A stretch of 64,000 nucleotides of DNA from an uncultured virus (IMG/VR IMGVR_UViG_3300042691_006655). Taxonomy: Duplodnaviria; Heunggongvirae; Uroviricota; Caudoviricetes. Made by a program: the position numbers and the translations under genes. Positions 1-64,000 of the stretch are shown here, piece after piece; position 1 is the stretch's first letter; every line of letters begins with the position of its first letter. The stretch lies in the IMG/VR virus record IMGVR_UViG_3300042691_006655; one strand, given 5' to 3'. The notes under the pieces were generated by a model. That model worked only from the letters and a program-made list of their open reading frames with translations, did no database searches and was not told the origin of the DNA.

Positions 1-841
1 GTATAAATTTATCAAACTTATAAAGATCAGTTTTATTTACAATAATAAGTTTTACATATTTACTATTTAAATCAATGGAGTCAATGTCGATGGGTTCTCG
101 CTCTTTGTCGTCGTACTCGATTCTCTCAAACATAATATATGGATTTGTGATGAATTGGAGTTTTCTATCACTGAGATCATACAAGTGGAATCCTCGAGGG
201 TCTCTGTAATCCTGCCAAGTAAGTTCATAGGGATTGCCGAGATAGTAAATATGGCCATCATCTGAACGATGATGATAATGACCAGAAAAAACCATATCAA
301 ACTTTTCAAATGTTTCTTTAGAAAGCCCTTCATTGGATTGCATTCCTCTATACATGGCAAATCCTGAGATCTCAAAATGTCCCATGCAGATTTCTGCCTT
401 TGTTGTTTCCATTTCATCCAGACATGCTTTATAGTTTTCTGGACAAATCCACGGTATCATACAAATATCAATTTCATCTATCGTTATTGTTTCTGGTGCA
501 TCAATAACTTTAATGTTGCTATATTCACGTAACAGTAAATCTGGAGAATTTACATCATTAGTATTTTTATAATATGTGTCATGATTTCCTGCTAACATAT
601 AAACTTTAATGTTATTTTGTATTAACTTATCAAAGAACATTTTCTTTGCACGATCAAGTGCATAAAAATTTACATATTTACGACGATCAAAAGTATCCCC
701 AAGAACCAAAACAGTATTAATATTATTTTCAATAATCGTAGGGAAAAAGGTATTATCATAAAACTTTTGAAAGAAGTCAAGAAACGCAATACTGTCATTG
801 CGAGCACCAAAGTGTTGGTCAGTTATAATTGCTACTTTCAA
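1..841 (-). CDS. 47: Recombination endonuclease subunit (T4 gp47 / SbcD-Mre11-like metallophosphoesterase), 3' end runs off the window
   Basis: Not in the ORF track. Manual translation from TTG at 841: MKVAIITDQHFGARND...LGDTFDRRK...AGNHD...MGHFE...SGHYH, the calcineurin-like phosphoesterase motifs; open to position 1. Start overlaps the TGA of the upstream ATPase (TTGA). Confidence 0.93.
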   Translation of the reverse strand, partial: MKVAIITDQHFGARNDSIAFLDFFQKFYDNTFFPTIIENNINTVLVLGDTFDRRKYVNFYALDRAKKMFFDKLIQNNIKVYMLAGNHDTYYKNTNDVNSPDLLLREYSNIKVIDAPETITIDEIDICMIPWICPENYKACLDEMETTKAEICMGHFEISGFAMYRGMQSNEGLSKETFEKFDMVFSGHYHHRSDDGHIYYLGNPYELTWQDYRDPRGFHLYDLSDRKLQFITNPYIMFERIEYDDKEREPIDIDSIDLNSKYVKLIIVNKTDLYKFDKFI

Positions 842-2052
842 ATAAAACCCACCTTTCTATTTGTTTTAGCGGTATGTGCTTGTTCACTTTGCTGATTGAA
901 GATCTCAGCAATAGAATACTCAACAACCTCACCTGTCTTCTTCTCAGGAATAGTAGTGTTAAGTTTGTTTGCTAATTTATTGGCGTCTTTAATAGACAAT
1001 GGTTTAAATTCAACAATATCAAAGCATCTTCCTGGACGAATAAGTGCAGAGTCGATGTCACGAATGCTTGGAAGATTGGTAGAGAAAATCATCTTCTTAC
1101 CTTTGGTTGTCACAAGACCATCACCCACATTAAGGAAACGATGCATCATTGTGTTACCATCACTACGAGATTTTAAGAAGGCGTCGCTGTCCTCGAGAAC
1201 CATAACCTCTGCATCATCTTCGATGAAGCGAGCAAAGAACCCATCCTTCTCAAGGATACCTGCATCATATGTAACGATAGCAGAACAAGAACGATGTGCA
1301 AGAAGACCACGAATGAATGTAGTTTTACCAGTTCCAGGTGGACCAATTAAAAGAAGAATATTTGCAGAAGATTCCATATAGCGATCGTAGTAATCGCCAA
1401 GAGATTCACCTTTTAAAAATGGATACATTTCTTCAATAGGAAGACGATCGCGATTCAATGGTACGTTAACAGAATTACCATCACTACCATAAATCCATTC
1501 GATATAAGATGTAACAACCGAGAAATTAGTTTCAACTAGTTCAATCATATCATCGGCAAATTGTTCATTACCAAAAGCACGAACTTCTGTTGAATTGCTG
1601 TTCACACTAAATTTAATAAAGTTGTGTGTTTCTTGTTCGATAATAAATCCAGAGGAAGAATTAGTTTGAACAAATAGAAAATGTTTGAATTCATTTTCTG
1701 CCCATCTCTTCCAAGTATCACGATTACAAAGAACTGTTGTTTCTCTTTGTACTGTTGTTAGGTTAGCGTCGACCCTACGACGCATTACTTCAGAAGTTAC
1801 CAGATCTTCAAAATCTGATACACCTAAGAAAATTTTATCATTATGTGTTTCCATAGCAACTTTCGGATTTACCATATTATCGAATACATCCCAAGTATAA
1901 CCCCTTAGGAATTTCTTATTTTTATTTCTATTTCTAATACCTCTTGTAATACGCCTTCTTCTTAATCTTGCATCTCTAATAACTTCTGGATAACTCATCC
2001 CGAGTTTTCCAAGTAATTCACTTATCGATTTCGTTGGGCTCATCAGTGTCAC
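838..2052 (-). CDS. AAA+ ATPase of unknown role; true start may be Met4 (2043) or later
   Basis: Walker A GPPGTGKT, Walker B VMVLEDSD, sensor/Arg-finger region STN...IDSALIRPGRCFD, C-terminal KVGF. Confidence 0.85.
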   Translation of the reverse strand: MTLMSPTKSISELLGKLGMSYPEVIRDARLRRRRITRGIRNRNKNKKFLRGYTWDVFDNMVNPKVAMETHNDKIFLGVSDFEDLVTSEVMRRRVDANLTTVQRETTVLCNRDTWKRWAENEFKHFLFVQTNSSSGFIIEQETHNFIKFSVNSNSTEVRAFGNEQFADDMIELVETNFSVVTSYIEWIYGSDGNSVNVPLNRDRLPIEEMYPFLKGESLGDYYDRYMESSANILLLIGPPGTGKTTFIRGLLAHRSCSAIVTYDAGILEKDGFFARFIEDDAEVMVLEDSDAFLKSRSDGNTMMHRFLNVGDGLVTTKGKKMIFSTNLPSIRDIDSALIRPGRCFDIVEFKPLSIKDANKLANKLNTTIPEKKTGEVVEYSIAEIFNQQSEQAHTAKTNRKVGFI

Positions 2053-2569
2053 CTATAAATTCATCAAGAGTCTGTTGTTTCTTTTTTCGCTTTTCTTTTT
2101 TTCGTTCCATAAATGTATCGTCAAAGGTATGATTGCTTTGCATAAAGTCAAGATATGCATTGTGATATTCTGCATCATCCCCTTCTTGCACTTCAAATGC
2201 CTCAAATGGCATGTCTTGAATTAGTTTACCTTTAATATAACTTTGTTTCTTTTCTTTGGCAATCCTACGTAAAAATGCATAGTAGATAATTTGTGTAAAA
2301 TAAGCAAAGGGATTATTAGATTTAGAAGGATCAAAGTTATCAATATATTGAATACAATTTTCTACACCATCGAGAATCATATCATCTCGATAGGAATAGT
2401 TTATAAAATTGGGTTTGTAAGATAAATGCGTTGCGATCTTAAGAATACACTCACCAATGTAATTGCTAACAATTGGCTTTGGTTTTCCTTCCGATGTTGC
2501 AAGAGAACACTTCGCTCTATAATCTATAAGTGCTTGTAAAAAATCAGCGTTATTTACATAATGTGCCAT
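2018..2569 (-). CDS. 55: Sigma factor for late transcription
   Basis: HYVNNADFL, YIGECILKIATHLSYKPNFINYSYRDDMILDGVENC, NPFAYFTQIIYYAFLRRIAKEKKQ are typical gp55 motifs. Confidence 0.96.
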   Translation of the reverse strand: MAHYVNNADFLQALIDYRAKCSLATSEGKPKPIVSNYIGECILKIATHLSYKPNFINYSYRDDMILDGVENCIQYIDNFDPSKSNNPFAYFTQIIYYAFLRRIAKEKKQSYIKGKLIQDMPFEAFEVQEGDDAEYHNAYLDFMQSNHTFDDTFMERKKEKRKKKQQTLDEFIGDTDEPNEIDK

Positions 2570-2605
2570 GCATTGGATTCTTTCATATAGTTCAAGTTAT
2601 TTCAT

Positions 2606-2634
2606 ATTATACAACATCTTATCTGTAAAGACAA
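2606..2634 (-). promoter_or_regulatory. Sigma70-type promoter for gp55
   Basis: Minus strand TTGTCT (2634-2629), 17 nt, TATAAT (2611-2606), AT-rich upstream. Confidence 0.75.
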
Positions 2635-2658
2635 GTTTTATTTTATTACAAAATAAAT

Positions 2659-2687
2659 TTGCTTTTTTATTTGACTTGGGGCATAAT
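2659..2687 (+). promoter_or_regulatory. Candidate sigma70-type promoter firing antisense, no downstream plus-strand gene
   Basis: TTGCTT (2659-2664), 17 nt, CATAAT (2682-2687), back-to-back with the gp55 promoter. Confidence 0.5.
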
Positions 2688-2714
2688 TCAGGGTGTTGGG
2701 GTTCATATCGATAC

Positions 2715-3176
2715 TTAATTAATCGTATCGTTACCTTGTACGAAATTTCGTGGTATAGTATTTTCTTCTTCTGTTTCATCTTGCTGTAATAAACTCTGTA
2801 ACATATCAATCTGTTTCACAGCATCTTCGACAGTCATCGTTTCATTATCATTTAAATGTTCTGTTTTATCTTTCGTCACAAAAGATTGTTTTTCATGTTC
2901 AGCAACTATCTTTTGATAATGTGGGATAAACACGTGATGTAATTTTTTACAGAACATAATATCTTTTTTATGAATAACAAAGATCTTGTCATCTGAGAAT
3001 TGGCATAAAGGTGATGCAGTTACATGCTCTCGAGAAGTTTCAAATACAGGAATAGTTCTTATACACATTGGAGTCTCGAGTAATATACGATCTTCATCTT
3101 CTTCTTTAAGAATAGCCATCACTTGCTCGCCAGAAGACAATTTTAATATTACGTATAATTCTGAGCCTGTTAGCAT
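2715..3176 (-). CDS. Conserved T4-like phage protein, possibly Sm-like fold
   Basis: VILKLSSGEQVMA N-terminus and position between uvsW and gp55, as in other T4-like phages; overlaps the uvsW stop. Confidence 0.65.
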   Translation of the reverse strand: MLTGSELYVILKLSSGEQVMAILKEEDEDRILLETPMCIRTIPVFETSREHVTASPLCQFSDDKIFVIHKKDIMFCKKLHHVFIPHYQKIVAEHEKQSFVTKDKTEHLNDNETMTVEDAVKQIDMLQSLLQQDETEEENTIPRNFVQGNDTIN

Positions 3177-4648
3177 AGATCCACCTCTATTATTTTAGTT
3201 TTGAATTCTTCTTCAGCATACGTTTTATATCTTTCAGCTGCATGATTCAGAGTGTGATTCTTCCAAGATTTCCAGTGTAAGTCATCTGCTATATCATATA
3301 GATTACATTTAGTTTTTCCATCTTTCAATCTTAATCCACGCCCAATACTTTGCAGATTGCGGATTTTACTTTTTGAAGGACTTGCGAAAATGACATTCTC
3401 AATCGAAGGTATGTTGATACCTGTCGAGAATGTCCCGAAAGAAGCAATGATGATAGCATCTGTTTCTCCTTCCGTGATATGTCTAATTGATTCACGATCT
3501 GAAGTTTCTGTTCCTCCGTACACAAAGAAAATTTTCCTGGCATCATGAGTTTTATTTTTAATAAGATCGTAGAGAACTTTGCCGTGTTTTTCAACGAATT
3601 GAAAAAGTACCAGCGTATTACCTTTAGAAGTTACTGCCAAGTTACGTATAAATTTGTTACGTTTCTCATTAGAAACTAACCAATCTATCTCTTCTTGGTA
3701 CGTTTTATTTTTGCGTTCCTTACGAATGTCCTCAGAATATTTAAGAATAATACACATTATATTTAGGTTAGACAATCTTCCTGAGTCCATTAACGCTTTG
3801 GTAGTAGTAACTTTATGCACTTTGCCAAAAACACCCTCAAGAACTAGCCGATGAATTTTCTTATCATCTAATGTACCAGTCGTACCAATACGATGAGATA
3901 TAGTATCCATCTTTTCCATAACACCAGTTAAAGATTTCGCTTTAAAGTTGTGCGCTTCATCTCCAAACATAACATTAAATTGTTTAAACCAAGCACGTGG
4001 CTGGAGATAGATTGATTGCCATGTAGTAATCAATACGTCCTTGCTAAACTCTTTGGGGAATCCACTGTATAGTTTTTGACAATGAGAACTAACTTGCCAT
4101 TGATTAACTGAAGAATAATCTTCAAAATCAGAGTACATCTGTTCAACCAAGGAAGTAGTTGGAACTATTAAGATGCATTTGCGACCTTGATCTAAATGCC
4201 ATCGCATAATGCTGTATATAATAAATGATTTACCTGATGCAGTAGGAGATAATAAAAGAGTTCTTTGTTTATCTAAAGCAGTGGTTATTGCTTCAATTTG
4301 ATAATCACGTATCTCAATTTTTTCGGGTAGATCTAAAGATCTAACATATTGTTCTATTTTTTCTGTAGTGTATCCGTGTGTTAACTTTAAATCTGATTTC
4401 CAAGTTAACGAATAATTATTTCGTTCGCAGAATTGTTCGACATATTCTATTAAGCCAATGTAAAGAGTTTTTCTAATTTGATCATATAAACGAACTTTAC
4501 CATCCCAAAGTCTAGCACGATACTGCGGTGTGAACCTAGCACCTGGATATTCATAAGTGAAGAAATCAGATAATTCTTGTTCTATGCTCGCATCAGAAAA
4601 TATACGAACATATACTTCATCTAATTTTTCTATTGTCAGTATCGCCAT
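3170..4648 (-). CDS. uvsW: UvsW SF2 RNA-DNA/DNA-DNA helicase
   Basis: WDGKVRLY, RDYQ, SPTASGKS, DEAH, LQSIGRGLR. Start placed at ATG 4648 (TAATG overlap with the uvsY stop) rather than the track start 4675. Confidence 0.96.
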   Translation of the reverse strand: MAILTIEKLDEVYVRIFSDASIEQELSDFFTYEYPGARFTPQYRARLWDGKVRLYDQIRKTLYIGLIEYVEQFCERNNYSLTWKSDLKLTHGYTTEKIEQYVRSLDLPEKIEIRDYQIEAITTALDKQRTLLLSPTASGKSFIIYSIMRWHLDQGRKCILIVPTTSLVEQMYSDFEDYSSVNQWQVSSHCQKLYSGFPKEFSKDVLITTWQSIYLQPRAWFKQFNVMFGDEAHNFKAKSLTGVMEKMDTISHRIGTTGTLDDKKIHRLVLEGVFGKVHKVTTTKALMDSGRLSNLNIMCIILKYSEDIRKERKNKTYQEEIDWLVSNEKRNKFIRNLAVTSKGNTLVLFQFVEKHGKVLYDLIKNKTHDARKIFFVYGGTETSDRESIRHITEGETDAIIIASFGTFSTGINIPSIENVIFASPSKSKIRNLQSIGRGLRLKDGKTKCNLYDIADDLHWKSWKNHTLNHAAERYKTYAEEEFKTKIIEVDLC

Positions 4649-5085
4649 TACATCCCTACTAAAAACTTCTTCCACTCAACTGCAGTTTTGATTTGCCAGT
4701 CTCTGGCTTTAATTTGTTGTAGGATAGATTCAAGTAGATAAATCATAGTTTCTAGATAATCTATTTTAACTTTAATTGTAACTAATTCTTTATCGCCTGA
4801 TAGGAATTCATCCATCTCATTCTTTAATGGTTTAACACCTTGCCATTGTTCCCAACCAAGATTTGATAGTTCATCACGAGATAGTTCACCACGATACAAA
4901 CGAAATTTATTTTTTCGTAATAGTAGATAATCTGATTGGAGTTTTGTATGTTTGAGTTTTATCTGCACTAAGATTTTAACATACTTAGCGTGTAGTTTTG
5001 GAGTTGCCGTGGAATTTTCGCCAAGATACTTATCATCAATCTCGCAATCAGTGTCCCACATTTCTTGCAATTGTTCAATATTCAT
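4648..5085 (-). CDS. uvsY: UvsY recombination mediator
   Basis: TPKLHAKY, RDWQIKTAVEWKKF; 145 aa; adjacent to uvsW. Confidence 0.92.
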   Translation of the reverse strand: MNIEQLQEMWDTDCEIDDKYLGENSTATPKLHAKYVKILVQIKLKHTKLQSDYLLLRKNKFRLYRGELSRDELSNLGWEQWQGVKPLKNEMDEFLSGDKELVTIKVKIDYLETMIYLLESILQQIKARDWQIKTAVEWKKFLVGM

Positions 5086-5112
5086 AATAACCTCAAGTTT
5101 TAGATTACTATA

Positions 5113-5141
5113 ATTATACAGTAATCTTACAAAAAAGACAA
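5113..5141 (-). promoter_or_regulatory. Sigma70-type promoter for uvsY-uvsW
   Basis: Minus strand TTGTCT (5141-5136), 17 nt, TATAAT (5118-5113); same -35 as the gp55 promoter; GAGG ribosome site before the uvsY ATG. Confidence 0.75.
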
Positions 5142-5148
5142 GTTTGAC

Positions 5149-5673
5149 TTAGTAGAATTTATAGTATCCATACCTAAATGTTGCATTACCAACTAGGTAT
5201 TGGACGTCTTGATTAGTTCCTGCAAATTGCAATGATTCTATACCAATTGGAAATAAATCATGAAACACTATTGTTCTTGCAGTTTGATTGTTTGAATTTA
5301 GTATTTGTAAAGTAGCATCAGAATAGTTTCTTGCCAATTCTGAGTAATTAGTATTATCACCATTAATAAATGTTGTATACTGATCGTATGTTTCTGGGAA
5401 TCCTAATGCAACAATCCAATTATATATCCCAACATAATTTAACATCTGCTCGTCTACTAAAAAATTAACAGTTAGTTGATCGTATGTTAATGTTTCACCA
5501 GGAATTGGTGCTACATTAAATGGGTTACCAAATTCTGGTGCGCCTAAAGTTATACCAGGAAGTTGTATTGTTTGACAGAAAAATGTTAAATCAGGTAATT
5601 TACTGATGTTAAACATAAACCCATTAGGAGATAATGGATTAACATTTGATGGGAATGGGCAAGTAGTAGTCAT
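5149..5673 (-). CDS. 3: Tail completion / sheath stabilizer (tail tube terminator)
   Basis: NPLSPNGFMFNISKLPDLTFFCQ, IPGETLTYDQLTVNFLVDE, SDATLQIL; position after gp23. Confidence 0.9.
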   Translation of the reverse strand: MTTTCPFPSNVNPLSPNGFMFNISKLPDLTFFCQTIQLPGITLGAPEFGNPFNVAPIPGETLTYDQLTVNFLVDEQMLNYVGIYNWIVALGFPETYDQYTTFINGDNTNYSELARNYSDATLQILNSNNQTARTIVFHDLFPIGIESLQFAGTNQDVQYLVGNATFRYGYYKFY

Positions 5674-5678
5674 ATTAT

Positions 5679-5686
5679 TATTTAGG
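5679..5686 (-). promoter_or_regulatory. Late (gp55-type) promoter variant CCTAAATA for gp3
   Basis: TAAATA core 5 nt upstream of the gp3 ATG, immediately after the gp23 terminator. Confidence 0.7.
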
Positions 5687-5690
5687 AAAT

Positions 5691-5717
5691 AAAAAAGGGG
5701 AACCGAAGCTCCCCTTT
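5691..5717 (-). terminator. Rho-independent terminator after gp23
   Basis: Minus strand GGGGAGC-TTCG-GTTCCCC followed by TTTTTT; UUCG tetraloop. Confidence 0.9.
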
Positions 5718-5748
5718 AAAGTACCTATCTTACGTAGGTTTCTAACTA

Positions 5749-7047
5749 TTACATCAAGTTAGTAACTTTAACTCTACGATAGTAGTAATTTGCGTTAGCA
5801 GTTAGGTTGTCCTGACCAGCTGCGCCATCGTCAAGATTAACGAATGGATTAGCAACTAGACCGTAACGTGTCTTGAAACCAATCTTTGGCTGGAAGCTGT
5901 TTGGATCAACTGCACGAACCATTTGTAGAGGAACGTATGGGCAGTAGAATAAGCCAGCGTCAAAAGCAGATGCGCCTTTGTAACCAACAACGAAGAACTG
6001 AGTAGCAGATACGTTTGCAGTATATGGATCAACATAAACTTTGTACTTACCGTTTAGAACACCTGCAAAAGTAGTAGAAGTGTCATCAACAGTTAAGTCA
6101 TTCTTACCAGTTAAACCAGAAGAGTAATCTAGAACACCAGCCATCGCTAAAGCAGAAGCAACGTCTGCAGAAGTGATGATGATGTTACCACGACCACGAC
6201 GTGTTTGCTGACCGATCGCATTGGCTTCACGTTCGATTTGGAACATTAAACCTTTAAATTTCTCAACAGACCAACGACCATTAGAATCAACGTCTAGGTC
6301 GAAAGTACCAGCTGTAGCAGTACCAACAGCAGCACCAGCTTTAGCAGTTTTGTAAATTGTGCGAATAACTTCACGATTGATTTCAGCAAGAATTTCTGTA
6401 GAAAGAATGTTGCTTAGTTCGCCTTCAGCGTCAAGACCATGAACAGATTTCATGTCTTGTGCTAATTCAACTGAGTACTCAGCTTTTAGAGCACGTGTCT
6501 TAGCAGTAACGCTGGTTTTCTCGATTGAGAAAGCCATTGCACCGAAAGAACCATCACCCTGACCACCTTGGCCAAGACGCTCGCCATCAGCAGTTGCTAG
6601 ACCAGAACCAGTAGTTTCAGAACCACTGAAATCATAAGCACCACTATGTGTACCTGTACCAGCGAAATCTGTATCGGCTTCGTTGAAAAGAGCTTCGTCA
6701 CCACCTTGAGTGCTATAACGGCTCTTCATTGCGAAGATTAAACCTGTTGGCTGAGTCATTGGCTGAACACCGCAAACGTCGTAAGCGATCATTTGTGGCA
6801 TTGCACGACGGACTAAGCTAATAAGAACTGGGTCAAACTTAGCGAAACCACCAGTGTCACCATATGAACCAACTGCGTTAGCTGGAGCAGCTTCAAACAA
6901 CGCTTCACGTTGCTTAGCCATTTCACGCTCTTGGTTCTCTAATAGAACAGCAGTAACTTCTTTACGATAATTGTCACGAATTGCAGGTGCACCTTCGTGA
7001 TTTAACACTGGTGCCCATTTTTCGATTAATTGTTGACGTGTTGTCAT
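5749..7047 (-). CDS. 23: Major capsid protein
   Basis: KWAPVL, DPVLISLVRRAMP, GVQPMTQPTGLIFAM, RALKAEYSVELAQD, FYCPYVPL, FQPKIGFKTRYG. Confidence 0.98.
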   Translation of the reverse strand: MTTRQQLIEKWAPVLNHEGAPAIRDNYRKEVTAVLLENQEREMAKQREALFEAAPANAVGSYGDTGGFAKFDPVLISLVRRAMPQMIAYDVCGVQPMTQPTGLIFAMKSRYSTQGGDEALFNEADTDFAGTGTHSGAYDFSGSETTGSGLATADGERLGQGGQGDGSFGAMAFSIEKTSVTAKTRALKAEYSVELAQDMKSVHGLDAEGELSNILSTEILAEINREVIRTIYKTAKAGAAVGTATAGTFDLDVDSNGRWSVEKFKGLMFQIEREANAIGQQTRRGRGNIIITSADVASALAMAGVLDYSSGLTGKNDLTVDDTSTTFAGVLNGKYKVYVDPYTANVSATQFFVVGYKGASAFDAGLFYCPYVPLQMVRAVDPNSFQPKIGFKTRYGLVANPFVNLDDGAAGQDNLTANANYYYRRVKVTNLM

Positions 7048-7066
7048 GTTATTTCCTTTGCTTTAA

Positions 7067-8065
7067 TTAAATTTTGTTGAGTGCAGATAGATAAGCAGAC
7101 ATTGTTGGATCAAGTTTAACTTGTTTTTCCTCAGTCAATGCTTCTACAGGAGCATCAGTAACTACAGATTTAACTTCTGTAGGTTTATTTGTGAAATAAT
7201 TCTCACGAATAGTCTTAACCTTATTCTCAAAAGTTTCAGCATCTTCATAAGAAAGTTCTTCAACTAATCCCATAAACTTTTCAGTTTCTGTATCAGTCAA
7301 TCCCTCACTTACTGTCTTAACGATTTCTGCTTTCTTTTGTTCAGCAATATTTTTGCTTAACTCGATATTAGCAGCAACTTGCTCATTAAGTTTTGCTTCT
7401 AGTTCTTCTAATCTAAGTTCCATTTCGCCAAGCGCATCAAACTGTTCTTCTGGAACATCGATGTAATGCTCTTCAAATAGATTTTTTAGACCAGCGACAA
7501 ATCCTTCAAGAATGTCGGATTTAATACCACGCTCAAGGGCTATTTCATTCTGTGCCATCCACTGCTCAGCTACGTAGCCGAGATATCCATCAACTTGTTC
7601 AACAAGACCCTCTGTATTCTTTGCAACTTGCTCAGCAAGTTTGCTTTCGAATTCTTCTTCAATACGAGCAACTTCTGCTTTTACACGAGCCATAACCGCT
7701 GCTTCGTAAATAGTAGTTGCTTTTGTTTTAAATTCTTCTGTTAATTCTTCGCCATTAAATAATGCATCCATGTCTTCTTTAACAGTATTACCTTGACGAA
7801 CAGGAGACTGGTCACCATTGTGAGGATTCATAGATCCTGTTGGTGCATTCTCTGCTTCTTTTTCTTGGTCTACGTTATTACGTGCATTATCTGGATTAGG
7901 GGTTTCGCCACCATTAGGAACAGCGTTACCTTTGCGGACTACTGCTTTATCAGCAGCGACAGCACCATGAGTACCTGGATCGTTACCACCTTCTGATCCA
8001 TGGACTTTGAATTCATCTAATTTAGATTCAGCCAAAATCTCTGCAATTTTTTGTTCGATTGACAT
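7067..8065 (-). CDS. 22: Prohead core scaffold protein
   Basis: Acidic coiled coil, EEFKTKATTIYEAAV, VDGYLGYVAEQW, GLKNLFEEHYIDVPEE; between gp21 and gp23. Confidence 0.93.
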   Translation of the reverse strand: MSIEQKIAEILAESKLDEFKVHGSEGGNDPGTHGAVAADKAVVRKGNAVPNGGETPNPDNARNNVDQEKEAENAPTGSMNPHNGDQSPVRQGNTVKEDMDALFNGEELTEEFKTKATTIYEAAVMARVKAEVARIEEEFESKLAEQVAKNTEGLVEQVDGYLGYVAEQWMAQNEIALERGIKSDILEGFVAGLKNLFEEHYIDVPEEQFDALGEMELRLEELEAKLNEQVAANIELSKNIAEQKKAEIVKTVSEGLTDTETEKFMGLVEELSYEDAETFENKVKTIRENYFTNKPTEVKSVVTDAPVEALTEEKQVKLDPTMSAYLSALNKI

Positions 8066-8099
8066 CGTTTTCTCCTGTAACTGGATAGTTCTATTGAAT

Positions 8100-8107
8100 T
8101 ATTTATA
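8100..8107 (-). promoter_or_regulatory. Late promoter TATAAATA for gp22-gp23
   Basis: Exact T4 late consensus 34 nt upstream of the gp22 ATG, with AGGAG in the leader. Confidence 0.85.
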
Positions 8108-8109
8108 AT

Positions 8110-8760
8110 TTATCTGATTTTACTCAGAAACTTTTGGAAAGCCAGAATCTTCGCTTCCTCTAAATTACGAGAAGAAGTTTTCTTAATAGTTGTTCTAACT
8201 TCCTCGATATGTTTTTCCACAAACTTTCCATCAACAAAAACCCAATCTTTACTCTCCATAATACCACGCACAAATGCGTCTGGAGCAGATGGGTCTGCAA
8301 CGATATCTGCTGCTGTTGACAGCATAAAATCGTCCTGAACAATTTGGACACCATCAGATTCTTTTAGTGTACCAAGTGCTCTACTAGAAACACCAAGATT
8401 AGCACCACCATCTAATAAACCACGTGCAATGTTACCCATAGGTGTTTCAAGAATTTTTGCTTTGCCTACATAGTTAGTACCTTCTTTACGAAGAGAAACT
8501 ATTAAATGAGATACACGATCTAAATTAATAGATGGAGTGTCTGGATGACCTAACTCACCGTAAGCACGATTACTATCTACTTGTTCTTTCATGTAACGTG
8601 CAACTTCTTTATCCATAACTGATTCTGGATACATACGTCCGTTACGATTTTTTAATTCTGATTGAAGAAAGATTCCTTCAATAAAATATTCTTTACCCTT
8701 ACCTAATTTGCTTTCAACTACAAATTGAGTAGATTCTACAACTTCTCTGATTAGTTTCAT
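8110..8760 (-). CDS. 21: Prohead protease
   Basis: IEGIFLQSELKNRNGRMYP, GELGHP, LGVSSRALG, DIVADPSAPDAFV. Confidence 0.97.
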   Translation of the reverse strand: MKLIREVVESTQFVVESKLGKGKEYFIEGIFLQSELKNRNGRMYPESVMDKEVARYMKEQVDSNRAYGELGHPDTPSINLDRVSHLIVSLRKEGTNYVGKAKILETPMGNIARGLLDGGANLGVSSRALGTLKESDGVQIVQDDFMLSTAADIVADPSAPDAFVRGIMESKDWVFVDGKFVEKHIEEVRTTIKKTSSRNLEEAKILAFQKFLSKIR

Positions 8761-9188
8761 TATGCCCCTACCTGCGATTCGTTATCGTAAGCACCATAAG
8801 TAGCAGGTTCAACTTTAGTTGCCCATCCAGCTACTTTGCGTAACACTAAAAACCCTGTAACATCTTTTGCAGCACCATTGGTGACAACTATGTCACTAGT
8901 GTTATCGTTAGTGATCGGAATACCCCAGGCATTTGCTTCCATATATGGAGCATTTTCTGGAGCAGCTGCAATAACAATTTTGCTATTGCGATTAATTGTA
9001 ACTTTAGAACCAAGTTCACCAGAAATACTCCACTTTACAATATTAACTGCTGGAGTGTCAGCATTTCTTGCCTGTGAAGATGCAGCTAAATTGGCAATAG
9101 TGATAGTACCAGACTCTGCTGCCGAAGAAGTAAAATGAATTACTGTTTCTTGGTTAGTATTCTTGACAGTAGTAAATGTCATTGGCAT
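8760..9188 (-). CDS. Hypothetical head-region protein
   Basis: 142-aa ORF in the head operon, stop overlaps the gp21 start (TAATG). Confidence 0.6.
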   Translation of the reverse strand: MPMTFTTVKNTNQETVIHFTSSAAESGTITIANLAASSQARNADTPAVNIVKWSISGELGSKVTINRNSKIVIAAAPENAPYMEANAWGIPITNDNTSDIVVTNGAAKDVTGFLVLRKVAGWATKVEPATYGAYDNESQVGA

Positions 9189-9191
9189 GTT

Positions 9192-9737
9192 TTATCTTCC
9201 TATTTTTTCTAATACATACATAAAATTTTCTTTAGATTCACGCATGTATTCAACAACTTCTTTATGATTTTGTAATAGATTATTTAGCTGCTCTTGAGTT
9301 CTTATATCTATAGCGACAGTGCTATTATCTTTAAGAACATAATGTAATTTATTTTCTACTAAACGATCTAATTTATTTAAAGAACGAATACGATGAACTA
9401 CTGGATCTATACTAAAAATGGTAGAAGAAGCCAACTCGATATATGATTCTACCAATGTATCTGTAATTTTAACTTTATGATATTCTTTTATAATACTAGC
9501 AACTAGTGTATCGGACATTTCTTCGTATAATTCTTTAGTTGCTTGTTCTTTTAATTTATTAGTTATATGATTAACTTTAATATTATTTCTGGCTTCTTCT
9601 AAACTTTCATATTGAGTTTCAACTCCATCTACTAAAATTTTGTTATGTTTAATTTCAATAAGATGACCAAAAGATCTAATGCATTCATCTGCATCAGATC
9701 CTTTAATAATTTTAGTGTAATGTTTATAATCTAACAT
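9192..9737 (-). CDS. Hypothetical head-region protein (occupies the gp68-like slot)
   Basis: 181-aa ORF tightly packed between the gp67-like gene and the 142-aa ORF. Confidence 0.55.
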   Translation of the reverse strand: MLDYKHYTKIIKGSDADECIRSFGHLIEIKHNKILVDGVETQYESLEEARNNIKVNHITNKLKEQATKELYEEMSDTLVASIIKEYHKVKITDTLVESYIELASSTIFSIDPVVHRIRSLNKLDRLVENKLHYVLKDNSTVAIDIRTQEQLNNLLQNHKEVVEYMRESKENFMYVLEKIGR

Positions 9738-9743
9738 TAAATA

Positions 9744-10205
9744 TTATCTACCAACGATAGCCTTTTGTGCACCACCACGTCCAACATTGTAAGCACCACC
9801 AATCGCTGCTGGAGTTTGACGAATTGCACCGACAGTTTTAGCAACTCCGCCTACAGCTTTACCTGCTAAACCAGCTGTACCTTTAACAACATCACCTGCA
9901 GCATCGGCTACTTTATTAACTACGCCAAATGCTTTGTTAATAATACCTTCTTCAAGTTCAACTTCGATTTCTTGATAGTTTGCTTTTTCTTCTTCAGATA
10001 AAGCATTGTATTCTTCTTCAGAAATATATGCGATTTCTTCAGCTACTGGCTCTGGTTGAGCAAACATATTTTTTGCAATATCGCCACGCAGTTGTTCTAT
10101 TTTAGTAGATAATTTTTCAGCCATAGCATCAGAAAATGATTGCTCAGTTGCTAGAGCATCACCTGACTTAATAGCATTAATTAAATTTTGTACTGTTTCA
10201 TTCAT
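9744..10205 (-). CDS. Prohead core protein, gp67-like, with basic C-terminal extension
   Basis: NLINAIKSGD...FSDAMAEKLSTKIE...IAKNMF then an acidic tract; directly after the portal gene. Confidence 0.7.
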   Translation of the reverse strand: MNETVQNLINAIKSGDALATEQSFSDAMAEKLSTKIEQLRGDIAKNMFAQPEPVAEEIAYISEEEYNALSEEEKANYQEIEVELEEGIINKAFGVVNKVADAAGDVVKGTAGLAGKAVGGVAKTVGAIRQTPAAIGGAYNVGRGGAQKAIVGR

Positions 10206-10217
10206 ATGAATCTCCTG

Positions 10218-11939
10218 TTAATTTGGCCAAGTACCAGTTTTTAATTTAGTGACTTTACCTGTATCTCTTTGGTTATTATCACTAGGTTTTTTTGAATCTT
10301 GCTGATTATCGACTTCACTACTATCTTGATTTGCCTGAGCATCATTTCCTTGTTGAGCTGCTTGTTGTTCTGCTGCCTGTTGCTCTGGTGTAGGTAATGC
10401 ATTCTGAGTCGCAAAATTTTGAGAGGCAGTTTGCACAGCACCTTGAATCATTCCATCTTGTTCTGCTTGTGATAATCTTAATTCTTTTTCTTGTTCAATT
10501 TGAGAATCTATTTCTTTAATTTGTGCATCATCTAATTGAAGAACATTTTTACGAGCCCATTCCATTGAGTAATATTTACCAATGTATGGATCCAACAATT
10601 GTAACAATCCCATTCTTTGTTGTAAAATTTCAGAATCTTTTAGTTCGCTATAATGATTGTCTTCAATATAATCATATTTTATCGCTTCAACTATATCATC
10701 CCATTCATCGGGTTTAATAATATTTTTAGCAATCAATTGTATTCTTAAAGAATTTGAAAACAACATAGAAAATTTTCTACGAAGTCTTACAATAAATTTA
10801 TTAAATTTAACCTCGTCACGAGAAATTTCTGTAGAACGTCCAATACTAAATCCCTGTTGCTGTTGCAAACGAGAAATAGGCACATTTAATGCATGATACA
10901 GTTTCTGTTGGAAATATTCTATGTCTTGAATTTCACCTAAATTCTGACCACCTGGAAGTGTAGTAATTTCAGTTCCTTTACCACCTTCACGACGTGGCAT
11001 CCAGAAGTCTTCCATCATTGACAGGTGACGACGATCGTCACGTGTCTCACCAGTAGTTGCATCATAAACAATTTTATTACGAAACTTGTTCATGATATCA
11101 GAGACATACTGCTCTGCTTTTAACTTTGGTAAGTTACCAACATCAACGTAAAAGATTCTTCTTTCAGGTGCACGGCTAATACGATAGATGACTAATGAAT
11201 CTTCAATCATCTTTAATTGATTTACTGGTTTAATAGCCTTATGTAAATAAGACATTGCCATACCAGTATTTGAGTCTACGTAACCAGAAGGCACATAAAC
11301 TACAGAATCTAATGCAAGTTTAACACCATGTGTTGTTTGCTCTGTAATACCTTTATCATTATACAAATAATATTCTTCAATTTCTTTAACAACTTCTACA
11401 CCTTGTGGTGTTCTTTCTTTTTTAATATTTTTAATACGACGTATTTTTCTAGGGTCGATATATCTTAGTTCTACAATACCCTGTTTGACATTATTTTCGT
11501 CTATTAAAATTTGATAATATAATCTTCCGTCAATATACCAAGAACGAAAAATCTCATGCGCTCTATTATTAAATTTAAGAATTTTTAATATAGTTTGAAA
11601 CTCTTCTCTAATTTTAGTTTTTATAGAAGAAGAAACTTTAACATCATCTAATACAATTTCAACGGATTGTCGTTTCTCATCTGCTACAATAGCTTCATTA
11701 ATAATATCTTCAATAGCACCATCACAATCACTATACTGAGAAACTTCACGATAGCGACGAATTAAATCATTTTCATTTTTAATAATTCCTTCAAGATCCA
11801 TGACCATACCATAATAACCACCAGCATTTACACCAGTGTTTACTACAGTAGCCCCAGTTTCTTGAGAACTTGGAGGAACTACGCTAGGAAGCGCAGTGTC
11901 CTCTTTTTTACGAGTTATCTCGAATCCAAAAATTTGCAT
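10218..11939 (-). CDS. 20: Portal vertex protein
   Basis: IFGFEI, WYIDGR, LRYIDPRKI, YRISRAPERRIFYVDVGNLPK, EDFWMPRREGGKGTEITTLPGG. Confidence 0.98.
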   Translation of the reverse strand: MQIFGFEITRKKEDTALPSVVPPSSQETGATVVNTGVNAGGYYGMVMDLEGIIKNENDLIRRYREVSQYSDCDGAIEDIINEAIVADEKRQSVEIVLDDVKVSSSIKTKIREEFQTILKILKFNNRAHEIFRSWYIDGRLYYQILIDENNVKQGIVELRYIDPRKIRRIKNIKKERTPQGVEVVKEIEEYYLYNDKGITEQTTHGVKLALDSVVYVPSGYVDSNTGMAMSYLHKAIKPVNQLKMIEDSLVIYRISRAPERRIFYVDVGNLPKLKAEQYVSDIMNKFRNKIVYDATTGETRDDRRHLSMMEDFWMPRREGGKGTEITTLPGGQNLGEIQDIEYFQQKLYHALNVPISRLQQQQGFSIGRSTEISRDEVKFNKFIVRLRRKFSMLFSNSLRIQLIAKNIIKPDEWDDIVEAIKYDYIEDNHYSELKDSEILQQRMGLLQLLDPYIGKYYSMEWARKNVLQLDDAQIKEIDSQIEQEKELRLSQAEQDGMIQGAVQTASQNFATQNALPTPEQQAAEQQAAQQGNDAQANQDSSEVDNQQDSKKPSDNNQRDTGKVTKLKTGTWPN

Positions 11940-11964
11940 TATGTAAAACCTTCAGAAAATTATA

Positions 11965-12552
11965 TTATAATGGGAAAGAGCCAACTGGTGTGTCGATAGA
12001 AACATTGACACCGAATCCAGCAGCTGCCCCAGTGTTCGAAGTAAAGAAGTTGTATTGGAACTCTACATCAAACTGTTCGATAGCATTTTGTTGTTCGTAA
12101 TCTAATCCTACAGCAGAAATTGCAGTTGGGAATGCATCCACAAATTTATATGATTTAATAGTAGCACCATTACGATCTAATTGATGTACTTGTAAGTCTA
12201 CTTGATAGTCAGTAGGATTGACACGACCATTAGTAGTATTATAGTTTTGAATACCAGATTGCCACTGTTCTAATGCATTACGAATACCGAATGTAGTATC
12301 GTTGTAAATTGTTACAGTCCATGGCTGGAATGTACGCTCGCCTGCAAAATTTACTGGACGACCACGATATAACACAGGTAATGTTTCGATAGTAGAAGCA
12401 GGTAATTGTGCAGCTTTACATAAGAACTGTGCACGTTGTCCAGCCACTATACCTAATGTGACATAAGACGGGAATGTTAATTCAACACGGAATTGATTAG
12501 GGCGTGCACCGCCACCAATCATCTGTGCCTTAAAATCAGCAATATTTGCCAT
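11965..12552 (-). CDS. 19: Tail tube protein
   Basis: GGGARPNQF, YRGRPVNFAGERTFQPWTVTIYNDTTF, VHQLDRNG. Confidence 0.96.
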   Translation of the reverse strand: MANIADFKAQMIGGGARPNQFRVELTFPSYVTLGIVAGQRAQFLCKAAQLPASTIETLPVLYRGRPVNFAGERTFQPWTVTIYNDTTFGIRNALEQWQSGIQNYNTTNGRVNPTDYQVDLQVHQLDRNGATIKSYKFVDAFPTAISAVGLDYEQQNAIEQFDVEFQYNFFTSNTGAAAGFGVNVSIDTPVGSFPL

Positions 12553-12574
12553 TTAAATCTCCTTTGTTCTTTCT

Positions 12575-12582
12575 TATTTATC
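12575..12582 (-). promoter_or_regulatory. Late promoter GATAAATA for gp19
   Basis: TAAATA core in the gp18-gp19 spacer, AGGAG downstream. Confidence 0.75.
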
Positions 12583-12587
12583 CGTTA

Positions 12588-14774
12588 TTATGCACCGACT
12601 TCTGTAAAGTTAATAGAAGAACGAGCAGCAACAAAGTTAAGAGTGATAAAGTTGATAGAACGATTTGGTTTAACGAAGATGTCAGCGACAAACTCGTTAC
12701 GATCAATCACTTCACCAGTGTTGTTGGACTCATCGCACTTAACAACGAAATCAGTAATACCACGACGACCTTGTACATCACGGAGGAATGGCTCTACTAA
12801 ATTGCGGAACTGTGCACGAGTAAATGTATCGTTAAATTCGAACAATTGAAATTTAGCAGCAGTTGCAATCGCTTTTTCCATAACAATGAATAGACGACGC
12901 ACGTTGATACGATCAAAAGCAGATGGCTTTGCTAACATAGTTTTATCGCCAAAGAGAACAGTGCCTTCTCCTGGGAAAGAAACAACTGGGTTAATACCTG
13001 CTTTATACAATGTATCACGTTGTGTTTTGTTAGGATTAACAGCTAAACGAACAGTGCCTTTAATCTGTCCACGATTTAAACCACCAGGAGAGAACCATGG
13101 ATCATTTGTATAATCTGTACGTGCACATAAACCTGCAATATCAGCATTTAATGCAACATAACGATACTTGTCGTTATAGCGATCGTACTGATATTTGTAG
13201 CCAGAATCCATAACACCGTAAGAAGTGCTCTTTCCTACTGCTGTCTTGTATGCTATAATTTTATTAATTTCTGTAGAAGTTGAACCAACAATAGCATCAC
13301 CACTACTTACATCTTCTGGAGAAATAAATCCTACGCAGTCTAAACGTGACTCGCAAATATTGCTTAGAATATAATTTGCTACAGTAGCTGATGCTTTGCC
13401 AGCTAAAACTAAACTAATATCATATAATTCAGCGTTTGAGAATAATTCAAATGCCGTTTGTTTTTCACCATCAGTTAAAGCGTAGTCATCTGTACCACCA
13501 GATAGACTTCTAGTAACTGCAGCAACTAATGTTTTAAATGCAGTAGCAGCTGCTGGTTGACCCCATGGTGTACCAGCATTTAAATTGGTTGGGTGATCCA
13601 TCCACCAGATCCACTCAGAAGAAGTATTAATTACATTTTTGTAATAGTTATTAGTTCCATCTGGTTTTTTAGCATCAGTTGCTTTAGAAGCAAATGCAAA
13701 TTTTTCTAGAATAGCATTTTGTGTTCCAGAAATAATACCATCTTCATCAATAACAATAATGTGAACTTCATCATTAGAGCCACCAACACTAGCTGCATAA
13801 ACAGAAGTTCCTGGTGCACCATCAAATTCGTCTTTATAAGTCCACGTTGCATATGTTGCGCTATCTGCCATAGAAACTTTTAAAGAGTTACCTAAAGTTC
13901 CTGGATATTTTGCAGCAAACTCACCAACAATAGCAGAGCCATTTGAGTATGTATTTAAATATGTTTCACCATTATTAATTTTTAAACCGATAGTAGTAGT
14001 TACTGTCGATGTTGCAGCAGCATTAGTACCAGATGGAGGCGCAGCAATTGTTATAGTTGGCGCTACAGAATAACCAGTACCAGCGTTAGTAATATTAATT
14101 GCAGTAACTGTCGAGGCAGAAAGAGTAACAGTTGTAATAGTAGCACCAGTTCCATCACCTGTGATAGTAACAGTTGGAGTTGTTTTGTAACCAGAACCAG
14201 CATTAGTAACTGTTATACTAGTGATTGCACCACCTGCAATAGTAGCAGTAGCAGTAGCTTGAACTCCACCAGCAGCTGGAGCAGAAATTGCAACAGTAGC
14301 AGTAGTATAACCAGACATAGTTCCGCCAATAACAATAGAACTAATTCCACCACCAGAAATTACAGAAGTAGCAGTAGCTTGAACTCCGCCATCTAAATCA
14401 GGAGCAGAAATAGTAACAGCAGGAGCAGCAGCAGTAGAAATATATCCGCTGCCAGCAGCAGTAATATTAATCGCAGCAATACCACCTGTAGCTGCGGCAA
14501 CCGCATTCAAGTGTCCAGCGTCTGCACGAACTAGTAAAAGATTATTTGTATATGATAGGAAGTTCGCTGCTGTAAAAAAAGAATTAAAATTGGAATCGTT
14601 TGGTTTTCCAAAACGACGAACCAACTCGTTTTCAGAAGCAACAGTAGTTGGCTCTAAAACTGGACCCCATTGAAAAGCGCCAGCAAAAGCACCAATTGAA
14701 CTTGATACAGCTGGAACGATAGAGGTGAAATCTTTTTCTACGACTGCAACGCCTGGAGATAATTGAAACGGCAT
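12588..14774 (-). CDS. 18: Contractile tail sheath protein with inserted repeat modules
   Basis: SPGVAVVEKD, PWFSPGGLNRG, GDKT, SAFDRINVRRLF, FEFNDTFTR. Confidence 0.97.
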   Translation of the reverse strand: MPFQLSPGVAVVEKDFTSIVPAVSSSIGAFAGAFQWGPVLEPTTVASENELVRRFGKPNDSNFNSFFTAANFLSYTNNLLLVRADAGHLNAVAAATGGIAAINITAAGSGYISTAAAPAVTISAPDLDGGVQATATSVISGGGISSIVIGGTMSGYTTATVAISAPAAGGVQATATATIAGGAITSITVTNAGSGYKTTPTVTITGDGTGATITTVTLSASTVTAINITNAGTGYSVAPTITIAAPPSGTNAAATSTVTTTIGLKINNGETYLNTYSNGSAIVGEFAAKYPGTLGNSLKVSMADSATYATWTYKDEFDGAPGTSVYAASVGGSNDEVHIIVIDEDGIISGTQNAILEKFAFASKATDAKKPDGTNNYYKNVINTSSEWIWWMDHPTNLNAGTPWGQPAAATAFKTLVAAVTRSLSGGTDDYALTDGEKQTAFELFSNAELYDISLVLAGKASATVANYILSNICESRLDCVGFISPEDVSSGDAIVGSTSTEINKIIAYKTAVGKSTSYGVMDSGYKYQYDRYNDKYRYVALNADIAGLCARTDYTNDPWFSPGGLNRGQIKGTVRLAVNPNKTQRDTLYKAGINPVVSFPGEGTVLFGDKTMLAKPSAFDRINVRRLFIVMEKAIATAAKFQLFEFNDTFTRAQFRNLVEPFLRDVQGRRGITDFVVKCDESNNTGEVIDRNEFVADIFVKPNRSINFITLNFVAARSSINFTEVGA

Positions 14775-14829
14775 TGTAATTCTCCTTGTTTAATAAGTTT
14801 AACTTTAGACAAAACTAATGTCTACTGTT

Positions 14830-14837
14830 TATTTAGT
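14830..14837 (-). promoter_or_regulatory. Late promoter ACTAAATA for gp18
   Basis: TAAATA core in the gp17-gp18 spacer, AAGGAG before the ATG. Confidence 0.7.
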
Positions 14838-14851
14838 TTTTATACAATTTC

Positions 14852-16429
14852 TCAAAAGTTTAATGGGGGTTTTTCTGGTTTTCCATCTTCAAAAAACCCA
14901 AACGGGGTTAATTCTTCTTCGATCGCTTGCATTTGTTTTTTGTACATCGACTCTCTTAAATTAACATTATTTAAATCTTTAAAATAAGAATTTGAAGTTA
15001 ACCACCCAAATAAAACTAGAGGCATAACTAAGTCATCGTGATATCCTTCATCGGCTTCATACGATCCTTTTTTCTCAATAAAAGTTGATATTTCAGAGAT
15101 TGTATCAGCGTCGTTTATAATTAGTTTATTTTCCTCAACTAGTGCCTTAAAATTATGGCACCCAATTCTTTTAATTTTTTTATCTGTATTTACACCTAAC
15201 TGAGTTTTACCACCACCGAATCCACCAGAGACTGTTTGTCCCATGTTCATTCTTGTAACCATCAATATATTCTCATATTCTAACTCAGAATATAAAATAT
15301 GAGCGACCTGTTCAGAGACATTTATCTCTAAAAGAACCCAAGCATTATTATAATCTTTTCCAACTTTATAGATAACATTTGGGTATAGCAAAGGACTTAT
15401 TTCATTATTTCTGTACTTCGCTACAATTCTATAAGGAACTTCAGTAATATCGACTACTTGAAAAGCAGAATAGTCGCCTCCTACTCCTTTGGCTATATCT
15501 GCAACCAGACAATATGTATGACCAGATTGCGGTTGAACATATACGTCTAAACCATCTTTTTGATATACAATAACATCTGGGCTCATTTTTGATATACAAT
15601 CAGCTCTAACCAATGTTAAAGACGAACCTAAAAAATTACATAAAACTTCCTGTGTAAATTTTAGCTCACCTAAGGCTGCCTTTTGCTCAGCTGCCCATTC
15701 TTCAGTACGCCCAGGAATTTCCCAATATGGAATGAATAGTGGAACAAATCCATTTCTTCCTTTTTCAGCGTCTGTCCAAAACTTCCAAAAATGATTATAT
15801 CCTAGTGGCGTAGATGAAAGTAGAATTTTTGTAGTTTGTCCAGCAGAAATTGTAGGATAGACTGATGTGAAAAATTCTTCTGCCACATTATTTGGAATAA
15901 TTGCAGCCTCATCGACATACAATAAGTTTACCGATTTACCACGAATACCTGATTTTCCTGTGGCTGCAGTAAAAACTTTAGAACCATTTTCTAATTCTAT
16001 ATCACCTTTATTCCAAGTTAAAACTCCCTGTTGCATCCACTTGGGTAACATCTCATACATAATCTGATAACGATCTAAAACTTCTCGAGCAGCGTCTTTT
16101 TTGTTCGCTAGAATCGCTACATTTTTATTAGGTTGGAATACCGTATACCAAAGAATATAAGCTGCAGAAGTTGTAGTTTTACCCTGCTGTCGCCCTTCCA
16201 TTAGAATAACACGACGATTATTATGAATAACATCTATCTTCTTTTTTTGGCAATCATATAATTTAAATAATTGCAATCCGTGATCTAATGTAACAATATA
16301 ACAATAGTTCTCAATAAAATATGTTGGGTCTTGAGAACATTTTAAATATTCTTTAATGTCATCGGGTGTAAACTCAACACTAACCCCAGCTGCTTTTAAG
16401 TTGGAGTTTGAATTATAAATTTCTGCCAT
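14852..16429 (-). CDS. 17: Terminase large subunit
   Basis: GRQQGKTT Walker A, LLYVDEAA Walker B, SSTPLGYNHF, HDDLVM nuclease motif; no intein-sized insertion. Confidence 0.97.
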   Translation of the reverse strand: MAEIYNSNSNLKAAGVSVEFTPDDIKEYLKCSQDPTYFIENYCYIVTLDHGLQLFKLYDCQKKKIDVIHNNRRVILMEGRQQGKTTTSAAYILWYTVFQPNKNVAILANKKDAAREVLDRYQIMYEMLPKWMQQGVLTWNKGDIELENGSKVFTAATGKSGIRGKSVNLLYVDEAAIIPNNVAEEFFTSVYPTISAGQTTKILLSSTPLGYNHFWKFWTDAEKGRNGFVPLFIPYWEIPGRTEEWAAEQKAALGELKFTQEVLCNFLGSSLTLVRADCISKMSPDVIVYQKDGLDVYVQPQSGHTYCLVADIAKGVGGDYSAFQVVDITEVPYRIVAKYRNNEISPLLYPNVIYKVGKDYNNAWVLLEINVSEQVAHILYSELEYENILMVTRMNMGQTVSGGFGGGKTQLGVNTDKKIKRIGCHNFKALVEENKLIINDADTISEISTFIEKKGSYEADEGYHDDLVMPLVLFGWLTSNSYFKDLNNVNLRESMYKKQMQAIEEELTPFGFFEDGKPEKPPLNF

Positions 16430-16431
16430 AT

Positions 16432-17178
16432 TTAAAAATTATCTTCCCATGACTCACTAGTAACAGTAGCGTTGGTTACATCTCCCTCTGCTGTAAAAAT
16501 TCTATTTGGACTACTAAAATCTTCATTTTGACCGACGTTAGCGTTAACTGTATCGATAACATTACGATTAGAAATTGGACCAAATAAATTAGTTTTCATT
16601 TGAAAATTTAATGTGTGAGTAACAAATCTTCGAGTTTGAAAATCTCCATCATATTCATCCATTACTGATACACTATTTAACACAACAGGCACATCTACTT
16701 TTAGATTCATGTCTGGAATTACATTAACAGTTAAAGTGTACTCTGGAGTAAATGTAGGTAAAATTTGTTCAATAATTTGAAGACCATCTTCTTGTGTTTT
16801 AGTTAAAACGTAAAGAGATAAATCTATATTATAAGGAACAGGGCTATAAACAGTAGAAACTGCACCTGCTCCCTCACCACATTTAATTTGTTGCATACGA
16901 TTTAATTTACGAGAATTATCATATGTATAAGCAATTATCTCAAATGACATTCTAGGCAAAGAAACATAAGTATGATTTTCTAAATTAGGATCTTGATCTA
17001 AGCGAACTAACCATTTTTCTTTTGGAGCATATGCCAAAGGAACTTGCAATCTTTGTGCAGTAGTTCCCGAGACTGAATCGCCTTCTTTTCTATCAATATA
17101 GATATCACTAAACAATCTCCCAAACGCAACTATAGATTTGCGAATTATTCCGTGATAGAAAACATTATTATTGAGCAT
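16432..17178 (-). CDS. 15: Tail sheath stabilizer / tail terminator
   Basis: FYHGIIRKSIVAFGRLFSDI, VPLAYAPKEKW, LPRMSFEI, QIIEQILPTFTP. Confidence 0.95.
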   Translation of the reverse strand: MLNNNVFYHGIIRKSIVAFGRLFSDIYIDRKEGDSVSGTTAQRLQVPLAYAPKEKWLVRLDQDPNLENHTYVSLPRMSFEIIAYTYDNSRKLNRMQQIKCGEGAGAVSTVYSPVPYNIDLSLYVLTKTQEDGLQIIEQILPTFTPEYTLTVNVIPDMNLKVDVPVVLNSVSVMDEYDGDFQTRRFVTHTLNFQMKTNLFGPISNRNVIDTVNANVGQNEDFSSPNRIFTAEGDVTNATVTSESWEDNF

Positions 17179-18095
17179 TACTTAATCTCACCAAAAGGAT
17201 TAGTTTCACTAAACAGTATATCAACTGCTTCTGATTTAAATTTATTATTGTCAGCAAAAGATTCTACTTTATCTACATTTGCTTCGATAGTCGCAGTAGC
17301 TGTTGCTGTAACACCCCCAGCTGGAGGATTTGAAAATGTTAAAGAAGGCGCAGAAGTATATCCCGTGCCTGGATTGGTTATGTCAACACGTATAACTTTA
17401 CCAGCATTTGTACCTGTACCTAAAACTGCAGTAGCTGCTGCTCCAGTGCCATTAGCAGAAATAAAAGTTATTGTTGGAGCAGTTGTATAACCAGAACCTC
17501 GATTTGTGACTGCAATAGATACAACTTCACCATATTTGGATCTTGTCGTATTTGTAGTGAATGATTTTAATGTTTCAAATTCATCTATCGAAGAAATACC
17601 AGTATCAATGCGTTCAGAGCTATATTGGAACAGCTCAACTTGCAATTTGTAAACATAAAGTTTACCTAGTTGATAAAATGGATCTTGGTGTTGAACAAAT
17701 TTAATTTCAAACAAACCTTTTGATAGAGGGAAATAGATTAGATCTCCCTCATTCGGTCTAGTAGGGATAATTGTTTGCCCATAACGACCAATTAACTGCT
17801 CCCATCTTCTTCTTGCCACAACTAAAGTGGCAGATTGTTCCATCATTAAACCAAATTTTTGAATAAATGCGCCTTGGCCAGAAAATGAATCTACATCTTC
17901 AAAGTACATTTCAATAGGAAAAGAAGATTTAAATTGACTTAATCGATCTTCTCCTAAAATTTCGTCTTTTGAAACTAATGTTCTTGGGATATAGAAAAAC
18001 TCTTGACCATAAATCTTTAATGATTCTATGATTATATCTTCAATCAGGTACTGTTCGTTTTTAGTTCCCTGTGTAAAATAAACATTGGTAGGCAT
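17178..18095 (-). CDS. 14: Neck / head closure protein
   Basis: EQYLIEDIIIESLKIYG, RPNEGDLIYFP, FYQLGK, C-terminal FSETNPFGE. Confidence 0.95.
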   Translation of the reverse strand: MPTNVYFTQGTKNEQYLIEDIIIESLKIYGQEFFYIPRTLVSKDEILGEDRLSQFKSSFPIEMYFEDVDSFSGQGAFIQKFGLMMEQSATLVVARRRWEQLIGRYGQTIIPTRPNEGDLIYFPLSKGLFEIKFVQHQDPFYQLGKLYVYKLQVELFQYSSERIDTGISSIDEFETLKSFTTNTTRSKYGEVVSIAVTNRGSGYTTAPTITFISANGTGAAATAVLGTGTNAGKVIRVDITNPGTGYTSAPSLTFSNPPAGGVTATATATIEANVDKVESFADNNKFKSEAVDILFSETNPFGEIK

Positions 18096-18097
18096 TA

Positions 18098-19057
18098 TTA
18101 TCCTAAGAAAAAATCAAGTGGCGCAGATTTATTTTGAAGTTCGTCTTCTAATTCTTTAATTTCTGTAGTAGATTCCTGATATAATTTATCCCCATCTAAT
18201 GTAACCCCACCTGGAAGTTGTAATCCACTGAACTTTTTAAGATTTGTAGCCCATTGTTTTTTAAATAAAGCAGTAACATAATGTTTTAACCATGGCTCAT
18301 TCCAAACTTTAGTCCATGTTGTTGGATCCATCGCACGATAACTTTGGATAATAATGTAATCACCAAGAATAAAATCAGTAGCCCAATTGGCGTCAAGATA
18401 TAATCTATTTGATAAACGATTAAATCTAAATGATTGATGACCATTTAATTCTAAATCTAAAAGAGCTAAGTGCCCCATTACGGTTTTGTAATAAATTAAT
18501 GAAGTGGATGTTAGATCGTATAGGTCATTTAAACGTAATTGATATTGTAAATCAAAAATATTTTTAGATGACGATGCTTGCCCTATACTTAATATTTTAG
18601 TAACACCCCATACATAATCTGGTATCTCAATATATTTGTTATCATATTCTCTTAATGTTATTGATACTGTAGTAGCTGTTTGGTTTGAAGAAGATGACGT
18701 AATAGCCTCTCCAGCAGTAAATGTTCCAGTTATATCTTTTACTAATAATAATGTTCCAGAAGAAACACGTGTAGACTCTCTAACTACTTTTGCTGTAGCA
18801 CCAGATGTTACACCAGTAATAGTTTCAGCTAGTTGATAATTACCAGCAACAGAAGTAGTTAAAACGATTTCAGAAGCACGAATAGGATGCTTCATATAAA
18901 TTTGTTCAATACCCTCATAATGATAAAGACGCCAGTAATCTAGAGCTTCATCAATACGATCCTCTAATTGATCATCATCTACGTTAATTTCAAGTACAGG
19001 AGCACCTAACGCTCTTAAACAATATTCTTTTAAAGTAGATCTAGAATTAACAGCCAT
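18098..19057 (-). CDS. 13: Neck / head-to-tail adaptor
   Basis: LKEYCLRALGAPVLEINVDDDQLEDRIDEAL, KKQWATNLKKF, LPGGVTLDG. Confidence 0.95.
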   Translation of the reverse strand: MAVNSRSTLKEYCLRALGAPVLEINVDDDQLEDRIDEALDYWRLYHYEGIEQIYMKHPIRASEIVLTTSVAGNYQLAETITGVTSGATAKVVRESTRVSSGTLLLVKDITGTFTAGEAITSSSSNQTATTVSITLREYDNKYIEIPDYVWGVTKILSIGQASSSKNIFDLQYQLRLNDLYDLTSTSLIYYKTVMGHLALLDLELNGHQSFRFNRLSNRLYLDANWATDFILGDYIIIQSYRAMDPTTWTKVWNEPWLKHYVTALFKKQWATNLKKFSGLQLPGGVTLDGDKLYQESTTEIKELEDELQNKSAPLDFFLG

Positions 19058-20682
19058 TAGAATTCATCTCCAAGAGCAAGACCAAGAGCAAGAACATCAG
19101 CACCACTAGGTGTATTACCATAAACTAGCCAAGAAGTTCCGTTGTAAATAATATCTACTTTGATTCCTGTATAATTTAATGCTACGTTAGATGCAGCATT
19201 ATTAATTAAATTACCATTTCTACCTAAAATTAATGGATTAGATTGAAAATCTGCACCATCTACTACAGTAATCTGAGCACCAATAGATGGCGATGGTGGT
19301 AATGTTAATGTCCAACTACCACCTGACGTATTAGCAATAATAGATTCACCTACGTTTGCTGACCAGTTTGCAGATTTGTTTAGCCATCCACCCGCTCCAG
19401 CTGTAAATGTTAAAGTTTTAGTAGAATTATCTGTTTGAATAGACATACCAGAACCAGCCACAAATGTTAACGATTCTGTATTAGATGCAGCTGCTATAGT
19501 AGTTTGACCAGCCACAACGATATTTTTAAATATAAACTGACTAGAACCTTTATCAGTATTTTCTATTGTGATAGCAGTAGATCCATTATAAGAAGTTCCA
19601 GATAATCCAGTGCTAATTGTTAACGCAGGAAGATTATTACCTAGTGTAACTCCTGATATTGTATTGGCAGCAAGTTTAGAAACAGCAATTGCAGCTGATG
19701 CATTAATATCAGCATTTACAATTGTTCCATCTGCAATCATAGCAGATGTAACTGTTCCAGTATCACTAGAGCCTACTAACGTACCAGTAGCTGGAACAGT
19801 TACAGAGGAGCCACCAGCAGGGGCAGTAATTGTTAAATTACCAGTGTTAAGAGTTATAGTTCTACCGCCATTATTAACACCAGTACCACCATAAGTTGAA
19901 TCGACAACTGTTCCTTGCCAAGTACCAGTAGCTATTGTACCTACAGAAGTTAAAGAAGAACTAACTACGCCAGATCCAAGAGTAGTTGCATTTAGAACAG
20001 AATTACCAGCAATATAATATGCTTTGCCAGTTAATAAATTTAAATGTTCAGAAGATGTCCAGGCATCAGTTAAGTCTACCCAGTTAAATGTTTTATCAGT
20101 AGTGCCTTTTAGTGTGATACCACCGCCATCAGCACTAACATCTGTTGGCGAAGCTGTAGAACCTAATTCAATGTTTTTATCATCTACAGATAAAGTAGTA
20201 GAATTTAAAGTAGTTGTAGTTCCATTAACTGTTAAATCTCCAGTAACAACTAAATCTTTATTAACAGTTACTGTTCCGCCATCATTATCACCAAGATTAA
20301 TATTAGTTGTAGAACCTGCTGCTCCACCAGTACCAATATTAATAGTTTTAGTATTACCAGAAGCAACCGCTCCAGTAGAAATATTTGTAGTAGATGACGA
20401 AGTGCTAGCATAACCTATTGTTATCGTAGTAGGAGTAGCAAACGCAGCAAAAGTCGCATCATTAGAATCTACACTTGTTCCAATAATTGGTGTAGTTAAA
20501 GTTTTATTTGTAAAAGTTTCAGTGCCAGCTAGAGTAGCTAGTGTGCCAGTAGCAGTAGGTAGGGTTAATGTAGCACCATTATTATAAATGCCACTGCCTG
20601 TTAAGTCCATGTTATCAGCGACTGCAAGCTCCCTTACAGTTTCTGAAACTGCGTCAACAATTAAAGGAAAACGATTTGCCAT
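19057..20682 (-). CDS. Fibre-like virion protein with C-terminal gp9/gp10-like domain
   Basis: Thr/Gly-rich; GDLTVNGTTTTLNSTTLSVDDKNIELG module; C-terminal ANTSGGSWTLTLPPSPSIGAQITVVD...RNGNLIN. Confidence 0.7.
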   Translation of the reverse strand: MANRFPLIVDAVSETVRELAVADNMDLTGSGIYNNGATLTLPTATGTLATLAGTETFTNKTLTTPIIGTSVDSNDATFAAFATPTTITIGYASTSSSTTNISTGAVASGNTKTINIGTGGAAGSTTNINLGDNDGGTVTVNKDLVVTGDLTVNGTTTTLNSTTLSVDDKNIELGSTASPTDVSADGGGITLKGTTDKTFNWVDLTDAWTSSEHLNLLTGKAYYIAGNSVLNATTLGSGVVSSSLTSVGTIATGTWQGTVVDSTYGGTGVNNGGRTITLNTGNLTITAPAGGSSVTVPATGTLVGSSDTGTVTSAMIADGTIVNADINASAAIAVSKLAANTISGVTLGNNLPALTISTGLSGTSYNGSTAITIENTDKGSSQFIFKNIVVAGQTTIAAASNTESLTFVAGSGMSIQTDNSTKTLTFTAGAGGWLNKSANWSANVGESIIANTSGGSWTLTLPPSPSIGAQITVVDGADFQSNPLILGRNGNLINNAASNVALNYTGIKVDIIYNGTSWLVYGNTPSGADVLALGLALGDEF

Positions 20683-23204
20683 TAAACTAGTACCCCTATA
20701 TTTTGTGTTCTACCATAGACTGTTAATTGTCCACTAGAAATAACAATTGGAGTAGCACTACTTGGAGCCACATCACCTCTCTTATATACTAAGAATTTAG
20801 ATGACGAGGCAGTACTCTCAATAGTAATTGTGTTAGCATCAGTCCTTGTAATATTTATGTTAGATCCAGCAGCAAGTTTTACATCATCAGTACTTGCGTT
20901 AGAATCAGTTAAACGAATATTCGCACCACCAGCTACGGTTTCTGCTGATATGCTATATGTTGTATTTGAAACAGATTCACTTGCAGTACTATAAGATTGA
21001 ACATGACCATATGTATCAAATGTTAATCCTGTAACATATGTTCTACTGCTTGCAGTTAAATTACTAACAGAAGAAGTATCTGCGTGGGCTACTGTAAAAG
21101 ATGTTCCCTCACCAGCTGCACCAGTTACAGTTATTCCATTACCTTGAATAACTTCTGAAGCATAATTTCCTGTAGTATCAACACCGAGAGCAACAGAGTT
21201 TGCTGCAATTGTAGCTGTTAATGTTCCACCAGCTAGATTAGTTAAAGTTAATGATCCAGTTAAATCTCCACCTAATGTAATAGTTGGAGAAATTCCAGTT
21301 ATAGTTGGAGAAACTAAAGTTTTATTTGTTAAACTTTGTGTGCCACTGGTAGTAACAATTGGAACTAGATTATGAGTTAATGTTCCAGAAATAATATTGT
21401 AATCACCATTACCTTGAGTTCCATTACCACCACTAGCATTAATTCTTACATCAAATGCTACAGGTGTCGAACCTGTGTTATAATTAATAGTGGCAGTAGA
21501 ACCTGTTGCAGAATAAGTTGTTGTTCCGCTTAATGTAACTGCAGATAAAGTTTTATTTGTAAGAGTAGCAGTACCAGTTTCTGTTACTAATGTATGACCG
21601 CCTCCACCAACTGGTAAAAGTGTAGTATTAGTGCTATGAGTAAACGCTATGCCAGACGCATGCGTTTGCATAGAAGTCTGATTTAAAAATAAACTTGAAC
21701 CAGAAAGATATAAATCTTTAAATTTGTATGTAGAAGAACCTAGATCATAAGTTGCATCAGCACTTGGAATTAAACTGCCAGATATTGTAGCTCCAGCAAT
21801 TGTCTTATTTGTTAATGTTTGTGTATCTGAAGAACCAACAACATCACCAGTGGGTAAAGATTTGCCTAAAACTTGTGTCGCAGAAAGAACTGTTGTTCCA
21901 TTTATTTTATAAGTTTTACCTGATGCTAAATCAAAATTTTCTGACGATGTCCAAGAACTTGATGCTTGAACCCAATTAAATGTTTTATCAGTAGTACCTT
22001 TTAAGGTAATACCACCGCCATCAGCTGTATTATCTGTAGGAGTTCCAGTAGAACCTAGTTCTAAATTTTTATCATCAACGGTAACTGTTGTAGAATTTAC
22101 AGTTGTTGTAGTTCCATTAACAATTAAATTTCCACCAACAGTTAAATTTCCTGTCGTAGTAAGAGCAGCAAATGTAGGTGAATCGTTTGATCCAATTCCA
22201 AGATCTGGTGTATAACTTGTTCCAGCAGAAGTGCTAACAGTTAGAACACCAGTTGCAGAGTCAAAAGAAACTCCAGAAACTCCAGCAACTGCAGTAGTGC
22301 TCGCAGCTGTAATTCTACCCTGTGCGTCTACAGTAATAACTGGAACTGCAGAAGAAGTACCATATTGCCCTGGAGTTACTGCAGTATTATCTAAATTAAC
22401 AGTTACTGTATCTGTAGTAACAGAAGTAGATAAACCAGTACCACCAGAAATAGTAAATGTATCAGTTGCTAACGCTACGCTAGTATTAGAGCCAGAATCT
22501 CCAGCTACTGTTAATGTTGTTGAAATTGATGCTGTACCAGCTGCAGTTAAACGTCCTTGCGCATCAACAGTAAATGTTGGTATTGCTGTTGCTGATCCAT
22601 AAGATCCAGCAGTTACTGTAGTATTATCAAGATTTAATGTTACAGTATTATTTGTTACAGCAGAAGATAAACCAGTACCACCAGAAACAGTTAATGTATC
22701 TGTTAGCATGCTAACAGAATCAGTTCCAGTATCACCAGCAATGTTTAAACTAGAGGCTACAGATGCAATAGTAGCTGCAGTTATTTGACCTTGTGCATTA
22801 ATTGTTAGTACAGGAATCTCAGTAGCAGATCCATAAGAAGCAGCAGTTACTCCTGTATTTGATAAAGCAATTGTTACTGCGCCTCCACCATTATATGATG
22901 TTCCAGATAGACCAGTACCAATTGTTAAAGAGTTTGTAGCTGTGGCAGTAATTGTTGTAGAGCCACCAAGAGAAACAGTCTGTCCATTAATAGTTATAGA
23001 ACTGTTAGCTAATTTTGCGTTTAATATTGCACCATTAGCTAAATTGGCAAGATCTTTTCTAAGAATTTCATAACCACCAGGAGTAGTGCCGTCATGAAGT
23101 CTTAATGCATAATTGGTAGTATCAACTGTGAGTTCAGCATTTACACCAGTAAATGATGTATGTTGAGCTGCTGTACCTCTTCTAAGTTGAATTTGAATCG
23201 CCAT
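20682..23204 (-). CDS. Long fibre protein with Mtd-N-like N-terminal domain
   Basis: IQLRRGTAAQHTSFTG...HDGTTPGG N-terminus; three VT(A/P)xxYG...P..TVDAQGRITAA repeats; TLTNKT repeats. Confidence 0.75.
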   Translation of the reverse strand: MAIQIQLRRGTAAQHTSFTGVNAELTVDTTNYALRLHDGTTPGGYEILRKDLANLANGAILNAKLANSSITINGQTVSLGGSTTITATATNSLTIGTGLSGTSYNGGGAVTIALSNTGVTAASYGSATEIPVLTINAQGQITAATIASVASSLNIAGDTGTDSVSMLTDTLTVSGGTGLSSAVTNNTVTLNLDNTTVTAGSYGSATAIPTFTVDAQGRLTAAGTASISTTLTVAGDSGSNTSVALATDTFTISGGTGLSTSVTTDTVTVNLDNTAVTPGQYGTSSAVPVITVDAQGRITAASTTAVAGVSGVSFDSATGVLTVSTSAGTSYTPDLGIGSNDSPTFAALTTTGNLTVGGNLIVNGTTTTVNSTTVTVDDKNLELGSTGTPTDNTADGGGITLKGTTDKTFNWVQASSSWTSSENFDLASGKTYKINGTTVLSATQVLGKSLPTGDVVGSSDTQTLTNKTIAGATISGSLIPSADATYDLGSSTYKFKDLYLSGSSLFLNQTSMQTHASGIAFTHSTNTTLLPVGGGGHTLVTETGTATLTNKTLSAVTLSGTTTYSATGSTATINYNTGSTPVAFDVRINASGGNGTQGNGDYNIISGTLTHNLVPIVTTSGTQSLTNKTLVSPTITGISPTITLGGDLTGSLTLTNLAGGTLTATIAANSVALGVDTTGNYASEVIQGNGITVTGAAGEGTSFTVAHADTSSVSNLTASSRTYVTGLTFDTYGHVQSYSTASESVSNTTYSISAETVAGGANIRLTDSNASTDDVKLAAGSNINITRTDANTITIESTASSSKFLVYKRGDVAPSSATPIVISSGQLTVYGRTQNIGVLV

Positions 23205-23213
23205 TGTTATTCC

Positions 23214-23468
23214 TTACGCTATGGTTCCACCATCTACGAGTGCAACTGCATTTATTGATTCGGTTATAAATCCAGCATCTAAGTAAGGAGATCCGCTTGA
23301 TCCACCTCCACCAGCACCAGCTGAAAATGACTCTATTTGATTGTTGGTATTTTTAAAGTATAGTTTTCCATCAGCGTAGTTAATTGCTAACTCGCCATAT
23401 TCTAAGTCTGTGGTTAATGGAACTTTAGCCGCAACAGACGACTTTTTAAGTAAAACTTTATTTGCCAT
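23214..23468 (-). CDS. Small fibre-associated protein (possible adaptor)
   Basis: LLKKSSVAAKVP...GELAINYADGKLYFK domain, Gly linker, C-terminal DAGFI...DGGTIA. Confidence 0.6.
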   Translation of the reverse strand: MANKVLLKKSSVAAKVPLTTDLEYGELAINYADGKLYFKNTNNQIESFSAGAGGGGSSGSPYLDAGFITESINAVALVDGGTIA

Positions 23469-23499
23469 TCTATACCTTAAAAAAGGAATTCACAAAGAT

Positions 23500-23519
23500 A
23501 AGGGAGTAAAAACTCCCTT
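23500..23519. terminator. Intergenic hairpin (weak terminator or mRNA stability element)
   Basis: AAGGGAGT-AAAA-ACTCCCTT perfect 8-bp stem; poor U tract in the coding (minus) direction. Confidence 0.5.
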
Positions 23520-23530
23520 TTACTTTCTAT

Positions 23531-26500
23531 TTAGTATGTACCACCATCAATGTTAAATCCATCTAAAGTACTAGAACTTGCGCCAGCACCTGTTAGATTT
23601 GCTGATAAAGTAACATTTCCAGTAACACCTAATGTTCCAGATGCACTAAGATTAGTAAATGCACCAGTGCTTGCAGTAGTAGAACCAATTGGTGTATTAT
23701 TAATAGAACCACCACTAATAGAAGATCCAGAGAATGTTTTATTAGTGAATGTTTCAACACCTGCCAAGGTAGCTAATGTACCAGTAGTTGGTAATGTTAC
23801 ATTAGTAGCTGCAGTTGTAGTTAATGTTAATGAATAAGCACCAGCAGTTGTAAATGCGCCTGCTGTTGTAATATTACCACCAAGAGTTATGGTGTTAGAA
23901 CCATTATTAACTCCAGTGCCACCATATGTTGGATTGATAATATTAGCATTCCACGCACCAGTAGTAATTGTGCCTAGTGTGGTAATTGTAGATTGGCCGA
24001 TATAAGTTGATGCGATATCGATAGCATCAGCAGTAACAGTAATTCTGTCGGCAGTGCCACCAATATCGATAACACCAGAAGTATACGTTAAACCATTACC
24101 AGCGACCGAAGATTTTAATTGTAATGCATCAGACGCAATTTCAATACCACCATTAGCTGCAACTACAACATCTAACTGATTACCAGTTTTAGTGATAGCA
24201 TCTCCAGCAATAATTTGCCCTGCGCCAGAGAATTGAGTAAAGATTAATGGATCTGTTCCAACAACTTGTGGATTATCAGAAGTGATAACGAAGCCAGCAT
24301 CAGCATTTACTGTACCTTCTTCAACGAAGAAGAATACTCCAGCTGTAACTTCATAAGGTTCATCAAAGTCAGTAGCACGTGACCACGCTCCAGCTGCAAC
24401 AACATAGACACCATTTTGCGAAGATGTTGTTTGATTTTTAGCCAGAACACGATTACCAACAACTAACGATACGCCATCAACTGTCTGAACACCAGACAGT
24501 GTTAGATTTGCAGTAGAAGCAGCACGAACAGATTGTTTTACATCTAGACCAGAACGAGCAGCATCAACATATGATTTAGTTGCAGCGTCTTGTGGATTTA
24601 CTGGATCAGCAAGATCAGTAATTCTATTGGTTGTTCCTAGAGAAACATTACTACTAAATGTAGAAGTTCCAGAAACTGCAAAGGTTCCACCAACACCAGT
24701 ATTACCTGTTTGGGCATCTACTGTAAATTTATTAGTATTAACTGCCAAATCATCAGCAATTCCAACAGTTCCACTAAATGTAGTATTACCTGTTACACCT
24801 AATGTTCCACTTACTGATACATTGCCAGTTAAAGTAGAAGCACCAGTAACACTTAATGTACCAGCAACAGCAGTATTTCCTGTAGTAGCGTCTATTGTAA
24901 ATTTATTAGTATTAACGCTTAAATTGCCTGTAACACCAAGAGTAGAAGTTACTGTTAAATCAGAATTTACCGAAACTGAACCAGTTCCATTTGGATCTAA
25001 TGTAATATTGCCATTAGTATCTGTAGAAGAAATTGTATTACCATCGATACGAATATTATCAACATCAAGTTGAGTAATGCCAGCTAAAGATGTCGAAGTA
25101 GCACCAAGAGAAACAGTTGTAGAACCAAAAGTTACAGAACTGTTAGTAAGAGATGCATTACCAATATTGGTTAAGGTATTAGTAGAACCACTAATAGATT
25201 TATTTGTTAATGTATCGGTAGTCGCACGACCAACTAATTGGTCAGTTGCAGCTGGTAGGGTTAATGTGCCAGAAGCAGTTGCCGATGCAACAACTTGTGT
25301 TTCACCAGTAGTACCACCAAAATAAGCACCAGTAGCAGTAGTACGAAGGCTAGTAATAGTTGGACTGCTGGATAAAACAACATTAGCACCACTACCAACA
25401 TAAGAACTAATAGAGTTGCCTTGAATTTGAAACACATTACCAGTAGCAACTGCAATATCAATTGTTTTATTGGTAAGTGTATCTGTAGTCGCACGACCAA
25501 CTAAAGTATCTGTGCTTGTTGGTAATGTTAATGTTCCAGTATTTACAATTGTAGAAATAACTGGAGAAGTTAAAGTCTTATTGGTAAGAGTTTGTGTGCC
25601 AGTAAGAGTCGCTACAGTGCTATCGATAGCAATTGTAGATGTATTACCAACATCACTATTAGTAACAGTAATACCAGTGCCACCAGTAACTGCTCCACCA
25701 ACTGTATCGTAAATGTATTCAGCGAGAGTATCTGCACCAATATTTACGCCACCATTAAATGTAGCTGCTCCAGTAAAAGTAGAAGTGCTGCTGGCAGATA
25801 GAGTTGTAAAAGCGCCAGTGCTCGGAGTTGTATTACCAATTGGTGTATTATTAATACTAGAGAAAGTTGCTGATTGCGCAGTGATGGCAGAACCAACATA
25901 CAATGAACCAGCAATACCAACTCCACCATCAACAACTAATGCACCTGTAGTAGTGCTAGAAGAAGCAGTAGTTGCATTAATATTAACAGTTGTAATTTTA
26001 GAATCAATGTCTAGACTATCAGTGTCTAGAGACATTGCATTAGTGCCATTAGTTACAAATGTTAATGTGTCGTCAGAAGCACCTGGAGAAGATTCGGCTG
26101 AAATGTATGTTAAACCATCAACAGATTTAACACCACCTAATGAACCCCAAACTGTTCCAGAATAACCTTCGAAAGAAGATGTATCAGTATTATAACGAAC
26201 AGTTCCTTGAATAGCTGGTCCACGTTGAGCAGTGGTACCAACTGGAATTACTAAACCATTTGTTCCAACAATCTCAACATATCCAGTTCCATTAGGATCT
26301 AGTGTAATGTTACCATTTGTATTTGTAGAACTTAATGTATTTCCATTTAAATCTAAATTATCAACTTTTAAATTATCTAATTTAGAATCTGAATCTACCA
26401 CCAAAGCAGAATTTGCTGTTAAAGTTCCTTTGGTATGATCCAACATATCGGTAAAGAATTTACCACCGATAATAACATGATTGGCTGCATTACCAGATGT

Positions 26501-26641
26501 TTCACTACCCATACCAATGTATAGGCGATCACCACCATTTGAGCCATTATCTGCTAATGCTGAATACGCTAGTTCACCTGCTCCTAGCGTAGCTGGGTTA
26601 CCAGATGTAGACGATCTTTTAATTCTTATAATTGACGCCAT
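23531..26641 (-). CDS. Large tail/neck fibre protein (1036 aa)
   Basis: IIRIKRSS...GELAYS N-terminus, TLTNKT repeats, DPVNPQDAATKSYVD and GLDVKQSVRAA...QNGVYVV...WSRATD modules, ends IDGGTY. Confidence 0.75.
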   Translation of the reverse strand: MASIIRIKRSSTSGNPATLGAGELAYSALADNGSNGGDRLYIGMGSETSGNAANHVIIGGKFFTDMLDHTKGTLTANSALVVDSDSKLDNLKVDNLDLNGNTLSSTNTNGNITLDPNGTGYVEIVGTNGLVIPVGTTAQRGPAIQGTVRYNTDTSSFEGYSGTVWGSLGGVKSVDGLTYISAESSPGASDDTLTFVTNGTNAMSLDTDSLDIDSKITTVNINATTASSSTTTGALVVDGGVGIAGSLYVGSAITAQSATFSSINNTPIGNTTPSTGAFTTLSASSTSTFTGAATFNGGVNIGADTLAEYIYDTVGGAVTGGTGITVTNSDVGNTSTIAIDSTVATLTGTQTLTNKTLTSPVISTIVNTGTLTLPTSTDTLVGRATTDTLTNKTIDIAVATGNVFQIQGNSISSYVGSGANVVLSSSPTITSLRTTATGAYFGGTTGETQVVASATASGTLTLPAATDQLVGRATTDTLTNKSISGSTNTLTNIGNASLTNSSVTFGSTTVSLGATSTSLAGITQLDVDNIRIDGNTISSTDTNGNITLDPNGTGSVSVNSDLTVTSTLGVTGNLSVNTNKFTIDATTGNTAVAGTLSVTGASTLTGNVSVSGTLGVTGNTTFSGTVGIADDLAVNTNKFTVDAQTGNTGVGGTFAVSGTSTFSSNVSLGTTNRITDLADPVNPQDAATKSYVDAARSGLDVKQSVRAASTANLTLSGVQTVDGVSLVVGNRVLAKNQTTSSQNGVYVVAAGAWSRATDFDEPYEVTAGVFFFVEEGTVNADAGFVITSDNPQVVGTDPLIFTQFSGAGQIIAGDAITKTGNQLDVVVAANGGIEIASDALQLKSSVAGNGLTYTSGVIDIGGTADRITVTADAIDIASTYIGQSTITTLGTITTGAWNANIINPTYGGTGVNNGSNTITLGGNITTAGAFTTAGAYSLTLTTTAATNVTLPTTGTLATLAGVETFTNKTFSGSSISGGSINNTPIGSTTASTGAFTNLSASGTLGVTGNVTLSANLTGAGASSSTLDGFNIDGGTY

Positions 26642-26655
26642 CTTTTATTTCTCCG

Positions 26656-26907
26656 TTAAAATTCTCCACCTTCCATGTTTTGAGCATCGAGGGTGCGTGT
26701 GGATGTCCATTTATTTGTGTTAGTTTTATATACCAATAAAGAACCATTTAAAACGCCTTGAGATGTAACATCTACATCTCCTATGCTAGAAATCGATTCT
26801 ACTACTGCAGGGTTGGCTAAAGTACTAGAAGCAAGTATAAATGAATTCTCTGATACTGCTACAGATAATGATTCTTCTGGACTAACTACTGCTATTGTGT
26901 CTGCCAT
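26656..26907 (-). CDS. Small virion protein
   Basis: IGDVD...NGSLLVYKTNTNKW, ends MEGGEF; in the fibre operon. Confidence 0.6.
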   Translation of the reverse strand: MADTIAVVSPEESLSVAVSENSFILASSTLANPAVVESISSIGDVDVTSQGVLNGSLLVYKTNTNKWTSTRTLDAQNMEGGEF

Positions 26908-26908
26908 T

Positions 26909-27241
26909 TTATCTTGTTATCTCTGGTGTAACTGTTACGATACCTTCAACTACTCGAGTTTTAACTCCAATAGGTGAAGTGATTTCTACATCATATAACC
27001 ATCTACCAGCAGGAATAGCTGATGATTGTGAGTCAGTTAATTGTAATCTAACTTTACCTTGTACTGCCTGATAAATTGATGCTGTAAAATTGTAAACTGT
27101 TGTAGATTGATAAGACTTTCTCATTGAGGATGCAACAGTGTATCCAGTTAGATCTAATGCTTGACCATTAGTTGCTGAAACTGTGATTATGTTACTGTAA
27201 GTTGATCCAGCGTCTACGAAAAGATTGCTGATAGTTGCCAT
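26909..27241 (-). CDS. Conserved virion structural protein (Ig-like, BppU-N-like)
   Basis: NLFVDAGSTY, LDLTGYT, GRWLYDVEI, RVVEGIVTVTPEITR. Confidence 0.7.
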   Translation of the reverse strand: MATISNLFVDAGSTYSNIITVSATNGQALDLTGYTVASSMRKSYQSTTVYNFTASIYQAVQGKVRLQLTDSQSSAIPAGRWLYDVEITSPIGVKTRVVEGIVTVTPEITR

Positions 27242-27268
27242 GTAGAATTCCCAAACTTGTATACTTCT

Positions 27269-27276
27269 TATTTATA
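27269..27276 (-). promoter_or_regulatory. Late promoter TATAAATA
   Basis: Exact consensus 27 nt upstream of the ATG at 27241, just after a terminator. Confidence 0.85.
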
Positions 27277-27294
27277 ATTCCACATACTGCAAAT

Positions 27295-27318
27295 AAAAAA
27301 TCCCTCGTCAGAGGGATT
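27295..27318 (-). terminator. Rho-independent terminator after the Gly-rich fibre cluster
   Basis: Minus strand AATCCCTC-TGAC-GAGGGATT followed by TTTT. Confidence 0.85.
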
Positions 27319-27343
27319 CTTTATTAAAAAATTATAGAAAATA

Positions 27344-27601
27344 TTACTCTGGGGTTTGTTCGGTTTCTTCAGCTTCTGGCTGAACTAAATCGATTCTTCC
27401 TTCAGTAATACTCCAAACATAAGTAAAATCTGGATTTGAAAATGTTCCATCAGCAAATTCCCAACCAATACCGACTGGAGCATCTGCGATTTCGACAAAT
27501 TCTAAACCTTGTTGATTAATGTCAGTTTGTTGAGGTACAGTTGCATAAACTGTAACATTTTCTACAATACCATTTCTAATATGAGCTACATTGTGTGCCA
27601 T
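27344..27601 (-). CDS. Small fibre-associated / assembly protein
   Basis: AHIRNGIVENV...VGIGWEFADGTFSNP, a type of small ORF that follows Gly-rich fibre genes; GGAG ribosome site. Confidence 0.6.
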   Translation of the reverse strand: MAHNVAHIRNGIVENVTVYATVPQQTDINQQGLEFVEIADAPVGIGWEFADGTFSNPDFTYVWSITEGRIDLVQPEAEETEQTPE

Positions 27602-27614
27602 TTAATTTCTCCTT

Positions 27615-28376
27615 TTACCACAATCCGTAAATTTCTTCAACAATAACAGAACCATTTGAACCTGCTGCACTAAATCCGCCACCAGATCCATAAATTCCTT
27701 TACCTGCTACGCTCGATGATCCACCGCCAGGTCCACCACCAGATCCAGTAAATGCATATGATTGCGCACTTGCCTGTGGGCTAAAATATCCGCTTTCACC
27801 TTGTGGAACGAAAAATCCATATGCCCCATAACCAAATTGCGAACCACCAACACCACCCTGACCACCTGCTATTAACGCCCCAGAACCAGATCCAGAACCA
27901 CCAGATCCACCTGTATTGCTACCACCAGCGCCACCACCTGTTGCAGCTACATATGCTCCAAAAGATGAAGTGCCACCACTTGCGTTTACACCACCACCAG
28001 CACCAACAGTAACAGTAACAGTTGTAGTAATTTCTGATATATCTAAAACTCTAATTGCAATACCACCAGAACCACCACCACCACCGCCACCTGCGTTAGA
28101 TCCACCACCCCCGCCACCATAACAAGTAACACGGATACGTTTTAAATCAGTTTTACCAGTAGTAGAATATGTAGCAGAGCCAGCAGTTGTAAAATATTCT
28201 GTTCTTGTCCAACCACGTGCGCGATCTTGACGAGCTGTAGGAAAACCGCCAGCAGTAACTCCATCGTGAACAACTGTTACTTTTTTGTCGGTATCTAGTG
28301 TAACTTCACCCAATACGCCTGTAAAAGCTGCATGTTGAGCAGTAGTACCTCTTCTTAATTTAACTTGTTTTGACAT
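27615..28376 (-). CDS. Gly-rich adhesin/fibre paralogue C (Mtd-N-like plus glycine-rich domain)
   Basis: MSKQVKLRRGTTAQH...HDGVTAGG; RVTCYGGGGGG; GGTSSFG; GSVIVEEIYG. Confidence 0.75.
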   Translation of the reverse strand: MSKQVKLRRGTTAQHAAFTGVLGEVTLDTDKKVTVVHDGVTAGGFPTARQDRARGWTRTEYFTTAGSATYSTTGKTDLKRIRVTCYGGGGGGSNAGGGGGGGSGGIAIRVLDISEITTTVTVTVGAGGGVNASGGTSSFGAYVAATGGGAGGSNTGGSGGSGSGSGALIAGGQGGVGGSQFGYGAYGFFVPQGESGYFSPQASAQSYAFTGSGGGPGGGSSSVAGKGIYGSGGGFSAAGSNGSVIVEEIYGLW

Positions 28377-28893
28377 AGTCTATTTTCCTTATACAAATCC
28401 GTAGAATTCTTCAACAATAATACATCCTTGTGCACCAGAAGCACCATTACCACCTCCGCCACCACGAACGCCAGTTGCTGATACACCAGAACGATTGCCA
28501 CCAAATCCAGCACCAACCATTCTGCCTACAGAATAAGAAGAATTTCTAGCTGGGTATTGTGAAGTTTCTCCCTGACAAGCGCCTTGACCACCTAATGTAT
28601 AAACTGGATTTCCAGAAACACCACCACCAGCACCACCAGCACTTCCACCAGCACCACCAGAATATCCAGAACCTGGACTACCACCTGTTGCACTAATATA
28701 AGATCCAAATGAAGTAGTTCCACCAGAAGAACCTGAACCAGCACCAGAACCAATAGTGACAGCTACGTTAGTAGTTAAATCGGTTACTTCTAAAACAACT
28801 TGAGAAATACCACCGCCACCACCACCAGATTGAGCACCACCGCCACCACCACCACCATAACAAGTAACACGGATACGTTTTAAATCAGTTTTA
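28114..28893. repeat. Perfect 42-bp direct repeat shared by paralogues C (28114-28155) and B (28852-28893)
   Basis: ccaccataacaagtaacacggatacgttttaaatcagtttta at both positions. Confidence 0.9.
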
Positions 28894-29108
28894 TTTGTTA
28901 ACGTCCAGGTACTATTAGAAGTAAAAATTTCCATTCTAGTCATACCACGTGGGCGATCTTTTCTTAATAGTGGAATACCACCAGCAGTAGTTCCGTCATG
29001 AACTACTGGAACATCTTTATCTGTATCTACAGTCAATTCTCCTGCGACACCAGTAAATGATGCATGTTGAGCAGTAGTACCTCTTCTAAATCTAACTTGT
29101 TTTGACAT
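28389..29108 (-). CDS. Gly-rich adhesin/fibre paralogue B
   Basis: Same architecture: MSKQVRFRRGTTAQH, RVTCYGGGGGG, GCIIVEEFYG. Confidence 0.75.
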   Translation of the reverse strand: MSKQVRFRRGTTAQHASFTGVAGELTVDTDKDVPVVHDGTTAGGIPLLRKDRPRGMTRMEIFTSNSTWTLTNKTDLKRIRVTCYGGGGGGGAQSGGGGGGISQVVLEVTDLTTNVAVTIGSGAGSGSSGGTTSFGSYISATGGSPGSGYSGGAGGSAGGAGGGVSGNPVYTLGGQGACQGETSQYPARNSSYSVGRMVGAGFGGNRSGVSATGVRGGGGGNGASGAQGCIIVEEFYGFV

Positions 29109-29123
29109 TTTTGTTATCCTCTA

Positions 29124-29816
29124 TTATACATAACCATAGATTTCTTCAACAATAACTGATCCTGATCCACCAGAAGCTGTTGGTCCACCACCACTGCCGT
29201 AAACTCCTTTGCCAGCCTCACCATATCGACCACCACCCCATGGACCACCACCACGTCCTTGTCCGCTACCCAATCCAACGCCAGCTACTCCAGCTTGTGA
29301 ACCAAGATTAATTACACCTGTTCCAGAAGAAGAACCAGGAGTAGAAGAAGTTGATTGAGATCCTTGATTTCCATTACCACCACCAGTACTAGAAATAAAT
29401 GTACCAAAAGATGAAGTGCCACCATTTGTGTTTACACCACCACCAGCACCAATAGTAACAGCTGTAGTAGAAGATAATGAAGAAGCCTCAATAGTTACAA
29501 CTCCAGCACCACCTTCAGCACCACCTGAACTGTCACCACCACCGCCACCACCGCCACCACCGCCATAGCACCATACACGAACTCGTTTTAAATCAGTTTT
29601 ACCTGAAATGCTATATGTACCATTTGATGTAAAACTTTCTACTTTTGTAAAACCACGTGGGCGATCTGCACGAGCAGTAGGAACACCACCAGCAACTACA
29701 CCATCATGAACAACTAATACTTCTTCGTCAGTATCTACTGTAATTTCTCCAGCTGGTCCAGTGAAAACACTGTGTTGAGCAGCAGTACCTCTTCTAAATC
29801 TAACTTGTTTTGACAT
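29124..29816 (-). CDS. Gly-rich adhesin/fibre paralogue A
   Basis: Same architecture: MSKQVRFRRGTAAQH, RVWCYGGGGGG, GSVIVEEIYG. Confidence 0.75.
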   Translation of the reverse strand: MSKQVRFRRGTAAQHSVFTGPAGEITVDTDEEVLVVHDGVVAGGVPTARADRPRGFTKVESFTSNGTYSISGKTDLKRVRVWCYGGGGGGGGGGDSSGGAEGGAGVVTIEASSLSSTTAVTIGAGGGVNTNGGTSSFGTFISSTGGGNGNQGSQSTSSTPGSSSGTGVINLGSQAGVAGVGLGSGQGRGGGPWGGGRYGEAGKGVYGSGGGPTASGGSGSVIVEEIYGYV

Positions 29817-29828
29817 TTTTTATTCCTC

Positions 29829-30791
29829 TTATTTACCAATAAATTGTAAAGTCATCTGAGACAAGTTTGGATGATTGTAGTCATATGCTCTAACTGTTCT
29901 ATTAACTAAAGAACCTACACCATCGCACATTGCATATAATCTTAATGTTTCATACTTGTTTAGATAAACAACACGATTTGCATAAACTTCATTATTCGCA
30001 AAAGTAATTGTTCTATTATCAATAGGAGATTGGCTTCCACCTAATGCAAAATAAACATCGTTATCGGAAAAGATAGAAATATGAACTAGATACCAACCTT
30101 CATAATTTGTAGTAAAATATCCACCAGCGAAAGTTCCCAGACGAGAATCAATAATTCTAGCAGTATCAAATGGAACTGGTGTTGGAGTACCTTGTGGAAT
30201 TAAAGTATCATTAGTTTTTAGTAAATGAATTAAACCTTGTTGAGCCGAATTCATATTTTCAAAATCTAAATTGTTTCTAGAAGCTGCCATGTGTTTGACA
30301 CCAGCACGTGTCACACCATCATAAACTGTAAATGTAAACCAAGTTGGGTCGATATAGATATCGCCTTGTGTACCTTTATTAACTAAAGATAACTGAAACC
30401 AGTCTTCTGTAGAATCTACTGGGGATGTAATTAAATCCCAGTCATCTGTTAAGTTAACAGCTTCTGTTAAAGTGGCATAGTCTTCAACATCTAAAGTTTC
30501 TACACCTAATGTATTAATTTGGAAATTTGGGTTTTGAGCAGTTGAAAGAGTAACCCAAGTAGAACCATTGGAGTAATAAACTCTTTGTGTATCTTGCACA
30601 TAAACAACTCTACCTGTATTTTGAGCAGCAGCTGGTAGACTTGAATATAAAGCATAAGTTGTCATAACCCCATTATCAAGAGATTCTAATGCTTTTGCCA
30701 AATAAATGACTTCTTTACTATCACTGCTGCTAGTAAGAGCGTCTAATTTATTCTGGATAATTGTTTCTAATGAAGAAATATTTACAGTCAT
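29829..30791 (-). CDS. Fibre-complex protein, possible C1q/TNF-like C-terminal domain
   Basis: LPAAAQNTGRVVYV...YSNGSTW module, acidic D(Y/W) repeats, internal GDIYID...YDGVTRAG, C-terminal VPFD...GYFT...EGWYLVH beta-sandwich pattern. Confidence 0.6.
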   Translation of the reverse strand: MTVNISSLETIIQNKLDALTSSSDSKEVIYLAKALESLDNGVMTTYALYSSLPAAAQNTGRVVYVQDTQRVYYSNGSTWVTLSTAQNPNFQINTLGVETLDVEDYATLTEAVNLTDDWDLITSPVDSTEDWFQLSLVNKGTQGDIYIDPTWFTFTVYDGVTRAGVKHMAASRNNLDFENMNSAQQGLIHLLKTNDTLIPQGTPTPVPFDTARIIDSRLGTFAGGYFTTNYEGWYLVHISIFSDNDVYFALGGSQSPIDNRTITFANNEVYANRVVYLNKYETLRLYAMCDGVGSLVNRTVRAYDYNHPNLSQMTLQFIGK

Positions 30792-30847
30792 TTTATTGTT
30801 CTCCGTTGTTCTGACTTTATACTATTTATAACTAGTTTATCTTGCTA

Positions 30848-31141
30848 TTATAAACCCATAATAGCAATAGTTAAACCCTCTTCGACAGCTGGTCCTGCGA
30901 TTGAATCCCATTTAGTGCCATCATATCCTAAAAATTCGGTTCTCAATCCATTATTGACTACACAAACCATCCCAACAGTTGGGGTCTGTAAAGCTGCATC
31001 ACGAGCAGCAGTAGATGTGTAATAAGGGACTTTTAGATAAGATGCGCCAGTACCACCTGGGTTCTGGGCTATTTCTAGGCTAAGTAACGAGCCGTTTTTA
31101 TTGTCATCAATTACTGTGACATTTTGAATTTTAATTGCCAT
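30848..31141 (-). CDS. Small virion/fibre protein
   Basis: MAIKIQNVTVIDD, TAARDA..PTVGM...FLGYDGTKW, hydrophobic C-terminus LTIAIMGL. Confidence 0.6.
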   Translation of the reverse strand: MAIKIQNVTVIDDNKNGSLLSLEIAQNPGGTGASYLKVPYYTSTAARDAALQTPTVGMVCVVNNGLRTEFLGYDGTKWDSIAGPAVEEGLTIAIMGL

Positions 31142-31177
31142 CTTCGCTCCCTTAGAACTCGGCTAGTTTTCTGTTAT

Positions 31178-31185
31178 TATTTATA
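31178..31185 (-). promoter_or_regulatory. Late promoter TATAAATA
   Basis: Exact consensus 36 nt upstream of the ATG at 31141. Confidence 0.85.
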
Positions 31186-31187
31186 AC

Positions 31188-32096
31188 TTATTTGTTTTCA
31201 ATTTTATCATTTAATTCTTTTACAGCATTAATTAAAAATGCTATTAGACCCAAATAATTAACAGATTTTATTCCGTTATCTTCTTCGACTAACTGAGGTA
31301 GAATTTTTTCTACTTCCTGCGCCATAACACCAAACGAATCTTTTCCTGTAGAATTCCAACGGAAAGATTTACCTTCTAATAATTTAACGGTATCAATAGC
31401 ATTAAGAACTGGTTCTATATTGTGCTTTAATGCCATGTCTGAAGTAGCATTAAAGTTTGCTGCAGTAATATCACCACTAAACACATTTCCAGCAGCATTT
31501 AGTCTTGGAATATTTGATCCTATCGTTACAGAAACATCTCCAGCGACTCCATCTGCATTACCAATAAGAATTTCATTTGTTGATCCAGTTAAAGATCTAG
31601 TTACTGCAGTACCATTTCCTGTTCTTACGATTAATCCTGTAGTCGTTAAACTAGATAACGCAGATAAATCTACATCAAATGCCTGAACCTGAGAACCTAA
31701 TGTTAAACCTAAATTAGCTCGAGCAGTAATTGCGCTTGGAAGATCGCTAAGGTTTTTAGATCTTTCTAGTTTATCTACATTTAAACGAAGAAAATTAGTA
31801 TCTATTTCTGGATTGTTTAATGGTGCGTTTTTAAGGGTTGCACCAGAAGGAAGTATAATATATGAATCTGAAGATGTATTAGCAGTAGCATTAACAGATA
31901 ACGTAATATTAGTATCACTATTAATAGTAGCTACAGTACCGATGGTTGCACCACCAGTAGTTTTTAAAATATAACCTACTACAGTTTCAGTGGTAAAAGA
32001 AGTTCCTATACCTGTTACAGTAGGGCTACTAGTAGTAGAAGTGATAGTGCCAGATCCAGCTACAGTATCAGTAATTCTTGTTGTAATTGCAGACAT
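31188..32096 (-). CDS. Tail fibre with C-terminal intramolecular chaperone (peptidase S74-type autoprocessing domain)
   Basis: SDMALKHNI...FRW...GVMAQEVEKILPQLV...VNYLGLIAFLINAVKEL. Confidence 0.88.
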   Translation of the reverse strand: MSAITTRITDTVAGSGTITSTTSSPTVTGIGTSFTTETVVGYILKTTGGATIGTVATINSDTNITLSVNATANTSSDSYIILPSGATLKNAPLNNPEIDTNFLRLNVDKLERSKNLSDLPSAITARANLGLTLGSQVQAFDVDLSALSSLTTTGLIVRTGNGTAVTRSLTGSTNEILIGNADGVAGDVSVTIGSNIPRLNAAGNVFSGDITAANFNATSDMALKHNIEPVLNAIDTVKLLEGKSFRWNSTGKDSFGVMAQEVEKILPQLVEEDNGIKSVNYLGLIAFLINAVKELNDKIENK

Positions 32097-32108
32097 TTAT
32101 TTTTCCAA

Positions 32109-32555
32109 TTATTGGTTTTCGATTTCAATAACTTTTTCTAACAGTTCATCTATATCAACTATATTGTCAACTATTTTTGTTAAATCTTTTAATTTATTTC
32201 TTTCTTTAACTGCATTATTGATAGTTACCTGATTGGCAGTTAACATTGCATCTCTAATAACTATATCATTTTTTTCAAAAAACTTTTCTCTTGCTGCACG
32301 AATTCTATTCTTAGCTATCTCTTTGGCTTTATCTAAATCGATATGAACCTTAGGTTGTCCTGGACTATCAAAATCTGCTGTAAGAGCATCAAAAAAGTTA
32401 CTTAAATGTTCTGCACATGGCAGATGGTCATCATTAATAATAACATATGGTAAGCCAACAGGAACCATTTTTTTTAATTCTTGAATAGTGACACCAGTCG
32501 CCCCAGAAAGTATGGCAACTTTTTCATTTTGTTGTAAATATAAAATTTTGCTCAT
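32109..32555 (-). CDS. Hypothetical fibre-associated protein
   Basis: KMVPVGLPYVII...IDLDKAKEIAKNRIRAARE pattern; lies between two fibre genes. Confidence 0.55.
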   Translation of the reverse strand: MSKILYLQQNEKVAILSGATGVTIQELKKMVPVGLPYVIINDDHLPCAEHLSNFFDALTADFDSPGQPKVHIDLDKAKEIAKNRIRAAREKFFEKNDIVIRDAMLTANQVTINNAVKERNKLKDLTKIVDNIVDIDELLEKVIEIENQ

Positions 32556-32563
32556 TTTTAACC

Positions 32564-33757
32564 TTAATTGAACATGGCCACACGAACAACGCCATTATTA
32601 ACTTGTGGCGTCGCAGCATTAAAAGTTGGAAGCATTGTATTAATGACCAATGCATTAGCGCTTGAGTTAACAAATGTAACAAACCTATTGCCAGTAGCTA
32701 ATCCGAATGCTACAAAGTTGGCATTGCTAAATGTACCTACTGAGATATTTATTGTGTATTGTCCAGCGCCATTGGCAGAAACGCTAGTTACATTATTGCT
32801 AGCTAATATTGTACCTGTGTTTCCGTCAAAAACTGCCCACGCTTTGGCAATTCCTACTATACTATTAAATCTATTGTCAGTATAAACTTGTTGTGCAGTA
32901 TCCCCAGTTGTAACTGCGTTCGTTACAAATGCTGTAGTTGCTAATTGAGTTGTGCTAGTTCCTGCTGTTGCAGTTGGAGCGGTAGGTGTTCCTGTTAGTG
33001 CAGGACTAGAGATTAATGCTACTGTAGGATTACCAGAAATCCCATCATTGTTTGTTATGCTAATATTAGAACCAGCTACAAAATTTCTAGTAGAAACTAA
33101 TCCTGAACCTGTTTTAACTATAAATCCATTTGTCCCTAAAGCTGATATATTAGATAGGATAGGATCAAAACCCTGTACATCTGTACCAATATTTAAACCA
33201 AGATTAACTCTAGCAGCCGTAGCATTATTTGCGCCTGTTCCACCAACTAGAATTGCTAATGGATTTATACCAGTAATAGTACCACCACCAATGTTAACAT
33301 TATTAGAATCTTGTAATGCAAGAGTTCCAAGTTCTAAAGCAGTTCTTGCTGCAGAAACAGATGTAGCACCCGTTCCACCATGGTCTATAGTAACAACTCC
33401 GCTAACATTAGTTGCGCTTCCTGTCCATGTACCTTGTCCATTACCAGTAATATTACCAGTAACATTACCAACTAGGTTGGCAGTTACTGTAGTAGCTGAA
33501 AAATTACCAGAATTGTCTCTTAATACTAACGTATTAATAGTATTAGTAGATGCTATATTTTTGCCCTGAATTCTATCAGCATCTAATCCAGAATTAAGTC
33601 CATCTACAGTTAGTAGTTTAGCAAGAACATCTGATGCAGTATAAGTAGCAATATCAAGTTTACCACCCAATTCTATATTAATGTTCTGGATATTTGCATC
33701 AGCTTCTGCGATAGTTAGAGGACTACCCTTAACTGATCTTAGCACAATACTAGCCAT
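32564..33757 (-). CDS. Tail fibre protein
   Basis: KGSPLTIAEADAN, VDGLNSGLDAD, GGTGA..ARTAL repeats, SPALTGTPTAPT...QLATTAFV, AKAWAVFDG C-terminal domain. Confidence 0.8.
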   Translation of the reverse strand: MASIVLRSVKGSPLTIAEADANIQNINIELGGKLDIATYTASDVLAKLLTVDGLNSGLDADRIQGKNIASTNTINTLVLRDNSGNFSATTVTANLVGNVTGNITGNGQGTWTGSATNVSGVVTIDHGGTGATSVSAARTALELGTLALQDSNNVNIGGGTITGINPLAILVGGTGANNATAARVNLGLNIGTDVQGFDPILSNISALGTNGFIVKTGSGLVSTRNFVAGSNISITNNDGISGNPTVALISSPALTGTPTAPTATAGTSTTQLATTAFVTNAVTTGDTAQQVYTDNRFNSIVGIAKAWAVFDGNTGTILASNNVTSVSANGAGQYTINISVGTFSNANFVAFGLATGNRFVTFVNSSANALVINTMLPTFNAATPQVNNGVVRVAMFN

Positions 33758-34008
33758 TATTTACCCTTTTGTGTTAATAGATACAACATGTTTTTTATCG
33801 TTTCAAGATCTTCTTTCATAGAATTTATTTCAACTTGCAGAGTTTCAACATTTGTTTTAGTTGCAGTTAATTCTTTAATATTTTTCATTGCTATATTTTT
33901 TGATAATTTATATTGATCATATGAATTTTTGTCAACATTAATAACTCCTCCATTACGAAGATCTTTAACAAGATTTGAATTTCCTTCAATTTTAACTATG
34001 TTATCCAT
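33757..34008 (-). CDS. Small coiled-coil virion protein
   Basis: KIEGNSNLVKD...INVDKNSY, C-terminal heptads; TAATG coupling at both ends. Confidence 0.65.
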   Translation of the reverse strand: MDNIVKIEGNSNLVKDLRNGGVINVDKNSYDQYKLSKNIAMKNIKELTATKTNVETLQVEINSMKEDLETIKNMLYLLTQKGK

Positions 34009-37000
34009 TATGAATGCGCAATCATTCTTAAATTTTTAATTTTTGGAACTTGCGATGGATCTGTTGAACGCATTACTATTTTTAATGATACATTAGTAAA
34101 TTGTGTTAAATTAGACAAATCAATATTTCTTTCAGTAAAAATATCTTCCTGGTTAAATTGAGAATTCTCCCAACCAGTATCTATCCAACGTAAATATCTT
34201 AGATCAGCGTCACCACCCCAAATTCTATAGTACACTTTGACTGTTGTCTTGGCAAGAATACATGCATCAAATATAATTTTTAATGCTTCTGCTGCATTAG
34301 CCAAAGAAAGAGGTCTTGTTATGTAGTTTGCTGCATTAGTAGAACCGATAGGAGCAAAATCTTCAACATATTTATCTTTCATAACGATACTAAAATCATT
34401 ATCTGTTATCATGTCAATACTAGCTGAACCAGGAAACGCTGGCGATACAATAACATTAATCTTATCAAGTTCGCTATTTCCAGAGAAGGTACTACTATCA
34501 GTTTGATTGATAACATTTTTAATTACATATGTACCATTGACATTAGAATGTGCATTAGAAATAGTAATATATTTTCCAATAACAGCATTAGATAATAAAT
34601 TATCTGCAGTATCAATATTAGTGCTGATTATACCTGTATCTCCACTATTTGTAAATGATAGTGTTGCAGGAGAGGAAATATTATAAGAAACAGGACTGGC
34701 GATAGTAATCGCTGCATTACCTGTCAAAGTAATACTTGTATTGCTATTAACAGTAGAAACAGTTCCTATAGTAGCACCATCGCTAACACGCTTTAATATA
34801 TTACCAGCAGCTACTTGAGTTAAGAATAAAGTTGATGTACCAGTAATAGCAGTAGAGGCAGTTGAGCTGGTTAATGATCCTGTTCCTGTTGCTGTGACGT
34901 CTCCGTCAACAATATTTGAATATTGTAACAGAGATCTGTCATCAATTACGCTAACATTAGTATTTGATTGAGTTTTATTATCAATCATATTAGAAATAAC
35001 ATATGTAGTTAATTTTTGTAAATCTATAACAGGAGATACGTTAGGATTTGTAGAAATCATAGTAGCTGCAAATGTTAAAGAAGATTTCTTTAACAGAGGG
35101 CTTACTGTTATTACTGCTTGATTTTCATATGATTTAATATGTTTTCTTGTATTAAAATAATAATTAGAATTAGGTACAATTTGCAGAGGTCCAGTAAATA
35201 ATCCACTAGTATCTTCAATATCTAAGGCATATGATAGAGCTGTATCTTGGAATGTTAGGTCAGATGTTTTTAAGTAAATACCATCGGCAAATAATCCACG
35301 TGTGCATCGAATAGTACTACCACCATACTCACCTTTTACAAAATTTGCATTAGTTCCTATTAGCATGCTATTGCTATTTTCATCTAGAGTATTAAGTTCA
35401 ATAATAAATGAATCTTTTTCTAATCCATCAGAAAGAACAACATGGCTTGTATTAAACAATCTAGATGGAATACCTGTAGAAGAAACTGCAGTACCATAAT
35501 ATCCTGTTGGTAGTCCTGATAGTAATACTGTTTGTCCAGTAGTAAAACCATGATTTGGAGCATGCACTCGAACTTTATTTGTATTTGGCGTTATTTCAAA
35601 AGGATTTAACGGTAATACATATGTTTCTGGTAATGATGCTTTTAATGGAACTGATACAAATGTATTAGTAGTAAATACAGCTTTTCTTAATGTAAATTTA
35701 AGATCAAGTTTTGGATTTATTTCAAACTCTAAACTATTCTGTGACAGATATAAAGAACCAGTTAATGGTTGGCGAGAAATAACATTATTTGTTATCAAAT
35801 CGTCCTGTCCTAATTCAGAAACAAATGCTTCACAACCAGGCTCGTCTGTTTTAAGAACTAAAGCATATGTCTCGCCATTTTGCAAGAACACAGGTGCTTG
35901 GAAATCAAATCTGGTAGCAACTAAACCATTTTCTGAAATTTTTAATTCAGAAGAATCTTTAATAGAAGTAGATAATGGAATAATCTTTGTAGAAGGAACT
36001 CCGTTATTAGTTGTTCTTAATTCTACAATAACTGGTCGCTTACCAGCTTGTTTAAAGAATAGATCTACAGATGTAACAAATGCACCACCATCTGAGACAA
36101 CAGTAAATGTTTGTGCTAATGGATCGTGACCTCCACCACCGCCACCACCACCATCTCCACCTCCGCCACCACCATCGCCACCGCCACCATCGCCAGATGG
36201 TGTGTTGTCTATAGTATAAAGTAAACGATTAGATACTGAAGATCTTCTAGCTGGGATTGATTCATATAAACGATCTTGTACAAATGTAGCTTGACGACTG
36301 CTAACAATTGTACTTTCTTTAGTTAATGTAACACCTTGGGAATAATATGTAGTAGTTCCATGAGAATCAAAAGAGGCATCTGTATTACTAATATTATCAA
36401 CTAATTTAAATGTTCTTTCACCAGTTCTAAAAGCAAGTTCTGGTGTATTTGGTATATAGAAAACTGCGACAGCATCTCCATAAGCATTTGTTCTAATGTT
36501 TGATCCTAGAACATTTACTGGTGGGGCAGCAGTAGCGCTAGTACTATTATTGTAAGTAGTAATAGTAACAGCATTTTTATTAGTAGATGTACCGATGTTT
36601 GTAGTACCAAGTAAAATTTCACCGACAGCAAAACCATTTTTAATATTAACCAGATTAATATCTGTGTCAGTTGGATAACCAGAAGAGTCTACTGCATAAA
36701 CAACTCCACCGAAAGAAACTACACCACTAGCTTGTAAACGAAGAAGTTTACCACGATTACTACCAGAATAACTTGCTGTACTATATGCACTAAATGCAGA
36801 GATATTTGATCCATCAATGTTAGCTAAAGTTATAGTTGTTCCAGAAACTGCAGTTACTTTAAACTTTCGTAAATTTAGTTCTTTTGATGTAGATGTAGTA
36901 GAAGTAATACCTACACTAGCAGGAATAACAGTGTCATCAAATAAATCAGCTGCTTTTGCAACGTGGAAATCTAAGTTGTAAAAACATACATGATGTCCTG

Positions 37001-40000
37001 GAAGAATACCTGAAGAACTAGCCACTGTTAATTGGAAAGATGCAGCAGCACTGGTCAAATTAGTTATTGCTGTGATATTAGTAGCAGTATGTGTAGAATT
37101 TTTTAGAATGTCTCCTGCAGAAAATGCTGGTTCTACTTTTCCATTATACATACGAGCTGGGTCATCATAAAGAGTATTATTTTGCAAATTAGCAATCTCA
37201 AATGATGTTATAGCAGAGCCACTATTTCTAGTGACACGAACAATGTCAGCAGGAATTACATAACTATCTACAAAAGTAGAATCAAAGAATGGATAAAAAA
37301 TAGTATCTGGTTTTAAATTTTCAGCAATTACAGTAACTGGTCTAGAACGCATGTAAGGAGTAAACGAAACATCTACAACCCTATCGCCATAATCAATAGC
37401 ATTAACACTGCTAGTTAAAGAAGTTGTTACACCATTTCTAGAAGTAGTTCCTGTTTCAGTTGTAATAGTTTGTTGGAAACCTTGTGTAATAAAACCACTT
37501 GTAGTTTCAAAATTTGTAGATGTTGAAGATGAACCAGTCCAATTTGTTTTCCATTCTTCCCATTTAGTTCCTGTAACGCCAAGCTGTTCTGCCATAAATT
37601 TAATAGCATCATAGTTGTTATCATCTACAACATTAAGATCAGGTCTACGATCTATATCTTTCCAGTTATCTCCTTCTGGAAATAGAGTAAGTTGCCCACG
37701 GAATGCACCAATCTTATATGGATTAACATCTATTGCTCTAGAAGCATTTTGATTGTAAACAAATAATGTTTCTGTATATGGCAGAGTAATTAAATCATTA
37801 GTCTTTTTATATTGAGCAGAAGAACGAGCTGCGCCAGAGGATAAATCTTCTATAATATCGACAGCTGTTGTAAAATGCATCGGTCTCATAATTTTTGCAG
37901 ACGAATCAACAGCTATTTTATAGTCTGGGTGAATAACATCACCAATATTATGTCCTGTGAATTGATCTACTATAAATCCATTCTTAAAACGATCTAATCC
38001 AGTTATTGAATCTTTAATCTGTAAAGTTTCAGTATTTTTTTCTAGCAAACTTAAAGATACATAGTATTCAAGATTTGAAACACGACGATCGATATTACCA
38101 ATATCTTTCATGGTATAACGTCTGTTGTCTCGTTGATAGACTTTTATATGATCTAGAATCTTAGTATAAGGAGGAACATATACAGTAGCTAAAACTAATC
38201 CATCTTTTGGATCTTCTGGATCTTGAGGTATTTTTGCTGGCACGCCACTTATGACATTAAAACGACCAGTAGAATCTATAGTTATTTTATCTTTGCGACC
38301 AACATAATAAGCGATAGGTGCATTTGCATCTACGCCACGAACAGGAAGTTCTGGATAAAATACATTTTCACCAGCTAAAATTGGACGAAAATCTAGTACA
38401 CATGATAAACATATTTCAGTTTTCTGACCAGTATTTTCATCTGTTACGTAATAATTTGGAATAGCATCATATTCTAATGGGTAATAAGAATCAACTGAGA
38501 AATAATTACCTGTACCAGATGCTTGAAAATAATCATAAACAACCTTAATAGCGCCAGAAGGAACTTGATATCCTGGTTTTAAAACTAATTTTGCATTAGT
38601 GTAATATGATGGTCTTTGACCATCATCTAGTGTAAATCTATCAGTAATATCAATCTGATTCGCTGTATTAAAAGTGTCATAATTTCCTGGCGTCATGTAT
38701 ACATTTTTAATTCGTAATACATCCGCTTTTCTTAATTCAATTATTGAATTAGTTAAAGTTTTCTTGCCAGTAATAACATCTAAGGCATAATCTTGTACTA
38801 AAGTTTTCGTCTTTTCTGCACCAGCTGTTTGAATTTGCAATACAGATGCTATTAATCTATATGCTCTAGAATTTGTCAATCCAGAAATGTTTACAATTTT
38901 TCGATCAGCGTCGTTATCAAAAGTTATTGCTGATTCACTGATATTAACTGGCAATTTTGTAACTTCATCTATTAAAAGATAATTACCTAAAATAGAATCT
39001 GATAAGAAAAATTCTTTAACATTAGTCAACTCAGCAGTGTATATGCCAGAAGCGTTAGAAGATAATCCAGTAAAAACACGCTTAATTGTTACCTGTGAAC
39101 TCTTAAGAGTATCAGCAGTTCCGTCAAACCCTCTGAGAGTTTTTGTAAATTGTAATCCAGTTTTAAATAGCAATGAATCATATTGTGGTTCTTGGATTTC
39201 TGCTCTGAAAACTGATATGCGACCACCAGTAATAGTAGTTGTAGCATTTGCATCTAATGTTAATGCTAGATTACTACCAACTGAAGAAACTCTTCCTATT
39301 TGAATATTGTTAACATAAACAACATCTCCAACATTAACAGATTGCGTAAAGATAGTTCCAACTCCAGTAACAGTAGTGCTAGAAGTAGATGTAGTCGCTG
39401 AGCCATCAAGATTTAATAATGTTGGAACAATATTACAACTAAAATTGTCAGAAGTTGCTCTACCTACTATCTGTTTGACATCTTTTTCAAATGAATAACC
39501 AGAATTAATATTAATGTCAAATAAACCTAATTTAAATTGAGTAGATGTTCCACCAGAATAATCTGAAGAATGGAGATTAATAAACTTAATTCTAGCAGTA
39601 CCAATAATATCAGATGGTGCGGGCGCTGCTCCTGCCGATGAGTTTAATTTTTGAACAAGATATACTTGTTCAAAGTTAGATAAATTTGGATATTTGTATA
39701 CATTGTTTACTAAAACATAATTTCCCATTGGTAATCCAATAGGTTGATCTTCTAAACGAAATATGTGTCCACCCTCATCACCTGTTATAGAATTTTCTCT
39801 GGCTTTATTTAAAGGTACATATTGAGTATTAATCGATTCTACTTCATAACCTTGTATGTAAGCCTTACCAGGTTCAATTGCTAAAATAAATTTATCAGAA
39901 TCTCCGTAGGTATTACCTGCAACAGCACCAGAAATAGGAATTTCTGGATATAATCCACCATTAGAACCATTATCTAAATGTTCACGAACACCCATCTTAA

Positions 40001-41003
40001 ATTTATTAACTTCATAGTTGCCAGATTCATCAAATGTGCGACGAGCTAAAGTTTTTTCTAATTCTGCATAAGATGCTTTAGATATAATCTGTTGTACTTT
40101 ACCATTAACAATTCGAAGAAGTTCTATTAAACGACCAGTATCTGTAGATTGTAAAGTTGTTTTTACTAACTCGACAGAAACTTTATATCTACTGGCTCCT
40201 GGAGCAGCATAGTTAAAAGAGTTTTGAGCATTATCTAATAATGTTTGATCATCTTCAGGAGTAACAATTTCTTCAATAACATTAAAACAAACACGAGCAG
40301 TCGGGAATCTATTAAAGCGACCGACATATAAATGCAACTCTGGATTCTGTATAAAAAATCCATCAAAATAATAGATACCAGCTTTAACATCAACCTGAAA
40401 AGCAAAACCTATTACATCAGAAGACGGATTATCTGTATATGTTGTAGGCGATTGGCCAGTATCTCCAAGATTACGAATTTCTGCATAGATGTCACCAGAT
40501 TGATCTATAGTTAACTTTGGATTATTTGCTACTGTGTTGTCTGCTTCTAAAGCAACAATATCTTCTCCTGGAATAAAACGATTGGTTATTCCATCTGCTG
40601 CGGTTCCTATAACTTTGCAGTAAAGAGTTGCAATATCTCTCGATTCTGTAACGCATCCACACTCAGATGTATCAATAACCTGAAACTTAACACCACTTGT
40701 TACACCAGTTATAATTTTGTTTCTAAAAGTGGTTAGATAACTTATAACATTCTGAGAGTTATATGTTGGTTCTAATTTTAAGAAATGTACTTGATTATCA
40801 TAGTTTACTGATCCTGGAATTACCTGAGAACCATTTTTAAAAATATGATCGCCAAATCTTGAAACTTGTGATTGCAGAATAGTCTGCATTTGAGTAAGTT
40901 CTCTGGCTTGGACTGCATACCCTGGTCGGAACAAAATTCTATAAAAATCTTTGTCCTTGTTAAAATCGTCGTAATACGGTTCAGTATTAAAATTTAGTGC
41001 CAT
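34008..41003 (-). CDS. Very large virion structural protein (DUF4815 / VrlC-like)
   Basis: PYYDDF...YRILFRPGYAVQARELTQMQ, LARRTFDESGNY, NRRYTMKDIG, RFKNGFIVDQF, DPLAQTF. Confidence 0.88.
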   Translation of the reverse strand: MALNFNTEPYYDDFNKDKDFYRILFRPGYAVQARELTQMQTILQSQVSRFGDHIFKNGSQVIPGSVNYDNQVHFLKLEPTYNSQNVISYLTTFRNKIITGVTSGVKFQVIDTSECGCVTESRDIATLYCKVIGTAADGITNRFIPGEDIVALEADNTVANNPKLTIDQSGDIYAEIRNLGDTGQSPTTYTDNPSSDVIGFAFQVDVKAGIYYFDGFFIQNPELHLYVGRFNRFPTARVCFNVIEEIVTPEDDQTLLDNAQNSFNYAAPGASRYKVSVELVKTTLQSTDTGRLIELLRIVNGKVQQIISKASYAELEKTLARRTFDESGNYEVNKFKMGVREHLDNGSNGGLYPEIPISGAVAGNTYGDSDKFILAIEPGKAYIQGYEVESINTQYVPLNKARENSITGDEGGHIFRLEDQPIGLPMGNYVLVNNVYKYPNLSNFEQVYLVQKLNSSAGAAPAPSDIIGTARIKFINLHSSDYSGGTSTQFKLGLFDININSGYSFEKDVKQIVGRATSDNFSCNIVPTLLNLDGSATTSTSSTTVTGVGTIFTQSVNVGDVVYVNNIQIGRVSSVGSNLALTLDANATTTITGGRISVFRAEIQEPQYDSLLFKTGLQFTKTLRGFDGTADTLKSSQVTIKRVFTGLSSNASGIYTAELTNVKEFFLSDSILGNYLLIDEVTKLPVNISESAITFDNDADRKIVNISGLTNSRAYRLIASVLQIQTAGAEKTKTLVQDYALDVITGKKTLTNSIIELRKADVLRIKNVYMTPGNYDTFNTANQIDITDRFTLDDGQRPSYYTNAKLVLKPGYQVPSGAIKVVYDYFQASGTGNYFSVDSYYPLEYDAIPNYYVTDENTGQKTEICLSCVLDFRPILAGENVFYPELPVRGVDANAPIAYYVGRKDKITIDSTGRFNVISGVPAKIPQDPEDPKDGLVLATVYVPPYTKILDHIKVYQRDNRRYTMKDIGNIDRRVSNLEYYVSLSLLEKNTETLQIKDSITGLDRFKNGFIVDQFTGHNIGDVIHPDYKIAVDSSAKIMRPMHFTTAVDIIEDLSSGAARSSAQYKKTNDLITLPYTETLFVYNQNASRAIDVNPYKIGAFRGQLTLFPEGDNWKDIDRRPDLNVVDDNNYDAIKFMAEQLGVTGTKWEEWKTNWTGSSSTSTNFETTSGFITQGFQQTITTETGTTSRNGVTTSLTSSVNAIDYGDRVVDVSFTPYMRSRPVTVIAENLKPDTIFYPFFDSTFVDSYVIPADIVRVTRNSGSAITSFEIANLQNNTLYDDPARMYNGKVEPAFSAGDILKNSTHTATNITAITNLTSAAASFQLTVASSSGILPGHHVCFYNLDFHVAKAADLFDDTVIPASVGITSTTSTSKELNLRKFKVTAVSGTTITLANIDGSNISAFSAYSTASYSGSNRGKLLRLQASGVVSFGGVVYAVDSSGYPTDTDINLVNIKNGFAVGEILLGTTNIGTSTNKNAVTITTYNNSTSATAAPPVNVLGSNIRTNAYGDAVAVFYIPNTPELAFRTGERTFKLVDNISNTDASFDSHGTTTYYSQGVTLTKESTIVSSRQATFVQDRLYESIPARRSSVSNRLLYTIDNTPSGDGGGGDGGGGGGDGGGGGGGGHDPLAQTFTVVSDGGAFVTSVDLFFKQAGKRPVIVELRTTNNGVPSTKIIPLSTSIKDSSELKISENGLVATRFDFQAPVFLQNGETYALVLKTDEPGCEAFVSELGQDDLITNNVISRQPLTGSLYLSQNSLEFEINPKLDLKFTLRKAVFTTNTFVSVPLKASLPETYVLPLNPFEITPNTNKVRVHAPNHGFTTGQTVLLSGLPTGYYGTAVSSTGIPSRLFNTSHVVLSDGLEKDSFIIELNTLDENSNSMLIGTNANFVKGEYGGSTIRCTRGLFADGIYLKTSDLTFQDTALSYALDIEDTSGLFTGPLQIVPNSNYYFNTRKHIKSYENQAVITVSPLLKKSSLTFAATMISTNPNVSPVIDLQKLTTYVISNMIDNKTQSNTNVSVIDDRSLLQYSNIVDGDVTATGTGSLTSSTASTAITGTSTLFLTQVAAGNILKRVSDGATIGTVSTVNSNTSITLTGNAAITIASPVSYNISSPATLSFTNSGDTGIISTNIDTADNLLSNAVIGKYITISNAHSNVNGTYVIKNVINQTDSSTFSGNSELDKINVIVSPAFPGSASIDMITDNDFSIVMKDKYVEDFAPIGSTNAANYITRPLSLANAAEALKIIFDACILAKTTVKVYYRIWGGDADLRYLRWIDTGWENSQFNQEDIFTERNIDLSNLTQFTNVSLKIVMRSTDPSQVPKIKNLRMIAHS

Positions 41004-41030
41004 TGGTTCTTCTCTTTGTTTGGTTCAAAT

Positions 41031-41038
41031 TATTTATG
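41031..41038 (-). promoter_or_regulatory. Late promoter CATAAATA
   Basis: TAAATA core 27 nt upstream of the 2331-aa gene. Confidence 0.7.
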
Positions 41039-43699
41039 TTAGAATTTTATAACTGTTCTTAATGTAACAGTTTCAGCCCCTGATGGTGTAAATCCACCCT
41101 TGTTATCAATAAACATCATCTGACCAGAATATTTATCCACTGTCGGTGTGCCTACAGTTGATACAGTAAAAGTTTGTAGATTAGCATTTTGAAAAGTATC
41201 ATTTGCTAATGGAATATCATTATCTAATGATTGTAATAAAATACTGCTAGATGTTGCAGTTACAACTCGATAGTTCTTAACAATAGTTTGAGATATATTT
41301 GCATTTCCAGAAGTAACATTAATTGTTCTATTTACATAAACTAAACTATCTTTAGGAAAATTATTTACGTTAATGCTTGCTGAAACTATAAAACATGCAG
41401 AGCCTACATTAGAATTAAAGAACGATGTGCTATTATATGCTCTAGGATTTTTTAATATACCAACCTGTCGATAATCATTATTTACTTCTAATCCTTGGTT
41501 TAAGTCTGTTGATATATTTCCATAAAACATTAAAGTTTTAGCAAACAACTCATCTGGTGCATTCTTACCGTGACCACCATATGGAGAAATAATAGCACGA
41601 GCAGTTGCAGCGTGACCAGAACCTGTTATAGTAACATTAGCATAACTATAATTTAGACCTCTATTAAGTATATTAATTTTAGAAATACTACCAGTTACAG
41701 AATCAATTTCTGCTTCTGCTCTTGCTCCAGTACCATCACCTTCAATTAAAACAGAAACTGTACCATAATTATATCCACCGCTAACTACTTTAATAGCATC
41801 GATAGTTCCAGAAACAGTTAACATTTCGTTATTTGCTTGTAAAGAATCAATGTTACCAATATTTAAGTTGGCAACTAATTCTGCTCCTACACCACCACCA
41901 TCTGTAATAACATTTAATTCTGCGAATGTGTAACCAACACCACCATCTTCTACTATTACACCACTTACTTGTCCGTTCTCAATAATTGGTATTAATTTTG
42001 CATCTGACAAAGAGGTATAAACAACAAATTCTGGTTCTGTTGTTCTAGAACCAGTAATAGTTATTTCTGGTGCTGTTGAATATCCAGCGCCATATTTTCT
42101 AACAGAAGTGCCAGTGGCAGTTTGTCCAGCATAAGCTAATGTTGCTGTTCCATTTGTTGCAGACGAAGAGCCATGAGTTGGCGCTACTAAACCAGTAGTT
42201 CCTGCTACTGTAACAGTGTATAATCTATTTGAAAAGAAAATTTGTTGATTTAAAGTTAATACAGTACTAGGTGTCCACTCTGTACCAATTATAACTGTTG
42301 GATCACTAGTATATCCAGCACCCTGATTTGTAACTGACACATATAATACTGTGCCATTAAACATCTTCGCTACAGCTTGAGCACCAGAACCACCTCCACC
42401 AGTAATTGTAACTGGTGGTGTAGAAGTATAACCAGTTCCACTAGTTATCATTGTGACATCTCTTAAAGAACCTATTAAGTTAATACCTGTTATCTGACCA
42501 GATGTTACTGTTAGCGTCGCTGTTGCTGTAGTGCCAAGATATTTTAGAACTGCAGTACCATTTCTAACAATTCCATTAACGTGTGTAGGCTCGTTTAATC
42601 CTAGCGTACCAGCTGTAATTACTTCATAGAAATCTTTAGTTGAATTGAAAATTTTCTGTCCTAAAAATACAGATGAACTTGCAATAAAAACAGAAGCATT
42701 TGTGATAGGATCAGAAAATGATATAGTTGGAGTAGTAAAACCAGATCCACCATTTATAGCACTTACTGTCTCAATATAAATTGGGTCTGCCTCTCGATAT
42801 CCGTCGCCATTTACTAAAATAGTTGCAGATGCATATCCAGCACCTTTATTAAAAATAGTAATAGTATCTAATGTGCCGTTATTATAAAACTGATTTGTTA
42901 GTGCTGAAGATACTGGAATTTGATCTCCAGTTAGAAATTTGTTTCTAAGACCAATAGGAACATTATACATGTATTTCCAAATATATCCGTCAGATAATAT
43001 AATTGGTTCAATCTGGGTGCCAACTGGTTTTACTGTTGATGGTGAATTGTTATTGTTATCTAAACATTTGTATACGTTAAATTCGTCTGTAAGAACATAA
43101 AATATTGCATCTTCTAATCTTTGTGCACCAGATGTGGCTTTATTTAAAACTGCTTTAATTATTGCTCCAGAGCCACTTCCTCCTGTTACAGTTACTGTAG
43201 GAGTAGATGTATAACCAGTGCCTCTAGAAACTAAATCTGTTCCGATTAATTGTCCAGATCCACTATCAATAACTGCAGTATAAACTGCACCAGATCCTCC
43301 ACCTCCAGTAATAGTAATTGTAGGTGGAGTAATATATCCACTTCCACCTTGTATCACATCTAATCCTATAATTTCAGTATTATACTCATCATCATACATA
43401 TCATAGATAGCATCTTCAACCCAGTTGTAATTTTTATTTTCTTTAGTTCTAGGAATAACAAATGCTACATCATTAGGTTTAATTTCTTTAACAGTAATAA
43501 TTTCATTTCTAACATTTCTTTCGTATGCATAAGAATCTGTTGGATATGGAGGAGTATCATCTGTATTCCATTTTAATGTTTTACCAAGAAAATAATAATA
43601 AGAAGAGTTTTTAGTGATAATATCACGATATACTCCCTCTGCTAAAGACTTATGCAGAATATCCTTAATTAAGGATGAATGCCCTGTTATGTGAGCCAT
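41039..43699 (-). CDS. 8: Baseplate wedge subunit, expanded by repeat modules
   Basis: FYVLTDEFNVYKCLDNNNN, DGYIWKYMY, IISPYGGHG, DYRQVGILKNP, DKYSG. Confidence 0.88.
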   Translation of the reverse strand: MAHITGHSSLIKDILHKSLAEGVYRDIITKNSSYYYFLGKTLKWNTDDTPPYPTDSYAYERNVRNEIITVKEIKPNDVAFVIPRTKENKNYNWVEDAIYDMYDDEYNTEIIGLDVIQGGSGYITPPTITITGGGGSGAVYTAVIDSGSGQLIGTDLVSRGTGYTSTPTVTVTGGSGSGAIIKAVLNKATSGAQRLEDAIFYVLTDEFNVYKCLDNNNNSPSTVKPVGTQIEPIILSDGYIWKYMYNVPIGLRNKFLTGDQIPVSSALTNQFYNNGTLDTITIFNKGAGYASATILVNGDGYREADPIYIETVSAINGGSGFTTPTISFSDPITNASVFIASSSVFLGQKIFNSTKDFYEVITAGTLGLNEPTHVNGIVRNGTAVLKYLGTTATATLTVTSGQITGINLIGSLRDVTMITSGTGYTSTPPVTITGGGGSGAQAVAKMFNGTVLYVSVTNQGAGYTSDPTVIIGTEWTPSTVLTLNQQIFFSNRLYTVTVAGTTGLVAPTHGSSSATNGTATLAYAGQTATGTSVRKYGAGYSTAPEITITGSRTTEPEFVVYTSLSDAKLIPIIENGQVSGVIVEDGGVGYTFAELNVITDGGGVGAELVANLNIGNIDSLQANNEMLTVSGTIDAIKVVSGGYNYGTVSVLIEGDGTGARAEAEIDSVTGSISKINILNRGLNYSYANVTITGSGHAATARAIISPYGGHGKNAPDELFAKTLMFYGNISTDLNQGLEVNNDYRQVGILKNPRAYNSTSFFNSNVGSACFIVSASINVNNFPKDSLVYVNRTINVTSGNANISQTIVKNYRVVTATSSSILLQSLDNDIPLANDTFQNANLQTFTVSTVGTPTVDKYSGQMMFIDNKGGFTPSGAETVTLRTVIKF

Positions 43700-43725
43700 T
43701 TAAATTAACCTAATAGAAATTATAA

Positions 43726-44190
43726 TTAACTTACTGTAATAACCCAAGTAATTGCGATTGTATCGCCTGCACCTTTGTTAACCACTGGAAACGTAGTTCT
43801 ACATAGCATTACACTGCCTGGAGAAGTAGCACCATTAAAGATACCAGCTTCAGTAATAGCACCATCACCAGTTCCTGCTGGGAAAGTAGCAGTATATGTA
43901 ATAGTATTATTTGCTACAGCAGAGCCTGAAAGAGTTACTCTACCAGTTTGCGTTTGCAATGCTGTATCAGTAATTGCAGCTGCAGTAGTACCAGTACCAA
44001 TAGCCATGTGTGTCATGGATGCTGGTGAGTTGGTAGTAGCTGTCATCTTAGAGGCAATATAATTTTTACCTGTTGTAACTACTAAATTTGGAACCTGAAA
44101 TTCTCTAATTACTTTTCCAAAAGAATTTGTTTGGATTACTTTAACTAATCCAGTAACTTTCATTTCGTCTTGAATCGCATGTTTATTCAT
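43726..44190 (-). CDS. Baseplate-associated structural protein
   Basis: NLVVTTGK, THMAIGTG, GAITEAGIFN, MLCRTTFPVVNK; between gp7 and gp8. Confidence 0.7.
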   Translation of the reverse strand: MNKHAIQDEMKVTGLVKVIQTNSFGKVIREFQVPNLVVTTGKNYIASKMTATTNSPASMTHMAIGTGTTAAAITDTALQTQTGRVTLSGSAVANNTITYTATFPAGTGDGAITEAGIFNGATSPGSVMLCRTTFPVVNKGAGDTIAITWVITVS

Positions 44191-44204
44191 AAAAATCTCC
44201 TTTA

Positions 44205-46073
44205 TTAACTGCTAAAAATAGCATCTCTGTTATTAACGTATATTTCTGAGAAATAGTTACCTTCCTCGTATGGATCTTTTACCACATATCCAAATTCAGG
44301 GGTATTGATAAAAAGAACGGGCATTTGGATATATTTAGTTCCGTTCATTTCAACTACTATAAATTCGTCTACTATATTATCGTCAGTAGGAAGAACCGTA
44401 TCTATATCATAGGTTAGCTGATTATCATTTATTAATTGTGTGTCTTCCTCTGACAACCCTATAGCAGTAACAAATTCTGTTTCTTGTATGTTAAGAAGCT
44501 CTTCTTTACCCATAGTTATAATTTTTTCTACGGGTTCAGAATCAGAGACAGTAACTGTTTCTGGATCTGCAAGTTTTCCTATAACACTTCTCACTATTGA
44601 TGTTTGTCCATCGACAAAATTATTAATAGTAGGTTCTAGTAAAGTTATAGCTGGACTAGAAAGTTCTTTATAAAAGAATAACCTAGTAAGATCTTCAATA
44701 ACTACTGGAACATCTTCGACACCAATACCAAGAGATTTTACTAATGATTCTAGAGCAATACTTAAATCAAAAGTATTTGAAATTTCAAATTCACCAAAAA
44801 GAGCTAAACCAGCTGGGTGAAGCATAGTTTTAACTGCGGTTTTATAAGAATCTAATCTCTCATTAATTCTAACTACATAAGAAAATATCTGATAATATTT
44901 ACTATCTTGAATGTAGATAGAATCAGATAAAAAACCATTATTGGTTTCGTAATATCCTGGATATTTGGCGATCGCTGCTAAGCTAATTTCTATTAGTGCT
45001 GGTTTAACATTTGCAGTAGTTACAGTTTGTGTTTCAAAGAAAAACTCTTTAAGAGTAGTCCCAGCATAAGCACCATCAACATAAGCAGGATCTATGTAGT
45101 CTACACTATTAATAAAACCAAGTTCTGATGTAGTAACTCCACGTTCTAAACCAACAACTAAATTTGTGCTTCCATTTAATGTGACGTAAATAGGTTTTAC
45201 TGTATCCTCTACAGTCACAACTGTTTTTGATGTTAATGAGTCTGATGGTAAAATTGAAGCTGTGAAATCTGCAAGATAACCCACACCAAATTTAATAATT
45301 TGTGCGTGGAGAATTCCACCTGTATCGTTTATTTTAGTGACTTTAATTAATGTGCCAGTTCCAGTACTACTTTTAACTTCAAAAACTTGTCCTACACGAA
45401 ACCCCTGCCCTTTATCATATATTCTTAAAAAAGATGTTGTGGGTAAAATTGTTGCTTTAAATGTAGTTCCATATTTAATAACATTACCTGGATTAACAAC
45501 ATCAAAAATATTTTCGGCTAAGAAAAATTCATATACTCCGTCACCCAATCTAACAATTCTATCAACTTCTCCAACAAGATCAAGTTTTTTATTAACTTGA
45601 ACTCTAATTATTCTATTACCTTCTTCAATAGTTACTACTTTACCAATAATCTCTTCTGGATCGCCATAATTTACTTTAGCAAATACAGAACTCTCTTGAT
45701 TCCATCTACCATCAGAGGCACGGAGCATTTGTTGACCTGGATATGTCAACTGCACATCTTTACCAAACATTAATCTGAATAATAATTTATAAGATAACTC
45801 ACTACCTTTAGTTAAATATTGGTCTTTTATTCTTTCTAATAAAAATCTTTCATTAGTAAGTGTACTAGGTAAATTGTAAGCTAATTCTTTTTTAAAATGA
45901 ATTATAAATTCATCTAAAGTTTCATCTAAATCTTTAATATCTTCTAAATTGACTTGTTCTGTTTGAAGATAAGCATAATACGCTTCTATAAATGAAACAA
46001 ATGCTGGATAATCTTCCCTGATAAATTCAGGAATTTGTCTACTAACAACAGATGCAATATTTACTTTAGACAT
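44205..46073 (-). CDS. 7: Baseplate wedge initiator
   Basis: QIPEFIREDYP.FVSFIEAYY, KGSELSYKLLFR, IQDSKYYQIFSYV, LHPAGLALFGE. Confidence 0.85.
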   Translation of the reverse strand: MSKVNIASVVSRQIPEFIREDYPAFVSFIEAYYAYLQTEQVNLEDIKDLDETLDEFIIHFKKELAYNLPSTLTNERFLLERIKDQYLTKGSELSYKLLFRLMFGKDVQLTYPGQQMLRASDGRWNQESSVFAKVNYGDPEEIIGKVVTIEEGNRIIRVQVNKKLDLVGEVDRIVRLGDGVYEFFLAENIFDVVNPGNVIKYGTTFKATILPTTSFLRIYDKGQGFRVGQVFEVKSSTGTGTLIKVTKINDTGGILHAQIIKFGVGYLADFTASILPSDSLTSKTVVTVEDTVKPIYVTLNGSTNLVVGLERGVTTSELGFINSVDYIDPAYVDGAYAGTTLKEFFFETQTVTTANVKPALIEISLAAIAKYPGYYETNNGFLSDSIYIQDSKYYQIFSYVVRINERLDSYKTAVKTMLHPAGLALFGEFEISNTFDLSIALESLVKSLGIGVEDVPVVIEDLTRLFFYKELSSPAITLLEPTINNFVDGQTSIVRSVIGKLADPETVTVSDSEPVEKIITMGKEELLNIQETEFVTAIGLSEEDTQLINDNQLTYDIDTVLPTDDNIVDEFIVVEMNGTKYIQMPVLFINTPEFGYVVKDPYEEGNYFSEIYVNNRDAIFSS

Positions 46074-47911
46074 TATGATCTAATAGAATTAAATTTATAG
46101 TTATATCCAGCGCCAAGATCACCACTAGAAGTATTGTCTGCTATAGATGTTACAGTTAATTCTGCAGGAGATATCTGAACGATTTGATTTAGCGCAGAAA
46201 CTACATCGTACGAATCTGGTTTTACCAAAAATTCAAAACGACCACCATCTAGACCAGTTAGAGTTAAATTGCGAACAACAATTATACCATTATTATAATC
46301 AATAGTACCAATAGTAGGATTTACTATAATTTTATCAAAATTTGTATTTAAGTAATACAAACGAACATTTCCTTCTCCGTCATCATCTAAGTAATGCACA
46401 AATAAACTATTTGGTATAAAGAATCCAGTACTAGAAAATACATCCCCTAATTTATTTCCTTCTCTAGAAATTGGATTAATAAGAACCAATTTATATTCAC
46501 TACTAATGTTGTAGATCGGATCAAACTCTCTCCTAATAGTTATTCGAGTTGTATTGTTTGTAATTGCTTCATCGGACTCGTCAATAATTTTACTTAATTT
46601 TGAAAAACGTAAAACGCTATCGAATCTTTGCAGTTCAGTATCATTATAGTTTAAAATTGCATCTTTTACAATAGTTTCTATCTGCGATGGTGTTTTATCT
46701 GTCTCTCTTGGGTTATAATAAACATACGTAGTTACAACTACGTTAAAATATTCAGGGTCTACAATTTCTGGAGTAATAGCAATAATATTACGAGAGGCTA
46801 ATATATTATTTTTTAAAATGTCTTTTTCAGTAGCAGTTAATTTAGTAGCATCTTTTGGTTTAATACAAATATATGTTTTTCCATAAACAGGTGGGCTATT
46901 ATCCTCGCCACCCCAAACACTAACAGATTCTGCTTGTGCGAAAAGATTATAAATTATAGCCTTATAGTCGTCTGGGGTTACTGCTCTATTCTGAGCAGAA
47001 TACATTCTTGGAGCATTAAATTTTATACTAGTAACATCTTCTGGTTCTGCACCACCAGTAGCTGCATTAATTGTTGTGACGCTTAAATTACTACCTAATA
47101 GAGTTATTCCATTGTAACTAAAATTAGTAGCGTTATTAGGAGCATCTAAACTTGAAACAAAGTAGTTTACTGTAATAACATTTCCATTTTGTAATTCTTC
47201 TCCAATAATACCATCACCAAATATAAGTTCATATAAACCATCATCTATTTCTTTTATAAAAAATATTCTAGAATTAGAATCTACACTAGTAATGTTATCT
47301 GATAATGTATATGTTGTAAATAAATCTGATGTAGCATTTTCTTGAACCCTTACAGTCAATGTTGATATATCTACATTAGGATTTGATATGATATATCTGC
47401 CTCCAGGTGCTACCGTATATTTAAATTGTAATGGAGAACCTTCAATAATTTCTAAATTAGAGAAAATATATCTACCATTAGTATCTTGTTTTGTGCTAAC
47501 ATCTTCTATGTTATAGAAAGTATATGTGATATTATCTACATTAGTAGAAAATGATTGTCCAGCAGGTAGAGTTACAACTTCTGGGAATGACGCTGGCGCT
47601 GCTATTGTAACATTTACAACTGCTCTAGAACACCTAGCTGATCTAGGAGTATATCCTAACATTTTAGAAATAGAAACTACAGAAGATCTCTTCGAAGCTG
47701 AATCAAGAAACATCTCATTAACAGCTAAGTTAGTGTAGATGCCATTATAATGAGTGTTATAAGCCAAAAGATCCATAAGGATCGACATAGCAGAACCTTC
47801 AAAATTATAATCTTGAAACTGTTCTTGATTTTGTAAAAAAGTTTTAAAATTAGCCTTAATCTGATCAAAGTCTAATTCTGCTACATTAATTCTTTTATTA
47901 TTAATTGCCAT
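46073..47911 (-). CDS. 6: Baseplate wedge subunit
   Basis: ELDFDQIK, DYNFEGS, LAYNTHY, FGDGIIG, QNRAVT, WGGEDN. Confidence 0.96.
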   Translation of the reverse strand: MAINNKRINVAELDFDQIKANFKTFLQNQEQFQDYNFEGSAMSILMDLLAYNTHYNGIYTNLAVNEMFLDSASKRSSVVSISKMLGYTPRSARCSRAVVNVTIAAPASFPEVVTLPAGQSFSTNVDNITYTFYNIEDVSTKQDTNGRYIFSNLEIIEGSPLQFKYTVAPGGRYIISNPNVDISTLTVRVQENATSDLFTTYTLSDNITSVDSNSRIFFIKEIDDGLYELIFGDGIIGEELQNGNVITVNYFVSSLDAPNNATNFSYNGITLLGSNLSVTTINAATGGAEPEDVTSIKFNAPRMYSAQNRAVTPDDYKAIIYNLFAQAESVSVWGGEDNSPPVYGKTYICIKPKDATKLTATEKDILKNNILASRNIIAITPEIVDPEYFNVVVTTYVYYNPRETDKTPSQIETIVKDAILNYNDTELQRFDSVLRFSKLSKIIDESDEAITNNTTRITIRREFDPIYNISSEYKLVLINPISREGNKLGDVFSSTGFFIPNSLFVHYLDDDGEGNVRLYYLNTNFDKIIVNPTIGTIDYNNGIIVVRNLTLTGLDGGRFEFLVKPDSYDVVSALNQIVQISPAELTVTSIADNTSSGDLGAGYNYKFNSIRS

Positions 47912-48303
47912 TATCGGGTTCTTTCTAGTACGAAATCTACAGAAATTGGGCTTTCTGTATTTACTATTTTAAATTCTAGTGTAATAGATACGCCATTTGT
48001 ATCCGTATAATCGTTTACACGAACATCAATAATTTCTACTCTTGGTTCAAAGTTATTAATAACATCAATAATAGCCCTCTGAAGCATGACAGTAAACATT
48101 GGACCAGGATTTTCAAATAAAAGCTGTCTTATTGGAGATCCAATTTCACTATGAAAAGGTCTTTCAAAGTTACGTGTTAATAATAAATTTTTTAGAGATT
48201 GTTTAATGGCAGACTCATCATATTTACGTGCGATATCTCCTGTTACTGGGTGCGCAGTAAAGTTTAGGTCCAAATCTGAAAAAACTCTTGTATTTCTTGC
48301 CAT
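47911..48303 (-). CDS. 25: Baseplate wedge / sheath initiator
   Basis: FSDLDLNF, AIKQSLKNL, ERPF, FEPRV. Confidence 0.94.
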   Translation of the reverse strand: MARNTRVFSDLDLNFTAHPVTGDIARKYDESAIKQSLKNLLLTRNFERPFHSEIGSPIRQLLFENPGPMFTVMLQRAIIDVINNFEPRVEIIDVRVNDYTDTNGVSITLEFKIVNTESPISVDFVLERTR

Positions 48304-48309
48304 AATTGT

Positions 48310-48317
48310 TATTTAGG
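48310..48317 (-). promoter_or_regulatory. Late promoter variant CCTAAATA for gp25
   Basis: TAAATA core 6 nt upstream of the gp25 ATG. Confidence 0.7.
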
Positions 48318-48620
48318 TTACTCTATAAAAGAATTTGGAGAGCCTTCACCACAAGCATCCCCGCAAGCAATATTATCACCAATTCTAGCTGCAGGATTAC
48401 CTTCTATAAAAGTTTTTGATGCCCCAGAAGAAGGATTGCGAGTTGATTGTGGATGAACCACAATCCCACAAACATGTGTAGCATGCTGGCAAGCCCCACT
48501 AACAACTCCTGCTTTTATTCCGTTAAAATAAGTTTTTGAAACAGGGGTTACAACTAAAGCAGTAGGTGGAAAGCATCCATGTCCTGTGCTCATATCTCCA
48601 AGTCTTATCACTGCAGGCAT
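48318..48620 (-). CDS. PAAR spike-tip protein (gp5.4-like)
   Basis: RLGDMSTGHGCFPP, PAARIGD, Cys/His metal ligands. Confidence 0.93.
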   Translation of the reverse strand: MPAVIRLGDMSTGHGCFPPTALVVTPVSKTYFNGIKAGVVSGACQHATHVCGIVVHPQSTRNPSSGASKTFIEGNPAARIGDNIACGDACGEGSPNSFIE

Positions 48621-49069
48621 TATGCTGTTAGTCCTACGTAATATTGAAGAGAATTCTTACCAGATGTCCAATCATTATTAACAGTTTTTGTATAAGTTGT
48701 ACTGGCAACTACATTATTACCATCCATCGCCTTAGCCGTATAGCTGTAAACTTTGGTTCTTTCTAAACTAGCCTTATAAGAAATCATTTGATCTAATTTT
48801 TCTTGAGATATCTGGTTAAACTTAGAAACTGTTATAAATTCGGATAGTTTAGTTCTATATTTAATTAAACTATTAAAAGAATCTACATAATATCCAGAAA
48901 TAGTATTTCCTGCAATATTTATGGTATCTGGATTGTTCTCTGTAGGAACTATAACTACAGGATATTCTACTGGGGGTTCAACAGTATCGTCAGTATATGT
49001 AATAGTATGACTAAAAGAAACTATTTCATTTAGTCCTCCTAAATCAAATTCTGAAGGTGTCCAAGCCAT
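48620..49069 (-). CDS. Hypothetical baseplate-region protein
   Basis: 149-aa ORF with TAATG coupling between gp5 and PAAR. Confidence 0.55.
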   Translation of the reverse strand: MAWTPSEFDLGGLNEIVSFSHTITYTDDTVEPPVEYPVVIVPTENNPDTINIAGNTISGYYVDSFNSLIKYRTKLSEFITVSKFNQISQEKLDQMISYKASLERTKVYSYTAKAMDGNNVVASTTYTKTVNNDWTSGKNSLQYYVGLTA

Positions 49070-52000
49070 TACGCTGCCTTAGGAGGTATGGTATCTAATA
49101 ATACAAAGCCAGATGGTTTATATGTTTTATCATTAACCATAGTAAATGCCATTTTTCTTCTAGTTTCAAATTTATATGATACGTGTATCCAACAACTTGA
49201 TGGATGACGATATTCTAAAATTAGTTGATCATATGGTAATATTTTTTCTAGTGCTTGAATTATCTCATATGTTTTTGTGTATTGATCTGGTAACATAATA
49301 CCAATATCAAATGCTAATCCTTTAGGGTGATCAGAAGTAGGTGATTCATTACCAACCACTCCTCTTAATCTGTAACCAGAATTAATCCTCCACTGCTTTT
49401 TATACCCACCAATACCTCCAGGTAAAACTTCTAATGCTGGCTCTAATATATTTTGAGCTGATGTTGCTAAATTACAAACAATTTCTTGAATAGTATATTT
49501 TCTTTCTGGAGAACTTTTACTTTCTTTTAGCATCTGATCTGCTAGTTTATGTTTGCCACCAACACCACCATCTATTAACATACCTAAAACAAAGTTTTTA
49601 GACATTCTAAAATCATTAGTAAATTCTTTAGAAGAGTATATAATTTCGCAATTTACAGGAATTCTTTGTTCTGATCCACCAAGTGGTGCTGGTGCTTCTT
49701 CCGATGCTGTTGGTTTAGGCGCACCAATAACACCTTCTTTTCTCGCCTGTTCCTCTGATGCAGCTCGACCTTCTGGTGTTTCATAGTCATCTGGAGTTTC
49801 TGCTACGGTTCTTTCTTCAAATCTTCTTTCAGGTGGTATTAAATATGGAACTATAGGATTAACAGGGTCGCCTGCTAGTGGTGGGGTTAATTCAACTGTT
49901 TCTGCACCCTCAGCACCATTACCAAATTGTCCCTGAGAGTAATCTGCAGATAAAGTTCCACCAGCCAGCAGATCCATAGCACCAGAAGATTCTATATTAA
50001 CCTTCTCTGCCTTTTGACTAATTGAGTTACCTTGCATTTTAATATCGCCTACTGCTTTAATTAAAAGGTCTCCACCAATCGCAAAAGTAGTATCTTGTGC
50101 AGTACCTATTGATAAATTATTACCAACTTTAACAGTTGCATTTTGTTCTACTTGAATGTTAGCATCAGATCTAGCGAAAATATTAGTATTGCCTTCTACT
50201 GTTAAATTGCATTCGCCCTTTACGTGTATACAGCCATTATTTTCCATTAAAATAAAGTTATCACCAACAATGTAATTAACTTTAGATCCATTAGGATCTA
50301 TTTCGCTAAATGTGCCAGTTCTATGATAAGTATGAATTCTTTCGTAGCCAGGAGTATCGTCAAATTCTTGTACATGTCCCGACTCAGTTTCAAATACTTT
50401 ATTAAATGGATATTGTCCACCATATGCTGCTTCTGGCTGATCCCATGTACCTAAATCTAATGGTTTGGGTATAGAAAGTTTTCTAATAGCATCTTTCTTT
50501 TTTAAAATAGTTCCGTCAATAACGCCACGTGCTAATCTATTTGTGTCAGCTTCGCCAATATATTCTTTTAATGGATACTTACTATTTGGATCTCTAAATC
50601 CAATAGTGGCACTGCCATTAGCTAAAGATTGTGGTGATGGTGCTGGTGTAGATGCATCACCTACTGGTGGAGCATCTGGTATTGGTGCTGCAGCATCTTT
50701 TTCTGGAGCACCGACATCTGGAGATTGCCCATAAAAATATTCGTAATAAGATTTTTTTCTAGCAGCAATATCTGGAGAATTAACACCAACTGCTGTTTTT
50801 GCTGCTAGAAAATAGCCTGGATGATCACTAGGATTAATTTTTGCAGGAACTCTATCTTTAATATACAATGCAGCTACTAATGCAGAAACATTTATATCTG
50901 CGTCTAAAGAATCTGGGTTATTAACTATATCAAGATTTAATCCTGTTTTATTAGCTAAATTTTGATATCGTTGATAATTAGCACGACCAGTTAGCTGAAT
51001 AAATCCACGACCATAATATTTTCCGCCATCTGCGTCGGTTTGGTTGCCAAGAAAACCTTTACCACGTTTAGTGGGTCCATATGCCCAAGAAAAGAATTCT
51101 TCTCTTGATATTCCTTTTTTAGCAGCATTAGAATATTTTGCAATATCTTCTTCTGTTGCAAAAGAGTAAATAGTTTTTAATCTTGACTCAGAATAATTAT
51201 ATGATTCTAACTGAGGGATCCATGCTGATTCTCCACCAGCAATACCCAACAAGGCGCACTTTTGCTCTTTAGTTGTCAAACCAACTTTATCACAAGCTGC
51301 AATTAATGCTTTAATGCCCTCAGAAGATTTAGAAGAATTGCTAGTTGATTTTGGTGGTGGTATCGTTGGTATTGAATTATTAGTTGGTGTTTCTTTAATA
51401 GAAGAACTTGAACTACCACTAACAACTGCACCTCCAGATCCAGTTGTGATAGGATTTCCACTACCATCAATAACTTTAGAAATTTGACTTTCTTTAATCG
51501 CATCTAAATTAGATGGAACTGCCTGAAACTTTATAATATTTTCGCCATAGTTAGTGACTGGATTGCTTATTGTTATTTTTGTTCCGCTGTTAATAGAAAC
51601 AATATAAGTTTCTTTTGGGATTTCAAATCCCAAAACGATCATATTTGCTCTTAAATCTTTAGTTAAATTAGTAGAATTATATTCTGGATCATAAAATTCT
51701 AATTGAGTGCCATTAGTTGGACCAGGAACTGTTCTTAGTTGTAAATTCTCAATTTTACCACCAGAACCAATAGGAGCATCGTCATCACCATCAACTGGTC
51801 CAGGAGCAGATGGAATTCCACCAACAGTACCGAACATGATTGGCTGCTGCATCGCTTCGTCTGCAAACATAATAATAACAGTAGTGCCTTCAACTGGACC
51901 AATTGGAGAATGCCCGATACCATTCATAGCTGCAGAAGTTACTGGTTGTACTGGTGTAGCCCAAGGTAACTCAGAAGTTGGTAGTTGAGTTTTATCATGA

Positions 52001-52086
52001 GTGTGCAACCCAACTATTCTAACTTGACATCGACCTAATTTTAAAGGATCAGATCTATTTTCTACAATACTAAAATAAAAATTCAT
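49069..52086 (-). CDS. 5: Baseplate hub spike gp5 with GH19 glycosidase-like and C-terminal M15 peptidase domains
   Basis: OB-fold DPLKLGRCQVRIVGLH...LPWA; GH19 YYGRGFIQLTGRANY; YPFNKVFETESGHVQEFDDTPGYERIH and beta-helix; INSGYR..SDH..G.AFDI..WIHVSY. Confidence 0.92.
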   Translation of the reverse strand: MNFYFSIVENRSDPLKLGRCQVRIVGLHTHDKTQLPTSELPWATPVQPVTSAAMNGIGHSPIGPVEGTTVIIMFADEAMQQPIMFGTVGGIPSAPGPVDGDDDAPIGSGGKIENLQLRTVPGPTNGTQLEFYDPEYNSTNLTKDLRANMIVLGFEIPKETYIVSINSGTKITISNPVTNYGENIIKFQAVPSNLDAIKESQISKVIDGSGNPITTGSGGAVVSGSSSSSIKETPTNNSIPTIPPPKSTSNSSKSSEGIKALIAACDKVGLTTKEQKCALLGIAGGESAWIPQLESYNYSESRLKTIYSFATEEDIAKYSNAAKKGISREEFFSWAYGPTKRGKGFLGNQTDADGGKYYGRGFIQLTGRANYQRYQNLANKTGLNLDIVNNPDSLDADINVSALVAALYIKDRVPAKINPSDHPGYFLAAKTAVGVNSPDIAARKKSYYEYFYGQSPDVGAPEKDAAAPIPDAPPVGDASTPAPSPQSLANGSATIGFRDPNSKYPLKEYIGEADTNRLARGVIDGTILKKKDAIRKLSIPKPLDLGTWDQPEAAYGGQYPFNKVFETESGHVQEFDDTPGYERIHTYHRTGTFSEIDPNGSKVNYIVGDNFILMENNGCIHVKGECNLTVEGNTNIFARSDANIQVEQNATVKVGNNLSIGTAQDTTFAIGGDLLIKAVGDIKMQGNSISQKAEKVNIESSGAMDLLAGGTLSADYSQGQFGNGAEGAETVELTPPLAGDPVNPIVPYLIPPERRFEERTVAETPDDYETPEGRAASEEQARKEGVIGAPKPTASEEAPAPLGGSEQRIPVNCEIIYSSKEFTNDFRMSKNFVLGMLIDGGVGGKHKLADQMLKESKSSPERKYTIQEIVCNLATSAQNILEPALEVLPGGIGGYKKQWRINSGYRLRGVVGNESPTSDHPKGLAFDIGIMLPDQYTKTYEIIQALEKILPYDQLILEYRHPSSCWIHVSYKFETRRKMAFTMVNDKTYKPSGFVLLDTIPPKAA

Positions 52087-53363
52087 TATTTTCCTCTATT
52101 CATATCAAGTAGTGACGATTCTTTAATAAGTTCCATATGACACTCATGTTTTTCTTTATCAATGTAATGATTTATTGCAGCTATAAGATAAAGACCAGAA
52201 AACATTTTATCAACAGTATCATTATCTTTTCTAGAGATAGGTTCAATTCTTGGCAAAGAAATATCTACTTTTTGGCCAACTGTATAATCTGTTCTTCCAG
52301 GTACAACAATGTTTATCTTATTAGACTCCGCTAATGTTAACAATGATATTCTTTCTTGATTTATTTTAGCAGCGGTGACATCACCGAAACCATTAAAATT
52401 ACCATAATATTTTGGATAGTTAAAAATAGTAGCATTAGCACGAAATATTGCTTTGTCAGAATTTATTGCAAATTTATTTAAATGTTTTTGTTCTGTGAAT
52501 CTTTGAAACATGTTATAATTTTTGCTAGAATATGTTTTTTTAGTAACATCGTAGGTAATCTGTTTAGAAGAAAGCATACCAGAACTAATCCTTTTCATGT
52601 AATCAAAAACATCAGGTATGCTTATTTCACTAATTCTTCTATAATCTTCTTGTATATTTTTAACGCTACCAGAAAGTGGTAGTGAATCTCTTGTATAAGA
52701 ATCATAAACAAATTTCTGATAAGTATTGCCTACATATAAAGATTCTAAAGAACAATAATAAAACCCATCTCTATTTTCAAAAAAAACATAACTTGGAGAT
52801 CTATTAGCGTTGGTTGATAAGGAAGTTAAATAATTTAAATTTTTAAAAGGTGACCAGAAATTTGAAATATATTTGGTGCTATTATTAGTAGGTTCTATAA
52901 AAACTTTCTTTTCACTTTCAAGACCAATAGTTTTATCTTTAATAAATGGCTCTACTAGATTAGATATTTTATCCCCAAAAACTCTACTAATTTTTTTATT
53001 TAAATCTACTATGGCTTCTGCAGATATAAAATGCATCTGATAAACTACGTTTTTATTTCCTATTAGTTCTCTGTCAGTAATTTTATAAATGTAATATCTA
53101 CCTTTTATACCAGCTTTTTCTAATGTTGGTGTAGTTATTTCAAGATCGATATACTCTTCACCTATAAATGGGAAAAGATTAATATAATCTAATGATTCTT
53201 TAAGTATTATAGAACCAGTTATAAATGGTGAAAATAAATCTTCATAATATTGAATGTTAATAATTTGAGCAGATATATCCTGAAAGAAGCCATTAGATGT
53301 TATAATTCTGGCTTTATCTACACTAACATCACCAGCGAAACGTAAGATCTTACTAGATTTCAT
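52086..53363 (-). CDS. Baseplate hub protein (gp27-like)
   Basis: YEDLFSPFITGSI, PFIGEE, VFFENRDGF, VPG..DYTVG, SGLYLIAAINH; position before gp5. Confidence 0.75.
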   Translation of the reverse strand: MKSSKILRFAGDVSVDKARIITSNGFFQDISAQIINIQYYEDLFSPFITGSIILKESLDYINLFPFIGEEYIDLEITTPTLEKAGIKGRYYIYKITDRELIGNKNVVYQMHFISAEAIVDLNKKISRVFGDKISNLVEPFIKDKTIGLESEKKVFIEPTNNSTKYISNFWSPFKNLNYLTSLSTNANRSPSYVFFENRDGFYYCSLESLYVGNTYQKFVYDSYTRDSLPLSGSVKNIQEDYRRISEISIPDVFDYMKRISSGMLSSKQITYDVTKKTYSSKNYNMFQRFTEQKHLNKFAINSDKAIFRANATIFNYPKYYGNFNGFGDVTAAKINQERISLLTLAESNKINIVVPGRTDYTVGQKVDISLPRIEPISRKDNDTVDKMFSGLYLIAAINHYIDKEKHECHMELIKESSLLDMNRGK

Positions 53364-53854
53364 TATAAAATATCTTTATACTCATTTAAAATAGTGTTGA
53401 TTAACTTTGCAGAAATAATTTTTATTCTTCTTTTAGATTCATTTATTCTTCTCTCATATTGTTCATTTGATACAGAAGTGGCACCTGGAGCATCTGAGTT
53501 TACTACATAACCTTGTGCGTTTTCATAATGATGTACTCCTGACACATTTGTACCATAAACAGATTGAATGTGTTTAACTAATGCAACTTCTTCTAAAGGA
53601 AAATCAGTAATATAATCATACCTATCATTGGCTAACATTAATATCCAATGATACTGTGGGTTTCCATAAATTTTTTCAGCAATTATTTCTGGTGTTTCGC
53701 CATCTATAATATCATAGTAATCATATAAAGTTATATTTGATAACAATTCTTTTCTAAAACGTACATTCGATGTTATATCTTTAACTATGCTAGTTTTGAC
53801 TTGGTTTCCGTATTTAAAATCATAAAGAAACTTTGGAAATTTATCAAAATACAT
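53363..53854 (-). CDS. 53: Baseplate wedge protein
   Basis: MYFDKFP, DGETPEIIAEKIYG..YHWILM, NESKRRIKI. Confidence 0.93.
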   Translation of the reverse strand: MYFDKFPKFLYDFKYGNQVKTSIVKDITSNVRFRKELLSNITLYDYYDIIDGETPEIIAEKIYGNPQYHWILMLANDRYDYITDFPLEEVALVKHIQSVYGTNVSGVHHYENAQGYVVNSDAPGATSVSNEQYERRINESKRRIKIISAKLINTILNEYKDIL

Positions 53855-55023
53855 TATAGACCATCCTTAATCTTATCTTTGGTGAGAAGAGCAAGCTCTC
53901 TAAATTGCAATGTTATATTGATTTGAGTAGGCATTCCATCAGGGAAAGTTGTAAAGTTACCATTTGGAGTATAATTAACACTCATTTCTGTTAATACGCA
54001 CGAAGTGTGACGATGAAGATTTAAATTCTCACTACCACCAGTATAATAGAATATGTCAAACTCAGAAGGATATATGTAAATAAAATTATTTGTATCTTTA
54101 AATTCTGGGTGCATATGATACTTAAATTCTTGTATAATTCTTAATACATTATTAGACTCATCAGAATTTCTTGGGTAGAACTGATAATCAAAAGAAAATG
54201 TTCTAAAATCTACACCTTTAAACACCTGTTCTTTTTTAGGGTTTGCTGCTAATCCCAATGCAGCTGAGTTTGCTCCTGCGTTTGGTCCTTTTGATAATGC
54301 CAAGTTAGCAATAATTGCCTGTCCGACACCAGTCACATCAGCTTTTTTATCTTTATCTAATGCCTTCATTATTTCACCAACACCTGCTTGAGCCATCGCT
54401 AAACCAGCAGTATCTTCTTCAGAATAAGTGACGCCATATCTAATTTGTAATTGATTTGGTACGTGCATGGCAATAGCAGTTTTTAATCTTTTTTGAGATC
54501 TAACAGCATCTGGAGCCATCGTCGCTGCAGCCATTAATCCTACAGTAGAAATATTAGCAATAGCAGCACCTTTAGCTGCACCACCGATATTACCAGAAAG
54601 AAGACCTCCACCAGCTGCTCCAGCAATGGTATTAAGAGTTGCGTTAGCACCTACTAAAGAACCAGTAGCACCACCTGTAAATTTTTGAGCGATTAAATCG
54701 CCACGATCTCTGGCTGGAAAATCTGCCACGAAATCTTGTTCGGTTAAAGATTTTGCTAGTTTAGAATCTGTAGCTATATTAATATAGAAAATAACATAAT
54801 GACCACCATACCTATTGTCGTCAGACATAAGATCAGAAGGGTACATATAATTATTAACAGAATATTTTCCACCATCGAATTGATCCTTTTTACCACGAAT
54901 AAACTGTTGTTCTAATGGAGTTCCTTTTTGACTAATTCTATTGACTAGCTGTTTACCACTCTCTGAAACTCTACTAATAGTAGGTTTAGCAGCTTCAACG
55001 GCTCTGTCCCATATGTTTTGCAT
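53854..55023 (-). CDS. 48: Baseplate tail tube cap
   Basis: NPKKEQVFKGVDFRTFSFDYQFYPRN, YPSEFDI, CVLTEMSVNYTP, LQFREL. Confidence 0.9.
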   Translation of the reverse strand: MQNIWDRAVEAAKPTISRVSESGKQLVNRISQKGTPLEQQFIRGKKDQFDGGKYSVNNYMYPSDLMSDDNRYGGHYVIFYINIATDSKLAKSLTEQDFVADFPARDRGDLIAQKFTGGATGSLVGANATLNTIAGAAGGGLLSGNIGGAAKGAAIANISTVGLMAAATMAPDAVRSQKRLKTAIAMHVPNQLQIRYGVTYSEEDTAGLAMAQAGVGEIMKALDKDKKADVTGVGQAIIANLALSKGPNAGANSAALGLAANPKKEQVFKGVDFRTFSFDYQFYPRNSDESNNVLRIIQEFKYHMHPEFKDTNNFIYIYPSEFDIFYYTGGSENLNLHRHTSCVLTEMSVNYTPNGNFTTFPDGMPTQINITLQFRELALLTKDKIKDGL

Positions 55024-55035
55024 TTCTGTTCCTTA

Positions 55036-55043
55036 ACTAAATA
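55036..55043 (+). promoter_or_regulatory. Late promoter ACTAAATA for gp4
   Basis: TAAATA core 30 nt upstream of the gp4 ATG. Confidence 0.7.
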
Positions 55044-55068
55044 AATGTGGTTATTTATTTCTAACTCT

Positions 55069-55076
55069 TATTTATG
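55069..55076 (-). promoter_or_regulatory. Late promoter CATAAATA for the gp48-gp53-gp5 operon
   Basis: TAAATA core on the minus strand, overlapping the gp4 ATG; a second AATAAATA lies at 55052-55059. Confidence 0.65.
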
Positions 55077-55505
55077 TTCCATAAAAGAAAGTTTATTCCT
55101 TTATTTCCAGAGAAATATGCTGGAGACCCCACAAACATCATTATGAGATCTAGTTGGGAAACTAGATTTGCCTCCTGGTGTGATAAAAACACGTCTATTG
55201 TTAAGTGGAGTTCTGAGGAAACCGTAATTCCATATAGATGTCCTACTGATAATTACATCCACAGATATTTTGTAGATTTTAAAATAACAACAAATACACA
55301 AAAAACGTACTTGGTAGAAGTTAAACCTCAAAAACAAACTATTCCACCTGTATTTCCAGGAAAACAGACTCAAAGATATCTGTTAGAATCATTAACATTT
55401 TTAAAAAATCAGGCGAAATGGGAAGCTGCTAAAAAATATGCAAAAGATAGGGGTTGGGAGTTTAAAATTATAACCGAACACGAGTTAGGTATAGCACCTA
55501 AATAA
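55074..55505 (+). CDS. 4: Head completion nuclease (TnsA-like)
   Basis: KYAGDPTNI..RSSWE, WSSEE, HRYFVDF, VEVKP, NQAKWEAA, FKIITEHEL. Confidence 0.94.
   Translation: MFHKRKFIPLFPEKYAGDPTNIIMRSSWETRFASWCDKNTSIVKWSSEETVIPYRCPTDNYIHRYFVDFKITTNTQKTYLVEVKPQKQTIPPVFPGKQTQRYLLESLTFLKNQAKWEAAKKYAKDRGWEFKIITEHELGIAPK
55497..55504 (+). promoter_or_regulatory. Late promoter variant CCTAAATA for gp2
   Basis: TAAATA core overlapping the gp4 stop, 6 nt upstream of the gp2 ATG. Confidence 0.7.
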
Positions 55506-55510
55506 CTAAT

Positions 55511-56125
55511 ATGGCTATACCTAAACCTAAAGAATCAATGTTAGATGTATTCGAACGAAACAAATATGACTTAACTACTGTTGTTAGAAAGTCTAGAGGT
55601 TGGTTCGAACAGCAGGTTAATTTGTTAACCAAGCAGCAGCTCACTCCAGGAAAAGTATTAAATGGCAATCCAGAACAATTGGTGACTAAAATTATGCCTG
55701 GAAGATTATACATGTTTGTATATGATCCAAAACTTAAAAAAGAGCTACCATATTATGATAGATTTCCGCTAGTTTTTCCATTTAGTAGAACTGAAGATGG
55801 ATTTATTGGTTTAAACATGCATTATCTTCCATATCCTGTTAGAATTAGATTGTTAGATTCTCTATTAACATTTAAAACTAATAATAGAATGGACGAAACT
55901 ACAAAATTAAAATATTCTTGGCAAGTTATTGATGGTGTTTCTAAGTTTGCTCCAGCACAGCCTTGTGTTAAAAGATATTTGAGCGGACACATTAGATCTC
56001 AATTTAGGCAGGTAGAATCTAATGATTGGGCGACAGCTATGCTACTCCCAGTTGAAAGATTTGCTGGCGCTAATAAACAAGAAGTATGGGCAGATTCAAC
56101 TAAAATAATAAGAAGAAACAAATAA
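55511..56125 (+). CDS. 2: DNA end protector protein
   Basis: GRLYMFVYDPK..LPYYDRFPL, GLNMHYLP, CVKRYL, VWADS. Confidence 0.93.
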   Translation: MAIPKPKESMLDVFERNKYDLTTVVRKSRGWFEQQVNLLTKQQLTPGKVLNGNPEQLVTKIMPGRLYMFVYDPKLKKELPYYDRFPLVFPFSRTEDGFIGLNMHYLPYPVRIRLLDSLLTFKTNNRMDETTKLKYSWQVIDGVSKFAPAQPCVKRYLSGHIRSQFRQVESNDWATAMLLPVERFAGANKQEVWADSTKIIRRNK

Positions 56126-56814
56126 TGTTAAAAGACTTTATAGCAGAAATCAAAAGAGGTGCATTAGCAAGAACTAATCGCTATGCAGTATTATTCGATA
56201 CGCCAGAAGGTGTAAACTCAGCATCTTTAAGAAAAATATTGTTGTTCTGCGATCAAGTTCAATTACCTGGTGTTAATTTTTCAACAGTGCAAAATAGAAC
56301 ATTTGGTGAATTTAGAGAAGTTCCTTATGAGAAATTATTTGATAATTTAAATTTATCATTTTACGTAGATCAAGATATGAAGGTTAAATCTATGTTTGAT
56401 AAATGGATTAACATGATACAAGATCCTTTAACTAGAAATTTTAATTACTATGATAAATTTATTGCACCAAAATTTGAAATAGAGGTCCAGGATATTAATG
56501 ACAAAACACGATATCAATTAACATTATGGGAAGCATATCCTAAAAATATAGGTTCTATACAATTAGATAACTCAGCTAAAGATATAATGAAGTTAAGTGT
56601 AACTATACAATACAAATATTGGACAGCTACTACAGTTCAACCACTTCCCGATCAACAAAAGATTTCAAATTCTTTAATTGATAAGGCTATAAAAAATTTT
56701 ACTGGGTTCCAAGAAACATTAAATCAAACCTTAGGAACTAAAGCAGGAAACGCTATAACTGGATCTGCTTTGACATATGGTATAACAAAATTACCAGGAG
56801 CATTAAAGTTCTAA
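56125..56814 (+). CDS. 54: Baseplate tail tube initiator (tail-tube fold)
   Basis: GALARTNRY, LFCDQVQLPG, LSFYVD, LWEAYPK, LSVTIQYKYW. Confidence 0.8.
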   Translation: MLKDFIAEIKRGALARTNRYAVLFDTPEGVNSASLRKILLFCDQVQLPGVNFSTVQNRTFGEFREVPYEKLFDNLNLSFYVDQDMKVKSMFDKWINMIQDPLTRNFNYYDKFIAPKFEIEVQDINDKTRYQLTLWEAYPKNIGSIQLDNSAKDIMKLSVTIQYKYWTATTVQPLPDQQKISNSLIDKAIKNFTGFQETLNQTLGTKAGNAITGSALTYGITKLPGALKF

Positions 56815-56837
56815 ATGTTCAATAAATAGGAATTACT

Positions 56838-57251
56838 ATGAAAATTGATGAAACATTATCTGAAGTTTTTGACGTGCAGCCAATGACCAAAACTGAAATT
56901 GTTGATAAGACTGGAAACATTATTCCAGAAGTTAATAATAAAGTTGAAGACGATTACGAAATAACAAGAAATAATTTAAGAGTTATATTACAGCAGGGAC
57001 AAGAAGCTCTACAAAAATCCCTAGATGTTGCGATGCAATCAGAACACCCAAGAGCATTTGAGGTTGTTGGGAATCTTATGAAACAACTTGCTGACGTAAA
57101 TCAACAGTTACTAGATTTACATATGCAAAAACAAAAATTAGATGCACCTAAAGAATCGTCTAAAAAAGAAGTGACTAATAACAATGCTATCTTTGTAGGT
57201 AGCACTGCTGAGTTGAATAAGTTAATCAAGAATATGTCTAAAGGAGATTGA
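56838..57251 (+). CDS. 16: Terminase small subunit
   Basis: DDYEITRNNL, SEHPRAFEVVGNLMK, TNNNAIFVGSTAELNKL; AATAAATA at 56821-56828 upstream. Confidence 0.93.
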   Translation: MKIDETLSEVFDVQPMTKTEIVDKTGNIIPEVNNKVEDDYEITRNNLRVILQQGQEALQKSLDVAMQSEHPRAFEVVGNLMKQLADVNQQLLDLHMQKQKLDAPKESSKKEVTNNNAIFVGSTAELNKLIKNMSKGD

Positions 57252-57252
57252 T

Positions 57253-57975
57253 ATGGCATTACCTATTATGAGCACCCCAACCTATACAATGATTGTTCCA
57301 TCAAGTGGACAACCAGTTAAGTATAGACCATTTTTAGTTAAAGAAGAAAAGGCTCTATTAATAGCACAGCAATCAGAAGATTTATCTACAATGGTAGAAA
57401 CCCTAAAGGGGGTTGTTAAATCTTGTGTGCAAGACAACATTGATGTTGAAAAATTAGCTACGTTTGATTTAGAGTATATGTTTACTCAAATTCGTGGAAA
57501 ATCTGTAGGAGAAACTGTTGATTTAATATTCGCTTGTGATGAAGATCATGGCGAACAAAATGCAAAGGCAAGATCAACAGTAACTATTGACTTAACTACA
57601 TTAGTGGTAGATAAATCACCAGACCATACAAATAAAATTCAATTATTTGACGATGTAGGTGTTATTATGAAGTACCCTACAGTAGATATTATTAAAAAAC
57701 TTGAGGGTATTAACACTGAAGATTTAGACAAAGTGTTTGATATTATGGCGTTATCTATTGATTACATTTATAAGTCAGATGAAATTTTTTATAGCAAAGA
57801 ACAAACACATAATGATTTGGTACAATTTATTGGCAATTTAACATCTGATCAGTTTTTAAAAATTCAGAAGTTTTTTGAAACTATGCCAAAAATTAAGAAA
57901 CAGATAGAATACAATTGTCCAGTTTGCGGAAAACACCATGTTAAGGTGTTGGAGGGTCTCCAGAATTTTTTTTAG
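57253..57975 (+). CDS. 26: Baseplate hub assembly protein
   Basis: MALP..TPTY, KYRPFLVKEEKALL, DLEYMFTQIRGKSVGE, FFETMPK, CPVC, ends LEGLQNFF. Confidence 0.92.
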   Translation: MALPIMSTPTYTMIVPSSGQPVKYRPFLVKEEKALLIAQQSEDLSTMVETLKGVVKSCVQDNIDVEKLATFDLEYMFTQIRGKSVGETVDLIFACDEDHGEQNAKARSTVTIDLTTLVVDKSPDHTNKIQLFDDVGVIMKYPTVDIIKKLEGINTEDLDKVFDIMALSIDYIYKSDEIFYSKEQTHNDLVQFIGNLTSDQFLKIQKFFETMPKIKKQIEYNCPVCGKHHVKVLEGLQNFF

Positions 57976-58160
57976 TATTACTCAGTCATGAGGCATTAGA
58001 GAATTATTATAAAATGAATTTCTCTCTGATGCAATATCACAAATATTCGTTGGCTGAGTTAGAAGAAATGATACCATTTGAAAGAGAGGTATATGTATAC
58101 ATGTTGATACAATATCTCGAAGAAGAAAAGAAAAGAATAGAATCTAAAACGAGGGTATAA
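57972..58160 (+). CDS. gp51-like short ORF (missed by the ORF track), probably also or mainly the -1 frameshift extension of gp26; first ATG at 58014
   Basis: -1 frame reads LVLLSHEALENYYKMNFSLMQYHKYSLAELEEMIPFEREVYVYMLIQYLEEEKKRIESKTRV; its TAA overlaps the next ATG (TAATG). Confidence 0.85.
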   Translation, partial: LVLLSHEALENYYKMNFSLMQYHKYSLAELEEMIPFEREVYVYMLIQYLEEEKKRIESKTRV

Positions 58161-60166
58161 TGACAGTTATAACTGCATCACCAAAAGGTTTCAATAGAAT
58201 GCTAGAATTACAAGAGCAGGCTAATGTTCATTTAATGACCATGGCAAAAGTTCTTGAAACTATGAAGTCTGTTGATATGGCTGCACTAATAGAGACTAAA
58301 AAACTTGAAAATAATAACAAAGCAAATTTAGAAAATGCAGATAAAAGTCTAAAAATACAAAATGAACAGCTAAAACTTGAAAAACAAAGTTTAACATCTC
58401 AAAGAGATCTTATAAAATCTTTAAAAGATCAAGATAGAATTAGATCAAAAGAATCTGAGGCTATTAAAAATATAGCAGAGAGCATGGAAACTTTTAAAAC
58501 CATGGGTGATAAGTTAGAAGAAATTAAAAAAGGATTTAAAGAAAAATTTAGTGCCCAAGGAATAAGAGAAGGTTTACTTAACAAACTTAATATTGGTGGC
58601 ATTTTTAATAAAGCATTATCTCGTGAAAAATTCATTAAACAACAAAAAGCATTGGGATCAGAAAAATCTAGATCTGAACTCAAACAAGATTTTGAAGGTG
58701 CTCAAAAAGCATCCAAAGATATAAAGAAAAATGAAAAAGAATTAGCCGAATACAAGAAAGTAACTGGATTATCTGATTCTGAACTAGCAAAAACAAAAGA
58801 AGGTAAACGATTACTTGCAAAAAGACAAGAATCTACCGATGAGTATGCAAAATATGATAAACGTGCTGAACTCGTAAGACAAGAGAATCCATCTTTTAAA
58901 CCTCTTGATAAAAATACTGATCTCATTAAGAAAGAAACGCCAACTCAATTACATGCTGATAAAAGTGAACAAGAAGAAACTATGCTTGAACAAAACAAGA
59001 TGGTTGGTGAACAAACAGATTTACTTAAAGCAATTGCTGAGAATACTGGTGGTGAAAAGAAAGATACTACAAGAACAAAACCAAAAGAAGAACAGAAAGA
59101 TACTGGTGGCGGGGGGCTATTAGGTAAGTTAATGGGTGGTGGTGGAATGGGTAAGGCTCTTAGCTCGCTGAAAGATTTTGGTATTGGTATTGTTTTGGTC
59201 GCTGGTGGACTTTGGGTAGCATCTAAGGCATTTAAAAGTTTTGGAGATGTTGAGTGGGATGATGTTGGCAAAGGTGTAGTTGTTTTAGGTGCACTCGTTG
59301 CTGCTGCAGTAGGACTGGATAAAATGAAAGGATCAATATTAAAAGGTGCTTTCGTTTTAGGTGCTTTATCTTTAGCAACATATGGTATTAGTCAAGTATT
59401 TAAAACATTCTCCGAACTAGATTGGGAAACTATCGGTAAGGGAATGACAGCGATCGCTGGGTTGGGTGTAATTGGCGCATTAGCTGGAGCTGCTGCACCA
59501 TTATTATTAAAAGGTGCTCTAGCAATGGGTGCTTTAGGTGGTGCTTTGTGGGTTATTGGCGAAGCAATGCAAGCTGTCGGACAAGGATTTCAAGACTTAA
59601 CAGATGGTCTTGAAAGATTATCTCAATTAGATGGTGGTAATCTATTAAAAGTTGCTGGTGGGGTACTTGCTCTAAGTGGTGCTATGGTAGCATTTGGTGC
59701 TTCTCAAGCAGTTGCTGGTGTTGGTAATCTTGTTGGTAGATTACTAACGATTGGAACAGATTCTCCAGTTGATCAACTAATAAAAATTGGTGACAGAGGA
59801 GAAGGAATAGAAAAAGCAGCAAATGGCATGGAAAAATTAGGTTCTGCCATGGTTGCTTTTAATAAAGTAGATAAAAAATCAATGGATGTTGTTAATGACT
59901 TCCCATGGCTAAAGGCTACAGCATTTGCTGCAGCAGGTGGTGCTATGCAAGTTGATGGAGTTAAAGTATACAACGCATCAAAGGGTAATGCCGATGAAAA
60001 TGCTAAGACAGAAGTAGCAAAAGGTGGTAATACAAATGTCGTTAACGCACCAGTAAATAATGTCACTAGACAAACCAATATAATAAAACCTGCTATTAGA
60101 AATAGAGAATCCACTCAGGCAAAAGTTCAATGGGAACGAATGGGTGGTGGTGGCAATAATTTCTAA
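58160..60166 (+). CDS. Putative tape measure / baseplate hub protein (gp29-like slot)
   Basis: 668 aa; charged helical N-half, Gly/Ala-rich hydrophobic repeats (FKSFGDVEWDDVGKG / FKTFSELDWETIGKG), NTNVVNAPVNN tail; follows gp26/gp51. Confidence 0.7.
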   Translation: MTVITASPKGFNRMLELQEQANVHLMTMAKVLETMKSVDMAALIETKKLENNNKANLENADKSLKIQNEQLKLEKQSLTSQRDLIKSLKDQDRIRSKESEAIKNIAESMETFKTMGDKLEEIKKGFKEKFSAQGIREGLLNKLNIGGIFNKALSREKFIKQQKALGSEKSRSELKQDFEGAQKASKDIKKNEKELAEYKKVTGLSDSELAKTKEGKRLLAKRQESTDEYAKYDKRAELVRQENPSFKPLDKNTDLIKKETPTQLHADKSEQEETMLEQNKMVGEQTDLLKAIAENTGGEKKDTTRTKPKEEQKDTGGGGLLGKLMGGGGMGKALSSLKDFGIGIVLVAGGLWVASKAFKSFGDVEWDDVGKGVVVLGALVAAAVGLDKMKGSILKGAFVLGALSLATYGISQVFKTFSELDWETIGKGMTAIAGLGVIGALAGAAAPLLLKGALAMGALGGALWVIGEAMQAVGQGFQDLTDGLERLSQLDGGNLLKVAGGVLALSGAMVAFGASQAVAGVGNLVGRLLTIGTDSPVDQLIKIGDRGEGIEKAANGMEKLGSAMVAFNKVDKKSMDVVNDFPWLKATAFAAAGGAMQVDGVKVYNASKGNADENAKTEVAKGGNTNVVNAPVNNVTRQTNIIKPAIRNRESTQAKVQWERMGGGGNNF

Positions 60167-60169
60167 AAT

Positions 60170-60195
60170 AAAAAAGGGGATCTTTTGGATCCCCT
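60170..60195 (-). terminator. Rho-independent terminator after gp32, at the convergence with the plus-strand block
   Basis: AGGGGATC-N5-GATCCCCT stem with an A run on its left (U tract on the minus strand). Confidence 0.85.
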
Positions 60196-60231
60196 CAAAC
60201 TAATAACTCAGGCGAATTGCAGAGTTAGTGT

Positions 60232-61140
60232 TTAATCTTCTTTCGCAATCTTCTCGAAATAAGACATAACATCGTCGTCGTCTTCATCTACACTTTTAGG
60301 TGTAGGTGCAGGTTTTGATGCAATTTTTGGTGCAGAAGCAACTGGTCGATCTTCATCCTGAGCAATTTCTGCTGCAGACTTACCAGCAAAAGTATCTCCA
60401 GATAAAACTTCATTTAGTTTTTTCTTCAACTCATCATAAGATTTGAAATTCTTACGTTCTACAAACTCAGCCAATTTTACCTGTGAGTTTACAATCTTTA
60501 GAAGTTGGCTTTCTTCGTCACTAACAGCACATGGTTCAGTGAAAACTGATTCGTCATAGTTTGCATAACCATCTTTCTTACGCATACGAAGTTTAAAGTT
60601 TGCACCTTCCCACAAATCAAAAACATTGACTGGCTTTTCATCTTCGAAAGTTGGACGTGCTTTGTCCATAATCTTATCAAAGATTTTCTTGCCGAATTTA
60701 AACAAGAATACCTTACCTTCATTCTCTGGATGCTTTGGATCAGACACAACAAGAATGTTGGCAATAAAACTTAGTTTACGCTTTTGTTTACGAGCGATTT
60801 CTTTGTTGGCTTCAGAACCAGAGTTCCAGAGTTGAGTGTTTAGCTCGCCAACAGGATCGTTTTCACCAAGAGTGGTCAAAGAATTCTCAATATACCACTT
60901 ACCAGTTGGACCTTGGAAACCATGAGAGAAGATACGAACCCATGGGAGTTCATCACCTTCTACACGAGGTAGAAAACGAATAGTTGCAGTACCATTACCT
61001 GCTTTGTCGCCTTCTAAACGCCAAAAGCGATCGTCATTATAGGATTTGGTTTCTGTTTGGGGATTTGCGATTTTCTCGAACTCTCCAGCGATTTTGCTGA
61101 AGTCAGAATTGCGCATTTTGCGAAGTGCTTGAATGTCCAT
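60232..61140 (-). CDS. 32: Single-stranded DNA-binding protein
   Basis: DDRFW...DKAGNG.ATIRFLP, HGFQGPTGKWYIENSLTT, FGKKIFDKI, acidic tail DDDDVMSYFEKIA. Confidence 0.97.
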   Translation of the reverse strand: MDIQALRKMRNSDFSKIAGEFEKIANPQTETKSYNDDRFWRLEGDKAGNGTATIRFLPRVEGDELPWVRIFSHGFQGPTGKWYIENSLTTLGENDPVGELNTQLWNSGSEANKEIARKQKRKLSFIANILVVSDPKHPENEGKVFLFKFGKKIFDKIMDKARPTFEDEKPVNVFDLWEGANFKLRMRKKDGYANYDESVFTEPCAVSDEESQLLKIVNSQVKLAEFVERKNFKSYDELKKKLNEVLSGDTFAGKSAAEIAQDEDRPVASAPKIASKPAPTPKSVDEDDDDVMSYFEKIAKED

Positions 61141-61166
61141 CGTATTTTCCTTTGTATAAAATTGTA

Positions 61167-61391
61167 TTACGGATTATCGTTTTGTATATGTTGAATTTCG
61201 ATCTCATCAGTTAGTTCAATATCATCATCAAAGATGTCATCATCAAAGTCAATATCTTCTTCAACATAACTATTTAGCGTTTTCATACCTCCACTTTTAT
61301 GATTATTGGAGTGTTTGGCATGTTTTCCAGTTCGCCCACTGCTTGACTCGTCGTCATAACGACTAGCCTGTTTTCTATAAGTCTTACCCAT
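61167..61391 (-). CDS. Hypothetical protein, basic N-terminus and acidic C-terminus
   Basis: 74 aa, TAATG-coupled to gp59. Confidence 0.6.
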   Translation of the reverse strand: MGKTYRKQASRYDDESSSGRTGKHAKHSNNHKSGGMKTLNSYVEEDIDFDDDIFDDDIELTDEIEIQHIQNDNP

Positions 61392-61999
61392 TATAAAATC
61401 TCTTCTTTAAATGCCTCAAAGATTTTCGATAGTTTAATTTTATCGTATTTAACAAAACCAGTCAATTTTATTACTCGCCTCAATTCATTATCCCAGATAT
61501 ATTTTATTGCATTATTTTCTTTCCATGTTGCAATTAAATCAGTAAATTCATTAATAATGCACAGTGTTTCAATGCAAATCTTACCACCTAAGAATAACTT
61601 TAATGCAACGGGATATTCATTATCAGTAAATGCAAAAATAGCACTATGTTTTAATTTATTAATTTCAATATATGTGATTAATGATGCAAGATCATCTACA
61701 AAAATTTTAGTTATACTTTGTTTTCTTTTAGTCCATTGGGTAAAATTATCTTCAGCTTCTTGGCCAGAATATATTGCAGTATCATTTCCATATGCAAAGT
61801 TAGAAACAAAAAACTGAATTAGTTCTTTATCATCTGGTCTCTTTTGAGCCAGTTTCTCGAAAATGTATCTATCATTCCTAGCATTAAATGCTTCTCGAGT
61901 GCCACGAACATTTCCCCTGTTTTGGAAAACATTAAACTTATCTGTGGTAAAGTGGAGTTTTATTGCTAGGTAATAACGATATGCTTTAAATCCATCCAT
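61391..61999 (-). CDS. 59: Helicase loader
   Basis: AYRYYLAIKLHFTTDKFN, FNARNDRYIFEKL, ICIETL. Confidence 0.9.
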   Translation of the reverse strand: MDGFKAYRYYLAIKLHFTTDKFNVFQNRGNVRGTREAFNARNDRYIFEKLAQKRPDDKELIQFFVSNFAYGNDTAIYSGQEAEDNFTQWTKRKQSITKIFVDDLASLITYIEINKLKHSAIFAFTDNEYPVALKLFLGGKICIETLCIINEFTDLIATWKENNAIKYIWDNELRRVIKLTGFVKYDKIKLSKIFEAFKEEIL

Positions 62000-62214
62000 T
62001 AGACATCAAGTTGTGCTTGTTTAGGCAGATAGTTCAACTCACGAAAATTCATCTCAATTTTATCTTTAAGAGACTTATTAATCAATGATGCAACATCATC
62101 TGGTTCTAGATAATTTTCTTTACAGTATTCTAATACTGCATCCATATAGGAAAGTTTCTTTGCTCGAACCAGATGTTCGATATGAAGAGAAAATTCATTG
62201 GAATTTTTAAACAT
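61999..62214 (-). CDS. 33: Late transcription coactivator
   Basis: FSLHIE, LSYMDAVLEYC, LINKSLKDKIE, LNYLPK. Confidence 0.9.
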   Translation of the reverse strand: MFKNSNEFSLHIEHLVRAKKLSYMDAVLEYCKENYLEPDDVASLINKSLKDKIEMNFRELNYLPKQAQLDV

Positions 62215-62425
62215 GGTGTTCTTTCTTCATCCAATATTCTGTAGTTCTAATCTTATGTTGCACATCATCATATTCTTTAAGTTTGGACTTATATAATTTC
62301 CATATTGGCGTATTGGTCTTTTCACAATCCATCTTACGTTCATATTTTTCAAGAAACATAGAAAAAAACTTATCTAGTTTCATTTTCTGTAAGATTAGTG
62401 ATTGATGTTGTTCTTTCAAGTTCAT
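62207..62425 (-). CDS. Hypothetical protein
   Basis: 72 aa, directly under a sigma70 promoter and overlapping the gp33 start. Confidence 0.65.
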   Translation of the reverse strand: MNLKEQHQSLILQKMKLDKFFSMFLEKYERKMDCEKTNTPIWKLYKSKLKEYDDVQHKIRTTEYWMKKEHHV

Positions 62426-62431
62426 AATATA

Positions 62432-62460
62432 ATTATACTTTATTTTTAGTTAGAAGGCAA
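62432..62460 (-). promoter_or_regulatory. Sigma70-type promoter for the 72-aa ORF-gp33-gp59-gp32 unit
   Basis: TTGCCT (62460-62455), 17 nt, TATAAT (62437-62432). Confidence 0.75.
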
Positions 62461-62646
62461 ATTAAAATCTTTATTATAAAAACCAATATCTAAAATCAAA
62501 CTATCATTTTGGTTCTTCAATTTATTGTTATGTTCTTTCAATGAAAGAATTCGTTCTTTCATGCACTCTGTTTCCCTATGGTGCTTAGATCTCAATAACT
62601 CTAGTTCAGATTCCAAAGCAGCACAATGTGCACAAAATTCTTTCAT
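62446..62646 (-). CDS. Hypothetical small coiled-coil protein with N-terminal CxxC
   Basis: 66 aa, CAHC then heptads; same strand and tight packing as neighbours. Confidence 0.5.
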   Translation of the reverse strand: MKEFCAHCAALESELELLRSKHHRETECMKERILSLKEHNNKLKNQNDSLILDIGFYNKDFNLPSN

Positions 62647-62648
62647 AA

Positions 62649-62948
62649 TTATTCTTCGCCAATATATTCGATAGTATTTCTATACATATCTAAATCAGTT
62701 TTTGTTTTCTTTAAGAAATAATCATGCTCTTTATATTCTTTCTTAACTACTTCAAGTTGTGCTTTTTTAGTATCAAGAATCTTTCTTAATTGTTCTTTAG
62801 CAAGAATGATCTCATGGTCATCTTCAGCAGTTCCTTCAAAAGAAAGAATACGTGTATTGTTTGCTTCTGTTGTAGAAATAAAAGTTTCTAATCTGTCTTT
62901 TAGAGCAGATAGTTCATCGAAACGCTTCACTCTTTGTCTAATTTTCAT
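62649..62948 (-). CDS. Hypothetical coiled-coil protein
   Basis: 99 aa, GAGGA ribosome site; TAAATA-type sequences upstream at 62989-63000. Confidence 0.6.
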   Translation of the reverse strand: MKIRQRVKRFDELSALKDRLETFISTTEANNTRILSFEGTAEDDHEIILAKEQLRKILDTKKAQLEVVKKEYKEHDYFLKKTKTDLDMYRNTIEYIGEE

Positions 62949-62995
62949 ATAATTCCTCTTTGTTTAGTTTAAAGATTACAGACACTGTTATTTAT

Positions 62996-63337
62996 TTATC
63001 GTCTCATTTTTGCAATATCTATCGCTTCTTCATCACTAAAAATAGGAACAGCATTAGACTTATGCATGGTTCCAATACCCTTAATCATAGTTCCAGTATA
63101 CACTTTATCGGGTGCTTTGGTACATGGACCAGCAGTAAAAGGAAGACTTGGAATATTAGGCGTCTCCCGACGAGCAGGTTTTCCAAGTGAGTACACGCTA
63201 CTGAGATCTTTCTTCAATTCAGTTAGATTCTTTGTAGGGTACTTCTTTAACATGGTTTCCCATGATTGTTGCAACTCACGCTGTTTTGCATTAGGTTTCT
63301 TTTTCTTCTTAGAAGAGTTTCTAACATAAATGAACAT
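62996..63337 (-). CDS. Conserved basic hypothetical phage protein
   Basis: YTGTMIKGIGTMHKSNAVPIF...AIDIAKMRR C-terminal motif, recalled from other T4-like phages. Confidence 0.7.
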   Translation of the reverse strand: MFIYVRNSSKKKKKPNAKQRELQQSWETMLKKYPTKNLTELKKDLSSVYSLGKPARRETPNIPSLPFTAGPCTKAPDKVYTGTMIKGIGTMHKSNAVPIFSDEEAIDIAKMRR

Positions 63338-63343
63338 AATATA

Positions 63344-63372
63344 ATTATACCCCAGTTATAGTTGCATGTCAA
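63344..63372 (-). promoter_or_regulatory. Perfect-consensus sigma70 promoter
   Basis: TTGACA (63372-63367), 17 nt, TATAAT (63349-63344). Confidence 0.9.
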
Positions 63373-64000
63373 GCAGTAATCACAAAACCAGTTGTGTCTT
63401 TCTTCGCTTTACCTTTGGCTTTCAAGCCAACGATAACTCCCTTTGCATCTAAGAATCGCAAATCAGTCTCGTCTCCATTAATGACTGGACGACCAAGATA
63501 TGTCTCTGGCACTTTATGAAATACAGCTGCAACATTCATGCCATTTGATAGTGCAATACGAACATCCATATCGTTGCCATCTGCTTTAGAGAATGTCAGG
63601 TGATAATTAGGAATGTGTTTTACTTTACGATTATTTACTTTAGTGTAATCATAGAACTGTACATCAGGGAACATTTGAAATATATTCTTACCATTTGTAA
63701 CTTCATATTTCTCCCATGAAAGATCTGAAGTACCATTCAAACGAAAGACTGGAATGAGTCCTTGTTTTTCTGCTTTGGTTTTTGTTTTGATAATCTCAAC
63801 AACTAACTCATTAAGGAATGCTTGACGATTTTGGAAGAATGCTTTGGTCTTGCGAATTCGTGCTTGCTGAATCACATTAGTAGTTTCACCCTTTTTAATA
63901 ATACCACCTCGACCAGCAGTGTTCAAACATGCTGCAGTGCACCCAGCTGTTCTTTTAGGACAAACTTCTTTACCTGACAAATTGGCAGGGGCGAGATGCA
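63369..64000 (-). CDS. GP88-family protein, 5' end outside the window
   Basis: Frame open to the window edge: HLAPANLSGKEVCP...CTAACLNTAGRG, RLNGTSD, FYDYTK, NYHLTFS, DLRFLD. Confidence 0.75.
   Translation of the reverse strand, partial: HLAPANLSGKEVCPKRTAGCTAACLNTAGRGGIIKKGETTNVIQQARIRKTKAFFQNRQAFLNELVVEIIKTKTKAEKQGLIPVFRLNGTSDLSWEKYEVTNGKNIFQMFPDVQFYDYTKVNNRKVKHIPNYHLTFSKADGNDMDVRIALSNGMNVAAVFHKVPETYLGRPVINGDETDLRFLDAKGVIVGLKAKGKAKKDTTGFVITA

Follow-up and report, generated by a model that had tools for sequence, protein, structure and literature searches.

The gp26-like gene of this uncultured virus ends in a run of eight T that leads into its stop codon, while the -1 reading frame continues open across that stop for another 62 codons. 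The locus therefore raises the question of whether the two frames are read as separate proteins or joined by a programmed -1 ribosomal frameshift, and whether the products correspond to the paired G and GT tail assembly chaperones of lambda-type phages. From sequence comparison, we consider it highly probable that this T4-like gene makes a short and a long chaperone by programmed -1 frameshifting, with an upstream Shine-Dalgarno (SD) sequence probably aiding the shift.

The gp26 locus and its two reading frames

The window, that is, the whole 64 kb stretch of DNA that was analysed, covers the part of a T4-like myophage genome that encodes structural proteins (gp23, gp18, gp19, gp5 and others), and the sequencing runs that contain its DNA are mostly of freshwater origin. 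A preliminary description had proposed the fusion of gp26 to a gp51-like frame. Its coordinates for the GGAGG, the T run, the heptamer, the TAG and the -1 frame are all correct, as are the lengths of 240 aa for gp26 and 302 aa (240 + 62) for the fusion. The features are as follows:

56821..56828, + strand: late-promoter-like AATAAATA, 5' of the terminase small subunit gene
57253..57975, + strand: gp26-like gene, 240 aa, putative short form (TAC-N, G-like), from PF12322, phrog_150 and a predicted model
57951..57955, + strand: GGAGG, an internal SD-like sequence 10 nt 5' of the heptamer, candidate 5' stimulator
57966..57972, + strand: slippery heptamer T TTT TTT (U_UUU_UUU), in phase and abutting the stop
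57973..57975, + strand: TAG, stop of the gp26 short form
57972..58160, + strand: -1 frame extension, 62 codons (TAC-C, T-like; homologue of the C-terminal part of T4 gp51)
57980..58059, + strand: long predicted stem-loop, 7 nt past the heptamer, with a basal stem of 57980-57988 and 58051-58059
58160..60166, + strand: tape-measure-like gene, 668 aa (phrog_4372), whose ATG overlaps the extension stop

The T run occupies 57966-57973 of the + strand, where the 3' end of gp26 reads AAT TTT TTT TAG, and is one of only two runs of at least eight T on that strand of the window. The -1 frame has no stop between 57945 and the TAA at 58158-58160, which overlaps the ATG of the downstream ORF as described previously. 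That ORF, called tape-measure-like from its sequence alone, matches the tail length tape measure protein family phrog_4372 over residues 338-524 (E 1.7e-14). gp26 itself matches PF12322 with an E-value of 5.5e-59 and 199.9 bits against a curated cut-off of 24.5, and the extension matches phrog_634 (E 3.7e-25). An assembly error in the T run was ruled out, given that contigs from 4/4 DNA runs, representing four studies, one run perhaps being the window's own source, cross the run without an indel. Four substitutions were seen within the extension, and none of them changes the protein read in the -1 frame.

The T4 late promoter consensus is TATAAATA. ATAAATA occurs once on the + strand of the window versus 14 times on the - strand, and the transcript carrying gp26, the extension and the tape measure gene probably starts at AATAAATA (56821..56828). 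Between a gp54-like gene and gp26 lies a gp16-like terminase small subunit gene (56838-57251), about 40 kb from the gp17-like ORF (14852-16429). This position is a mark of the lineage, since the gp16-like gene is found near gp26 in 77/80 close loci. Where T4 gp5 has its lysozyme domain, a 1005-aa gp5-like protein elsewhere in the window (49069-52086) has at its C-terminus a domain of glycoside hydrolase 19 (chitinase class) and a second one that is endolysin-like.

Searching IMG/VR with gp26 gave 80 loci, one of which is the window sequence itself and thus not independent. Three of them end at a contig edge, and in the 77 that retain the junction the gp51-like frame is always -1. The set was enlarged by 18 annotated regions from GenBank and by 180 loci retrieved with the gp26 proteins of S-PM2, Vi01 and Melnitz-2. 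Profile searches of the combined set returned 282 gp26-family matches in 279 sequences, 270 of which are followed by a gp51-like extension. The phase is -1 in 270/270 and 0 or +1 in none, so the constant phase between gp26 and the next ORF that the preliminary description had singled out for comparison is found in every split locus. The other 12 matches comprise four cut by contig ends, one with too short a flank, three in-frame fusions (gp51 of T4, Octan and RB16) and four gp26 copies without an extension match (those of T4, Octan and RB16, and that of the Vibrio phage VPALA). Loci split in the -1 phase span Kyanoviridae, Straboviridae, Ackermannviridae, Pootjesviridae and other groups. In a wider set, 125 of the best 150 family representatives have an F-F-type motif no more than two residues from the end.

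T4 gp26 and gp51, and the fold of the gp26 N-domain

T4 gp26 (208 aa) and gp51 (249 aa) belong to the same family as the window gene (PF12322/phrog_150), and they correspond to its short and long forms, respectively, residue for residue across the junction. On the phrog_150 profile, the window gp26 occupies positions 5-232 and the extension positions 232-276, contiguously, with T4 gp26 covering 14-235 and T4 gp51 covering 13-280. In an alignment with nine gp51 relatives, no gap separates the last residues of gp26 from those of the extension, apart from the initial extension residue, which the aligner displaced from the single free column. In T4, Octan, RB16 and 13 IMG/VR relatives, the long form is an in-frame gene and the short form is a second gene that lacks the heptamer. 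The fused gp51 is present in these 16 loci, and T TTT TTN occurs in 0/14 of the short gp26 copies in view, which count as few events because all are from related Straboviridae; the 14 copies still have a Phe near the end.

In RB16 (L096:1501-2794), gp54 is followed by the long gene (51) and, immediately after it and in the same orientation, the short gene (26). This tandem order may preserve the duplication; in T4, genes 26 and 51 are instead divergent. One gp51 relative (L290:1182-1955) is split mid-gene by a frameshift, unlike the near-identical L285, and probably reflects a sequencing error. The record of Acinetobacter phage Octan (L093:3253-5386) labels gp28, gp26 and gp51 all as tape measure assembly chaperones. 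T4 gp26 weakly matches the gp28 family phrog_1140 (E 0.00094), which hints at a third paralogue.

The predicted gp26 model (pLDDT 87.5) starts with a beta-hairpin and three helices. Compared with 48,161 PDB representatives, the whole model gave 3FGX, 2OB9, 3KLU and 5IR0 as its best four matches, with Z-scores of 7.5, 7.4, 7.2 and 4.6, where values below 8 denote possibly common folds according to the tool. Residues 1-92 alone returned the same four on top (Z 7.4, 7.3, 6.9 and 5.0; the next at 3.9), with an rmsd of 3.3-4.4 over 79-85 residues. All four are tail assembly chaperones according to the accessible portions of two reports (PMC9603447, PMC12987554). The structure comparison suggested in the preliminary description thus singles out this class of protein. 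Foldseek likewise ranked the HK97 protein 2OB9 first (probability 0.94, E 0.052), with no PDB match at E <= 0.001. In the predicted model, gp26 residues from about 5 to 90 have the tail-assembly-chaperone fold, with moderate scores and a specific ranking. The C-terminal 150 residues gave weak matches within the whole-model search (Z <= 3.9). At the sequence level, Pfam tail assembly chaperone (TAC) families gave no significant match to gp26 N-domains (best PF16462, E 0.14, in 2/75) and no match to 64 extensions, and a profile search of gp26 against PDB sequences found nothing (best E 4.8). A predicted complex of the extension with the tail tube protein gp19 (window 11968-12552) scored 0.00, with the partner fold being uncertain, and counts neither for nor against an interaction.

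The reading of the two proteins as a G/GT pair, put forward in the preliminary description, is supported by the in-frame T4-type gp51 and by the chaperone fold. A reading in which the frameshift is real and the pair acts only in assembly of the baseplate hub (gp5/gp27) is one we regard as unlikely, a judgement that is independent of the decoding question. It draws on T4, whose gp26 and gp51 are listed by Leiman et al. (2010) as hub assembly chaperones, gp51 being "of unknown function" and required yet absent from the particle; a frameshift is not mentioned in the accessible part of that review (PMC3004832). It also draws on the length of gp26, about 150 residues more than HK97-type chaperones, and on gene order, in that the gene precedes gp5 in Vi01 and VPALA. 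The next gene is a small ORF, and not a tape measure gene, in phiM7, Melnitz-2, Cr30 and RHph_I34, with a tape-measure-related ORF downstream in 45/80 close loci. Against a role confined to the hub stand the fold of the N-domain, the short/long architecture and the tape measure gene directly downstream here, and in one GenBank record both gp26 and gp51 already bear the name "tape measure protein assembly chaperone". Furthermore, the hub and tape measure roles need not differ, since the T4 tape measure protein gp29 is itself counted as a hub protein in the accessible part of the same review (PMC3004832).

Slip site, upstream Shine-Dalgarno sequence and extension

Among 192 unique junctions, 191 were anchored by a protein motif. 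With a limit of 80% nucleotide identity between clusters they fall into 78 groups, and protein identity among the junction relatives ranges over 17-82%. The remaining junction, in which the stop lies further off, was left out of the count, and T TTT TTT is present there by eye. An in-phase T TTT TTN occurs in 76/78 clusters and 176/191 unique junctions, so a heptamer of the X XXY YYZ type, for which the preliminary description had proposed a comparison of T4-like genomes, is conserved in nearly all clusters. The A-site codon in the 76 clusters is TTC in 41, TTT in 26, TTA in 7 and TTG in 2; the remaining two clusters, both Vi01-like, have R ATT TTC. In E. coli measurements, both U_UUU_UUC and U_UUU_UUU proved prone to shifting, tetramers of the form U_UUY ranked second, and UUY permits cognate re-pairing, according to the accessible part of the source (PMC4066793).

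Codon choice around the site is strongly skewed relative to counts expected from the codon use of the same genes. The codon before the site, which encodes S, N, D or A, ends in T in 76/78 clusters (46.4 expected), and the P-site codon ends in T in 78/78 (49.0 expected). The T|TTT context is found at only 138/966 internal Phe codons. The resulting z-scores of about 4-7 overstate independence because the clusters are related; the junction pattern nonetheless spans several families. Two alternative X XXY YYZ sites were also observed. An overlapping A AAT TTT precedes the U run in eight unique junctions (57961-57972 in the window, and relatives), and G GGT TTR lies five codons 5' of the site in ten.

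The SD-like sequence sits within conserved L-E-G codons, and therefore synonymous choices were examined. The Glu codon is GAG in 42/61 clusters (17.3 expected), the Leu codon ends in G in 32/55 (14.9 expected), and GGAGG as such occurs in 25/78 (4.2 expected). Under a published rule that places an SD-like sequence 6-17 nt 5' of the motif (PMC4066793, accessible part), 57/78 clusters have one, versus 33 +/- 4 under synonymous recoding with a maximum of 43 in 300 recodings; the 21/78 without one include the Vi01 type. In the window, the stretch before the slip site has an anti-SD pairing energy of -9.8 kcal/mol. The GGAGG noted earlier 10 nt before the heptamer thus belongs to a feature under selection at synonymous sites across relatives.

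Structure 3' of the site was less uniform. The 4-bp CTCA/TGAG hairpin of the preliminary description exists in the window, yet all four pairs are kept in only 4/78 clusters, and it was rejected as a conserved stimulator. A longer fold at 57980-58059 (-25.4 kcal/mol, z -4.69) has its basal stem predicted in 8/11 of the closest unique junctions, and may be a 3' stimulator confined to the closest relatives. Across 40 relatives RNAalifold gave no consensus structure, pairing of the window structure was 61.1%, barely above the 59.5% of shuffled sequences, and folding just 3' of the site was mildly in excess across clusters (mean z -1.6 versus -0.2 to -0.7 elsewhere).

These measurements also bear on transcriptional slippage, in which RNA polymerase would add one U within the T run so that part of the mRNAs would carry both frames fused. 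The run of 8 T found here and in 22/78 clusters leaves room for this, UUUUUUU has been noted as a possible transcriptional slippage site (PMC4066793, accessible part), and at long runs the ribosomal and transcriptional routes may both act. We consider this origin of the fusion quite improbable. The run is only 6 T long in 50/78 clusters and 4 T in two, and the A-site Phe is encoded preferentially by TTC (TTT in 26/69 versus 43.5 expected), the opposite of what selection for a long run would give. In addition, the first T of the run is invariably the last base of a codon, and selection keeps the SD at a set distance, two constraints that concern a ribosome but not a polymerase; nor does the fixed phase of the two frames fit this route.

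The extension itself shows little sign of independent translation. Over the 78 clusters, the first ATG of the -1 frame is scattered over codons 1-33, and a ribosome site (anti-SD pairing of -5 kcal/mol or better) accompanies it in 4/78, versus 50/78 for gp26 starts. The window's first ATG (58014, codon 15) has a pairing energy of -2.9 kcal/mol versus -8.7 at the gp26 start, in agreement with the preliminary description, which had found no properly spaced ribosome site there. Of 64 aligned extensions, 24 have Thr where the window has Met 58014, 22 have Met and 17 have Leu, Val or Ile. Conservation begins well upstream of it, with His6 in 56/64 and Leu9 in 60/64. The homologues thus share neither a start codon nor a ribosome site of their own for this frame. 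A start codon overlaps the gp26 stop in 11/78 clusters and an ATG lies within the first four codons in 24/78, which makes reinitiation possible in some clusters.

In GenBank, the two frames are joined in 0/15 of the split loci examined; 12/15 carry a separate small gene with inconsistent start positions, and the extension is left unannotated in Ah1, VPALA and Vi01. The view implied by that separate annotation, namely a small protein made by coupling or from its own ATG that acts with gp26 in trans, finds some footing in the overlapping start codons and is very improbable, as the extension has no conserved start or ribosome site, has conserved residues upstream of its first ATG, and as a separate protein would not account for the heptamer selection, the fixed phase or the fact that phages carrying a fused gp51 have lost the heptamer.

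Two groups depart from the common site. In Ackermannviridae (Vi01 L091:2229-2405; L179-L198) the junction reads R ATT TTC ATY TAA, with neither heptamer nor SD, and contains only the tetramer T TTC. The -1 frame there is closed by a stop 1-13 nt upstream, which pins the slip to these codons. In VPALA (L089:1917-2130) gp26 ends in CTT TTC AGA TAA and is accompanied by an unannotated 67-codon -1 frame, whose match to the extension profile is weak, below threshold (E 0.005) and outside the 270; possibly a single tRNA slips before the rare AGA codon. We tentatively propose, while holding it to be rather doubtful, that family-wide the SD in the L-E-G codons is under synonymous selection to tune the shift, and that Ackermannviridae (possibly also VPALA) use an SD-free, single-tRNA slip on U_UUC. 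If true, SD plus heptamer, the tetramer by itself and separate genes for the two forms would make up a natural series for how the ratio of short to long chaperone is set.

Proposed mechanism and relation to known systems

Under the favoured frameshift reading, a short and a long chaperone would come from one gene because some ribosomes slip back one base on the U run. Most ribosomes would read 240 codons and stop at the TAG, giving the short form (gp26/TAC-N/G-like). In a minority of ribosomes, the two tRNA-Phe occupying the P and A sites on U_UUU_UUU would shift their pairing back by one base; contact between the GGAGG and 16S rRNA through base pairing, and a pause at the stop codon, would probably assist. 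The slip would add 62 residues to yield a 302-aa long form (the gp51 equivalent/TAC-NC/GT-like). By analogy with lambda, and given the fold and the gene order, the shared part would coat the tape measure protein and the extension would recruit the tail tube protein. We infer all three of the central elements, namely that the slip takes place on the ribosome, that the SD acts as a stimulator and that the long form is minor. The result corrects the annotation, in that the gp26 and gp51-like frames, nowhere joined in the GenBank split loci, would form one product, and it supports reading the "hub assembly" genes 26 and 51 of T4 as G and GT chaperones.

The abstract of Vladimirov et al. (2022) reportedly names genes 26 and 51 and describes the frameshift as conserved in several T4-like groups. 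The preliminary description knew of no account of such a shift for T4-like phages; it is apparently in print, since that study is cited, in the accessible parts of two later papers, for -1 frameshift signals of the poly-T type in the TAC-N genes of these phages and for the use of a short gene plus a fused long gene by some of them (PMC12846349, PMC10885494). Both the poly-T signals and the two-gene solution were found here too, in our case starting from an uncultured freshwater lineage with the site U_UUU_UUU. The window site is a well-supported further example of a principle that appears to have been published in 2022 for T4-like phages, and the measured selection on the SD, together with the Ackermannviridae variant that has a tetramer and no SD, may go beyond what is in print. 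In the open literature searched, no experiment testing the shift in a T4-like phage was found.

Like dnaX and IS911 of E. coli, in which an internal SD stimulates the shift, the window and the 57 clusters above have an SD-like sequence 6-17 nt before the motif. Unlike theirs, the motif here is U-rich, and no consensus 3' hairpin or pseudoknot was found over 40 relatives. The fold of the gp26 N-domain matches HK97 gp13 (2OB9). The gene differs from those of lambda and HK97 in its 240-aa short form, which carries some 150 additional residues at the C-terminus with a CxxC motif at their end, in its extension of only 62 aa, in its predicted slip on U's, and in having no significant sequence-level match to Pfam TAC families. 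Xu, Hendrix and Duda (2004) reportedly described a conserved -1 frameshift of tail assembly chaperone genes, as in lambda gpG/gpGT. The lambda slip site is G GGA AAG, and in lambda the region common to both forms coats the tape measure protein, with the extension recruiting the tail tube protein. The locus described here resembles gpG/gpGT in encoding a short and a putative long form in one gene situated upstream of the tape measure gene.
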